Source: Trichosphaerium sp. ATCC 40318
Taxonomy: Eukaryota > Protista > Tubulinea
Direction: 5' to 3'
NCBI GenBank assembly: GCA_038496445.1
Contig: JALMLS010000598.1
Location: 127,828-191,827, forward strand
Length of the DNA stretch: 64,000 nt
Under the pieces are notes generated by a model. It searched no databases. It was not told the origin of the DNA and saw only the letters and a list, made by a program, of their open reading frames with translations. Position 1 is the stretch's first letter, and each line of letters starts with the position of its first letter. Made by a program: the position numbers and the translations under genes. Below are positions 1 to 64,000 of the stretch, one piece after another.

Positions 1-421
1 TGCGCTAGAGCCACAAGATGTTTTGTCTTCCTCCCAATATCGTCTTTTGTTAGTGTTCCTTGGTTAGTTGATAGAAGAAAGTAAACTGAGAGTGTTAGAA
101 CTTTAACGTTTTTTCCGTTCTAGAACCGTTTTGTGACAACAGGCTTTGGAATAAAGCGATGTGTTGAGTTACCAAGATGACTTCTAATAGATACACATAG
201 CGAGGTTGGAGATGTAGATTCTTTACACATTGCAGAGAATTAACCAAAATTAAGTAGAGCAAAACGTGCACAACCAAACAACGTTTATGTTTATTCTTTA
301 GTTAAACACTCAACTATGAGAACATCCTTGCATTGAACAAGGTGAACATGTTGATGTTGTTTGAGCTAGATCCATTTGACCAATATTCTGTATTTTAAGT
401 AAGTAGTAGAACATAATTAAA

Positions 422-1969
422 CTATTCACATGCCTTTGGATAGGAGGTAGTGTCAGAGAGGTACTTCAACGCGCTGCAATCTCCTTGTAGTATACCTTGA
501 CCAAATGCATTTACTATACCAGCTACAAAAGTTCTATAAGCAGTATAATCTGGGTGAGGCTCTGGATTTGTTCCACACACTTTTTCTAATATAGAATCAG
601 TCAAAAAAACTATCAGCCACAGAATAGCGAGATTTTTATAGAATGCTCTTATTGTTCTTGTCAAACTCTAAAACGTACCAACAGCAATGAGAAAAATATC
701 ATTCAAAAAATCAGCATGGCCCCTATGACAATTAGTGAGTGGTTCAGTTCATTGTGTAACATGCAAATCAAAAAACCAGCTTTGAAAAAAAAAATACGTT
801 TTACTGTACGAACCATTCAGTGGCATTGAAAGACCATACAGGACAATTTGCTGCGTTATAGAATCTAGGGAAATTTCTTCCAGCAGGTGCACATGCAGGG
901 AATAATTTTCCGTGCTCTGGTCCATAAGCTAGTATGTTTTAAATCACATGATATTCGTTTTTGTTGGCTTTTAATTAAGTACCTGTTCCGAGTACTAGCA
1001 TTGGTATGGTAAAGTTAACTTTGTTTGGTGGATGGATCACATAGTAAGGTAATATACCCCAAGGGTCATCGCCATCAACTGGATTCAATAAAATAGCAGC
1101 AAAGGCGTCATCGCACTTATCTTCTAAAAGACGAACAACCTGTTGGACATCACGTGAGAATCAAGAATCAAAGAAACCTCTTCACATAAAAACGTACCAT
1201 CTTTGCTCCTGCAGAGTGTCCGGTGATTGCGATACGTGAAAAGTCAGCTTTTACACCAAACTGTATTTTATCAATGAGTTGCTGGTTTAAGTTGTCTTTT
1301 GTCCATGAAACTACTTTTTCTGTGTTGAAAGCAACCTCATCAAAAGGAAGCGCTGGAAATGTCCATATACCAACCTTGAAAACAAAAAGAGTAAGAAGAC
1401 TGAAGGCACGACACAGATAAAAAAGGTAAAAAAAACCAATATAACGGAGAAATAGTTTTACTTTTTGTTAAATTCTCCATGAAATACAAGTCCTAGTGTA
1501 CGTACCAGTATAAAACCGTGAGATACAACTTGGTTGATGAACTGAGTGTAAAAATCTGATGGAATATCGCCAGCCTTGAGGTACAAACGTGAATACCAAC
1601 AAAAACAATTTGAATTCATAAAAAACTAGACTGACGTACAAGGCCTGGAATGAAGTACATTATGGCGTACTCGCCTGGTTCTGAAGGAGACCATACCCCA
1701 AGATTGTAAGGAAGACCCTAAGAATCACCTTGTATAAGTACTGACGTTTGAAAAAAGTCACGTGAGCGAACAGGCATTTATCTTTTTTCGGACTTACGTT
1801 TTTGTTCGAATCAATGGAAAATGTTGTTGTGCTTAAAGTGCCGGGCTGGAAAGGGTCTCCTGTGTACATATAGGTAGCCGATACTAATAAAACGCTCAGT
1901 ACTTCTTTTTTGACGATTACTAGGCGTACCTATCGCTAATAAAGCGAGAAAAAGGAGTACTCTGTTCAT
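422..1969 (-). CDS. Secreted chlorophyllase-like alpha/beta hydrolase (multi-exon)
   Basis: ATG at 1969 starts MNRVLLFLALLAI (signal-like). Spliced exons give Y.SFINQVVSHGFI, nucleophile elbow GHSAG, ILLNPVDGDDPW, MLVLGTG, CAPAGRNFPRFY and GHADFLN. Last exon is in ORF 422..664. Confidence 0.75.
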
Positions 1970-2141
1970 TCTCGATGTCTAGACAATAACACAACAGAAT
2001 ATTGTTGACCGACACTGATTTTGAAATACATGTGCTTTCGGCCTTTGAGGTACGTATTGGTGTTAGTTAAGATACTTGGGTAACTACAGTTCAGTTTGTG
2101 AACGATGGGTTTCAATACTGTAGATTGCTTTTTTTGTTTAT

Positions 2142-4197
2142 TTATTTTTTGGAAATCGAAACAGTTATGATTGTGTCTGGTTGTATACTCGCTATAGGCT
2201 GAACAAGGACTTTTGTTCCATGTTGCTTCCATGTAGCAGCTCCTTGAGGTGTCATAATAACAGTGAAACCGTTGGGGTAGTGGTACTCTAATACAAAACA
2301 AAATAAGAACTAGCAAGTAACAAAACAGTTTCGAGACAACTTGCCTGTGTTGACATAAATCTCTGTAGGTTCCTTGATTGTAATATCGACAGTGTATGTA
2401 AGCTTGAAATCGGCAGTTTCGGGATCAAAACTCATTGATTGAATACGTCCAGCAGTCGCTACAATGTGAAGAAAATTTAAAAAAAGCCAGAATAAACTTT
2501 TGGAAAGGGTGCTGCTACCTTGCGCGTATGTTCTACTAAGAGCCTTGACTTTATCAACCAATAGAGTTCCGGCATCATTATAAACACCGAAGTTGTATCC
2601 AGTAATCCGAATAAATGCTTTATACTCCCTTTTTTGATATAAGAAAACTGCTTACTTAAAAGCTGTGTGCTTACCACGCAATCCAGCTCTGTAAGTATTG
2701 ATCTGCTAATTTAGATACGTTATGAATATCTTCATTAGTATCAAGACCATACTCAGTGAGCATGCCTCCACACTGGAGCTTCTTAATGTCAGCCATACGT
2801 GCACTGAAGCCGCCTGTAAAACGAATCAGGGTTGTAATATTTATGAACTTATACAAGAAGTTAACGTACTGGCGTAGTCTAACTGTGGTGGTAAATACAA
2901 ATGATAACTTAATACACTTCTATTTTTATAAACGTCTCCACCAGGAACATTTTCGAATCCAACGCCAAAGTCATCCCATGTTACTGACTCAAAGAAAATT
3001 GAATGCTAAGTATTGTTACCAACTTCAAAAAGATGAATGAGCTCCTTTGTTTGGTACCCACGTACATCTTCATCAACAGATCGAATTGCTCTCTGAAGAT
3101 TCTCATACATAGGTGCAAGGTTCTTAGAATCAGCAATAGTGGGCACCATCAATGTTGGATCCAAGTAAATATCGCCAGCCCAAGGCTAATTTATTTTAGC
3201 GACGGGAAAAAAACAAGAAATTCTTGGGATTTTTCGTTTTACCTCGTTCATCAATTCGTATCCTACGACATACTTTGAAGATTTGTATAGTTTCGCTAAT
3301 GTCATCCAGTATGCTGCGAAAGCATCTTGTATACCGTCAACGTTTGAATAAAGAGACTGGTAAGCTGAACTCTGCTCTTCAGCAACTTGATAAGTCGCCC
3401 ACTGGTATTTATCACAATCTTTCTTGAATGGATGTCCAGTGGCGTTGTTGATAGGATAAGCGACATCAACTGGTTCTGGGAACTTGAAAGCACCTGGTCT
3501 TGAAACAGCAGCCCAATCTAAAGTAACATGAGATACACTAACCGTATGGATGAGGTAGTAACTTACCAGGAACGCCTTCTCCACAATACTTCTGAGATAA
3601 CCTAAGTAGCGTAAGTTTGTTCTTACAGTATGTGTTTGCCGTACAGATCTTGGTGAAAGTCCACAAGTGTGTAGATACCATGTGATGCCATATCATCAAC
3701 CAGTTTCTTCATTACCTCTAAGAGAGTTGAGAATTTTTTAACGAAAAAACAAAAAACATGAACAAACTTTTTATTCTTGTGACGTACGCAAATACGTTTG
3801 ATTGTACTGACCACGTGTTGGTTCAACGCCAGGCCACATCTAAAACATAATTTTAGCCATAATTAAGCAAAAGAAAGATTTTTTGATGCGTACTACTCCT
3901 AGTCTGACTATATTAAGACCCCAACTCTCTAGTTGTTCTAAATCTTTCTCTGCGAACGATGTGTATGCGTTGAACCTAAACAGTGCGTTTAACCGACTGT
4001 TAAAAGTAGAACAGATGAAGAGGAGAAATAACGCACTCGTTGACATCTGGGTGCCATGGGAAGCCTTTGTAGACTACATTTACTCCATGAAATATACGCT
4101 CACGTCCAAATTCATCAACAAGCTTTTGTGTTTCGGGAATGACTGAAATAAACGCGTACGAAGAACAAACAAAAAAGATAAGCGCAAGAACTTTCAT
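2142..4197 (-). CDS. Glycoside hydrolase family 5 endoglycoceramidase-like enzyme, secreted/lysosomal (multi-exon)
   Basis: Signal MKVLALIFFVCSSYA; DEFGRERIFHGVNVVYK; WGLNIVRLGV; GIYTLVDFHQD; acid/base VVGYELMNE; nucleophile LTEYG; C-terminal SRTYAQ..AGRIQSMSFDP..PTEIYV..HYPNG. Confidence 0.88.
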
Positions 4198-5760
4198 TCT
4201 TCTTTTATTTTTGCATTGAACTTTAATCACGTGACTGTTTTTGACTTTGATCACAACACGTGACCGAACACCATTTACTAGTGTTGTGATTCAAAATCCC
4301 TGGCAGGGTATTGTAAGCGACAACTCAAGCGAGATTCTTACTTTATTATGATTATTATAATTTAGTTGGACTTGGATGGTATTACTGAAAGGAACATACA
4401 GACGCGTTTTTAAACATTGCATGAATACCTGTAAGAGCTGTGATTCCATTGTCTGTAACTGTAGTATGGCTATTAGATAGTATGGAGCTTATTTTCATAA
4501 ATTTCAACGTGATGCGGTATCTTTGGCTGTGTATAAGCTCCATGGCAACAAAAAACACAATTTTCCAGTTTTAACAAATGTTGCACGTGCTTTCTAGTGC
4601 AACTGAACGCTTACTAGTTTTACATGGATGTCCTCTGGCCAAAAATTACTAGGACTTGCTCAGCGGATAAAGTAGATATTCGTCGTTTCATTTGTACATG
4701 TTTTATTGGCATATGGATTTGTTTTGTTCTGTCCCTTTCTTCACACCTTTTTGTCATTTGCGTGGTTGCCGCAACATAAGAGGATTGCAATTTGGAGCAA
4801 CTCTAGACTGTTTATGTACTAATCTATCCTACCAAGAATGTAGAGCGGTAGTCATCTTGGAGCAAACATCTAGTTGCTTGGAGTATTGACTTTGGCGTTA
4901 CCAGAGGTGAGCTTCTGCTGTCGTTCTAAACAGATGCCTTATCGGTTCAACCAGCAATCCTTTAGTGTCGAAGTGTTCATTACAGAATAGACAAGTTTTT
5001 TGTAGACATGAACGAACATATCATTCGAAAAAAGAAACATTCATTGACGAATTGTGTGGTTTTTTTTTCCATTTTTAGCAATGTAGTTTTATTTCAGTAT
5101 TAAGTAAAATACGCTCTACGGTTGTTGTTTGATTTGTGAGTTTTCTTTTTAGGAGGAAACTTGGTAGAAAACCAAGAATGCAAGTTGCATTGCCGACTTT
5201 TTGGCCGCAATTTTTTACCCTTCGTTCTCCATGTTTCGCCAAAGTATCTCCTTGTAAGTAACGTATTTTAGTGCACTGTGGACAATTTTCGTAAACAATG
5301 CGGCACGAGTTTTTTTTTTTTGTTAATCGGCCGAAAACAGCGGGTTGAGATATTTATTTTTATCAATTTTAGTTTTATACAAAAAAATCAAATCTAAACC
5401 AAAGATGAAGCTCTTGCTCATATTACTTTCGTGCTTTATAGGTAAGCTAGTATGATGATACAACTGTCGTACTTTTTGTGGTTATGCTCAGAAAGAACCT
5501 TTCTTGTTCACACAGTACCTATCGGATTTGAATCTAACTTTTCAACTATAGTACTCTCTTCAGCAGTTGAAGAAGACGAGTTTGATTGCTCTAAAGTGGA
5601 CTTTAGCGCCATTCTACGTAAATGCCAACCAGTCTTGGATAAAATAAATAATGAGAATACCCAATCATGCTTTTTTTGACCTTCATCAGTAGCATATTTG
5701 CAGTAACGAAGCCAAATGCGTGAACACCTGCAAGCGATTTGATACCTTACGTCAAGCCAA

Positions 5761-5846
5761 GAGTATATTATGTCTCTAGGATATGTTGTACGCTGTTTAG
5801 TCACGCTGGTGGCGGTATCAGTGTTATCAAAGAGATGTTGATCAAG
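5761..5846 (-). pseudogene. Relic of exon 1 of a third F-box/LRR copy
   Basis: gtacgctgtttagtcacgctggtggcggtatc..agagatgttgatcaag matches 9050-9125 and 12770-12840. Confidence 0.7.
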
Positions 5847-6094
5847 GTTGACCTGTGATTGAAAGTGATTAACATTACACGCACTACATGTAAACAGTCA
5901 ATAGTATACTGTCTTGGACAACTAATCAACCTATCACTCAATTTTTTCTCTGCACCACATTGCCACAACACAGAAGCAACTTGACTGTGTTTTATGGCAG
6001 GTTCAAAGAATCATTAAGTAATCAATCTGATTGAAAGTGGACATAAAAATTAGAATTCTACACAGTTCAAAGCACGTCTTCACACAAACACTCA

Positions 6095-7631
6095 ATGCAA
6101 CCTCAAAAACCCCGCAAATCCAATCCAATGAAAGGCCCACAGCCTAAAAAGGTACCAACTCACTTCAAAAGAGTAGACACTCGGTTGGATCTAACTCATC
6201 ACTCAGGTAAACCGAGAAGATAATACTCCTGTTCGCTTGATAGATTTGCCGCTGGAACTGCACGATATGATCATAAAAAAAGACTCAACTGGTCAAATCA
6301 ATCAGATATGGCCGGTGTTAAATAAGGGTATGGCGTGGTCAACACGTTATACTCATGCACTAGAGCGGGATGGGGCGTTTCAAACATTCCACAGAGACGG
6401 AAAGGTAAAAACGAAGCAAATTTTTTCCGGTGGGGTTTTGCATGGCGAGAGCAAGTCATGGTTCGAAAATGGACGACTCCAGTCACATACCACATGGAAT
6501 CTTGGCAAAAAACATGGTGAGAGCAAACAGTGGTTTGAAAACGGCCAACTCTTTGAGCAATGTAACTACACATACGGCCTTTTAACAGGAGCACACAATA
6601 CATGGTATGAAAACGGACAGCGAAACAGCACCTGCACATATACCAACGGAATGTTAAATGGAATATACCACCAACAATATGAAGAGTCAGGAACATCGCA
6701 GCTTTTGTGCAGCTATGTCAATGGCAAAAAAGATGGTGAGTGTAGTGAATGGCATGAAAATATGCAACTAAAGGAACAGTGTGAGTGGTTAGATGGTGTA
6801 CAGCACGGTGAACATAATGAATGGTATGATGATGGGAAAATAAAGTCGCAATCCAAATATGAGAATGGTAAAGAATATGGAGAGAGAAAACAGTGGCATA
6901 GCAATGGAAATCTGGAGCTTCATTTTAATTTTCAGGATAAAAGTGTGTCAATGTGGGAGTACAGCGGACAATTATGGATGAAACAAACTAAAGGCAGAAG
7001 AGTATTTTACCACTCGAATGGAAACATGCAGAAACTAGACAAAGCAAACGAGCACAGTGAGTGGTATGAGAATGGAAATTTGCGTCAGACAAATACGAAG
7101 AAGAATGGTAAAAATGAAGGGGATTACAAGAAGTTTTTTGAGAATGGTAAAGTGTCTATGCACTGTAATTATGCGGATGACAAACTCGAAGGGGAATACA
7201 GAAAGTGGCATGACAATGAATCGTTGGCTTTTCACTGCTTTTATAAGAATGGTAAAATCGAAGGGGAGTACAAGAAGTGGCATTCAAATGGTTCGATAGT
7301 TCTTCACTGCTTTTACAAGAAAGGTAAAATCGAAGGACAGTACAAGGAGTTTTATGAGAATGGTAAAGTGTCTATGCACTGTAATTATGTGGATGACAAA
7401 CTCGAAGGGGAATATAGAGAGTGGCATGACAATGGAGTGTTACGGATGCAGGCTAATTACAAAGACAGTAAACTTGAAGGAGTTGTCACAAAGTGGCGTG
7501 CTACTGGTGTTGTTTCCATGTGTAGTAGATATGTTAACAACCTCAAGGAAGGGCTATACAAAAATGTACCATCAACGGCTAAAAAGATTGAACAAACCGT
7601 TTATCAAAATGATAAGCCAGTAAATCAGTAG
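6095..7631 (+). CDS. F-box-like + MORN-variant (MORN_2/YwqK-like) repeat protein, copy 1
   Basis: Exon 6095-6151, GT-AG intron 6152-6206, long exon 6207-7631. F-box-like LIDLPLELHDMII..VLNK is followed by about 24-aa G..k.W(y/h)eNG repeats. The start may lie further upstream. Confidence 0.8.
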
Positions 7632-7705
7632 CCGAAAACTGTTATCAGCTCCTATTAACAAATCGTAGAATAATCCAATAAATCCTTTTTTTTTTGAGTG
7701 TAGTT

Positions 7706-9281
7706 TTATTCGACATACATGTTTTCCTCTGTCAATAAACTGTGTAAAAATTCCCCAAAGTAATCAACAACACGAGCATCAAAACGGCAAAATCGATTTA
7801 GTTTTGTTGAAGAAGGAAAAGCTATTTCTATTGCATGAAGACCTTTAACTGCATTAATACCGCTGTATGTCAAATGTTTACAATTACTAACGCCGATTGT
7901 ATGAACACCTGTAAGAGCTTTGATTCCTTTGTCTGTAACTGTAGTACCATCAAGGTTAATGGCATAAACTCCTTTGAGTGCTTTGATACCTTCATCTGTC
8001 ACTGCAGTGCGAGTAAGATCGATGGCGTGTACACCTTCGAGCGCTTTGATACCCTCATTAGTCACTGGTGTGTCTTTAAGGTCAATGATATGGACACCTG
8101 CAAGTAGTTTGATACCCTCATCTGTCACTGTTGTACCATCAAGGTAGATTGTATGAACACCTGCAAGTGTTTTGACACTTTCGTCTGTCACTGTAGTATG
8201 AGAGAGGTGGACGGTGTGAACTCCTTGAAGCAACTTGATACTGTTATCTGTTACTGAAGTGTAAGAAAGGTCAATGGTATGAACACCTACTAACGCTTTG
8301 ATGCTTTCATCTGTCACATTACATTCATAAACACAAATTGTATGAACACCTCCAAGTGTTTTGATACTTTCGTCTGTCACTTTGTCACAACATGCAAGGT
8401 TTATGTTATGTACACCCTTTAGTGCTTTGATTCCATCATCTGATACTGCTGTCATAGAGAGGTCAATCGTGTGTACGCCACTCAATGCCATGATACCTTC
8501 ATCTGTTATGTGTTTGCAACGGTGAAGACAAATAGAGTGAACTCCAGCAAGCGCTTTTAGATCATTATCATTGATAGCACTAGTTATGTCAAAATCTGCC
8601 ATTCTACGTCTAACAAAGTTTGTATCAATGTTACGACACCCAGATAACAATGAAAATAAAGTATTATTTTCTACGTTCATGACAACAAGAGTGTTGTTCA
8701 TGACACCTTTGTATTGTCGTATCTGTATGATATCTGGAATGTCATAAATGTAAATCTTTTTGTATCCAACAACTTGATGGATGATGTCAGCCATCAAATG
8801 ACACGATTGAGCAACACTGAACCTTGATTGTGCATCTGTATGATTTAGAATAGTTGCAATAACCTCTGGAGGAAAATCAATAATGTCAAGCACTTTGTTT
8901 GTCAAATGTTGTCTTCTATTTAGAACATTAGACAAACAAACTAAGATTAAGGGTGTGTAGCACGTACTCCTTCGTTTGCTTGGATTTTGGTAACTGTGCG
9001 TCCTCTGGCTCAAACTGTGCAACAGTTTCGGCATATTTTGGTACATTTATGTCTCTAGAATGTTCTGTACGCTGTTTAGTTACGCTGGTGGCAGTATCCG
9101 TGTTTCCAAAGAGATGTTGATCAAGCTCTTGTAAGAAGCGCTTGTTTGCAGCATTTACAATGTTTTCAAGTTGTTTTATGAACGTTTCATGCTGTTTTGC
9201 AGTAATTTTACTGAATTCGTCAGCATGCCTTTTGTGGTAGTATTTTATCGCTTGTTCAAGTGATACAACACAGAAATCCAT
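7706..9281 (-). CDS. F-box + leucine-rich repeat protein, copy 1 (two exons)
   Basis: Exon 1 9281-8968 (MDFCVVSLEQAIKYY..) joins in frame through intron 8967-8916 to exon 2. F-box IIDFPPEVIATILNHTDAQSRFSVAQSC; about 11-12 GVHxIxLxxTxVTDEGIKAL repeats. Confidence 0.85.
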
Positions 9282-9377
9282 GATTTGGTGATGTTTGTAA
9301 GTGGCTAGAAACAAGTACAAGTTAAGTTTGATGTTAAGTACACATGTGCCATAGAAGAAACTTTTAATCGGACCCAT

Positions 9378-9591
9378 GTTTTTTCCAAATTTTTCGAAAG
9401 ATTCGATACAAAAACCGAATGCTTATACCCACCAATGGATCACTATATGTGAACGAAGGTCGGGTTCTAGTTCCGAGCACAGCGAGGACCCGACCGTAAG
9501 TGAACCAGGCGCTGTCTAGTTTAGTGGACTGCCCTAGCTATGCATCTTTCTACACTTTCGAATTTTTGTTTTCGGAAAATTCGGAAAAAAC
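9378..9591. mobile_element. Small non-coding element with 22-bp imperfect inverted ends and an internal GC-rich hairpin
   Basis: 9378-9399 is the reverse complement of 9570-9591 (20/22). GGTCGGGTTCT (9458-9468) pairs with AGGACCCGACC (9485-9495). A degenerate copy of the core lies at about 13661-13760. Confidence 0.5.
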
Positions 9592-9672
9592 TATATCCCC
9601 CTTTTAATTGCTATTTCTTTTAGGTAAAGGGTATAGTAAAAAGAATGTACGACAACCAACTGTTGGTTTTTG

Positions 9673-11338
9673 ATGAGCACATTGTCACAACACAGAAGCA
9701 ACTTGACTGTGTTTTATGGTAAGTTCAAAGAATCATTAAGTAATCAATCTGATTGAAAGTGGACATAAAAATTAGAATTCTACACACTTCAAAGCACGTC
9801 TTCATACAAACACTCAATGCAACCTCAAAAATCCCGCAAATCCAATCCAATGAAAGGCCCACAGCCTAAAAAGGTACTGACTCTCACTTCGAAAGAGTAC
9901 AAAACTCGGTTGGATCTAATGCATCACTCAGGTAAACCAAGAAGGTAATACTCCTGTTCGCTTGATAGATATTCCTGTCGAACTGTTTGAGGAGATAACA
10001 ACACAAGATTTAACTGGTCAAATCAATCAGATATGGCCGGTGCTAAGTAAGTTCATGGCGGTTTCAACACGTTATAAATACGAAAACCTACAAAAGAATG
10101 GGGACTTTGTAACGTTTCACGAGAACGGACAAACAAAAACGAAGTCCCTTTATCAGAATGATAACTTGCTTAAACTTTTAAAGTGGTATCAGAACGGTCA
10201 ACAACAAAGTCAAGTTGAGTTTGAGAATGGCTTAAAACACGGAGTATACATGGGATGGCACGAAAACGGGCAATTGGCTGAACAGAGTAACTACGTGTCG
10301 GATGTTTTAAGAGGCGAGAGCAAGACCTGGTATGAAAACGGACAACTTAAGAAACATTGTACCTATGACTTAAACGGAGATGTATGTGGAGAGCTTAAAG
10401 GATGGTTTGAGAACGGACAACTGAAAGTTCACACTTTTTATGTTGATTATAAAGTGAAACAGCATACGGTGTGGTACGAAAACGGACTATTGCATCACCA
10501 ACACTTGCTGGGGAGCCTCAGACCACAAATAACGTTCTATTATGACAATGGCCAAATGGAGCGTCAGGTAAACTATATCGGCAGCAGCTTTACCAAAGAA
10601 GGAGAAAATAGGAGCTGGTACAGGAGTGGACAACCGAAGGAGTTTTGTCACTATATCAATGGTAAATTACACGGAGAGTTTACAACATGGTATCAAAATG
10701 GCCGTCGGTCTATCCATTGCTTCTACAATAATGACGAATATGAAGGTGAGTACAGGGAGTGGCATGAAAATGGAAACTTAAAGCAAGAATATACTTATGT
10801 CAACGGAATGTGGCACGGAGTAGTGAAATTTTGGTATGCTTCCGGATGTCTAGAAAACCAACTATCTTATGTCAATGATGTAAGACACGGAAGATGCGAG
10901 TACTGGTTTGAAAATGGCCAGAAAGAGGAGCAATTTACTATGATCAATGATAAAGTTGGTGGAAAGCTGGAGAAATGGTTCAAAAACGGTCAAATGAAGA
11001 CTCAAACCTCATATGTAAACGATGTTCAAGAAGGAGAGCATAGAGTATGGTATGAAAATGGGCGAGAACATATTCATGCTAATTACAAGAACGGCAATCT
11101 TGAGGGCGAATTTAAGGAGTGGCATTCAAATGGTCAAATGAAACAGCATTCCAATTATAAGGACGGCAAGTTTGAGGGAGAATACAAAGAATGGCACAGA
11201 AATGGTCAAGCACTGAAACTATGTACCTTAGTGGATGGCAAGATAGAAGGCAAGTTTGTGGTTTGGCATTCAGATGGTACTGAGCTCAAAGTTGGCACTT
11301 ATGTAAATGGTGAGTTTAAAGAAATGCTTATAGACTAA
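9673..11338 (+). CDS. F-box-like + MORN-variant repeat protein, copy 2
   Basis: The 5' exons and introns are near-identical to copy 1 (ATG at 9673 or 9817; last intron ends at 9931). LIDIPVELFEEI..VLSK is followed by WyeNG repeats to TAA at 11338. Confidence 0.8.
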
Positions 11339-11501
11339 ATGGCAACCAAATTCTCATGTACCACGCAACAATAAACAAGTACAATGATTTTCTGAAACCA
11401 ACATAGTTTAAGTCATAATGACAGTATTTATCACTCTTTCAGACAATCATTAGAATAAAGAATTTATTGAGAATTGTACTAAAAAAGTAGTAATATTACC
11501 G

Positions 11502-12996
11502 TTAGTAAATTAATCTTCCTAAAGAAAATTGCAAAAACAAGTTTGAGTAATCAACTGTATCAGCATTCAATTCCCAATGCACGATTGAGTGAGTACTCAA
11601 ATTATCTAAATCAATTGTATGCAGGCTTTCTAGTGCATTAATGCCTTTGGCAGTCAAATGGACACAATTACTAACACCAATTGTATGAACACCCATAAGC
11701 GCTTTAATCCCTTCATCTGTAACTGCAGTGCCAGCAAGGTTAATGGCATAAACACCTCCAAGTGCTTTGATACCTTCATCTGTTACTGCAGTACGAGAAA
11801 TATCAATAGCATGAACACCTACAAGAGCTTTGACACCTTCATCTGTCACTGATGTATTGCCAAGGTGAATGGTATGAACACCTGCAAGTGATTTAATACC
11901 TTCATCTGTCACTGATGTCCCATCAAGGTAGATAGTATGAACGCCTTTTAATACTTTAATACCTTCATCTGTGACGGGAGTGTCTGTGAGGTAGATGGCA
12001 TGAACGCCTGCTAGCAGCTTGACTCCTTTATTTGTAACTGAAGTTCCCTCAAGGTCAATAGTATGGACACCTGCAAGAGCTTTGATACCTTCATCTGTCA
12101 CATTTTTGCACTTGTGAAGTTTTATCTCATGAACACCCTTGAGTGCTTTGATTCCATCATCTGATACAAATGTCCCAGAAAGTTCTATTGTGTGAACGCC
12201 ACTCAATGCTGTTATACCTGTATCTGTCACATTTTTGCAAAGGTAAAGGCAAATGGAATGAACTCCAGCAAGTGCTTTTAGATCATTATCATTGATAACA
12301 CTACTTATATCAAAATCTGCCATTCTACGTCTACGAAAGTTTGTATCAATGTTACGACACCCAGATAACAATGAAAATAAAGTATTATTTTCTACGTTCA
12401 TGACAACAAGAGTGTTGTTCATGACACCTTTGTACTGTCGTATCTGTATGATATCTGGAATGTCATAAATGTAAATCTTTTTGTATCCAACCACTTGGTG
12501 GATAATGTCAGCCATCAAATGACACGATTGAGCAACATTGAACCTTGATTGTGCATCTGTATGATTTAGAATAGTTGCAATAACCTCTGGAGGAAAATCA
12601 ATAATGTCAAGCACTTTGTTTGTCAAATATTGTCTTCTATTTTTAGTATTAGCTCACAAACTAAGATTATTTTGGTGCGTACTCTTTCATTTGCTTGGAT
12701 TTTGGTAACGGGATGTTCTCTCGTTTAGCTTGTGAGATAGTTTCGATATGTTTTGGTGCATCTATGTCTATAGAATGTATTGTACGCTGTTTAGTAGCAC
12801 TGGTGGCAGTATCCGTGTTTCCAAAGAGATGTTGATCAAGTTGTTGTATGAGGCGCTTGTTTGTCGTATTTACAATGTTTTTGAGTTGTTTTATGAACGT
12901 TTCATGCTGTTTTGCAGTAATTTTACTGAATTCGTCATCATGCCTCTTGTGGTAGTATTTTATCGCTTGTTCAAATGATACAACACGGAAATCCAT
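11502..12996 (-). CDS. F-box + leucine-rich repeat protein, copy 2 (two exons)
   Basis: ORFs 12667..13047 and 11502..12626 join through the same GA/GTACG..AATAG intron as copy 1. The F-box is near-identical; about 10-11 LRRs. Confidence 0.85.
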
Positions 12997-13104
12997 GATT
13001 TGGTGATGTTTGCAAGTGGCTAGAAACAAGTACACATTAAGTGACAAGTTCGATGTTCTTACTTAAGTTCGATATTGAAAAAAACGACTTTATGTAACGC
13101 TAAG

Positions 13105-13218
13105 TGCTCACCAAGCAATCCAGGTCTGTAAGTATTTATCTGCCAATTTAGATACGTTAGATATGTTACGAATATCTGTACCAACGCCATACTCAATGAG
13201 CATTGCTTCCACACTGGA
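13105..13218 (-). pseudogene. Degenerate fragment of an endoglycoceramidase exon (nucleophile region)
   Basis: gcaatccaggtctgtaagtatttatctgccaatttagatacgtt..ccatactcaatgagcat..tccacactgga aligns to 2675-2778. Confidence 0.7.
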
Positions 13219-13849
13219 TAGAAGTGGTCGTGTTCTGGTCCCGGCTCATCAATCTGTTAACCAACGGCTGGTAAACAACAACAAACAACAAAATCTGTAA
13301 TCGGCAGTTTAAAAATATGAGATTTTGTTGGTGTTCTACCATGGCACCACATGCTTTATTAAAGTTCTCAATGCTCTCAATGGCTCCTAAATTTGTTTAT
13401 GTTCAATAAAAAGATACAAAACCTAGAATCAAAAAGGTTGGACAATTGGAAGTTCATATTTCGGAAGAAGGTTTCAAAAAGTGGTACTGCAATGGACGTA
13501 AGTGGGTGGAAGCTATTAAAGACGCGCAATAACGTTATGGCACCCACTAGCATCACTTTCAGTTAATTCAATCAATATCGTAACTTGACCACGGCTGCTG
13601 TTTCAATCAACGCTACGATTCACTTGTTCGTAACTACCATACCAGCAAAGGATGACATTTGTGAGGAAGGTCGGGTCTTGTTCCTCGTGAACCACCACCC
13701 AACCGAAAGCGAACAGAACTCTATGTTAGCTTGCATTCGCTGTCCTACACTCAAATTGTTTTAAACAAAGCTGAGAAGACAAGGAGTGATTTTCAAACAC
13801 ATAGAGGAGAAAAGTAGTTTGCAGAAGCTAGCATTTGCCTTATCACCAT

Positions 13850-14084
13850 TAGAGATGTTGCGATTATCTAGATACCTAGATATACTTTGCGAAAAATGGT
13901 GTGCTGTACCATACTGTGAAATATATCTACTGGCAGGACAGCGATACCAACTTTTGAACTAAAACCTAGAATGTACCTTGTTGAAATGTTTATTAAGATA
14001 ATATGTAAGGTCAGAGGACAAGGAAGTGTTGGATGTGGTTCCCAAAAGTAGATATCCAGATAACTAGATAATCACAACTCTCTA
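13850..14084. mobile_element. MITE-like relic with imperfect inverted ends of about 40 bp
   Basis: tagagatgttgcgattatctagatacctagatatacttt at 13850 versus the reverse complement of 14045-14084 (tagagagttgtgattatctagttatctggatatctacttt). No target-site duplication seen. Confidence 0.5.
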
Positions 14085-15098
14085 TTGTTGAGGCTGAATT
14101 GACGCGTGATAGAACTTGACTCCATTGAGTTTACAACCACTGAAGAGTGTGATGTTAAACTTTTATTCTCATTCTTCATACGGCCTTTAATGCTGCAATC
14201 TTCAAGAAAAAGAATACGAAGGTCGGTAATGGCGTGCTATATAACAACAACTTTACTTCTTGTAAGATAAAATTTGTCACGAATTGGGTTTGAGAAACAA
14301 TCACATGTTTGGAAATGCCACTTTCATTTCTGCAGGCAATAATTTATGTATCAGCTAGCGTCTGAAACAGTATGAGTTTTGTAACAATAGGGACAGTGTA
14401 GTAAATAAGTAACATATTTAACTAGCCAATCGGTAACTACAAATAACAGATGCCTACACATCTGTACACTGTTTCTATAAATATTGTTGGATCACATGAG
14501 CGCTCCCTTGGACTTTTTCGCACGTTACGAAAACTCGTACGAAGTTTTGTTGTTTCAGGTCACGTGATATCAATGGGCGTATTATTTCCATACACGTAAC
14601 TAGAGTGTTCAATTTTACAGGTAGGAAGAATTGTACGAATTGTCTGGCGTGTATTGCGTTATGAACCCCATCATACGATGTCCCATTTCTACAATATGGG
14701 CTGATGAACCTCTGTATCAACAAACTAGTCGAATTATCTGTACAAATGTAAAATTCTCTGAGTTCTAAAACAAAACACATTTTGAATGTCCCTTTTGAAC
14801 AAAAGTGAGTCGATGAAGCTCTATATCGATAAACTACTCTAATTCTGTAAAATTCGCGGAGTTTCTTTTCAACCCAAAGACTGACACATTTTATATGTGC
14901 TTCTTTTTGTGTCTTATTTTTTTTTTCTTTTATTCAAACATACCACGCCAATAACAACACTTGCATCACAAAAGGTTCAAAAAGAAGGTAAATAAGCATG
15001 TAATTTTAATTTTAAAATACCTTTAACGTAGAGCTTTTATTCTTCTTTCCCTCACCAAGAATCTCTTCAACAAGTCTAATTTTCTTCCCTAGTTAACA

Positions 15099-18000
15099 AT
15101 GGCAGCAGCGTTATACTGCAGTGTTACGATCGCTTTAGTCTTCTTTGTGTCGAGTTCCCTTTCCGATTCAAGCGCTTCTCCTGATATTATCTTCACTTGT
15201 AACGCTACAGCTACAAACTGGGGATGCCCTCCGACTGATTGGCAGAACGTAACAGTTACCGTAAATGGCGAGGAAGTGCAAGTACCAGACCGCTTAGTCT
15301 GTGAAACGATACCAGAACCACTCATGAGTTGGGCAACAAAGGCGGTCCGGACTGATAACTATAAGGTTTTCGTTGGCCCACAGGATAACCCACAGACCGA
15401 GTATGTGCCTGGGAGTATCCTCGAAGTAACCGTACTTACCACAAAGTACTGGTCAAAGTACAGAGGGTTGATGATGTACGATCACTTTTATCTTTTGTCA
15501 TCTTACGCTTTTGGTTCCCTCTACAAACGTAACCGACTAATAATGTTTTAAGGTACGCTGAAGATTCGAACAACAATCACGTGGGAGAATGGAAGATACC
15601 TGATGATTTCCCACGTGCGTAAACACAAATTTAATTGCTTTTGTAGATAGATCTTTCGCTTTTTTCATCTTTTTGTATTGCAGTGCCTGCAACATGACCT
15701 TACACCTATGTTTAGCCACATTCCAGTTGCCTTGGGCGTCCGATCATCAAACTTGCGCTCATACGTTGATGCACGCGACTGCTCAATTGAAGCCTTTGAG
15801 CTCGACTATTGCGTTTGTAGCTCCACCGAAGGGTACTGGAAAAATCACTTTCCGAGCACTCATAAAGAGCGGTGATGCCAACACAGGTGACTTTTGGTGG
15901 CCTAATATGGATGGTGACTTTACAATGACCGAATCAAGTGAATCACTTCCAACAAACACAGGATGGTTCCAAACAGAGGTACTTTGCTAACAACTATTTA
16001 TTTATTATCTTACTCTTTCAAAGCTTGGCCAATCTTGTACTGAGCGATGTGAGATGGAAAATCTTGAATGCGACTTAGTATCTTTGGAGAGTATAAACAG
16101 TATTGATAAGATTAACTCCGAATTGAAAGTATCTGGCTTTTTATGCAAGAAACCCTTCCTCAGCGGATGTAGCGCTCTTGGTACAACACAAAGTACAGCA
16201 GGATTTTGTTACTATGACGATACAAGATGTGCTACTCAAGGCCGCTCTAATGATAGAGTAAGTTGTGATGCAACGAGTACAAATGAAGAAGATGGGTATG
16301 TTTGCATCTTACTTTCTTCTTTGTTTTCTAACTTCTTCTCTAAGCATGCGCTTTTGTCGATGCTTGGATGCTACCCTAGCACCAGTCTCACTAGATAACA
16401 CTACTGTACCTTCCGACTATGGCGATCCAAACGACACATCTTCATCCTCCCGACCAATCATCTCCGTTTTGTTGCTATGCTTGTGCACATTCGGTATTGC
16501 TTTCTTCACATCCCAAAATGGTCGTACATCAGCTCCATTTATCCTTGGGCTATTACTCATCGCTATAATCCTATTGCCTTCAGCTCACGGACACAACTGG
16601 CTAACAGGTGTTAGCCGATCACCACGTGCAAGCACAGAACAACCATGTCCACCTAAGAGTCAAGACGGACCTCATGTTCAAGTTGGTCCTGGTCAAGAAT
16701 TTGAACTAGAATTTGTTCAAGGTCACGCTGGCTTTTCTTACTTTGCGATTGTTAACAAGAAGAACGAGGATAAATTAAAAGTCCACGGAAACTATCTTTT
16801 TGTGAAATACTTCAACGAAGCGCCTGCATCAGCAATCTCATCAATTCCCGTTTTTCACAGACGTTTTAAAAACCGTGCTGCAACAGCGACAGACGACTTC
16901 TTAGGACCACAGATTCTCGAGACAGATCCTGCCTTTATACCTAGACCAGAAGCTTTTGGAGGATGGATAGCTGCCGCAAAGTTGTTTCCATACTTACCAG
17001 AGTATCGTCAAAACAATTACGCTGAATATGAACATCCAGATATGCCTTGGATTGAAGGTGTTTTCAGATCAAGACATATCGTCAAGAGAACTCAAGATTC
17101 TGATGTTGTTAAGATTAAGATACCTGAGCACCTTGAAAAGGGAAGTTATATTATTCATTGGGTCTGGAATGGATATCGTGACTGTATAGATGTTGAATAT
17201 GTTGATCAACAAGTTGAGCATATTTACGGACTTAAACTAAACGGGACATCATACACGTGCGTTCTTCAAAATATATAAATGTCAATTGTACTTATCAATT
17301 GTGCTTAGGCGTGTGGATCACTGTTTCTTCCCACAGTACAGAAGTGCAGGAAGTACGAACTTAACTTTAAAACCATTTTCTAACAGTTTTTTTTTCAGCA
17401 TGTACAAAAATCTACAATGACTTCTCTTACTGTGCTCGAACATGTGGTACAAACTGTTATGGTATCGCTGTTATGCCTCTATCAGTTGCATCAACATACG
17501 CAGAAGAAGCTTCACTTGTTGATAGTGGTTGTTTTGAGAACTTCGATAACTTTACAGCAATTGAAAACCCTGAGGATATAAACGTTTGTTTCTCTGTACA
17601 AGCAAGAATACCGTCCGAAACCGTTGGAGAAACAGAGATAGTCTTTGAGGGTGATCCTGCCTATAGAGCCACATGCTATGTGAAAGGAACTGGCCGTTTG
17701 TTTCTGGGATATGAACCAGATACAGAAAAAGAAATACCATGGAGACACGGAGATAAATGCATCGATTGCAACACAAGAGAACTCAACAAAGACTTATCAT
17801 TGTTCAACATACCAAACTGGCCGCTCTCTGAAGATTGTATAAACTGTGACCTTGAACCTGTAGTAGTTACCAAGCCAAAGGTACCTAAGTTAATCAACGA
17901 ACAGTCCAGTATGGCTTGCAACGGAGCAAAGAACGTTTGGACTAAAGTGAACGGAGAGAACCATTACAGCTGTAATGGAACAAATAACGAAGTTTCTGCG

Positions 18001-18252
18001 CTATGTCATAAACAACTTAGATTCGATGGTCGACTAGAAAAAACTGATGCTTTCTTCCCTTCAGAGTGTGCTATGGCTGCTAGCTTGGATCCTGAATGTA
18101 CAGACAAGATCACAATGTTCGATCGCACCTTCGTTTACGGTGGTGTAACCGCTGGCCAGTGCTTTTGTCAGACAAAGGTTGAATGCTGTAACGGTTGCTC
18201 ACTGGTTGATAGAGGTGTTAACTATCACTCTTATGATCTTACAATGGTTTGA
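15099..18252 (+). CDS. Secretory polyprotein-like: signal peptide, Reeler domain, Cys-rich domain, TM, internal signal peptide, LPMO-like (His-brace) domain, Cys-rich tail (7 exons)
   Basis: Six GT-AG introns, each restoring frame, join ORFs 15099, 15673, 16054, 16265 and 17473. Reeler motifs YVPG..YRGLMMYA..VGEW..LMH..FVAPPKGTGKITFRA. LPMO-like motifs PSAHG-HNWL, QGHAGFSYF, GSYIIHWVWNGYRDCIDV. Confidence 0.75.
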
Positions 18253-18404
18253 AGTATTACAACAAACTAAAATTACTAATAAAAACATTATCATTACCAC
18301 CCGTCTTTATAAATTCTGTCTTAAAGTATTACAAAATCGTAATATACCGTTCCTTTAGATTTCGTAAATCTAAAGTTTTTGAAGGTAAGCAAAGCGACAA
18401 TGTC

Positions 18405-18650
18405 AAAATTTTGCCATCGATATTTCTCACACTGCAATCGCTGATGAAGACATAAAATATCTACAAGGTGTTCATATCATTGCTCTTGACCACACTCCAG
18501 TTACTGATGAAGGTATTAAAGAGCTAAATGGGTTCATACCATCAATGATCAGTGCTAGTGGTTGATGTGACAGATGTTGGTGTTAGAGCGCTAAAAGGTC
18601 TTGATTCTATTACCTATGATCAAATTCAATCACAGATGAGACTGTAAACG
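18405..18650 (+). pseudogene. Decayed LRR fragment of the F-box/LRR family
   Basis: Translates as AIDISHTAIADEDIKYLQGVHIIALDHTPVTDEGIKELNG, then frameshifts and stops. Confidence 0.7.
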
Positions 18651-19163
18651 GTATTAATAGAATAGAATATCTTAATGTTAAGACAGTATTAAATGGTTTT
18701 GGTAGTAGCGACAAACTACATCTTGAAGAACCTCAATATCTTTTCCCATCACGTGAATATTATCGTGAACAGCAAACCATTCTAATTGTAAGTTACAGCT
18801 AACACATCACGAGCTGAGAACTTAAACAGTAATTGTTATTATAAATTAGAGAAGTAACTTCTGGTTACACGAACAACTTTCAGTTTTGCGTGTCGGCCTG
18901 TTTGAATGGACGCACAAACCGAAACCCTACCAAAGTGGATGTCCATACGCGGTTATATTTTAATACGATACATAACACAACGCTAGTAAATCACATACTC
19001 TTAGAAAACTATACGCCAAGATAATCTAATAGATGATGGTATAGCATCGCCGTAGACATTTCAGGTGCAAAGTGAACTAGCGTTACGGATGCATCATGCA
19101 TTTTGACCCAAAGAAAAAGTGTTCACTATCTTTTTTATTTTTTTCAACAAAAAACTTTCTCAC

Positions 19164-19875
19164 ATGCAGCTCTACCTTATCGTATTACTTGTACTTTGTA
19201 GTCTCTACTGCTCATCTCAAGCATGTAGATGCGTACCACAGAGCGAAGAAGAGATATACTGCAAGAATAATGGTGTACTTCGCGTCAAAGTTTTATACGA
19301 ATGGTTTGTCGATAACGATAGCTATGGCACTAGAACATTCCTTGCGGAGGTTATACAGATCTTCAAACACCCTCGCGAACCCGAATATGTTAACATTGTA
19401 ACTGGGTAAGTTAGCCGTTTTTTGTGTCAAAAAATACTAATCACGTGATACAAAGCGTCGGCGGTCATGATTGTGGTTTTGACTTTAAGATTGGAAAGGT
19501 ACGGAAATAACAGTTCCAGACATTACTCACCTCCTATCTATCTTGTAGGAGTATCTAATCGCTGGATGGGTTGCTAGGATAACACCAAACGAGATATCTG
19601 TATCCAGCTGTGATATGATTGGTTTCTGTAACGCCCCTTATCCAGACTTGGTCGATTGTGAGAACCCAAAACCTCTACCAGACCGTTGTGAACCATGCCC
19701 AGAGATTATACCTCAGTGTGATAAAAGCTGTATCAATTGTGTTATAACACCTCAAACTTGCACAAGTTGCGCTAGAGCCGATTGCTGTGACTATTTAAGA
19801 TGTGTTTTTCACCCTCAGTGCACTGAAGGTTGCACTCAACGAGGTTGCTGTGGCAGTGTATGCGTTCCTAAATAA
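19164..19875 (+). CDS. Secreted TIMP/NTR-like protein with Cys-rich C-terminus
   Basis: Signal MQLYLIVLLVLCSLYCSSQA, then mature C-R-C..YC..VLRVKV, V.QIFK, CGFDFKIGKEYLIAG, C.MIG (TIMP N-domain pattern); two introns. Confidence 0.7.
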
Positions 19876-20176
19876 ATGTTCAGTTGTCCCTAAAACAATG
19901 TTCGTTCTAACACTGACGATACTGTTGAAGTTTAGTACGAGGTGTATTTCTGAAACTATAAAATAAATTATACCAATAGTATAAAAATAGAAATAACACG
20001 TGGATATAGTGCGAAGAAAACAGAAAAGAGCTCTTTGCAATAATGTTGCAGTTTGAGGATCGAAATTTGGGACTTCAGAAAGGTGGTACGTAGCATATCT
20101 ATTGACTTAATACAAAAGGTTTCATTCATTTGCCATTAACTGAATTATAGGCATTGTTGGAATAGCAAAAACACTG

Positions 20177-21622
20177 CTACTTTTTCAGGCTCCATTTTTT
20201 TTTCTTTTTTTTCTTTGGCTTTTGTTCTTCTTGGCACATCTTCTTCCAGTATTCTCTTGTAACACATACCATTACCTCATCAATATTTATTCTATCCTTC
20301 GCTGATGTTTCAAAAAACGGTATACCATACTCATCAGCCAGTGCTATTGTTAAGTTTTGGTAAGTGCGCTTAAGAAACGTTTTATGTACCTTTTCCTTCT
20401 TCATAGCTAACTTCTCTGTTATCTTCTAAATCACACTTGTTTCCTATACATACCGCAGGTATCTGCATGGTATTTTTAGCAATATATGGATGTAATAGTA
20501 AGGTTGTCGTCAGTACCTTGTCAAAATTGTCTGTATCTTTGACTTTCAAGACACACGGGAAATAATCACTTTTGCAGTCATTAAAAGATGTCTTACTCGT
20601 AATAGAATATCCTATAACAAAGCAATCGTGATCTTGAACCCATTGTGCCCTCATAGAGCTATACTAGAGGATTTAAGTACAAGATGAAATCATAAAACAG
20701 GTACACAATATACCTCTTCTTGACCGGCTGTATCCAAAATATCAAACATAACAACAATATCATCAACTCTATACTGCTTTCTTTATAATAAAAAGACATG
20801 TCAACCCGTGTACCAATACACCACTGTACCTGTATGACTACAAACAAAGTTACGTTTAAACACGTGAAAAAAAAAAGTAGCAAATGAATGATCGAACATT
20901 CGCTTTAAAAGTCTAATAACAAACCGTACATCTTCAATTGTTGGATCATAGTCTGTTACCTACATAATATTGACTAAGCTATTTTGTTGAAATAATTATA
21001 AGATGCACGTGCGAATCTATTTGCAACAAATTGTATAACAAACGCAGACTTATTCCCAGTACCTAACAAATGTAAGGAAATAGCTACAGATCATTTTAAA
21101 TTTGTCTTTTGAAAATCACGTGTTTTACAACGAGACTCACAAGTTCGGTAAAATTAGGGTTTTGTCGTTGATGAGATCAAAAAGGCGCTGTGACATATTG
21201 AAGTGGTAGACACGATAGTCTGAAAATAGTGTTTGACCAAAATCATTTGAAGTTGTGTTTTTGGACGAGTATTCTTGGCGTACCTCCACTTCCTAAAAAA
21301 CAAACTTTGATTTCCTGATGATCTCGCTTCACTCTCTTTCTTATCGTCAACTTCTACTCGTGATATCATAATTAGGTCCAATAAGCGCTTGTAACAAGTT
21401 TACGGCCAAAAAGCGTTACAACTTTGTTATTTTATTAAAAACACGAACCTTTTGCGTCGCCACGTATTTTGTAAGCTCGTTGAGGTGTTTACTGACAAGC
21501 ATTGTTGAACTAAGCTGTTTCTTGCCACATTGAATTAAAACATTAGCCAGTACTTCATTAGGCATCTGTAGTAGTAGGGAAGTTGGTTTGCTGCCTTTAC
21601 CAGGCATTTGCTTGTTGCCCAT
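20177..21622 (-). CDS. F-box-like-Ras family GTPase fusion
   Basis: N-terminal MG..LLQMPNEVLANVLIQC..MLVSKHL. Ras motifs IKVCFLGSGGTGNKSA, DYDPTIED, DILDTAGQEEY, GNKCDL, ETSAK. Polybasic tail without CAAX. Confidence 0.8.
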
Positions 21623-21765
21623 AACAATCCAAATGTGCTCCTCGCAGCTGCTACAAACCGTACGAATTTATGTCCAAATTTGTCAATAGTATTCAAATAA
21701 TAAGTATTAATAGTACCACATTCAAACCTTCGTGAACTGCTATTTGTACTGATAATGCCAAGTGT

Positions 21766-22834
21766 TCATTTATTTCCATTTCCTTTGGTAAAAGGAAATG
21801 ATTGTGGGTTTTCTAGCATGTTCAGAAGGATTGCCATGTCGGCTTTGACCTTGGGTTCAACAATAACCTAGTTGCTAGTTGTTCCTACATTATTTATTCG
21901 CTGTCTTATACTTTACAAGTTGTGCTTCCTTGCTCAATATCTTGTTCCATTTCTTTCTGCCTTGCTAACTTTTTGCCCTCATGCAGTAAGTATGCCTTCA
22001 CAATGTTCTTATTATACTAGTCGTTATTAGATAGACAGGTGGTAATATTTATTAATGTGGCAAAAATCAGCCGACTGCTGAACCAAAAAAAGTCAAAAAG
22101 TTGTTTTCAATGTACCATGTTACTCCTGAAGAAGAAATCAAATATATCTCCTAATGCTGGTATACTATACATTGTTAAATTGACAAATATTATAAGTATA
22201 AACAATTAACATACGTTCCAACAAGCCAATCAAGAAAAATATAAGTAATCATTTTTGTACAATTCCAACACCCAACGCCCTTTTCAATAATAAGAACTAT
22301 GCATAAACTTCATACGTACAATCAGCATAGCTTGAACAAATATAAATAAACTTATTGCCATTGTAATAAAATCACCAACTGCTGGTAGTAGTAAACCGAG
22401 AATTGGATCTGTTAACAAACTGTTAGAAAAAAAAAAAAGTAATGTACTTTTACCTAGTCCAACACCACAGCACATACAATCACCGTCTGTAAAATCATCC
22501 TGCAGCTATTAGAATTACGCCATTTTATACAAACATACCAAAAGGTTTGCTATATACTTTATAGACTTGTATCTGAGCTGAGTTGACTTTGGAAACCTAT
22601 TCTTGGATTAGTTTTACTAAAGTCAAAAACTGGCCATAATTACTTACAGGTGCAAATATTCCTTTAACTTCGCTTCCTTCTTCGTTTCATCTGATTGTTT
22701 TTCTGTATTACTTAGATCTTTTAATTCGACCTTGTCTTTTTTTGTTTTCTTCACACTCTTCGGAGTTGTTTTAACAACAATTACATAAACGGAATAGAAC
22801 TTACTTTGTTTTTATGCTTTTTCGTGCTCATCAT
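21766..22834 (-). CDS. DUF4112-like membrane protein (5' end uncertain)
   Basis: LDPILGLLLPAVGDFITMAISLFIF..IPALGDIFDFFFRSN pattern across exons. Confidence 0.65.
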
Positions 22835-23850
22835 ATGGTGTTTATGCAAATCAGTAAGCTAAAATAATACTACAAACACGTTACTTAACTCCTTCTTCAG
22901 TGAAACCGAGTACTAACGTGTGCACTCATACGATCGTTCACGTAACCTGAATTTGTCTTCATAAGTCGCGGTAAAAAGACCAATGAAAACTACAAGCAGA
23001 ATAAAAAAACTACAACAAAAATGCGTAATGCTTAATCGTGGTAATGTTCGGGTGGGGGAAATGTCGAGATTGAGATGATGATATTACGTTGCTAAGCTTC
23101 TACAATTGGGCAGTATTTCAAGCGTTACTTTTCGCGAATCATCGTGGGATGTATATCGCAATAAATCACGTGGCTCGGTAGTACAGTTCGGGTCTTTAGT
23201 ATCAAACAACTGTTGAGAACCACCTTTCATTCTTCTTTTTTTTGTATGAGCTTTAATCACGTTACTATTTTGGCTTTTCACAAACACGTAACAATTCATG
23301 ATTTGACCACCCTTAAAGAGTAACGGTATCAAACAGCAGTACTTCAGAAGTTTTTCAGACGGTATTCAAATGACTGAGGTTTTACTAATTGTCGCCTTGC
23401 AATGGCCAAAAGGCTAAAGTTTGAGACAACAAGAAAATGAGGATTTCTGAAATATGGATGGACACAAATTTCAGGATGTATTGGAGATTTAAGAAAGCAC
23501 AAAACTGTCAAGCTCTGCACTTACTTAAGTGTAAATCTTATGTGAGCATAATAAACAGTTTATCAATGGAGGTACTGCGCTATTGCTTTCTTAGTTAAAT
23601 TGTTATACCACACTGTGCTACCGCAAATTACAAGCGACACTTTATTTTCAATTCTAAATGAAAAGTCGCAAGTTTCTTAATTATTTTTATCAAACAAAAT
23701 CAAATAATATTTAACCTGGAATTGTTGAGTTCACAGGTTCGCTTAGGCTAACCATTTTAAAATGCTGAGGTGAGTTTTCCGGAAGTTGAGTCATAGACTG
23801 GCACACAAGTTCAAAATATATGTGTTTATCTAAGCATCTGTTTTTTCGTA

Positions 23851-25430
23851 TTATTGTACAACAAATAAATTTTTTTGAAGCCCAATCAAGTGCCTACAAT
23901 AATACGCCAGTTGAGTAAAAGTACATGTACTCAAAATATATATTAGTACCTTTGTTTAGATCTTTTAGATCTATCATAAAACTTTGACCAATCCCACAAG
24001 TGTTGAGGATGTAACCTTTGTTAATCTTAGTTTCTACAAACTATATTAAAAAAAAAAGAAAGTTTCTTACTTTGTTAGAACATGAGGAAAGTAAGGCAGT
24101 AATCCGCCCCCAGACTGAGCTGATATCTGAAATTGAGACACGTTATACCTATACCAATGCATTTAGTACAAAAGCAATATTTGCGTCATTACCAATCACT
24201 AGGTGAGTGTATACCAAGCGTATTCTCAACGACTCTAAGAAACGACATTACATTTTTTTGATTATGCCAGTAATAACGTGGATTTATCTTTAAAGGCTTT
24301 GTCTTAATTTGTCTACACCTATCGCATAGCGATAAGTAACATAAAAGACATAACCGAGAGTGTACTTGAAGTGATGGTCTTTCCACTTGAAATCTGGATA
24401 AAGCTTTCGTAACACTGCTTTGTATGTTCCATATCTATCAATAACGATTAAAAACATCTCAATTGTCGGCACCCCTTGTACATACTTTGATAGTATTTGT
24501 TGTGCACCATTATCAGCAAGAGCTTGAGCATTATGTTTATACCAACCATTTATAGCTGTAACATTTAAGTCCATGGCAATTTCGTCAAGTTTTTTTTTTT
24601 GATTAGAAATATCATCCCAATGATGCCTTGGTACATGCCTATCAAGCTCGATTACTACCTCTGACTAATTGCAATGTAAATAACATACTTGAAGTGTTGT
24701 GGTATCCATGTATGCTTTGGATATAGCGTAGAAAGCGCAGTGTACATAGAATCGTTGTATCTACAAGAAAGGTCAAAGAAAGAGGTAATAAAAAAAAAGT
24801 TTGTTAAATTGTCTTCACGTGACGTACTTAGATAATACACTTGAGCCTCCCTTGGCAATGGCCTTCGACTTGACGATCGTATACCAATCGTTAAGAGTCT
24901 TAACACCAAGATGAAACGCCACTTTGTTGAATTGCGTCCGTTGGTTATCAAGGTTGTTCCAGTGACTCCTTAGATGTAGTTTATTCGCGTAATCAAGGTA
25001 ACCATGTGTTCTAGGAGCCCATTCTGGGTAAAGTGACGCTATTACATGATCTAGCGAGCCATTGTGTCTGAGTTTTCCAAAAGTCAACAATTAAATGCGT
25101 TTAAGCTAGTTGGCAATAGCGAGGATGGAAAGTTTTGGCGTAGAAAGAATTTTAAACGTACTGTGTAAGCAAATAGTTGCCACCCGCTTCAACAAGCTTC
25201 TTATTCGTTACACCGTTCCACTGCCGCGATTTGGTTATATTAAGGGCTGTAGCTATCTGTACACCAAACAATCGCTTCTGTTTTTCGCGCTTTGTTTCCC
25301 AAAAGCTCCTCCTGGGTATCGTTTTAACTACAACAGTATTGTTTTAATAAAAGGTAATGGTTGTAATTTGTGACAAAAGAAAGCCCTTCATACCAGCCAT
25401 AGCTTCATCTTTTAGCGATACGAGCTACTA
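23851..25430 (-). CDS. Trp-rich helical repeat protein (W..l.Nqr..f..a..lg....dWY..GG..L..Y..YP..W), apparently lacking the C-terminal nuclease domain
   Basis: Repeats visible in ORFs 24290, 24655 and 24815 and neighbouring exons; clear paralogy with 41700-45248; 5' end uncertain. Confidence 0.6.
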
Positions 25431-25609
25431 CCGGCTTACAAAATAAGTAAAAAAAACGACTTTCATGACATTCGTTTGACCGCCGCCTAGACCCTTTCCA
25501 TGACTCTTTCTATACAAAATCTATAACGTCCAGCCACCCCTAGCTTACTTATAGTTATCAAAGAACGTTATTGGAATCTCCTAATGCGAGCTTTCTACTT
25601 TTGAACGAC

Positions 25610-28147
25610 ATGCCCACACGTGTATTATTGGCACTGTTGTGCCTGGTGATAGCTTCCAAAGCTACCTTGAGTAACCAGCCGTTGCAGTGCGCTGTTTTGC
25701 CTCCTACGCACCCATGTAGTTTCCATAACACTTCAGACGCTGTTATACTCTCTGAACCGCTCATTGTGTTACCTTTAAACTACACTTTCGACACTCTTCA
25801 CAATAAGTTCCTGGAGAACTTAAAAAGCATATCACACGCTTCTTTTGTATCACAGGAGTACGTTTAAACAACTTTCGACCAATAAAAGAAATAAACACTC
25901 TTTAGGTGTGGTAAACTCGCCAAAGAGGTGGCGTGTAAGCTTATATTTAGCCCAGGATGCAGTAAAGGCGCACCGTTGCTGTTAAGACCTTGTAACTCAA
26001 CATGTCACAAACTCATTTCGGCGTGCTCTGATATTTGGCAGCACGCGCCTAATTTAAAGCCTGATTGTGACAGATATGATTTAATAGGTGGTAAGCTAAA
26101 AAAAATTGCATCGATACACATGTATTGCACGGTGCACTGCCGGACGATTACTTTCTAACATTTTTTTTCTGACACTAGCGATAAAGATTCAGCGTTTTGC
26201 GAGCGATGCACAGTGTAATAAACGTGGTGTTTCTTTTGTGCCAAAGGATTGTGTATTTCCTTACTCTTGGGATGACGTAGATCAAAAATGTGGGTTATCT
26301 TGTCCACTGTTGAGCACGTGTCAAACCGAAAAAGCTGTACGATTTTTTTACATCTACTTGGGTTTAATTCTTTGTAGATAAACTATTTTGCTACACCGAT
26401 TTTTGCTGTTTTGGGATTTGTTATTTTTGGTATACAATTGTTGAGTACTTCAAAGCAGTCTTTAGCGCAAACACTGATGACAATAAGCAACTGGTACACA
26501 CGGAATGAAAGTCAGAAGTGAATCTAAAATAAACAAAATTGGATTAGTGCTCACGTGTTTTTAGGTGCTTTTTGATTACAGTTATAATGTTTGCTTCTGT
26601 TCCAGCCTTTGGATGGGATAATTTAAATTGTAGAAACTCTGGTAGATCTATAAAATCATACGAAGCAGGAAGTTTTGCTTGTGTATTAAATGGTGAGTGC
26701 ATGTGATTTGTTATGTGATTAACTTTGTATGGTAGGCACTAGCATCTTTTACTTTACTTATTTGGGCTTGAATTTTTGGTTTGCGGGAGTATATGCGATG
26801 ACATATATCATTATGGTTAAAGGAAAAGGGAAAAATCCTACGCTAATTAAATCGCACAAGTAAGAAATTTTGTTTTCATTTGCGTTGTGACACGTTTGTT
26901 GATATCTTTTTGTAGGCACTGCTGGTACTTAGTACCTTTTATTTTACCTACAATAAGTACTCTTGTTTTCTTAGCCAAAGGGGATGTAAATCCTCCGAAG
27001 TATATTTGTTTACCTGGCTGTACACGTGCGTTATTTATCATGGAAATTTTTTTTGGAAATCTCTTTTTCCTTCCGTTTACCATAAAAGGCATAAACTTAA
27101 AACTACGTTTTGTTCAATAATCACATAGTTGTCAACAGCACCATCTCATTTACATTTGATTTTACAAATAACCAAAGCACAAGTTCTGTTTTTCTCATTT
27201 TTCTTGATTGTTGATAAAAATATTGACTCATTTATGTTTAGTAACTACACCAGAACGATCGATTCGACTTATATTCTTTGGTTTACCTGTATGTATACCA
27301 CTAGCTATTGCTAGTATTTGCCTTGTATATATTGTCCGTAAAATTCGACAAGTACGTTGTTTTTGAAAAAAGTAGGATGGCAATTTCAATGACTTTTAAC
27401 AAGGTCCCAGCATTTGACACTTTGTTACCCTCAAACATTTATTTTAGCTAACATTTACTTTTTCGCAATCAGGCATCAGCATTCTTAAAAACAATGATGG
27501 CAAGTAACAAAAGAGAATTACTGAAAAAATACATGCAAACACAGTTTATACTATTATATGGTTTGATTTTTACTTGGTTGTTTACTCTTGGTATACTTCT
27601 ACCTGTGCTTTACCATGAGCTTATAAACTACCAAAATTCAAAGAATAGTATGATAGAATGGATAAAATGTATGACTGATAACAGGCATGACTGTGGTAAG
27701 TTGCGAAATGAATAATGAAGAGAACTTTCAACTATTTCTTCTTCGTCAAATCTTGCTTATGTTACACAAGGTAATGCTCCGTCTGCATGGCCTATGGGAG
27801 TGAGTATCCTAGCTACCATAATATGGTGTACTTTATCTGTTCCTGGCACTATTCTAACTCTTGGTACGACTATTGACATTTTTATGGTTACTTAACTATT
27901 GTTATTTTAAGTCACACCTGAATTTTGGCAAGGGTTTAGAAGACTGTGCAGCTTTTTTACGATACAAAACAAACCTAAAAAAAACGCCAACAGTGATCGT
28001 ATACATCTTGATACTTTGGGTACTGTTGAAAGCGTGGATCATAGTTATCAGGCAGTAGAAGATTCATTAGATTCAAGTGACGAAGGAGATCTGTACAGTT
28101 TATTATCTACGTCTCGTTCAAAGCCATCAAGTGAAGATACTACGTAA
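25610..28147 (+). CDS. Frizzled/Smoothened-like GPCR (CRD + 7TM)
   Basis: Signal MPTRVLLALLCLV; Frizzled CRD C..VACKLIFSPGC..PCNSTCHKLISAC..PDC; CGLSCP linker; multiple hydrophobic exons; Ser/acidic tail. Confidence 0.75.
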
Positions 28148-28315
28148 CAAATGATCGTTGTAATAAATAGTTTTTGGGTAGCCAATGTGTCTTGAGGTAG
28201 AAATACATAAAACAAGAAGATGTGAACAATAAAAAAACTTTGAAAAAAACTTCTGCAGCGATTTGTTGCGTGAAAACATTGTCATCACTTGATTTAAACT
28301 ACAATTATTTCGGGT

Positions 28316-29531
28316 TTATTTCGTATTATTTACACGCCTCCTTCCTCTTATAATGTGTATTGGTTCATCTCTATAAACTTCATCATGTTCATTCAAAGGA
28401 ACCTACAAAAGAAAATGTTAAAGAAAAGTTTAGAATTATTCAAAACTCCATACCTCTTTCATTTCAAATGTCTCAAATAGCTCATTCAAGAAAGGAGTAT
28501 AATCTAGATACCTCTGTTCATAAACAAGAATAAGTTCAGTATGATCTGTCTTACATAAATCCCGTAAGGATTTATTTAAAATAGGAAACAATGTGTCACA
28601 ATAAAGCAAATCACAACAAACGACCATATCATATTCTTTGTCTAATTTTTTAGGTATCTCTCTACCCCTAAGAATAAACTCAACCAACAACAACATACAG
28701 AGTACAAAAAGAATCTTCAGGCACTAGTACAGCCTCATAAAATTCATTGAATGTAAGCCAATACGTACCAAAATAATTCATCAACTGTGACTCTGTCATT
28801 GAGACCATTAATGGAAACATTCGCTTTTAGTATCGGTAGAACTATTTCCATGTCCGTTAGAGTTACTGTTCCGCCAAGTTTCGCCATTAAATTACCAACC
28901 ATACCTTAGAAAAAACGTATCAAAAATTATTGTTTGGAAATACATCAAATATTTATGAATACAGAAAGAGCTGTGGATAAAATGTGTATGTAATTATATA
29001 GATAATGGGGTTACCTGTACCGCTTCCTAACTCTATAATGTGTTTGTCGTTAAAGAATGATTCAGGAAATGCTTTTTTGTTTTCAAAGTATTTACAAAGC
29101 ACAAAACTCTATATACACGCGTCAGCGAAGATTTGATTCGTTGTTTTAGGAGTATATTCGAGAAACATTAAAAGAAATAGTTTACAAAGTAGCGTACAGC
29201 GTCCCATAATCTAGCTCCAGTTCCTACGTTTATTCCTTGCTCTGGGTATTGTTTTATCTTAATATCAATACCAATACAACTCAAACTAATCACAGGCTCC
29301 TTAGCCCACTACTTTAACGCGTAAGGTACATTTTTTAAACACTTATATGCCGAATTACCTCTGACATAGAAACACGCGTTAAATACTTACGCCATTCTGG
29401 CTCTTTCTACCATAAATTACTCAGTAACCATGTATGGCCATAATACGTACACGAATAGCTACAGCCTCTTCATCTGTTGAAAACAAGGTATCAAAATCTT
29501 GATCAACAAGCACATTAAAGTGTTTAATCAT
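28316..29531 (-). CDS. METTL21-like (Methyltransf_16) protein lysine methyltransferase
   Basis: GTGARLWDA, IIELGSGTG.VG, VTLTD, DMVVCCDLLY, ILVYEQR. Confidence 0.8.
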
Positions 29532-29604
29532 GTTCACGCTGTATTACGCTACAAAATATTAACAGATTTCGTAAAAAGTCAACTCTATCCTAGCGCTTTA
29601 CACG

Positions 29605-31096
29605 ATGACAGAAGCAATGGAAATCGATACACCTGAAGTTAATACCAATACCAACGCTATGAACAATAGCGCAAAGGTTATTGAAGAGTTTTCAAGTACA
29701 GTTTCGTAATGATATTGTTATTGTCTTATTAGACATTCAAGGTCAAACTTCTATCATTTGGAGCGTTTGTTGGTCACCTGATGGCAATTTATTGGCAACT
29801 TGTGGGGAAGACCGAAAAGTACACTCTATACACGTATTCATTGCTTATTAACGATTAGATTCGCTTGTGGGGTAGAGAAAATGACAAGTGGAGAGTAATG
29901 CAGCTCCTGAGCGGCCACCACACGCGTACAATACGCCGGTAAATTGTATTACCGTCATTCTAAGCTTATCTCTGTACAGAATTGCTTTTTCACCTTCTGG
30001 TAATTACATTGCGACAGCAAGCTTTGACGCTACTTGTATGGTATATAAACTCGAAGATGGCGGTATGTCTCGGAGAAATAATCATAATTTATAATTTTGA
30101 CATTGGGTAGCTTATGAACCTGTTGCCACACTTGAAGGCCAAGATAACGAGTTAAAAGCAGTAACTTGGGACTCATCAGAGACTTTCCTTGCCACGTGCT
30201 CAAGAGATAAGAGCGTTTGGATATGGGAGCGTAAGCACTATTCTTCAAAAACTATTTTTTTGTATTCACAACTTTTGCTAGTTGACGAAGGTGATGATGA
30301 TTTTGAGTGCGCTTCAGTACTTCAAGGACATACACAAGATGTTAAACACGTTATATTCCACCCGAGCAAATCGGTATGCATGCATTAAATGTTATACAGT
30401 TCTATCTTTGAAGCTAACTAACTTTTTTTATTTCAAGGAACTCGTTTCATGCTCATACGATAATACTGTAAAGATATGGAAAGACACAGGAGATGATGAC
30501 TGGAGTTGTGTACAAACACTTGAAGGACATACTTATACAGTATGGGCAGCAACCTATGATCCATCAGGAAACTTTTTAGGTACAAACAAAACACCTCACA
30601 AAAAACTTTCTGTTTCTACCTTGCTTGCTTTTATGAATTGCTTTTCTCCCGTGATACGTTCAACCATACTATTCTTTACGCATACATGCTAATTTCTTTC
30701 GTTTAGCGACTTGCAGTGGTGATTTATCAGTTCGTATTTGGCAAAGAAACGATAACGGAACATACATTGCTCATGTCATGTTACCACAATGTCATACACG
30801 TCCAATAATATCAATTGACTGGAGTAAGCAAAATGTTATCGCTACATGCGCTCAGGATGACTCAATATGTTTCTATGCGAAGGTACGAAGAAAACATTTT
30901 TAAACAAAAGCAATGCTATGATTTTTCTGATTATTTTTTCTTTCTACAGAAAGACAACACTTGGGTGGGTCATAGTCAAATCAAAAAGGCTCATAACGCT
31001 GATATTAATGCTATATCATGGAATCCTGTACAGCTTAATGTATTTGCTACTTGTAGCGATGACTTGACTGTTAAGATTTGGAATTTTTCGCTTTGA
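29605..31096 (+). CDS. CIA1: Cytosolic Fe-S assembly WD40 protein Cia1/CIAO1
   Basis: [72 protein letters not shown]. Confidence 0.9.
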
Positions 31097-31260
31097 ATAA
31101 AAAATATGTCTTGTAACGCGTTATTTGTCATTTGTATTCTTTACAACCGCTTCCTAAGGTATTTATTTCACTCTGTAGACCAATGTCAACTTGTTTGGGT
31201 ACCATTTAGTCGTGCCTTAATTAAATAGATTTAACTATCCTAACACAGGCAGCACAGTGA

Positions 31261-33706
<2,446 letters not shown>

Positions 33707-33931
33707 ACGAAAAAAAACAAATAAAAAACTTAGCAAAACTGTAATTGGGTTTACCTTGATTTTTCACTCCCTTTTTCTTAATGTCCCTGTAATATAATCT
33801 CTAATCGGAGTACTTGACTTAACAATAGTAAACGGCGATTGGTAGTATTTTTGAAGTTTACGCAGAAACGTCATAGTTAAGCACGTGTACTGAGTATTTT
33901 TACACGCTAACACTTGAAGCCACAAACCAAA

Positions 33932-35087
33932 ATGGAACATACTCACGTTCTGCTTCTCTTCCTCGCTTTATTTATCATTAGTTCAGACGCCGCTTGTGAC
34001 TGCTGCTTACCATTTGGCAATAGTGTATATACGTGGCTTAGAGGAAACTCTTACGATACAATAAGAAAAGTGTGGGTTGATGTTTCTGGAAATGGCCATG
34101 ACTCTACAGAGACAAGAGGCAATCCAAAAGTAACACCGAAGGAATATGCAAATGGTAAAATGTATTATACTGTGTCTGGTAGCATAACCGATACACTAGT
34201 ATTTACAGGCGCTATAGGAGATAATATGACATTCTTCGGCATTAGCAGGTACGCACTGTCACTTAATAGTAAGATTACAAGTCGCAGTTGAACGTTCAAG
34301 TTGTTATTAAATCCTCCCCGATGGTGGCCTACTCTTTCTTGAGCTTAAAATTATTGGTGTTGAACCTTTGTGCTTGAGAGGCAACTTAGTTCAATTGCGC
34401 ACAATTTATCAAAACACGTGACAAAACTTTTCATCAGATAAACAAAAGAGTCTTGATTTGAATATGAACTAATAATAAATTAGATATACAAGTAGTTTTA
34501 GTTCTAGACGTGCTCGAATATTTACATCTCGATCACCTACTAATTGGTATTCTGGGCATGTGAATAACTGGGCTGGGGTTGCTGGAAACGGAAGACATCC
34601 CACAAATAGTGGACCAGCTTGGCTTACTCAACAGCGAGATGTGTTTGGAAGCGATTGGGTGTTATCAGTTTCACAACGAACAAGGTATAGAGGGAATGGT
34701 ATTGACTTAACAATACCTAACATAATTGGAACAACCAAAGATACTGATCACTTTACAATAAACAACTATATGGACACCTTTAGACAACGTTCATCATGGG
34801 AAGTCTTAGAGGTAATTGTATATGATAGAGTCCTTTCAATAGCAGAGATTGAGATGGTTGAAAGCTATTTAAATACAAACTATGACATTGCAGAAGATAT
34901 TCTTGCAGATGAAGATGAGTATGGAGATTGTTATCCAGGTATTCCTCGTCCAACAACTTTAACACCGACTACAATTTATCCTTCTACAATACCACCAACT
35001 ACTTTGTCTCCAACAAAAGCTCCAGTTCTCCCTCCTGCAAGGAATGTTGCACCCATATGTACAAGGCGCCTAAGTACACAACAGTAA
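33932..35087 (+). CDS. Secreted protein with ConA/LamG-like jelly-roll domain and Pro/Thr-rich tail
   Basis: Signal peptide; WVDVSGNGHD; EVIVYDRVLSIAEIEMVESYL; PTT repeats; 3' end uncertain. Confidence 0.55.
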
Positions 35088-35900
35088 ACAGAACAAATAA
35101 CTCACATGGATAAGGGAGTTAAAATCTCAACACAGTTTTATTTTTTTGAGCTCTTAACAAGTAGCTGTCTTTTCGTAGACATCACTTCAAATTTTTCAGC
35201 GGTACATATGAAACAGTCACCAAAAACCATTTGCGAATATAAGTACGTACATGATTTTGTTCAGCATATTCCATGCTTTATGAGCACAGCAGCCCGAATG
35301 GCTCGAAGTTTACGGCCACGATTCCAGTAGTGAAATAGTACACAAATACAATCATAAAGAGCCCAGTCCTATCAAGAAAAATAATGGAAACAAAAAATAT
35401 TATTTCAGCTCAGTTTTTTACTGATGAACAAAATGGGATTTAGCTATTTCTTTTAGCCTTGGTACTCGTTGAACAAATTTTGATTATTTGACAATGTTTC
35501 AACTTGGCTAGAATTACGTTGGACTACAGTCTGAATATCCTAAACCTATGTAGAATCTACTAAGTGAAAGGACCAACAACACCAATGATAAGCTTTAGCA
35601 ATTGTAGTCGCGAAATCAATGTAGACTAAAAGGTTTGTACTTAGAGAAGTCTAAACAAGTTGGACATAAACAGTTTTTGGTTTATTTTTTTGGTGCATTT
35701 CTTAGGCGGTAGCTTCAATATCATCATCCTCTAGTTGTGCATTATTGTCTTCATCTTCATCATCTTGATCACTCTGCTCTACAACACTATAGGCCGCTTG
35801 TACCATGTAATGTGTAAAGTCAGTGAAACAACTGTAAAACGAGGGGATACACAACAAGAAGAAGAAAAGTTTTCGTTGTGAAGGATTTTTCGACCAAAAC

Positions 35901-38900
35901 TCAAATGATACGTATCTCTTGTATATGGTTTGGTGGAGGCTTTGATCTTATCTTAGACATAACAAGCGCCTCTAAGTTCATAAAAGGCTTTTCAACAAGT
36001 AAATAACCAATCAGTGCAAGACCAAATGATATCACAACATTAGATATAATATCGTTAGCATAAAGGTTGTCTTCATACGAAACAATATCACGTGTAGAAA
36101 AATTGAATACCATCATCCTAAAACCAAACATATTAGACATAATACAGAGGTGCTAAAAGCTCAAGCACAAAAGGAAACGCTTGAAATGCCTGTACAAGCT
36201 TTTCAAGCAACAAAAAAAAAAAAAAGCAAGCGCAACTACAAATCCTTTTAACGAAGCCCACTACTGAATATAACAATATAATCCCGTACAATATAGGATG
36301 AACCAAATAGGCAGAGTATGTGAGACGAGCTAGCGGTAGCCATATGTTCAAACTGAGGAAATGCTTGATAAAATCTCCATGTCCTTGAACAAATAAGTCA
36401 ACACAGTTCACGTGTCAAATCAACGTACCAACAAGTGTTGTGTATACAAGCATGCCTAGAGATAACCCCCAAGCTGGTCTACTAAGTCCATTGAACAGAA
36501 TTCTAGAAAAATACGACCATTTCTCTAATAAAGTACAAAAAGTGAGAAACCTACTTAATCAGATAAATGACTTAACTGGCGCCCTGCTTGTGTGTTGAAG
36601 CAGTCGAAAATACACAAACAGTCATAATAACACCAATGAGTACCCATGAGCATGCTACTTTCCATATACTAAACTGATATAAGTGCCTGTCAACTTAAAG
36701 GAACGTGCCTCAATTTTGGCTTTGGGTAGAAGTAATACAATAACGCGACTAAAGATCCGATCTACAATAACAAGTCATTAAGTTATTAGTTTTAAAATTG
36801 ATTAGTACAAAGTATGGACCCATCCTATACCAAGGTTGAGTGTAGAATCTCCATGCAAGCTAAAACCATGAGTTTTAAAAAAAATAGGAAAAAAACCCCC
36901 TATCACATGCTACTTACACCATTAGAACCACCTACTTGATCTAAATCCATGTCAAAAGCTGCTGTGACTCCGCCTCTATACTTAATTAAACAGGATCGTT
37001 TTGTTTGTGTACCTTATTATCATACAAAGAACTACAAGTCCGCCAATTACACTTGCACCAATACGTGGTTTTTTGTATGTTAAGAAAACCAAAGGAGGCA
37101 TTACCATGAACATCTGTTGGTCATTTGCTAAATACCAAGTCCATCCCATGCACCTTTACAAATTTAGAGAATATCAAGTAATGTGTACACTCATAGTGAG
37201 ATTCATAAAACAAACGTCTTGAGCAAAGCGAAGGTTGGTTCAAATCTTAATGACAAAAAGAATAATGTTCTTGGTCGATTGATTGTGTACGTAGTTGATA
37301 GCCCCTGGTTGTAAGGTACTAGATTATTTATGTATAGCAAGTTTGTCCACCAGTAAGTAAAACAGGAATCTGTCTTTTTGTCAAGAGCAAACTCGTTCCT
37401 AACATCAAAACTCATGAGAAGAGAAAAAAAGCAAACAAAAAATAATAAGGGAAAAAAAAACAGCTTTTTATACCATTCAGGACCTGATCCAAGTTGTGGT
37501 AGAAGAAACATATAAACACCGAGAAATGCCATATAAACTATAGTAAGTCTTAGGTATCTATGAATATAAATAAACAGCCATTCTTTCCACGTGAATCCTT
37601 CTTTTTCTACAATACTTTTGTACATCATGTACGTAACAAGAAACCCTAGAAATAATACGTTAATTAAAACAAACAACAAGAAAAGGCTGTAGTATTTCTT
37701 CATTAGAGTGCGGCAAAGAGAGAGAAGATAGTCCGAAAAAGAAAGAAAAAAGGAAGAAAACAAACTTCATTTACCACTCAAGAAAAAGAATGAATCAACA
37801 GAATACAATGCATTATATACAATCTGAAAAGAAGTCCTACTCGCAACTGTTGCAGTATATTTGAAGTTTGTAACACCAACTACTAATACCCAAACTACAA
37901 CGTACAATAAGAACTAACATAAAGGACGGAGGCATTATACGTACAAAGAATAGTGTGTCCCAGTATAACCCAACACATACTTAACACACTACGCGATAAT
38001 TAGTTATTTAACATTGTTTTCTTCAAGTTTTTTTTTGCACTTACCGAACGCCATTTAGTACAGGCATTCCATCCTTAGGTTCTGCCACAAGTCGTTGCAA
38101 ATTATGTTTCATCGAAAAGCATTTCAATATGTCGAACACAAGGTTGCCATCTTGCTCAGAATGGCTTGAATACCACTGCAAAGCATAATATAAGCGTTTA
38201 CAAAACTATCATTATAAATAATACCTTGGTTTTATACTTGAAGAAGTAATCCACAGCGGTGCCTATGACCACCATCAATCCAATTAAGCTCAATATCGTG
38301 GTGAATATCTTAGCACCTGTGGTATACGTAAGTGACTAAGAAAAGTATGGTACGCTTATTTCTAATGTACCAAGACTCCAAGGTACTGTCTGTTCGCTAC
38401 AAGATACATCAATCCCTTGGCTATTCAAGTACCTAAGAGCGTCTGTAACCTCTTGATAAAATGATTAAAATAACAGTAACCACGCGGCGTATATACCCTT
38501 TACATCGCTGCCATATGAAACACGTAATAGTATGTTACTATTAACTTTGTCATCAATCGCGTTTGGCAAGTCGTATAGCAGAATTTGAACATCACGTGAT
38601 GAACAAGTACGAGGAATACAAACACCCCATTTTACACGTGTTGTTTTAGCGTCGGTTTGCTATAAAAATAATCACGTGTTAGTTTACAGCACGTTTGTTT
38701 TTCGTCAAGAACGTCATGGCTTTGAAAGTAGTCTTCAACCGAAAAGAAGTACTGGCGGGGGTTTTTGTTTCTATAATTTCGAGAATACATTTGTACGTAC
38801 GTTAGCAGAGAAACCTGATAATGGGAAGTTAAATGAGACTAAACAATGGTGAAGTGTTGGAACGAGAATACAATCATCGTAATTTCCTACAAATACGGAT

Positions 38901-39262
38901 TTTTAGAAGTGAGTTTGTGGCACAACGTGAAGTGGCAAAAAACGATTCTAAATATCAGAAAAGGTAGCCCAACTAAGTTTCTAACGTATGGGCTTTTAAT
39001 TTTAGCGAAAAAGGTTACCTAAGTCGTTAATGCCTTTTCCTGTATTGGTTCCCATACTCGTTGCGTCTTTGAACTGTCCTGCGCTTATTTGCGCCTTATT
39101 GCGTGAGTTAAAGTTTAATTTGGATCAGACGTTTGTAGACGTAATTATTAAATATCTATCGACACGTACAAGCGATGTATTACATGCCGCAGATTGTCCG
39201 TTAACCATGACACTCAAATGTACTAAAACTGCTATCAATAGCAGTGCGCACTTAATATACAT
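35901..39262 (-). CDS. NRF-6/OACYL-type membrane O-acyltransferase (Acyl_transf_3)
   Basis: CLNGVR..SMCWVILGH, VDSFFFLSGFL, IHRYLRLT, WWTNLLYINN, CMGWTWYLANDQQMF, PLARLTYSAYLVHP, LLVEKPF. Confidence 0.88.
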
Positions 39263-39377
39263 TTTATAATGCGTTTGGCGTAGTTCCTCTCTCAGTTGGT
39301 TCGCCACTAACTGAAAACTAAGACATTATTCAAAAATGTCAAACAAAGTAAATTAAAAACAGAAAAAAAAACCACCA

Positions 39378-39790
39378 TGGCAAGCCACAAAAAGAAGCTT
39401 TTCGAACAAAAAATAAAGGAAAACGCACCTGGCTATGTAAAAGGTAACAGCACGTGACCATTTTTTGTTTGGGGTGTTTGTCGAGCAACTTCATTTCATC
39501 AGCCGCCAACTCGCATTCTTTTTGTATAAGACATGTTGTACTGTAGTAGGTTGCTCAGCGATCGTACTTTAGAGCTTTTCCAAAAACAAAAAAATAACTT
39601 TTTATTCAAGGTGAGCAGAGACCTGTTGGTCAACGTGAATGGAACCCTCACCCACGTGGAGCGCATGATACACACGGTTACAACGTACAAACTACCAACA
39701 CACCTCGCGGTACACGTGACTATTGAGCTAGCGAAGAAACAAGTTGCTGATAACCGTTTTAGGACCACCTCCAAAGAAGAGTTTTGCTGA
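39378..39790 (+). CDS. Hypothetical small spliced protein
   Basis: Plausible in-frame GT-AG joined exons ending at the stop of ORF 39533..39790; no recognised motif. Confidence 0.3.
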
Positions 39791-39936
39791 CTTGCCTTGA
39801 GAGCAGTATTGTACTAATCAATTTATAAAAACTGTCCTTTTATTAATACGATGTATTGTTAATTGCAGTAGTATGAGGTCAGTCATTATTCGTTTTTGAA
39901 TCTAAGCAAATACAATGTTCTTTTTTTTTCAGTTTT

Positions 39937-40479
39937 TTAACAATCGCATATAAATCCTCCTGAGGAAGCTGTTTGTCTTGTCTCCTTCACAGTGCATGCA
40001 AGAAATTTTCCTTGAGGTCTTGAACAGAAGCACGTGTTTGTTTCAAACATACAGGAACAAGGGCCAGTAACGCACCTAAGAAAGAAATAAGAAAAAAGAT
40101 CAACTATCCAAGCTTTGCAGCGAAACACGGCTTCGTTTTGCGTTTTGGTGTCGCCTGTATGAACGTACATGCATGAATCCGTTAGTATATTAATACAAGC
40201 CAGTTCAATAGGTACATCTGGGGACATTGGAGCAGAGGGCGCTATTACAACTTCGTCGACAAGTCTTGATGTCATAGGACACCAAATATTGCTTGGTAAA
40301 AATGTGTCGTTACCGACGTCTTTAAGATTTTCCTCTACAACGCGAGTAGGAAAATCGCATGTAGGTAAACCAAAAGCGAAGAAATGAACGTTGGAAGGGT
40401 CAACGTGAAAGTTCCATTGCGGGTTATACGCCTGTCTTCCTATTACAACCTCGCCAAAAAATGAAGGTTGCTGTTCCAT
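39937..40479 (-). CDS. Hypothetical protein, Cys-rich C-terminus
   Basis: 180-codon ATG-initiated ORF in AT-rich DNA; no recognised family. Confidence 0.45.
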   Translation of the reverse strand: MEQQPSFFGEVVIGRQAYNPQWNFHVDPSNVHFFAFGLPTCDFPTRVVEENLKDVGNDTFLPSNIWCPMTSRLVDEVVIAPSAPMSPDVPIELACINILTDSCMYVHTGDTKTQNEAVFRCKAWIVDLFSYFFLRCVTGPCSCMFETNTCFCSRPQGKFLACTVKETRQTASSGGFICDC

Positions 40480-40852
40480 ATCGATTAGATCTCTCGCTTG
40501 AGCGATTCTGTTTTCATCTAGTATCTACACGCACGCTAAGATAATCTAACACGTGATAAATTTGAAAAACTATACCTCAACAATAAAAATGTCTTCGTTA
40601 GCGTCTGTAAATCGGAAAAAAGCCGCATTGACTACAAAATAGCTAAAGAAATATAAAAATCTGGATACGAAGATCTTTTGGTACCCTAACAACGAAACTA
40701 AAAGCGCTTGTACTAGAAAGCTCCGCATTTATCTACAAAATACTGTATGAGGCACAATAGATATGTTTTGTATTCACTTGTAACCCACACGTGACTTAGC
40801 AAATATAACTTAAGTCAGGAAAATTATTTTGTCATTTTACTAATTTAGTCGT

Positions 40853-41376
40853 TTACAGCTCATCTTTTTCAGGAACATCATCCAGTATCATATTTTGGTA
40901 TTGATCACATCCGTTTATAGCGTAGTGTTCAGGATGATGAAGTAGATGGTAGCACATGTCGAGGTTTTTGCGTTTTAGCAAATTACAAAATAATAGACAT
41001 CTAACTCGCATGTGACTGCAAGAGTCATGACGCACTATCATCTTTAGGCAATGTCTCTTTTCTTTTGCAACTGGATCGTGTGGGTTCTCAGTAGCTTTTG
41101 AAGTACCACCAGTATCAAGAGCATCCATAATCTATGAGATAATAAACTAAACTGACAAGATTGTCGGAAATATGTGATTACCTTTTCTGTCAGTTTGCCC
41201 ATTTTGCTTCCCCAGCTCTCGAGCAACTTTTTGACTTGCTTCTCTGTCACCGACTTTATTTGTTCTTCTAGATTTTCACCTTCTTCAGCACGTACAAGAG
41301 CAATAGCTTCTTGTTCCATTTCATTCAAAATGAGGTCTATCTTTTTACCAACACCAGATACTTTATTTATACGCAC
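40853..41376 (-). CDS. Hypothetical protein (coiled-coil-like, spliced)
   Basis: ORFs 41044..41376 and 40853..41128 are separated by intron-like sequence. Confidence 0.4.
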
Positions 41377-41699
41377 AGCGGACTCTACAAACGAAACTTA
41401 GCGTTTTGCTCAAAATCTTTTACTACAAAAGTGACCGCAGTGTATTAATAGTGTCTGTGGTATCTCTGAGGGTCGTTTAACCACTGTACCAAGCCACGTG
41501 GCACGAATGTAACGTAAAAAGAAAAAAAACTTTTTTTTTTCAAAAGCCGATTCGATATCACGTGTTTGTTGTTATCGCGTATACACGTAGTACAGGTTAA
41601 ATTTATCAAATGTTTTGTCGATAGACAGATTTTTTGAGGTGTCGTGCGTACCTACTACCATGAATAGGACCAACAAAAGTAATCCCAAGACAACACGCA

Positions 41700-44600
41700 T
41701 GTTAACTATGCGAAAGATATGACGGAGCTCGGAGATTTTTTGGCGTACTTAAAACGTGACTCTTACTGACTATAGAGACAGTACACCATACTAGCAGTGT
41801 TGTTACGCATTCAAGCAATGCATAGACCGTTAAGTAAGCTCTAAACAATGGAGGCTTGCGTGTTTAGGTTTAAACTACAAATAACTTATAATGAAAGTCG
41901 CAAGTAAACCTAGCGTAGGTACGCACTATTGAGCTCAAAATACGCATTTCAGTTCATGCTTGTCACAATCCTGCCAATTATTCCTTTTCTCGCAATGGCG
42001 AGCGTAAATAACGTAAATTAAACGCATACAGGCGCAATACAATTCAAAGTTCGTAAAAAACGAAAGAGAAGCCCAACTGAACATTCAAAACTCGCAGAGG
42101 ATGACCTTATAGGACAACGCCGATATTTTGACTCAATATTGGCTCCAAAACTAAACGTTAAAACCGTTGACGCATGGCATAATGTAACCATGTACAATGC
42201 CATGAGTAACGGAGGTTCACCTTTCCTCAAAAGGTCAGTTAACAGCAGAAAACAAGATTTCTCATCTTTTCCGAATAGATACCGTTACAACTTAGGTAAA
42301 GCCCTCAGAGTGATATATCCTGAACATGTATGGCAGGAGACATTATTTAGGTATGCTAGAAACACTATTCTCCTCTCCTCGAGCTTTTACTTCGAATTTG
42401 TTTGAAAAAAAACAGAAAAAACACGTTGGTTTACTTTCGTCTTTTAACCGTTCAGAAACGTTTCAGAAGGATACTGGAAGGTTGAAGGGAATACAAGAAA
42501 GGTATTAGATTCAATGAGCAAGAAATTGCGTATCACAAAACTGTCAGATTGGTACGGCAGAAACGCGGGTGATGTCTTATGTGTACCAGGTATTTTCAAA
42601 GTTTATGTCATTTTTTTCTTACATTATTCTACAATTCTTGTTAATGAAAATGCTGAATAAGTTCATATACTAACGATTTTACAGGCGGAAGAAGCGTTCT
42701 AGCACAGTGTGTGATTATTATCTATTGCTTCAAGTCATTAATATGTTTTTTTTGAATTAGATTTAACTACTCAATGTATCGAATGTTGTGTGCTGTTTAC
42801 CCTGAAAATAGTTGGGACCCAACAAAGTTCTCGTAAGTGTACCATATTTATTTATATTTTAAATGTTAGAACACATGCATTATCGTTCAGTAGTAGTAAA
42901 TTTAAGGGATAGTTTGCTGTCTGTTGCTGGGTTTTTTTGTTGTTTGATTTTTTTCATAGATCGTCTTTGCGTGGCTATTGGGAGGTTAGGCAAAATCAAA
43001 TAGGTAAAATGGACGATGTAGGTAAACTCCTGGGAGTTAAAACTATTGATCAATGGGCTACAATAACTAGAGACCAGCTGTACTGGCATGGTGGTAAATC
43101 TATTGCAACTAAGTAAGAACGACGAACTTGTTCGTAAATCCTTTTTTGTTCTGTTGTCTTTTTGACACTCTTGTAGACACTCTAACTCAATGATTACCCT
43201 TCTGAATCACGTATATCCCAATTATCCTTGGGCCGAAATGAGGTTTAATATTGAGTACGTAGTATTGACATGCGGAGTTTGAAATGAATAGAATTTTCAT
43301 TATTATTAAATGATCTCGTGCTATTTTGTAGTACCACCACTTCAATCCATTATTCATTTAACCAATAGCTAATATTTTACGCTCTTATTATAGGGTTCCA
43401 TTACCACAACACATGATGATTGATCACAAAAGATGGCTTAACAAAATGGCAGAAAAACTTGCTTTAAAAACTTTCGAAGATTGGTATTCTGTTGATGGAG
43501 ACCAAGTGAAGTGGGGTAAAAGCATACTACAAAAGTACGATTACTATTTCTACTGTTAACAAGACTAGCAATCCATAATTTTACAATACCTGTAGGTACA
43601 ATAGGAGCTTGTACAAAGCTCTCAAAGCTAATTTTCCACAGTTTCCGTGGATACCATGGAAGTTCCAGTAAGTCAAATTCTGCTTTTTGTACTTTGGCTT
43701 AAGGTGTTGTAGGTGTCACCCTGGTATAATAAGAAACCAATCTTATGGTCACTGGAAAGATATTAAGAATCATAAATATAAATTTGATCAGATAAGTATT
43801 GAGCTTGGATTAAAAACAGTGGAAGACTGGGATTCAATATCACATCAAGACCTTCAAAAAGCAGGAGCAAAAACACTTATGAAACAGTACGCAAAAAAAC
43901 CCAAAAGATTAATTCTACGCGCCTACTAAGTGAACGCTTCGTGAATAAGGCAAAACAAGTATTTTTTATGACAACTTTATCGCAAAAGAATCACGTGATT
44001 AAGGACGCGAGTTGGAAAAAGCCAAAAAAAAGAATCCACTTTTCCTGTTTTCTTATTAAATACTAACCGCCTATAGCTATGGATCAATACCAAGAGCACT
44101 AAAGTCATTGTATCCACAATATGAATGGCTACCAAAGAGAGTTCCTAATCGGTATTGGCACATAAAAGAAAATATCCAACAGTTTCTTGAATATGCTGAA
44201 GAAAAACTTTCAATCACTGATCCATCCATGTGGTATCGAGTTTCTCATGGTCAGATTACTGGATTAGGTGCTGGTGGTATAGTTAAATATTATCCTCAAA
44301 TCCTCAACCTTATTCATCCTACGGTGAAATGGGATTGGAGCGAGTTTTACAAAGCAAAAAGTAAAAAATCTCAGCAATGGTAAGTACTTTTTGTTTTTAT
44401 TCTTTTTAAACCTTGCTCGCTGTTGAGACTCAAGGCTGTAAAATATTGAACACAGGTCGGAAGCCTTTTAAAAAAAACCATTGCATTTATTTTTCATCAA
44501 CATCTGTTGTACATACCTCACGTGACAGGATTGTTTTATGATTTTGTTTACTTACTTTAATGTCAAAAAGGGGGTTAAGTTCAGCGCTTAAAAAGATATA

Positions 44601-45248
44601 CCCATTGGATGAATTACAAGAAGAGCATATTATAGGTGTAAGAGAAAGCACAGGAGCTATTCTAAGTGTAGATATTTGTATTCCAAATAGGAATCTAGCG
44701 TTTGAATATCAAGGTAAGTCGGATCTTTTTAGAGTCAACTACTTTCCTATGATCTCTAACGATTACGTAGGAGAGCAACATTACCATGATATATATCCTC
44801 TAAGGTTATCAGCTATGCATTGCGAATGGCTTGACCAAGAGAAATCAAAGCTCTGTGCAGCTGCAGGTATGTTCTAGTTTATAAATCAAACAAAAGGACA
44901 AAAGACGAGAACACCTTCCTATCTATATCATAACTGTTTTTAAATTTTTCTTAACAATGTGCACAAGGAATATCACTTGTACCTATACCGTATTGGTGGG
45001 AAATAGATGACATAGAGTCACTCAAAGCTACTATCAATTTTTATAAACCAGATGCAAACTTGAGTGTTTCTCCTGATGTTCATCATTTAAACATTATGCC
45101 ATCAAACACGTGGGAAGGTAAAATTTCTAATCATTTTTTCTTTTCTTTAGCGGTTGTGCTTTCTTTCCTTACATGTTTTGACTTAGATCAACGAGGCGTA
45201 ATTATGACACCAACAAATCAACATACTATTACAGTTTCAAACATGTAG
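41700..45248 (+). CDS. Trp-rich repeat protein with C-terminal PD-(D/E)XK/Vsr-like endonuclease domain (5' end uncertain)
   Basis: At least five W..dW..GG..YP..W repeats; C-terminal VDICIPNRNLAFEYQGEQHY..DQEKSKLCAAAGISLVPIPYWW. Confidence 0.7.
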
Positions 45249-45738
45249 TTTATACAACTTGTAAATAAAAATTAAACAATGCCGAGACACAACCATTATT
45301 TAGAGTTTACCAAACAACTAGACAATACATAACTATCACGTTGTTGCTACAAGCAATTTAGCTAAACATAGATGTCTTTTGTTGCTCCTGCACAGTCGGG
45401 ATAGCTGTTTTTGTAGTTGTAAAGTTAGAGCGTCAGTTGTTTTTGCCTTCTTATCCTTTTCTTTCCATCTGATATAAGCGTTGTTAACATTATGCTCCTT
45501 TTCTTTGTTACGTTCATTGCTTCCCACATCTCTTTCTGTACTTGTGATGGCCAGGATCCTTTTCCTGAACTTTTTGTTGCACAAAGTAGATTGTATTGGC
45601 TTGCTAGTTTGGCGTAGCATTCATATGTATCTTTCATCTGCAATGTGTGCCTTTGGTGACAATTGTTTCATTGCGTAGAGTGAGCGGAGTCTTCTTTTTC
45701 TATGCTATTCCTTACACCTTTGAGCCATTCACTTATAC

Positions 45739-45975
45739 TAACATTCAAGAAGAAGCCCCTATCTTCAAAAGCAACTGAGTTCATCAACGAATATGGTGGC
45801 AACAATCAAGCAGGCCCAACAATAGCAAAACCATAGTTTAGATTCAATTAGTATCCGGAAACATGTGGTGAAGACAATACTACATCCCTCCTATTTTTGG
45901 GTTATACTTGATTGTTGCCACTATTCGTTGATGAACTCAGTTACTTTTGAAGATAATTGCTTCTTTCTGAATGTT
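45739..45975. repeat. Inverted repeat, arms of about 70 bp with a spacer of about 98 bp
   Basis: tatcttcaaaagcaactgagttcatcaacgaatatggtggcaacaatcaa versus the reverse complement of 45908-45955, extending outward with mismatches. Confidence 0.8.
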
Positions 45976-46079
45976 AATTAAGGTGTTGAGCTGTTGGTTA
46001 GTATAATTTAATACTTGTTTCTTAACTGTGTTTAAGATACTTTCAATATCCCAGTCTCTCCTTTTTGTGATTCTTCTCC

Positions 46080-46250
46080 TTTCATCTCCTTTTTCCCCCC
46101 TTTGTCTTTGTTATGAACGTCACAAGATCTCCTTTTATCTCCTTTTTCCCCCTTTGTCTTTGTTATGAACGTCACAAGATCTCCTTTTATCTCCTTTTTT
46201 TACCGAGTCTTTGTTATGAACGTCACAAGATCTCCTTTTTTTTTCCCCTT
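46080..46250. repeat. Pyrimidine-rich minisatellite, about 48-bp unit x3+
   Basis: gtcttt gttatgaacgtcacaagatctcctttt occurs three times at about 46105, 46157 and 46207. Confidence 0.85.
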
Positions 46251-46730
46251 TATCTTGCAGAAAATGGTAATGTTCCTAGCGGTTTTAAACCATTTTCTTT
46301 CCATACGAATAGTGTTGTTTATTTTGTATTGGGTGTAGGGTCTTTGTTTTCTCTGTACAACTTTTTTTAAATAAACAGCAAAGGCGACACTGTTCTCCCT
46401 TTGTTAACTACAACTTTTCGCAGTTCGTGAAGAATTCTAGTTCGCTTTGGTGTATTCTTTAGGCAATCCTTATAGCAAGGTGTGAATTATTCTCTGTAAC
46501 TACAGGATATCTTAAGAGGTCAATATCGCATGACTTTTAAGAAGCATTCTTCCTTTTGAGGAAAGCGAGGAAGACTAAGTATTCTATCTGCTGAAAAAGG
46601 TTGGGTTGAATGTTGTCTACTGCAATTACATTTAGAACGTAGCGAACAAGTATAACATAGACATATAATTCTTAATGTAACTTTGTTTATTTACAGTAAT
46701 GTACAAAGCTCACAATTTAAAAAAATAAGC

Positions 46731-49700
46731 TTACCAGCTAAGAGATAGCTGATCGAATCGTTGTAGTACTTCATGGGCAGCTACAACATCTTTTTGAACC
46801 TGCGTACGCTTATAAAAAATAGGACAATCGCGTGCAGCACAAATGACTTCTTGATGGAAACTTCCCTAAGAGAAAATCAGCCGACAATGTCAAGAATAGT
46901 CAATCGGTGAAGAAAAAAAAAAACACCGTTGCAGTCCGAAAAACAAAACGTACTTGGCATGATTGACAGTGCGTCCATAATCGAGAAAATTCATACTCTT
47001 TGGTTCTTAGAGATTCTAAATGCTTTTGATACTTCTCTGGTGCATGTGGGAGACAAGAAGAGCAGAGTTCATTATCATCGTCGTTAAGTGGAGAACGGCA
47101 ACCAAGACAGGTTGGTCTAACCTTCGCAAAGCCAAAGATACCACCCTTCTTTTGTTGACTTCTTGGCTTGACTCTCTTACGTGTATGCTCACCAGAGACT
47201 AAGTAATCGTAAGTAAGAATTTGCAATTGCAAAGCTCGGAAAAAAACAAGAAAGACAAAAGAAGAGACGTACACAAAACTTTAGCAGCGTCTTTTCTGAT
47301 AGGTTCAAAAATACGCAATAGTGGTTTCTTTAATTGCTGCTCTAGGTAATAATTCATATCTAGAGGAATACCACTTTCCAGAACATATAGAGGATCTTCT
47401 GTTCTATCTGAGACACTATCTTTAGCGTTACCCTTTGAAAAAGTGTCAGAAAACGAGACTAAAATCCAAGCAAAGAAAAGAGCAATGACAACCTACCTGT
47501 ACGATAACATAAGGTATTCTGTCACCAATTTTAGGTGCATTAGAAGGATTACGCTTTTTCATACGCTTAGCGAGTTCAACGTGAGCCTGAAGCATTCGTT
47601 AGGTTCACATTTTTGGAAAAAAAAAGAAAAGCTTACTTGTGTTGCTTTGTATTCCTCGGCCTTTTTAGACAGAGATTTTGTAATAACAAGCTGAGATAAA
47701 TCTATTTCGTTGACAAGCAATTTACGAATTGTTTCTTGAACATACCTGAGAAAAGTATTAATAACATGAAGGATGGGTAAAAAAACAAAAGTTTGTTTTC
47801 ACAGAATAAAAAGCTTTATCAAAGCAATGATACTCTACGTACTTAATAGCAGCTTCAGTATCTTGTTTGATGAGTAAAAGATCAAGTGAACCTTCAACAA
47901 CTTGTTTGACAAGTCGACAGACATCACGACGGATAGACTAGAAAAAAAATGAGTAAAAAACAGCCAATAACAAAAAAAAGCTGTTGGCGTTTTTTAACTT
48001 ACTTCGATACCCTTGACATCAAGTTTATCTGGTTTATCTGGTTTGGTATACCATAATCCAGCGTAACGCTTCTTGGCAATGAGAAGATAAGGGTAGTAAA
48101 CCTTTTCAAACTCAAGACTGATTGGTTTCTTGAAATGTTTTGTAACGTATTTAGCAGCTTCATGTCCTAACACAAAAATCATTATTTCAACCTTCTTCTA
48201 CTGTTTCTAGTAGTGGAGATATACATACCCAAATCGAGAGTCTGCTTAAGATCACTAAGACCGAATTTAATCATGACAGAGTCAGTATCACCGTAAATAA
48301 CTTTAGCGTCATGACTGAATCCTTCAGCAATACTATACTTTTTCTCTACAAGTTCTACTGTTTTTTGGATCATGTCACGACCAAATGCAGTTACCGCTTT
48401 AGATACAGGTAGACAAGGTAGAGAACCAACAGTGGCACCAGTGAACCCGTATACCTAGTTCATTGATGAGTTCACAAAGCGAAAAAAAAAGGTTCCGTAC
48501 AGAGTTAGCACTTATTTTTAACGCCAATTGGCGACCATTTAGTACAGCCTTTCTGAATGGATCTGTTTCATTCTTCATATCTTTCTTGGCTTTAGCACGA
48601 GCCGTTAAGAGATTATGGAGAATTCCTGGTAAGATACCTATTGAAGAAAATTAAAAAACCGAGATTTCCCAAAAAGAAAGAAAGCTATCTTTATGCCTTA
48701 CCCTTTTTCTTTGACGGTTTGACGAATTCGAACTTTTCCTGAGTTGGAGAGACTATGATATCATCTTTGGATAAAGTCTTTTAAACAATATATAAGCACA
48801 TTATAGGAGTAGCTGTAGAAACAAAAGAGAACCAGGAAAGAATAAAAGTTGAAGAAAATTGCGTTTGAAAGGATTTCTTGTTAACGTACTTGACGATCAT
48901 GTGGCATAACACGTGTTGAGTAACAAAGATTATGAGCGATCATAATAGAAGGATACAAAGATGAGAAATCAAGTGTAGCAATAGGCTCGGTGTAAAATCC
49001 TTTTTTAGGTTCTACCACAATAGCTCCCTTATATTTCTTTCCACCAACGCCATCTACAGGTAATAGCATTAGATATTGATATTCCCAGTACTTAAATAAT
49101 GGAAATACAGCATTCATACCTGACTTCTCCTTGTGCAAGTACGGAATTAGTCTGTTTTGTGTTTTGGAGTGACGGTAAATCTGAGAAACTACTTTAATAG
49201 ACTGACCACGAGTGAGCAACCATGAGAATGGTACACCAGTCACACGAGCCATCTCTATGTAGTTGATAAAGCTCATGAGCTTGTCAAGAATACGAATAGG
49301 TAGCAGAGCATCCTATGAAAGGTTAGCAAAACAAACCAAGTTCGAAGAAAAAAAAAGCAATACCTTTAAACAATACGATGCAACACGTCTTCTGTCCTCT
49401 TTGGTACCTTTCCAAAGAGTAGTGATCATGGAGTAATGTACATCCTCCTTTTGTTGGCCCAAGAATGTTGAGGCGACATTATTTAGTGAATAAGAGCGTA
49501 GTTTATCAGATCCTCTTTGTACAACCTTACGAGAAAAAGTCAGAGAAAATTCTTCAGTTCCAAGAAATAACAGTTTGTTGTGGCCGCTCTGGGCCTTAGC
49601 GACTTCTGAGAAAACGTACAATCATAGCGTCAAAGAATACACGTCCAAACATTGTAATTTGTGTACTCTCACCAAAGAAGGCTTGTGATTTAAAGGTGGA

Positions 49701-51401
49701 TTTCTTCATTTTTGATAAGCTATCCTTTTGTCTTGATAAATTTGTAAAATCTGGGATCTTTAACGCTTCAGCGCGGTTGAAAAGGTATGGAATATCGAAA
49801 TTATTTATATTGTAACCAGTAATAACATCAGGATCGCACTAAAAAGGATAAGAAACGGAGAAAAATACAATAAAAAAAATTAAAAAGTACCTCGCGAATA
49901 AAATCTGCCCAGGCACGTAATAAGTCTCTCTCAGAGTTGAAGCAACGGACATCAGCACCAAGGATAGATGCGGTATGATTTAAGCAGAAACAGTTACTTA
50001 TAAACGGTTCACTTGATCCCTATTGCAAAAGTAAGAAAAAAATCGGAAATTCGTATCAAAAAACAAACAACGAAAATTGACGCTTCTTTGTGTACCTGCT
50101 CTTTGACAACATTACAAATATTAATTACTGGATCCAATTTAGCGTCTGGGAAAGCTCCATCTCTTCCAGCGCATTCAATATCAAAACTGAGAATACGATA
50201 TGGAGCGAGCTTCAACCACTTTCCTTCTGGAGCGTGAGAGATTAAGTCAGTGTACCATAAATCAATCTCGATTTGTGTAGTTGAGACTTTATCTTGCTAA
50301 AGCCGAGAGTGAGTATTTCAGTTGCGTAGATAAAGTACTAGAGAGAAACGTACAGCTGAAGGAAGATGGTACTTTCCAGCAGGAATCTCAATCCAGTTAC
50401 CGCCAACGATGTCCATATCAACCATAAAACGCAGAGGAAAGAGAATATTGGATTCAAATGTTGGAAAAGCGTTTGAACCAATACGAGGAAGACTACCGAT
50501 TTGACCATTTTCTAGAATTTCTAAAACAAGGGACGTGAGTGAGTAACTGAACACAAGTCTACAAAAAAATAACAGAATAGAATTCGCGTAGCTACGTACT
50601 TCTTGCATGTGGTACTTGACCAGGTAGAGCCATTGTTATTCTGAAGTAAGGCACTAAAACATCGCCGTTGTAGCCCAAGATACTCGTCTTTTCTTCTATG
50701 CTGACTGCCATACAGTAGTCTGGAGTCTGGAGGTATTTCATGAACATCCCGCCGCGGACGGTTTGGTCTAGGCGTTGGCGCAAGTTTTCAGCCACCTCCA
50801 TCAACTCTTCGTCGCTGAATCCTGCGCATGACTAGTTTGCAATGAGTGGCGATTGCTTTTGAAAAAAGCGAATCTACAAAAATCCTAGAAACGCACCTTT
50901 GGTACTGGTGTGTAGAAATATGGCTTGAAACCGTATATTTTAGCGTTTACGCTGTGTCCTTCCTCAGTGATACCATACATTCTAATCACAGGCACCTAAT
51001 TGGTACAGTAAGTACGGCACAACGCAAAAACAACCATACCCTGTTTTGATTAGGCTTAAAATTTCGTTTAAAGTGAGGACTAGGCACTGTATTTGTATAG
51101 TCACAATCGAGCTGTTGGAATACTATACGATGTTAGTATAACGCATGGGGTGATAACGAAAGTGGAGGGATTTTTTAACAGCTAAACAATAATTTGAAAA
51201 ATAACGGTTATGCGTACTAATTGTATCAGTAGTGGAATCTACTGGCTTCGCGAGTGGTTTACGTTGCCATCGTTTACGCTCTTGTACGTTTTGTACTTTT
51301 TGTTTTTCTACCTCGTCTTGATCGGATAGTTTAGCACCAACGTTAAGCTTCTTTGCTTGTTTGTTTACGGTTGGTGCGAGCTTTCGCTTACGAGATGCCA
51401 T
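46731..51401 (-). CDS. POLD1: DNA polymerase delta catalytic subunit
   Basis: [81 protein letters not shown]; C-terminal CysA/CysB motifs. Confidence 0.97.
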
Positions 51402-51520
51402 TGTTTCAAAATGTGGTTAAAAAAGTAGCGGCAAAAATTTACAAAAAATCAACTTTTACCAACCGAAGTCAACGCAATTATTTTGTCTAGCTAATCCCAC
51501 ATCACATCTAGGCTATCACA

Positions 51521-52414
51521 ATGAAGTACGTATAATTAGCGAATTTAAACCACTATTAACCCAAAGTCGCCGGATTTTTACTGTTTTCGCTCATCTCTTC
51601 ATTTTTTCTTCAATCGGCTTTTTACGTTTAGCGATTGCGCCACGCGTTTGCTGTTTCGTTGTAGCCTTTTAGTATGGAGTAAAATACAATTTTTCCACAG
51701 AGCGTTCTGTTGTAAAATACTATCGCTCTCTTTGTAATTTCGCGTTTGACGCAGTGTTACAATGTTTTCTACTGCTTTTCTCCTGATCTATTTAACAACG
51801 CTTTCAGGACCGAATTGTGCAGTTTTTCGCAGCGTAGGATTTATCCTGGCCATGGTATGACTTATGTCAGGACTAACCTCCAGGTACACGCCAAAAAAAA
51901 CTTTAATTGTCGCTTACTCGCTACCAGCTCCTCAATTTCCAAGTACAAGGATCCAGAAAGTACGTTATCAACAAGAAAAAGAATCCACGTTTCGTACGAT
52001 GGACTGTTGTATACCGTAAGGTCAACAAAAAGGTGCGTGCACTCATGATCTCCCTTTATACGACCTTTTATGCGTTTTGACGTATTACTCTGAAATTCTT
52101 TGCCTATTGCGTGTTAGCTGCGTATTCGTCACTAACGAACTCCCTTCTAGGGTAACTACAAAGTTGTAAAAAGGAGAAAGGTCACACGCCGTATGACTAA
52201 GCGCGAGAGAGCTTACGTTGGCGCCACAGTTGAGAACATGCGACAAAGGAAATCCAAAGCCTCCAAAGCTAAAGAAGACAAATCTGTCCTCGAAAAAGTC
52301 AAAGCCCGCAAAGCCGAGCAAGCTAAGAGAAAGGCACAACTTAAGGCCGCAAGACAAGAATACAAGGCTGCTTTCAAACGTGGTGGCATGAAGGGAAGAA
52401 AAGATCGCTTCTAA
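51521..52414 (+). CDS. RPL24: 60S ribosomal protein L24 (eL24)
   Basis: MK/TELCSFSQRRIYPGHG..KKNPR.VRWTVVYRKVNKKG..RAYVGAT; Lys/Ala-rich tail. Confidence 0.92.
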
Positions 52415-52630
52415 ATAATAAACCTTGTAGAATTGTTTTTGCCAAAATTCGTGTATTTTATTTGTACTGGAAACCGGTTGAAAGAATTTGATTATGTTGT
52501 GGGAGTTCAACAAAAGTATGAGCAGTTTAATGGTCTTTGAGAATAATATCTTGCTTCACGTAAACGATTTCTGTATTTGGTCAATTGAATACGCCACGCT
52601 TTTTGTAAGGCTTGATATTAAACGTGTAGC

Positions 52631-54928
52631 ATGGCAAACAAATTTTCTGGCGCTGTACAACTCACAGGGTTGGATGATCATATTCGACCAGCAACGGTAT
52701 TTATTGTGCATCTAAACGTTATGTAACGTGGTATTTAGGCGTGTACACAGCCTGTCAAGATAGATAATACTCCTGGGAGCAAAGTACGCTTGTACCCTGT
52801 AAATGCCGCTGATTTGTCCGCTGTAGGTAAAAGAGATTGTTAGAAACGCAGATGGAACGTATACACAGGTTAATCGAGATGGAAGTACAAAACAGCTACA
52901 AAAGGCTGAAATAAAACTACATGACTGTTTAGCTTGCAGGTAAGTTGTGTTTTAAACGTTATCATGAACAGAATTGTACAGCAATCAATAACAAATGTTA
53001 GTGGGTGTATAACTACGTCTGAAAGTGTGTTGATCGAAGCACAGAGCACAGAAGAATTTCTGAAGCGGATAAAGGGTCAAGACACTACGATCGTTTCAAT
53101 ATCTCCACAAGCCTGCGCTTCCATTGCAGATCGCTACAAAATTTCAAGCGCAGCTGTACGTGTCACCCTGTGTTTGAATTCTCCGTTCCGAGTTTAAAAT
53201 AACCTCTGACGCGGTTTTAGGCGTTTAAGAAGCTCATTACATTATTTAAAGATATTGGCGCTAAAGCGGTCTTTGGCACTAACTTTGCTCGCGATTTTTC
53301 TTTACTAGAGATCGCCCAAGGTACATTTAAACCATACAACATACTAAAGATACATATGTCGTTCGTTTGTGACTATTGTTACCATGTATCGTAGTGGTTA
53401 CCGGCATAAAACAAGTATTACATTTTTTTAATTTTTTGTAGATTTTGTACGTAGGTATAAAGCCCGACAAGAGTCTAAAACTCAAGATGCTATGGATGTA
53501 GACTCTGTTGGCGGGTTACCGTTACTTTCTAGTTCATGTCCAGGTTAGTAAACAACCTTTTTTTTTGCTTTTTTTTTGAATGTTTTTCAGGTTGGGTTTG
53601 TTATGCTGAAAAGAAAGAAGATGGTTTCTTGTTACCTTATATATCACCTATAAAATCACCGCAGCAAGTAATGGGATCTATCATAAAGGACTTTTATGGC
53701 AAACAAATCGGTTTAAAGTGCGTTTTTTTGCTTCCCATTACGAGGTCTTAGGCGTTTCGCTTAAAAACTCAGCTCTTTCTGTTTGTGCTTGTTGTATTAT
53801 ATTATAGGCATCTTATATAATATATTTAGACCTTCTGAGATATTCCATGTGACCGTAATGCCGTGCTATGATAAGAAACTTGAAGCCAGTAGAAAAGAAT
53901 TTTTTAGTGATGTTTTAAATGCACATGATGTTGATCACGTTATTACAACAGAAGAGCTTTATAAAATGATTCAAGAGCAAGACATAAAGTTTGATGAAAT
54001 AAAGGAGAGTCCAATTCCAGAACAGTACGCAGTAGGAAGTAACAAACTTGAACTCTAACTTTTTTCTTTCAAAAATAGGTTTACAACAATGCAACCAGAT
54101 GGTGCTTCGTTTGGTATGCCTGGTGGATCTGGTGGGTATCTAGAGTATGTATTACGATATGCGTTACGTACTTTATACGGTGAGAAGTTACAAGAGCTGA
54201 GTTTTACGTATGGACGTAAAGGTAGGAATAAAAATTGGGGCGAGACGGAAGTTAAGGTACTATTCTTTTGTTTTAAGTCGGATCTGTTTAATTGCTTGTT
54301 GATGCAACTCGTACTGATTTTTTATTTTTTCAATAAAATAGTTCAACGGAGAGGTAGTTTTTAGATTTGCGTTTGCATATGGGTTTAGAAATATCACAAC
54401 TTTGATTAAAAAGATGAAGAAAGGTGATTGTAATTTCGACTTTGTAGAAGTCATGGCATGCCCTAAAGGTACTTGAGCTAATTTATATATATATACCTCA
54501 ATTAACTATGTAATAGGGTGTCTAAACGGTGGGGGACAAATAAAGCCTGAACAACCAGACAACGGTGAGTTTTTTGTTCGAAACGTTTTACAGTTTTTTT
54601 TTTTGGACATTTTGTTGTTCACGTATTCAGCGTCACGTGACATTTGATCATAAATTTGTAAAATGTTATTCTTTTTATTGTGTAAACCGTTTTTTTCCAT
54701 TGAGCGTTTTGCTGACTGTTGTTAAAAGGTAATAAAATGGTTGCACGTCTTCGAACGTTATATAGCAAACAATCCTATAGGGAACCTGAAGACAACCCAG
54801 AATTCAGTAAACTATACAAAGAATGGCTTGGTAATCCTCAGAGTCAAAAGGCCCGCGATATACTGTACACTAGTTACAACTTCATTCCAAGTATTGAAGT
54901 CACTAACCCGCTCGCAATAAAATGGTGA
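52631..54928 (+). CDS. NAR1: Cytosolic Fe-S assembly factor Nar1/NARF (CIAO3), iron-only hydrogenase-like
   Basis: [80 protein letters not shown], terminal IKW. Confidence 0.93.
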
Positions 54929-55124
54929 TGTATCAACAAGAGCAACAAAAAACACAAGCCCAAGAACTTTTTTATTAAATTAATACACGTGTGCACGTGT
55001 TAAGAGATTTATTGATGATGAATAAATGTAGAAGAACAACTAATAACGAAAATGGAACGTTTTATTTAATTTTTTTTCAACAAATTTTTTTTTTGAAACA
55101 AGGATTTCTTCTTTAATGGGTTAT

Positions 55125-56488
55125 CTAGCTCTTATTCATTTCTAATCTTTTAAGAACACCTTCATCAGTGATATTGGTACCATTGTATACTATTTTCTTC
55201 AGATTTTCAAGTTGAGAGATGCCTTCGTTGGTCAAGTTCTTACAGTTGATCACGTTTAGCTTCTCAACTTTTTTCAGATACTTGATTCCTTCGTCGGTGA
55301 TGAATTCACAGTTGCTTAGTGTAACTTCGACAGCTGTACTACCGATGTACTTCAGGCCTTCATCTGCGATGCGATGGCAATCTGATATATCGATAGAATA
55401 GACACCAGCCAAGTGCTTCAAGCCAGCATCGTTGGTTGGAGTATTTCTCAATTTAATCGTCTTAACACCTGCAAGAGCTTTAAGGCCGGCATCTGTCACT
55501 CCAGTGTTGTTAAGGTGTATTTCCTCTACTCCTTTTAGAGATTTAAGACCTTCATCCGTAATGTTGTAGCAGCCATCAAGGCAAACCGATTTGGCGCTAG
55601 AGATATATTTCAAGCCTACGTCAGTGATGTTGTCACATAGCGACAATCCGATTGTGTGTACTCCAGAGAGCTCCTTAATGCCGTCATCTGTGACAGAAGA
55701 TGAATCTAGGTGTATGGCGTATACACCTGCTAGAGCATTGACATCTGTAATGGTTTTGCATCCTGCTAGCATGATTTCATGAATACCCGCAAGCTGCGCG
55801 ACAGTGTTATTCGAAACGTCACAGCATGTGAGATCCGCGCGTTTGAGGTTTGTAAGGAATCGTACACCGTCAACAGCTTCTTCACACTCTTCTATTTGTA
55901 TAGTCTTCAGATTGGTAAGAGATCGAAGACCATTCTCGGTTATGGTATCGCAAGCGGCAAGCATTAGATGTTCGAGTGAACCACTTAAGGCAGTTAAGGT
56001 ATCATCAGTTAAGTTATCGTTTGCAATGATGCAAACTGATTTTACGCCTTTGAGAGATTTCATTGCTTCGTCTGAAACTTCGTCGCCTTTGATACTTACT
56101 GTCGTATTGCGTATTAAAGGAGTTTTTGCGAACTCAAGTAGCGGCTCGTTTTGGGTAAAGTAGACAACTTTGTAGCCGACGTTGTTGTGAACGCTGGCGT
56201 GTATGCGTTTGCAAGTTTGAGCTGCTGCGAGTCTTGTGTTGGTGTCGCCAAACTTTAAGATGAGAGAAAGTACTTCTGTTGGTTGATCGAGGAGTCCTAG
56301 TACGTTGGAGATGTTGTCTGACGCGCTAGGGAGACTGTGAGTACAAAGTAGCGCGAAACCCAAAAGCAACTTTTTATGATTGATATTTTGAAGTGTGACG
56401 GAAAGTTGGATGAAAACGTAGGAGACAACCGCAAGGGAACAAAGGAATAAAATTCTAGTTGGAACACGTACTTGGTAGTATTGTTCAT
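55125..56488 (-). CDS. F-box + LRR protein, divergent copy 3
   Basis: Micro-exon MNNTT joins in frame to LLDQPTEVLSLILKFGDTNTRLAAAQTCKRIH; GV..I.L..C..ITD.GLK.L repeats. Confidence 0.8.
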
Positions 56489-57691
56489 GGTAAATGGAGT
56501 AATAAGGGTTGATTGATATTGTGGAAGCGTTTTGTTGATTGACAAGTTGCGTTGATGCGTTAGAGCTGTAAAAAATGAATAGAACTTAGCGCTGTCGTGA
56601 CTTAGCGGAATCATGATTGATAAGTTGAACTTAACCCGGAAATCGCTAAGCGCCACTACCAAATATAGATATTTGAAAAAACACTATTTGCTAAGAGTGT
56701 ACTGTATCAATGTTTCTGAGTTGCTTGGTGCTATGTACGTTGTTTTGACTGCGTTACCAAAAAAGCATGTCTTGAATACGTCACCGATGTGCTTTATTTG
56801 GCGTGAGAGAAGTGTATGGGCTATTTAGAAAGCAAAGCAACATGTTTAGTTTGTTTTTGTGCTGAACAGTTCGTTACTTTTACGCAATGGATGTGCAGCG
56901 CGTAGCGCTATCTAATCGCGTAGAAAAACCGATAGAAAGAGTTCTTTAAAGTCTTGTGCTCGATTCACATTGAACATGAGAATACGTGTAGCTACGTTGC
57001 TTGTCATGATTTGACCATTGCCCAAACTCACAGGCAAGTTAGGCGAAAGCGCCCTCATTTATTTATACAAATTAGCAACTGTCTATCATACGCCCATTTA
57101 TTAAAGGCATCGTTTCGGCTTTTAACAGGCGAAATACTCAAAGTGGAAGCTGAGAAAGCGCTTTCAACTTGATAAGACAACGTAATAGAGTCTGTTTAAT
57201 CTTATGTCGTCTCAAAAGCTTACCTGAACAAGAAGAACACAAATTGAGGAGTAAGTAAGTAAGGGGTATTTGTTGGGGCACAAATTGAGGATATAGCTCT
57301 TGGCTTGACCGCTGGTCTTGAGACCTTGGTTTTGTGAAGCCTGATAGACAAGATCAACACTCACAGTTGTGTACAAACCTATATTAGTTCATTTACAGCT
57401 GATCAAGATTGTAGGTTTGCTAGTTAGTGCCTTAATCTTTTTTGTCTATAATCCGGGTCAACTTCTTTGTATGAAAAGTACTACGCTTGTGCAATGTGAG
57501 TATATCGAGCTCAGCGTAGTTCATTACAAATTCCCTTGTGTACATATTAATAACTTAACCGTAATTGCTTTCTCTACTGTTTAATAGATTTCACCGAGTT
57601 TTAAGATTTTTTCACGTATCCTACAATTACAAGTACCGGAAAAACTCAAACATCCGGCTAACTCTTAAAAACGAATTTATCTATACTAAGC

Positions 57692-58126
57692 ATGCACTTC
57701 ATCACGTTATTATTCGCTCTTCTACTTGCTGTGTCCATTGGGGTAAACAGTAAAGCCGCCAAAAGATCTGGCACGTGTCAAGATGTTATAAACACTCAAG
57801 TATCTTGGATGGCTGTATTTAATGGTGTTGTGGCAACAGGAACAGCGAAATACTTCCCAAATGGCACCTTGGTAACTTACGATCTCTCTGGAGCGCTAGT
57901 TAACACAGGGACTTACAACATTACTGAAAAAGATGGCTGGTGTTACGAATACGAGCAATACACATACCCGCCTGGCGCTTCACCAACCTGTAACACGTGG
58001 TTGCCTCCAGTAGATGGTACGTTTGTTGGTTGTGAGATCTTTGGTGACAAGTGTTTTGAAGCTTGCAAAACAGAAGGTCAATGGAAAAACTGGTATGCAG
58101 CCAGGATAATCACGACTTTACAATAA
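57692..58126 (+). CDS. Small secreted Cys-containing protein, single exon
   Basis: Signal peptide MHFITLLFALLLAVSIG; 144 aa; 6 Cys; no family recognised. Confidence 0.6.
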   Translation: MHFITLLFALLLAVSIGVNSKAAKRSGTCQDVINTQVSWMAVFNGVVATGTAKYFPNGTLVTYDLSGALVNTGTYNITEKDGWCYEYEQYTYPPGASPTCNTWLPPVDGTFVGCEIFGDKCFEACKTEGQWKNWYAARIITTLQ

Positions 58127-58685
58127 AAATCGATTGTCGACTGATCACAAAATGCTGTAACATCTCAATCAGAATTTGTATTTTTATAATACTCCTCAAT
58201 AAAGTGTTTTACATATTTAGAGTCATTCCGTTTCGGGCTTGTAGCTATAGTTTGGAGTACAAAAGCTTAAGCGGGTATCACATCAAGGCTCTAGAGCACA
58301 GAAGAGCTGGTTTGTCATTGGGTATTAGAAATAAATACAAGAAAATAGTAAGAAATGTGGTTGCTATCATAATGTTTGTGCTCATCTCAACGTAAAATAC
58401 AAAACTGATTCCCTTAATATTGATTCACATCGTTTTTAGCGGGTCACTTGGAACAATAACAAACGTCTTGATAGGATTTTCCCTTATGGCAGTTGCTACG
58501 ACTTTAACCTTGGGGCAGTTGGTATCTAGGTGCTACGCCCAGTGCACATAGCACATTTGTTGATATTTTCATTTTGCAATCAAAAGCTGAAAGCAGAAGT
58601 TCAAGCATTATCTGGTTATTCAAAACGGCATTAGATACGAAAGGAATGTATTTTAACAACATGAGTGCACTGCTGTATTACATGA

Positions 58686-59991
58686 CTAGCGTCTTAACAG
58701 TTCTATGCGAGCATTGGAATCAATAACTGCATCACTACATGGCAAAACTGTAAATAGCGTTGGTTCTGCGATACCACATACACCTTTAAAAAGGAGTAAA
58801 TGTCTGCATAAAAATGATAGTACAAAGTAACAAAAGTACAAAGGTGGTCTTCCAGATATGCTGTGAATTGATCCACTTGTTTGTAAGGACGAATAAGTTA
58901 TGTCAGCCTTTAATTCAGCCGCAGTTGGTCCTAAAACTGTACAAGTCAAAACACAATACAACTGCAAGTCTTTCAACATACATGAAGCGACAAAGTCAAA
59001 GCTACAAATGCCCTCATAAGTACTTGCAACAACAAGACCATTTCTAGTATCCATCATATCAACTTTTCCTGTCTCGCACATTCTAGAAGAGGCGTCCACT
59101 CTCCCAATTGATGTTGGTATGATAAACTCAACATCTGAAAGACCTGTTATGTCTATACAACTGAGTTGTACAGTGACTCTTTGGCCTACCCACAATCAAT
59201 AACACTACTGGTATTTTTTTTAACTGTACCTCCCCTTACTGATGTGACAGGCATTCCGTTTACCCAAAATGAGTGCTCACACACCATCCCTGTTGTAGCA
59301 CATAAGGTTTCAATCGTATAAGTTCTTGTCATAGTTGAAGGGAGAGCATTTGATGTAAAGAAAGAAAAGTCAAGGTTGCTTAGGCTCTCAAGAGTAACTT
59401 GTTGTGGTAGTTGTGGACAAAATCTAAACCCTTCAGGACTTGCGGAAGTAACTGCAAAACCACCGGGGACATTAAAAGATATTGTGGATCGAATTGGAGA
59501 GCTAAGGAAGAAACTGTAGCACTCTAAATTATACAAAATCAGGTAGTATAATTCATGACGTGTGAAGATAGTTTGATTCAAATAGATTGATGTAACCAAA
59601 AAAGTAATTATTTTCTTGAAAGAAAACACGTGATTAACGTACGAACACCCAAAGATGAACCATCAACTGGCATAGGCGATACATACGATAAAGTACAAGT
59701 GCCAGTGACATCTACACCCATCACAACTGTTAAAACGCCATCTGCTATCGAGCAAATAATGGTGGTCATCGAATTAGAAGGATTTGAATCAAGCCGTGCT
59801 GTTAGCGTTCTTGTTCCTCCAAATACATCCGAAATTGTCTGGGTCATGGTATCTTCGGTTCTTGGTGTGGTTGCAGTTACTGTAGCGGCAGTGGTAAATG
59901 GATCAATGAAACGTGTTGTAATTAGCGATTGACCCATTGCCACAGCAAAGAAAAACCAAAAGTAAGTTATTGATACACGAGCAACTGTCAT
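58686..59991 (-). CDS. Secreted Thr/Ser-rich beta-sandwich-like protein (possibly frameshifted near 59190)
   Basis: Signal-like YFWFFFAVAMG; ORFs 59608, 59186 and 58686; inverted paralogue at 63002-64000. Confidence 0.45.
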
Positions 59992-60079
59992 TGTTTTGCT
60001 CCTAAGGGTTGTGATAACTGGCAGATTTAAAGGTGATTAATTGTGTTCTCATTTTTTTCATTTATGACTGAACATGAAA

Positions 60080-60370
60080 GACATTTCAGACGTTTGGTCA
60101 GAACGAACTTGACTATCAAATTGTGACCAACAAGACCAACTCAGGATAGCAAGCAGAAATCACCCTCCCACCGCACCCTTAATAATTTGGAAAACTTTTC
60201 TCAAAACTAAATTTATTTTCGAAAACTTTATTTTACATTTCGCGACCGTGTATTTTTTGTAAATAAACCACACACGCTCGCTCTGCGCTAGAGCTATCTG
60301 TCAGGGACAGATGTGTTCCTCTCCTCCCAAGATCGTCTCCGCTGATTGATTGGCAGGTCTGATCTAAATT
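60080..60370. mobile_element. Insertion of about 290 bp, a dispersed repeat
   Basis: Present in the left arm of the inverted duplication and absent from the right arm; internal tgcgctagagc..agatg..ctcccaa.atcgtct also occurs at window positions 1-45. Confidence 0.55.
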
Positions 60371-60796
60371 TTACTAGTTTAGTATACTTGTAGTAATGCT
60401 CAATCACATCATAGCCACGTGTTGTCCCGAAGATCATGTGTGACTATATTGTCCCAACAGATGTATTAATACGTAATTAAGGTAGTAATAATGTGATCAC
60501 AAGATAGCCAAGCTGACAATGCTAATAAAAGTCTGTTGTATGAAGCACTCAACGCTGGTCATACACTTGCTGGGCCAAGCCTTACGGCTCATGAGGCGTA
60601 ATACACAAATTGGTGCCAAATCATATTCACCTTATTCACTGTTACAGTATATTTCTAGAAGTATACAAGAATTTTCCATGTTTAAGCAATCTTGTGTTGG
60701 TTGCTTCGTATTGTTTCACAAAAATAAGTCACGTGCTCACGATTATTAAGTTTTTGAACTCAGAATTTTAACGGCTCACTACACACGAAATAAATC

Positions 60797-62189
60797 ATGA
60801 ATTTACCAGGCGTTTCCGTTCAACACGCGCTCACATACTATGGTAATTACCACGGTGAAGCATTTAGTAAGATAATAGGAGAAAAACGCGAAATGTTCGT
60901 AAAACACCTTGAAAATGTGTTAACTGTTGCGAATGGATCCCTGATTCAACAACTTGATGATCTTCTATTAAAACAAACACATAATAATGTCTCGAGCTTT
61001 GAAGATGTACCTGCGCCAAAAGAGAAGCAAACGAGAAGGTACTTGCCATTCACAAAAGGACGAGAATTTTTTTTGCCTAAACACAAATTGCTAGGACTCT
61101 AGCTACCAAGTACGAACCACTTAATATTGTTGAGTTCCCTCCAGAGATTCTTTCGCACATCCTTTGCCATACAAGCGGACAAGACAAATTTTCAATTGCT
61201 CAGTCTTGTTCTTTGATGTCTGATATCATACATCAAATTATTGGATATGACACTATTTATATCAACAGTTTTTCAGATTGGTTAAAGATTAGAGAGTGTA
61301 AGGGTATAATGGACAATACTGTTATAGGACTGTGTGAAGAGATTAAGGAAGATAACATATTCTATCTTTTGCGTGGGTGCCGTAAAATTAAAAGAAGTAC
61401 ACTTGATTTCACACATGACACTCTCAGAGTACTTGCTTTTTGCAAATTACAGATGAAGGTCTAGAACTACTATCTGGTGTTACTGCAATTAACCCTTTTG
61501 GTTCTGGCATACATACAATTAACCTTTGTGGGTGTGACGATTTGACACACGAGGGGCTCAAATATCTTTCTGGTGTTCATGAAATTAACCTTTCTAGTTC
61601 TTCTGTTGCAGATGAAGGAGTTATAGCATTGTCTGGCGTCCATACTATCGATCTTTCTTACTGTCAATATATAACAGATAGAGGTATAAAAGCACTCAAG
61701 GGCGTTTATACTATTAACCTTTGCGCCTGCAAGCAAATAACAGATGAAGGCATAAAGCTGTTGACTGGAGTTCATACTATCGATATTACCTATTGTGTAA
61801 ATATTACTGATGAAGGAATCAAAGCGCTTGCAGGTGTTCATAAAATTAACCTAACATGTTGTGAACAAGTGACAGATGAAGGCATAAAGGCATTGGGAGG
61901 TGTTCATACTATTTCTATGTATCAGTGTAAACATGTGACTGATGAAGGAATCAAAGCAATTGAAGGTGTTTATGAAATAGACGTATGTTATACTTCTGTG
62001 ACAGTCGAATGTATCAAATCACTCAAAGGTCTTCATACCATTTTCATTGAGCAGCATAAACACTATTTGCCACTGTTGGATGATGCTTTTAGTAAACAAA
62101 GTGAAATTACTAGATTGTCCAGACGTTATAGTTCATATGCAGATTCAGTAATGTATGGATTAAAAAGTGAACAACAGCAACATTTTTAG
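60797..62189 (+). pseudogene. F-box + LRR copy 4 with a frameshift near 61440
   Basis: Exon 1 is homologous to that of copies 1 and 2; F-box IVEFPPEILSHIL..FSIAQSC; the LRR frame changes at 61440-61464 with no frame-restoring intron. Confidence 0.65.
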
Positions 62190-62704
62190 TGATAAAGAAG
62201 TACAAGAATAGATCCACTTGTTCTTACAAACAACAACCAATTGGAGGAGAATCTATCATTAACAATAACAGTCACAGACACAATAAACAACACTTGTTCC
62301 GCCATCTTTCGTTTTGAAATTACACCTTTAATCTACCATTTTTTGGACTCCAAGTTGGCCGTTAATGTATTTTGAAACAACATCAGTACTAACCCATGAA
62401 CGGAAATAAGTCTACAGTCATATTAAAGCTGATTTATACAAAGGTACCAAAGTTTAATTGTATGAATATCAGCAAGATAATCTATCGTGAGTACGGACTT
62501 ATTTTTGTCAAACGATATTGGTGCTTTAAGCCTGGGACATGGAAAATTCTTGTATACTGTAAGGAAGTGACTTCAGTGAACCCTTACTACTGTCCTTGAT
62601 GATCGCGCAGCAAGACCCTTCACCTTGCGGCCCTTCGCCCATGTGAACTTGCGGCCTTGCGGCCTGGTGAACCATATACTAAATCTAATACGTAATCAAT
62701 AACT

Positions 62705-64000
62705 TTACACCTCACGAGCCAAGGCTTTGACCTGCATTTTATGGCCCTGCTTTGAGTGCTTGTACAACAGACTTTACACTGTCAGCTTGGATATCTTATA
62801 GCGCTATGATCATTATAACTACCTTAATTACGTACATCTGTTGGACATTATAGTCACGCGTGATTTTCGGGACAACACGTGGCTATTACTACAACTATAC
62901 TAAAATTAGTCTTTTTGTAGTAAAATTAAATGAAAAAAAAATGAGAAAACAATTAATCACCTTTAAATCTGCCAGTTATCACAACCCTCAGGAGCAAAAC
63001 AATGACAGCCTCTCATGTATCAATAACTTACTTTTGGTTTTTCTTTGCTGTGGCAATGGGTCAATCGTTAATTACAACACGTTTCATTGATCCATTTACC
63101 ACTGCCGCTACAGTAACCGCAACCACACCAAGAACCGAAGATACCATGACCCAGACAATTTCGGATGTATTTGGAGGAACAAGAACGGCTTGATTCAAAG
63201 ATGACCACCATTATTTGCTCGATAGCAGATGGCGTTTTAACAGTTGTGATGGGTGTAGATGTCATTGGCACTTGTACTTTATCGTATGTATCACCTATGC
63301 CAGTTGATGGTTCATCTTTGGGTGTTTGTACGTTAATCACGTGTTTTCTTTCAAGAAAATAATTATTTTTTTGTTACATCAAATCTATTTGGATCAAACT
63401 TTCTTCAACACGTCATGAATAATCCTTCTGACTTTGTATAATTAGAGTGCTACAGTTTCTTCCTTAGCTCTCCGATTATATCCACAATATCTTTTAATGT
63501 CCCCAATGGTTTTGCAGTTGCTTCCACAACACCTGAAGGGAATAGATTTTGTCCACAACTACCACAACAAAGTTACTCTTGAGAGCCTAAGCAACCTTGA
63601 CTTTCTTTCTTTACATCAAATGCTCTCCCTTCAACTATGACAAGAACTTATACGATTGAAACCTTATGTGCTACAACAGGGATGGTGTGTGAGCACTCAT
63701 TTTGGGTAAACGGAATGCCTGTCACATCAGTAAGGGAGGTACAGTTAAAAAAATACCAGTAGTGTTATTGATTGTGGGTAGGCCAAAGAGTCACTGTACA
63801 ACTCAGTTGTATAGACATAACAGGTCTTTCAGACGTTGAGTTTATCATACCAACATCAATTGGGAGAGTGGATGCCTCTTCTAGAATGTGTGAGACAGGA
63901 ACAGTTGATATGATGGATACTAGAAATGGTCTTGTTGTTTTAAGTACTTATGAGGGCATTTGTAGCTTTGACTTGTCGCTTCATGTATGTTGAAAGACTT
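62705..64000. repeat. Right arm of an inverted duplication (left arm about 58970-60600), carrying a pseudogenised copy of the secreted gene
   Basis: ORFs 63002/63165/63772 mirror 59608/58686; 62705-62893 mirrors 60390-60600; 11-nt and 12-nt deletions near 63187-63200 cause a frameshift. Confidence 0.9.

Follow-up and report, generated by a model that had tools for sequence, protein, structure and literature searches.

A protist secretory precursor with a candidate internal signal peptide in front of an LPMO-like domain that starts with histidine

The gene at positions 15099 to 18252 of the window (the whole stretch of DNA analysed, 64,000 nucleotides) encodes a secretory precursor that is, in our opinion, probably split co-translationally by the ER signal peptidase into two proteins. 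The N-terminal signal peptide would start translocation, so that the Reeler half enters the lumen. A first hydrophobic helix would then stop the transfer, with a short loop remaining cytosolic, and a second one would re-open the translocon like a signal peptide and be cut after Gly407. The expected products are a membrane-anchored Reeler protein and a soluble protein starting at His408. The amine and imidazole of this residue, together with His452 and Tyr602, might form a copper histidine brace as in the LPMOs and X325/Bim1. Cleavage, copper binding and a putative oxidase activity of this second protein, which we name HNW after its first residues, are all predictions from sequence. The features of the gene are the following.

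15099..18252, + strand, whole gene: 7 exons, stop-free CDS of 2784 nt, precursor of 927 aa
15099-15475, 15553-15614, 15716-15978, 16024-16295, 16345-17256, 17309-17352 and 17399-18252, + strand, exons
15099..15164, + strand, N-terminal signal peptide, aa 1-22 (hydrophobic segment in the hydropathy scan)
15321..15921, + strand, Reeler-type domain, about aa 75-215, exons 1-3 (assigned via collinear relatives)
16024..16375, + strand, Cys-rich module with R-x-C-x-C at its end, about aa 235-335, from exon 4 into the beginning of exon 5
16457..16513, + strand, hydrophobic segment 1, aa 363-381 (hydropathy scan), putative stop-transfer membrane helix
16514..16537, + strand, polar loop, aa 382-389, one K/R (Arg) and no D/E, probably cytosolic
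16538..16591, + strand, hydrophobic segment 2, putative internal signal peptide, aa 390-407, 13-residue h-region and c-region P-S-A-H-G
16592..17254, + strand, HNW domain, aa 408-628, predicted LPMO-like beta-sandwich
16592-16594, 16724-16726 (GH) and 17174-17176, + strand, predicted ligands His408, His452 and Tyr602 (H1, H45 and Y195 of the domain)
17309..17871 (without the intron 17353-17398), + strand, Cys-rich middle region, aa 629-801, with R-x-D-H-C-x-F in the 44-nt exon 6
17872..18249, + strand, PAN/apple-like domain, aa 802-927 (AF2 model, pLDDT 82)

An earlier note on this DNA had described the spliced reading frame as continuous from the N-terminal signal peptide onward, and the seven-exon CDS is indeed free of stops. 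In the splice model of the window all introns are GT..AG and 45-101 nt long; without splicing the frame stops at codon 151. An in-frame TAG is located 9 nt 5' of the ATG and a poly(A) signal at 18278. Exon 5 (16345-17256) encodes the last part of the Cys-rich module, then the hairpin (the two hydrophobic segments and their loop) and the whole His-start domain. No stop, Met or intron separates the halves, and the window sequence agrees with the earlier statement that no Met lies between hydrophobic segment 1 and the His. Since the hairpin and the domains on either side of it are in one exon, a separate start has no place to lie. The nearest in-frame Met upstream of His408 (aa 326) was considered as such and rejected because it is part of the R-x-C-x-C motif conserved in the Cys-rich module. 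A single BLASTP HSP is collinear with a relative along almost the entire precursor (aa 8-924 against 13-893 of P0001, E 3e-171).

A secreted protein with a GPI-type tail, followed by the signal peptide of a second one, would give a similar layout, as expected if two neighbouring genes, or an artefact of assembly or annotation, had been misread as one ORF. The halves are nevertheless joined in one exon without stop, Met or intron between them, and no second gene with its own start before hydrophobic segment 2 was found. Other organisms show the same continuous design, both on transcripts and in an intron-free genomic ORF. Specifically, the whole precursor is present on single transcript assemblies in three relatives (two from Flabellula baltica, one from MMETSP), contig L001 is intron-free with an in-frame stop upstream, and P0170 is an uninterrupted genomic ORF of 3831 nt with a Reeler match, flanked by ordinary eukaryotic genes. 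As exon 5 is common to both halves, two genes are excluded by this gene model, and we regard a misreading of this kind as extremely improbable. No paralogues were detected by tblastn in the same 64,000-nt window. A scan for promoters and terminators near the hairpin was empty, but these were bacterial-type signals and not meaningful for a eukaryote.

The single precursor has many counterparts. The earlier note had proposed to look for the succession of Reeler, membrane helix, signal peptide and His elsewhere; in 96 members of the family the HNW domain lies inside the chain, preceded by the same hairpin. In about 40 others (one of them an apparently 5'-complete cDNA) the domain comes directly after an ordinary N-terminal signal peptide, with the proviso that some of these gene calls may be truncated. 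The two forms are intermixed on the tree, which requires at least 11 switches between them. Regarding a gene-fusion origin, a search for stand-alone Reeler plus Cys-rich proteins ending after hydrophobic segment 1 gave nothing beyond fragments, truncated contigs and a single questionable gene call. Searches of the literature on LPMOs, Reeler and Amoebozoa or protists brought up no description of such a design (AA18 is another enzyme).

The Reeler domain claimed for the N-terminal half is supported through collinear relatives, although the separate exon pieces of the window gave no Pfam Reeler match on their own. Of 71 N-terminal parts from relatives, 28 match Pfam Reeler (PF02014), with a best E of 3e-11 and several exceeding the gathering score. 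Two of those above threshold are P0119 (40 bits) and P0082 (31 bits), and the N-terminal part of the window aligns over the Reeler regions of both (E 2e-25 and 1e-35, respectively). In the Cys-rich module that follows, the Cys columns are nearly invariant (alignment A2), and 13 of the 71 relatives match positions about 470-557 of Pfam Glyco_transf_18 there (best E 1e-5). Some relatives have a DOMON or a plastocyanin-type cupredoxin as partner domain.

Both hydrophobic segments, the loop and the small residues at -3 and -1 were verified in the window. A Ser-rich stretch precedes hydrophobic segment 1, and relatives are hydrophobic at the same position. The loop between the segments (TSQNGRTSAP) has 8-10 residues and one Arg, and K/R is found in the polar valley of 68 of the 73 clean hairpins of relatives. 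Hydrophobic segment 2 ends in a canonical A-x-G cleavage motif with HNW beginning at 16592, and we infer a signal-peptidase cut after Gly407 (16591/16592). Two cuts had been considered plausible; family conservation favours AHG/HNW (16591/16592), and PSA/HGH was rejected because the His conserved in the family is that of HNW.

The evidence for cleavage is a pattern of motifs (-3/-1 rule, n-h-c build, hydropathy). In 96 of 96 internal forms the segment before the His is built like a signal peptide, with n-, h- and c-regions, and obeys the -3/-1 rule. Their -1 residue is Ala in 76, Gly in 13 and Ser in 7, and their -3 residue is Ala in 39, Val in 26, Thr in 10, Ser in 10, Cys in 7 and Gly in 4. 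Positions -5/-4 are enriched in Pro, and this pattern is found in the N-terminal forms as well. The residue at +1 is His in all 96 internal and all 42 N-terminal forms, with one Asp exception elsewhere (P0070). The combination of hairpin, cleavage motif and His is far beyond chance; it recurs in all 96 diverged relatives, between which the hairpin sequences are otherwise not conserved. In addition, each half is rich in Cys, the counts being even (14 and 24), and has N-glycosylation sequons; both must accordingly be lumenal, and this calls for a hairpin between them.

Internal hydrophobic segments are often not cut, and hydrophobic segment 2 with its flank amounts to 18 residues, near a short membrane helix. 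The motif evidence for cleavage is indirect, and the product might instead be a two-pass membrane protein: one surface chain, permanently anchored by its hairpin, in which the His is not a free N-terminus. An h-region of only 13 residues argues against this, and so does the fact that Pro at -5 and small residues at -3 and -1 persist in all 96 internal forms, whereas the remainder of the segment is free to vary. Moreover, about 40 relatives begin their mature chain with this domain, with repeated switches between the forms, and an invariant His at +1 is hard to explain if it is buried in the chain beside the membrane. An uncleaved protein therefore seems quite unlikely to us.

Assuming that the precursor is cut, the nature of the protein released can be approached through its family. 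The HNW domain defines an unannotated family of 351 clusters at 50% identity (E<=1e-3), in which HNW is invariant and H1, N2, W3, R9, H45, Y73, W192, G194, Y195, D197 and D200 are conserved. The second His, claimed earlier at 16724, is present (GH at 16724-16726) and corresponds to H45, invariant in the family. Y195 is conserved in at least 90%, in W-x-G-Y-x-D-C-x-D-V; the window has GSYIIHWVWNGYRDCIDV at 17141-17194.

The AF2 model of the HNW domain (pLDDT 93) was compared by VIA-align with 48,161 chains. The top match was LaX325 (Z 7.5-7.6, 124 aligned, rmsd 3.2) and the second AA15 (Z 7.4, 115 aligned, rmsd 2.6), all Z scores being below 8, a range that according to the tool can reflect merely a common beta-sandwich. 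Among the best 50 matches, 16 were LPMOs or LPMO-like (AA9, AA10, AA11, AA13, AA15, AA16, X325). AA9, AA10, AA11, AA13 and AA16 have the immunoglobulin-like sandwich in common with the model (Z 5.3-6.3) and match from the mature His. The LPMO chains align from this residue onward, for example from residue 28 in CBP21 and 35 in CelS2. The best Atlas match (TM 0.54) was to a eukaryotic cluster carrying LPMO_10, and LPMO_10 clusters made up 43 of 60 language-model matches (score 0.90), with BIM1-like clusters also present. AA9 was the only Pfam family matched by more than one member, marginally and in 4 of 114 (best E 0.0057). Foldseek gave no match of the model to the PDB at E<=1e-3. Neither the window domain nor the family profile had a match in Pfam, NCBIfam or PDB sequences (phmmer and profile searches), and NCBIfam gave no meaningful match on 114 members. 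In none of the profile searches did the domain reach the threshold of an existing LPMO family (AA9, LPMO_10, AA11, AA13-AA17).

These observations taken together lend support to an LPMO-like domain: the best structural, language-model and weak profile matches are to LPMOs or LPMO-like proteins from the mature His1. In this respect the fold comparisons are in line, with modest scores, with the domain that the earlier note had proposed to begin at the His. Of the AA10/AA11/AA15 types cited in that note, AA15 is among the best fold matches (Z 7.4), but no profile reaches a family threshold. Given that all LPMO-family scores are below the family thresholds, the HNW domain is a member of none of the existing LPMO families, including AA10, AA11 and AA15.

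The same comparisons bear on the activity of the protein. The best structural match, LaX325, binds copper but is not known to act as an LPMO, BIM1-like clusters are among the language-model matches, and no LPMO family profile was matched. Some relatives also possess a membrane helix further downstream, plus a WW domain, which gives them a receptor-like arrangement. The precursor could hence be cut and still release a non-oxidative product, either a copper handler or sensor like X325/Bim1 or a binding module that shares the LPMO-type sandwich. On the other hand, Y195 in a Y-x-D-C-x-D-V strand and the N-terminal motif of H-x5-P-S-R type resemble those of catalytic LPMOs, as judged by the AA9, AA10 and AA15 motifs. 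The AA15 match is as good as that to X325, and the DOMON and plastocyanin-type cupredoxin partners of relatives would suit electron supply to an enzyme. We find a non-enzymatic role rather unlikely.

LaX325 (PDB 6ibh) and the AA15 of Thermobia domestica (PDB 5msz), the best structural matches, both align from residue 1. Like them, the HNW protein has its first His after a signal-peptidase site (here a motif), a conserved second His and Tyr, and a probable secreted or extracellular location. Unlike them, it has the HNW start, R9, Y73 and the D-C-x-D pattern particular to its family, and there is no detectable sequence relationship. The domain is also found at precursor residue 408 behind a hairpin, and not directly after an N-terminal signal peptide. 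To our knowledge, the mature chain of every described LPMO or LPMO-like copper protein opens with the catalytic domain, as the metal is bound by the free amine of His1. In roughly 100 cases of the HNW family the domain appears to lie hundreds of residues inside a precursor, the free His being recovered by an internal signal peptide. If so, genome mining for histidine-brace proteins must look beyond N-termini, and protists would have a new and common LPMO-type family, present also in transcript sets of marine plankton.

The proposed cut has a cellular precedent in the vertebrate astrotactins 1 and 2, which have a signal peptide, a lumenal N-domain, two membrane helices and a large lumenal C-domain, and are cut by the ER signal peptidase after the second helix (bioRxiv 10.1101/493858). 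Hydropathy, charge, Cys and sequons suggest the same topology here, the short loop that joins the two helices being basic. Reeler and PAN/apple are extracellular domain types, in line with a lumenal placing of both halves. The domains are unrelated to those of the astrotactins. Astrotactin fragments remain connected through one disulfide; in the present precursor the Cys count of each half is even. The new N-terminus of the astrotactins has no known chemical role, while here it would be a metal ligand. If the cut is confirmed, the HNW precursors would be a second cellular case of signal peptidase as an in-protein maturation protease, with a clear chemical purpose.

The processing had been likened in the earlier note to that of virus polyproteins. 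The topology of hairpin and internal signal fits, but the mode is not only viral, as the astrotactins illustrate. Flavivirus and bunyavirus Gn/Gc polyproteins have an internal hydrophobic signal followed by a signal-peptidase site between two lumenal proteins. The present case differs in being a cellular, intron-containing protist gene family with a single internal cut and no viral context.

For the Reeler half, a close parallel is with the Reeler-DOMON-cytochrome b561 proteins of the ferric-chelate reductase 1/SDR2 type. They have in common a Reeler, in some relatives with a DOMON, and an extracellular, possibly redox-linked setting. Here there is no cytochrome b561, and the Reeler is followed by a Cys-rich module like the GnT-V tail and by the hairpin. 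It is tempting to go further: one internal cut might provide both the copper-binding N-terminal His of a new LPMO-type family and, one-to-one, a partner anchored in the same membrane patch, the Reeler (in some lineages with DOMON or cupredoxin) acting as electron donor or substrate holder, as a widespread protist design. We hold this only tentatively, as a possibility more doubtful than the cut itself. Were it true, the fixed pairing with Reeler, DOMON or cupredoxin would be a testable lead to the natural redox partner and, by the same token, to the function of the Reeler domain.

Downstream of the HNW domain, the middle region had no clear fold match (Z below 3), and its D-H-C is nearly invariant (alignment A3). 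The C-terminal domain had no Pfam match and a best E of 0.16 in Foldseek against the PDB. By VIA, PAN/apple, MANEC or WSC domains were 19 of the 20 best and 21 of the 26 best matches (Z 7.0 to 4.2), and this PAN/apple-like tail may bind a glycan or protein target.

The gene could be rebuilt from the raw sequence as seven exons on the + strand. The six introns between them are all GT..AG, measure 45-101 nt and have a GC content of 24-35%, against 43% in the exons.

Exons of the gene, from raw sequence
15099-15475, +, exon 1
15553-15614, +, exon 2
15716-15978, +, exon 3
16024-16295, +, exon 4
16345-17256, +, exon 5
17309-17352, +, exon 6
17399-18252, +, exon 7

The spliced coding sequence (2784 nt, 927 codons) is free of stops, with an in-frame TAG 9 nt 5' of the ATG and a poly(A) signal 26 nt 3' of the stop codon; without splicing, the reading frame ends at codon 151. 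Its product aligns to the related protein P0001 in a single BLASTP HSP (aa 8-924 to 13-893, 36% identity, E 3e-171), and the same single-HSP collinearity was found with P0003, P0004, P0010, P0013, P0019 and P0030. This validates all splice junctions, including those of the 44-nt exon 6, whose R-V-D-H-C-F-F fits a nearly invariant D-H-C motif of the relatives. This micro-exon, 3' of the HNW domain, codes for a nearly invariant R-x-D-H-C-x-F, and its conserved His and Cys may provide additional metal sites or disulfides. No second copy of the gene was found by tblastn within the 64-kb window.

The central part of the precursor, where the earlier note had described two hydrophobic stretches ahead of an LPMO-like domain, contains every one of the elements at the places described, and no Met is present from the first hydrophobic segment to His408.

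Features of the hairpin and the HNW domain
16457-16513, +, hydrophobic segment 1 (aa 363-381)
about 16508-16537, +, loop TSQNGRTSAP (about aa 380-389)
16538-16591, +, hydrophobic segment 2, ending P-S-A-H-G (aa 390-407)
16592, +, start of HNW (aa 408)
16724-16726, +, second His, in the GH at aa 451-452
around 17165-17194, +, W-x-G-Y-R-D-C-I-D-V strand (around aa 599-608)

The obvious alternative is that two separate genes have been joined, the second with its own start before hydrophobic segment 2. Exon 5 contradicts it, since it opens within the upstream Cys-rich module, at the R-x-C-x-C end that is nearly invariant among relatives, and also contains both hydrophobic segments and the entire HNW domain, with no stop, start codon or intron between the two halves. 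So do single transcripts of relatives: P0004 and P0171, Trinity-assembled transcripts from the amoeba Flabellula baltica, carry the whole precursor on one message, and the P0011 cluster includes an MMETSP transcript of it. The contig of P0001 has no introns and a 45-nt leader with an in-frame TGA. P0170 is likewise an uninterrupted ORF of 3831 nt with a Reeler match, on a 182-kb genomic contig where its neighbours are ordinary eukaryotic genes. That the gene is one ORF, continuous from the signal peptide through the hairpin to the His as first proposed, is essentially certain.

Both halves of the precursor appear to be of extracellular type because of their Cys and sequon counts (14 Cys and four N-x-S/T sequons in the N-terminal part, 24 Cys and three sequons in the C-terminal part) and their Reeler and PAN/apple-like domains. 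Two lumenal halves, two hydrophobic segments and a loop of 8-10 residues with a single Arg therefore call for a hairpin with the loop in the cytosol. The Cys counts are even, so that no disulfide between the fragments would be needed. The Ser-rich stretch of small residues at 16421-16456 (aa 351-362), together with 16457-16513, resembles the omega region and tail of a GPI signal, and S/A/G-rich stretches occur at a similar place, before hydrophobic segment 1, in relatives. One possible origin of the design is the fusion of a GPI-type Reeler gene with a gene for a secreted HNW protein downstream of it; a search for the stand-alone form expected of such a fusion found none.

Searched exhaustively by phmmer, aa 408-628 matched 351 clusters (50% identity) at E<=1e-3 and 171 at E<=1e-10; members with any name are annotated as hypothetical proteins, and the alignments begin at the His in nearly every match. 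Together with further homologue matches, we have classified 96 members as internal (more than 70 residues precede the His) and 42 as N-terminal (His at most 70 residues from the initiator Met). The internal forms have A (76), G (13) or S (7) at position -1, A (39), V (26), T (10), S (10), C (7) or G (4) at -3, an enrichment of Pro at -5/-4, and then H (96), N (95) and W (95) at +1 to +3. The N-terminal forms have the same pattern. The remaining hydrophobic segment is not conserved across relatives, and selection therefore appears to act on the signal-peptidase motif and not on a structural helix. Two clean hydrophobic peaks flanking a polar valley were seen in 73 of the 96 internal forms (K/R in the valley of 68), most of the other 23 being hairpins missed by our crude parser. 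The succession of hairpin, signal-peptidase motif and His is real and conserved. In this gene, segment 2 has a 13-residue h-region, a Pro (-5), an Ala (-3) and a Gly (-1); it has all the marks of a signal peptide and not those of a membrane helix, in keeping with the original description, and cleavage at AHG/HNW is probable.

At least some N-terminal forms appear genuine, because they make exclusive, well-supported clades (FastTree) and because of the start of the P0017 contig (L002). Its positions 1-10, ACATGGGGG, are what we take to be the tail of the SMART template-switch oligo; the cDNA would therefore be 5'-complete and the true start M-N-Y-N...F-V-F-S/HNW. On this reading, the P0017 protein as called, from a public metatranscriptome contig, has 10 extra residues at its front, opening with an artefactual M-G-E; P0027, P0028 and P0049 open with M-G-E as well. 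Internal and N-terminal forms are interspersed on the tree of 114 domains, which needs 24 changes between forms, at least 11 of them forced by starred branches; behind some of these there may be a truncated gene call. Most simply read, the internal segment and an ordinary N-terminal signal peptide can stand in for each other, hence both would be cut.

The HNW domain itself had no match in Pfam or NCBIfam, nor among PDB sequences, whether searched as a single sequence or as the profile of 114 members. The AF2 model from the 114-sequence alignment (pLDDT 93, pTM 0.90) is a beta-sandwich with two short helices, for which Foldseek returned nothing at E<=1e-3. An exhaustive VIA-align comparison with 48,161 chains ranked the LPMO-like copper protein LaX325 first (Z 7.5, 124 aligned, rmsd 3.2 A) and an AA15 LPMO second (Z 7.4, 115 aligned, rmsd 2.6 A), Z values that are middling by the tool's own notes. 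LPMOs or LPMO-like proteins (AA9, AA10, AA11, AA13, AA15, AA16, X325) were 16 of the top 50 chains, each matched from its mature N-terminal His, paired with residue 1 of the model (CBP21 from residue 28, CelS2 from 35). Fold evidence alone is suggestive of LPMO kinship, not conclusive. By structure, the top match in the ESM-Atlas (TM 0.54, 152 residues) was a eukaryotic cluster with LPMO_10 in 19% of members. Of 60 named neighbours in the language-model search, 43 were LPMO_10 or chitin-binding type-4 clusters (score 0.90, 194/256 shared features), with BIM1-like clusters lower in the list. AA9 matched 4 of the 114 members (best E 0.0057), and no other Pfam family matched more than one. Sixteen residues are conserved (H1, N2, W3, R9, P18, G44, H45, Y73, Y146, P152, G184, W192, G194, Y195, D197, D200), all present in this gene; the near-invariant D141 is Asn. 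Motifs similar to its H-x5-P-S-R start and its Y-x-D-C-x-D-V strand occur in AA10, AA15 and AA9. The domain is best called a putative new LPMO-like family outside every existing one. We consider its kinship with the LPMO superfamily likely, and a functional copper histidine brace plausible.

The expected Reeler domain is supported through relatives: PF02014 matched 28 of their 71 N-terminal parts (best E 3e-11, several above gathering score), and the N-terminal part of this gene aligns over these Reeler regions (E 1e-35 to P0082, 2e-25 to P0119). In 13 of the 71, a Cys-rich module like the GnT-V tail (PF15024, Glyco_transf_18, positions about 470-557) follows. The match in these relatives, to the last 90 positions of Glyco_transf_18, is weak (best E 1e-5); the module, at 16024-16375 in this gene, may be a small disulfide-rich unit that different proteins share. 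A DOMON domain is added just upstream of the hairpin in P0073 (residues 339-436) and P0082 (512-558), and a plastocyanin/azurin-type cupredoxin directly before it in P0084 (residues 366-441, 32.6 bits). These are heme-binding or electron-transfer domain types, which suggests that the membrane-anchored half may serve the copper domain; they would be possible electron donors to it after release. On the other side, no clear match was found for aa 629-801, and aa 802-927 were modelled as a PAN/apple-like domain; PAN/apple, MANEC or WSC domains were 19 of its top 20 VIA matches (21 of the top 26; Z up to 7.0), among them apple domains of lectin type and, from fungal copper radical oxidases, the PAN and WSC modules. 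A few relatives have Laminin_G_3, F5/8-type C or WxxW domains. Some long relatives add a late membrane helix (P0025, 1581-1608; P0034, 1506-1534) and a C-terminal WW domain, by which their HNW half would be membrane-bound with a cytosolic tail, receptor-like, rather than secreted.

In full-text literature searches, no paper was found to describe LPMOs or LPMO-like domains that follow an internal signal peptide or are joined to Reeler. AA18 is reportedly a bacterial enzyme of a different type. It is the newest LPMO family cited in 2026 papers, which credit it to Santos et al. (2025). The processing had been likened to that of virus polyproteins; the hairpin topology and signal-peptidase motif fit, and viral glycoprotein polyproteins use the same internal-signal trick, but the style is not viral only. 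In mouse astrotactins, a signal peptide precedes a lumenal N-domain, which two membrane helices connect to a large lumenal C-domain; the two-helix topology is the same, and ER signal peptidase cuts these proteins after helix 2 (bioRxiv 10.1101/493858), a cellular precedent for the proposed mode. The gene product would combine a putative histidine-brace protein with a hairpin precursor matured by signal peptidase, both of known kinds.

About 130 nt past the stop of the gene, at 18380-18800 (+), there are reading frames like those of leucine-rich repeats (LRR), with wording such as DHTPVTDEGIKELNG, interrupted by stops or frame changes; they would belong to an LRR gene with introns or to a copy that has decayed.
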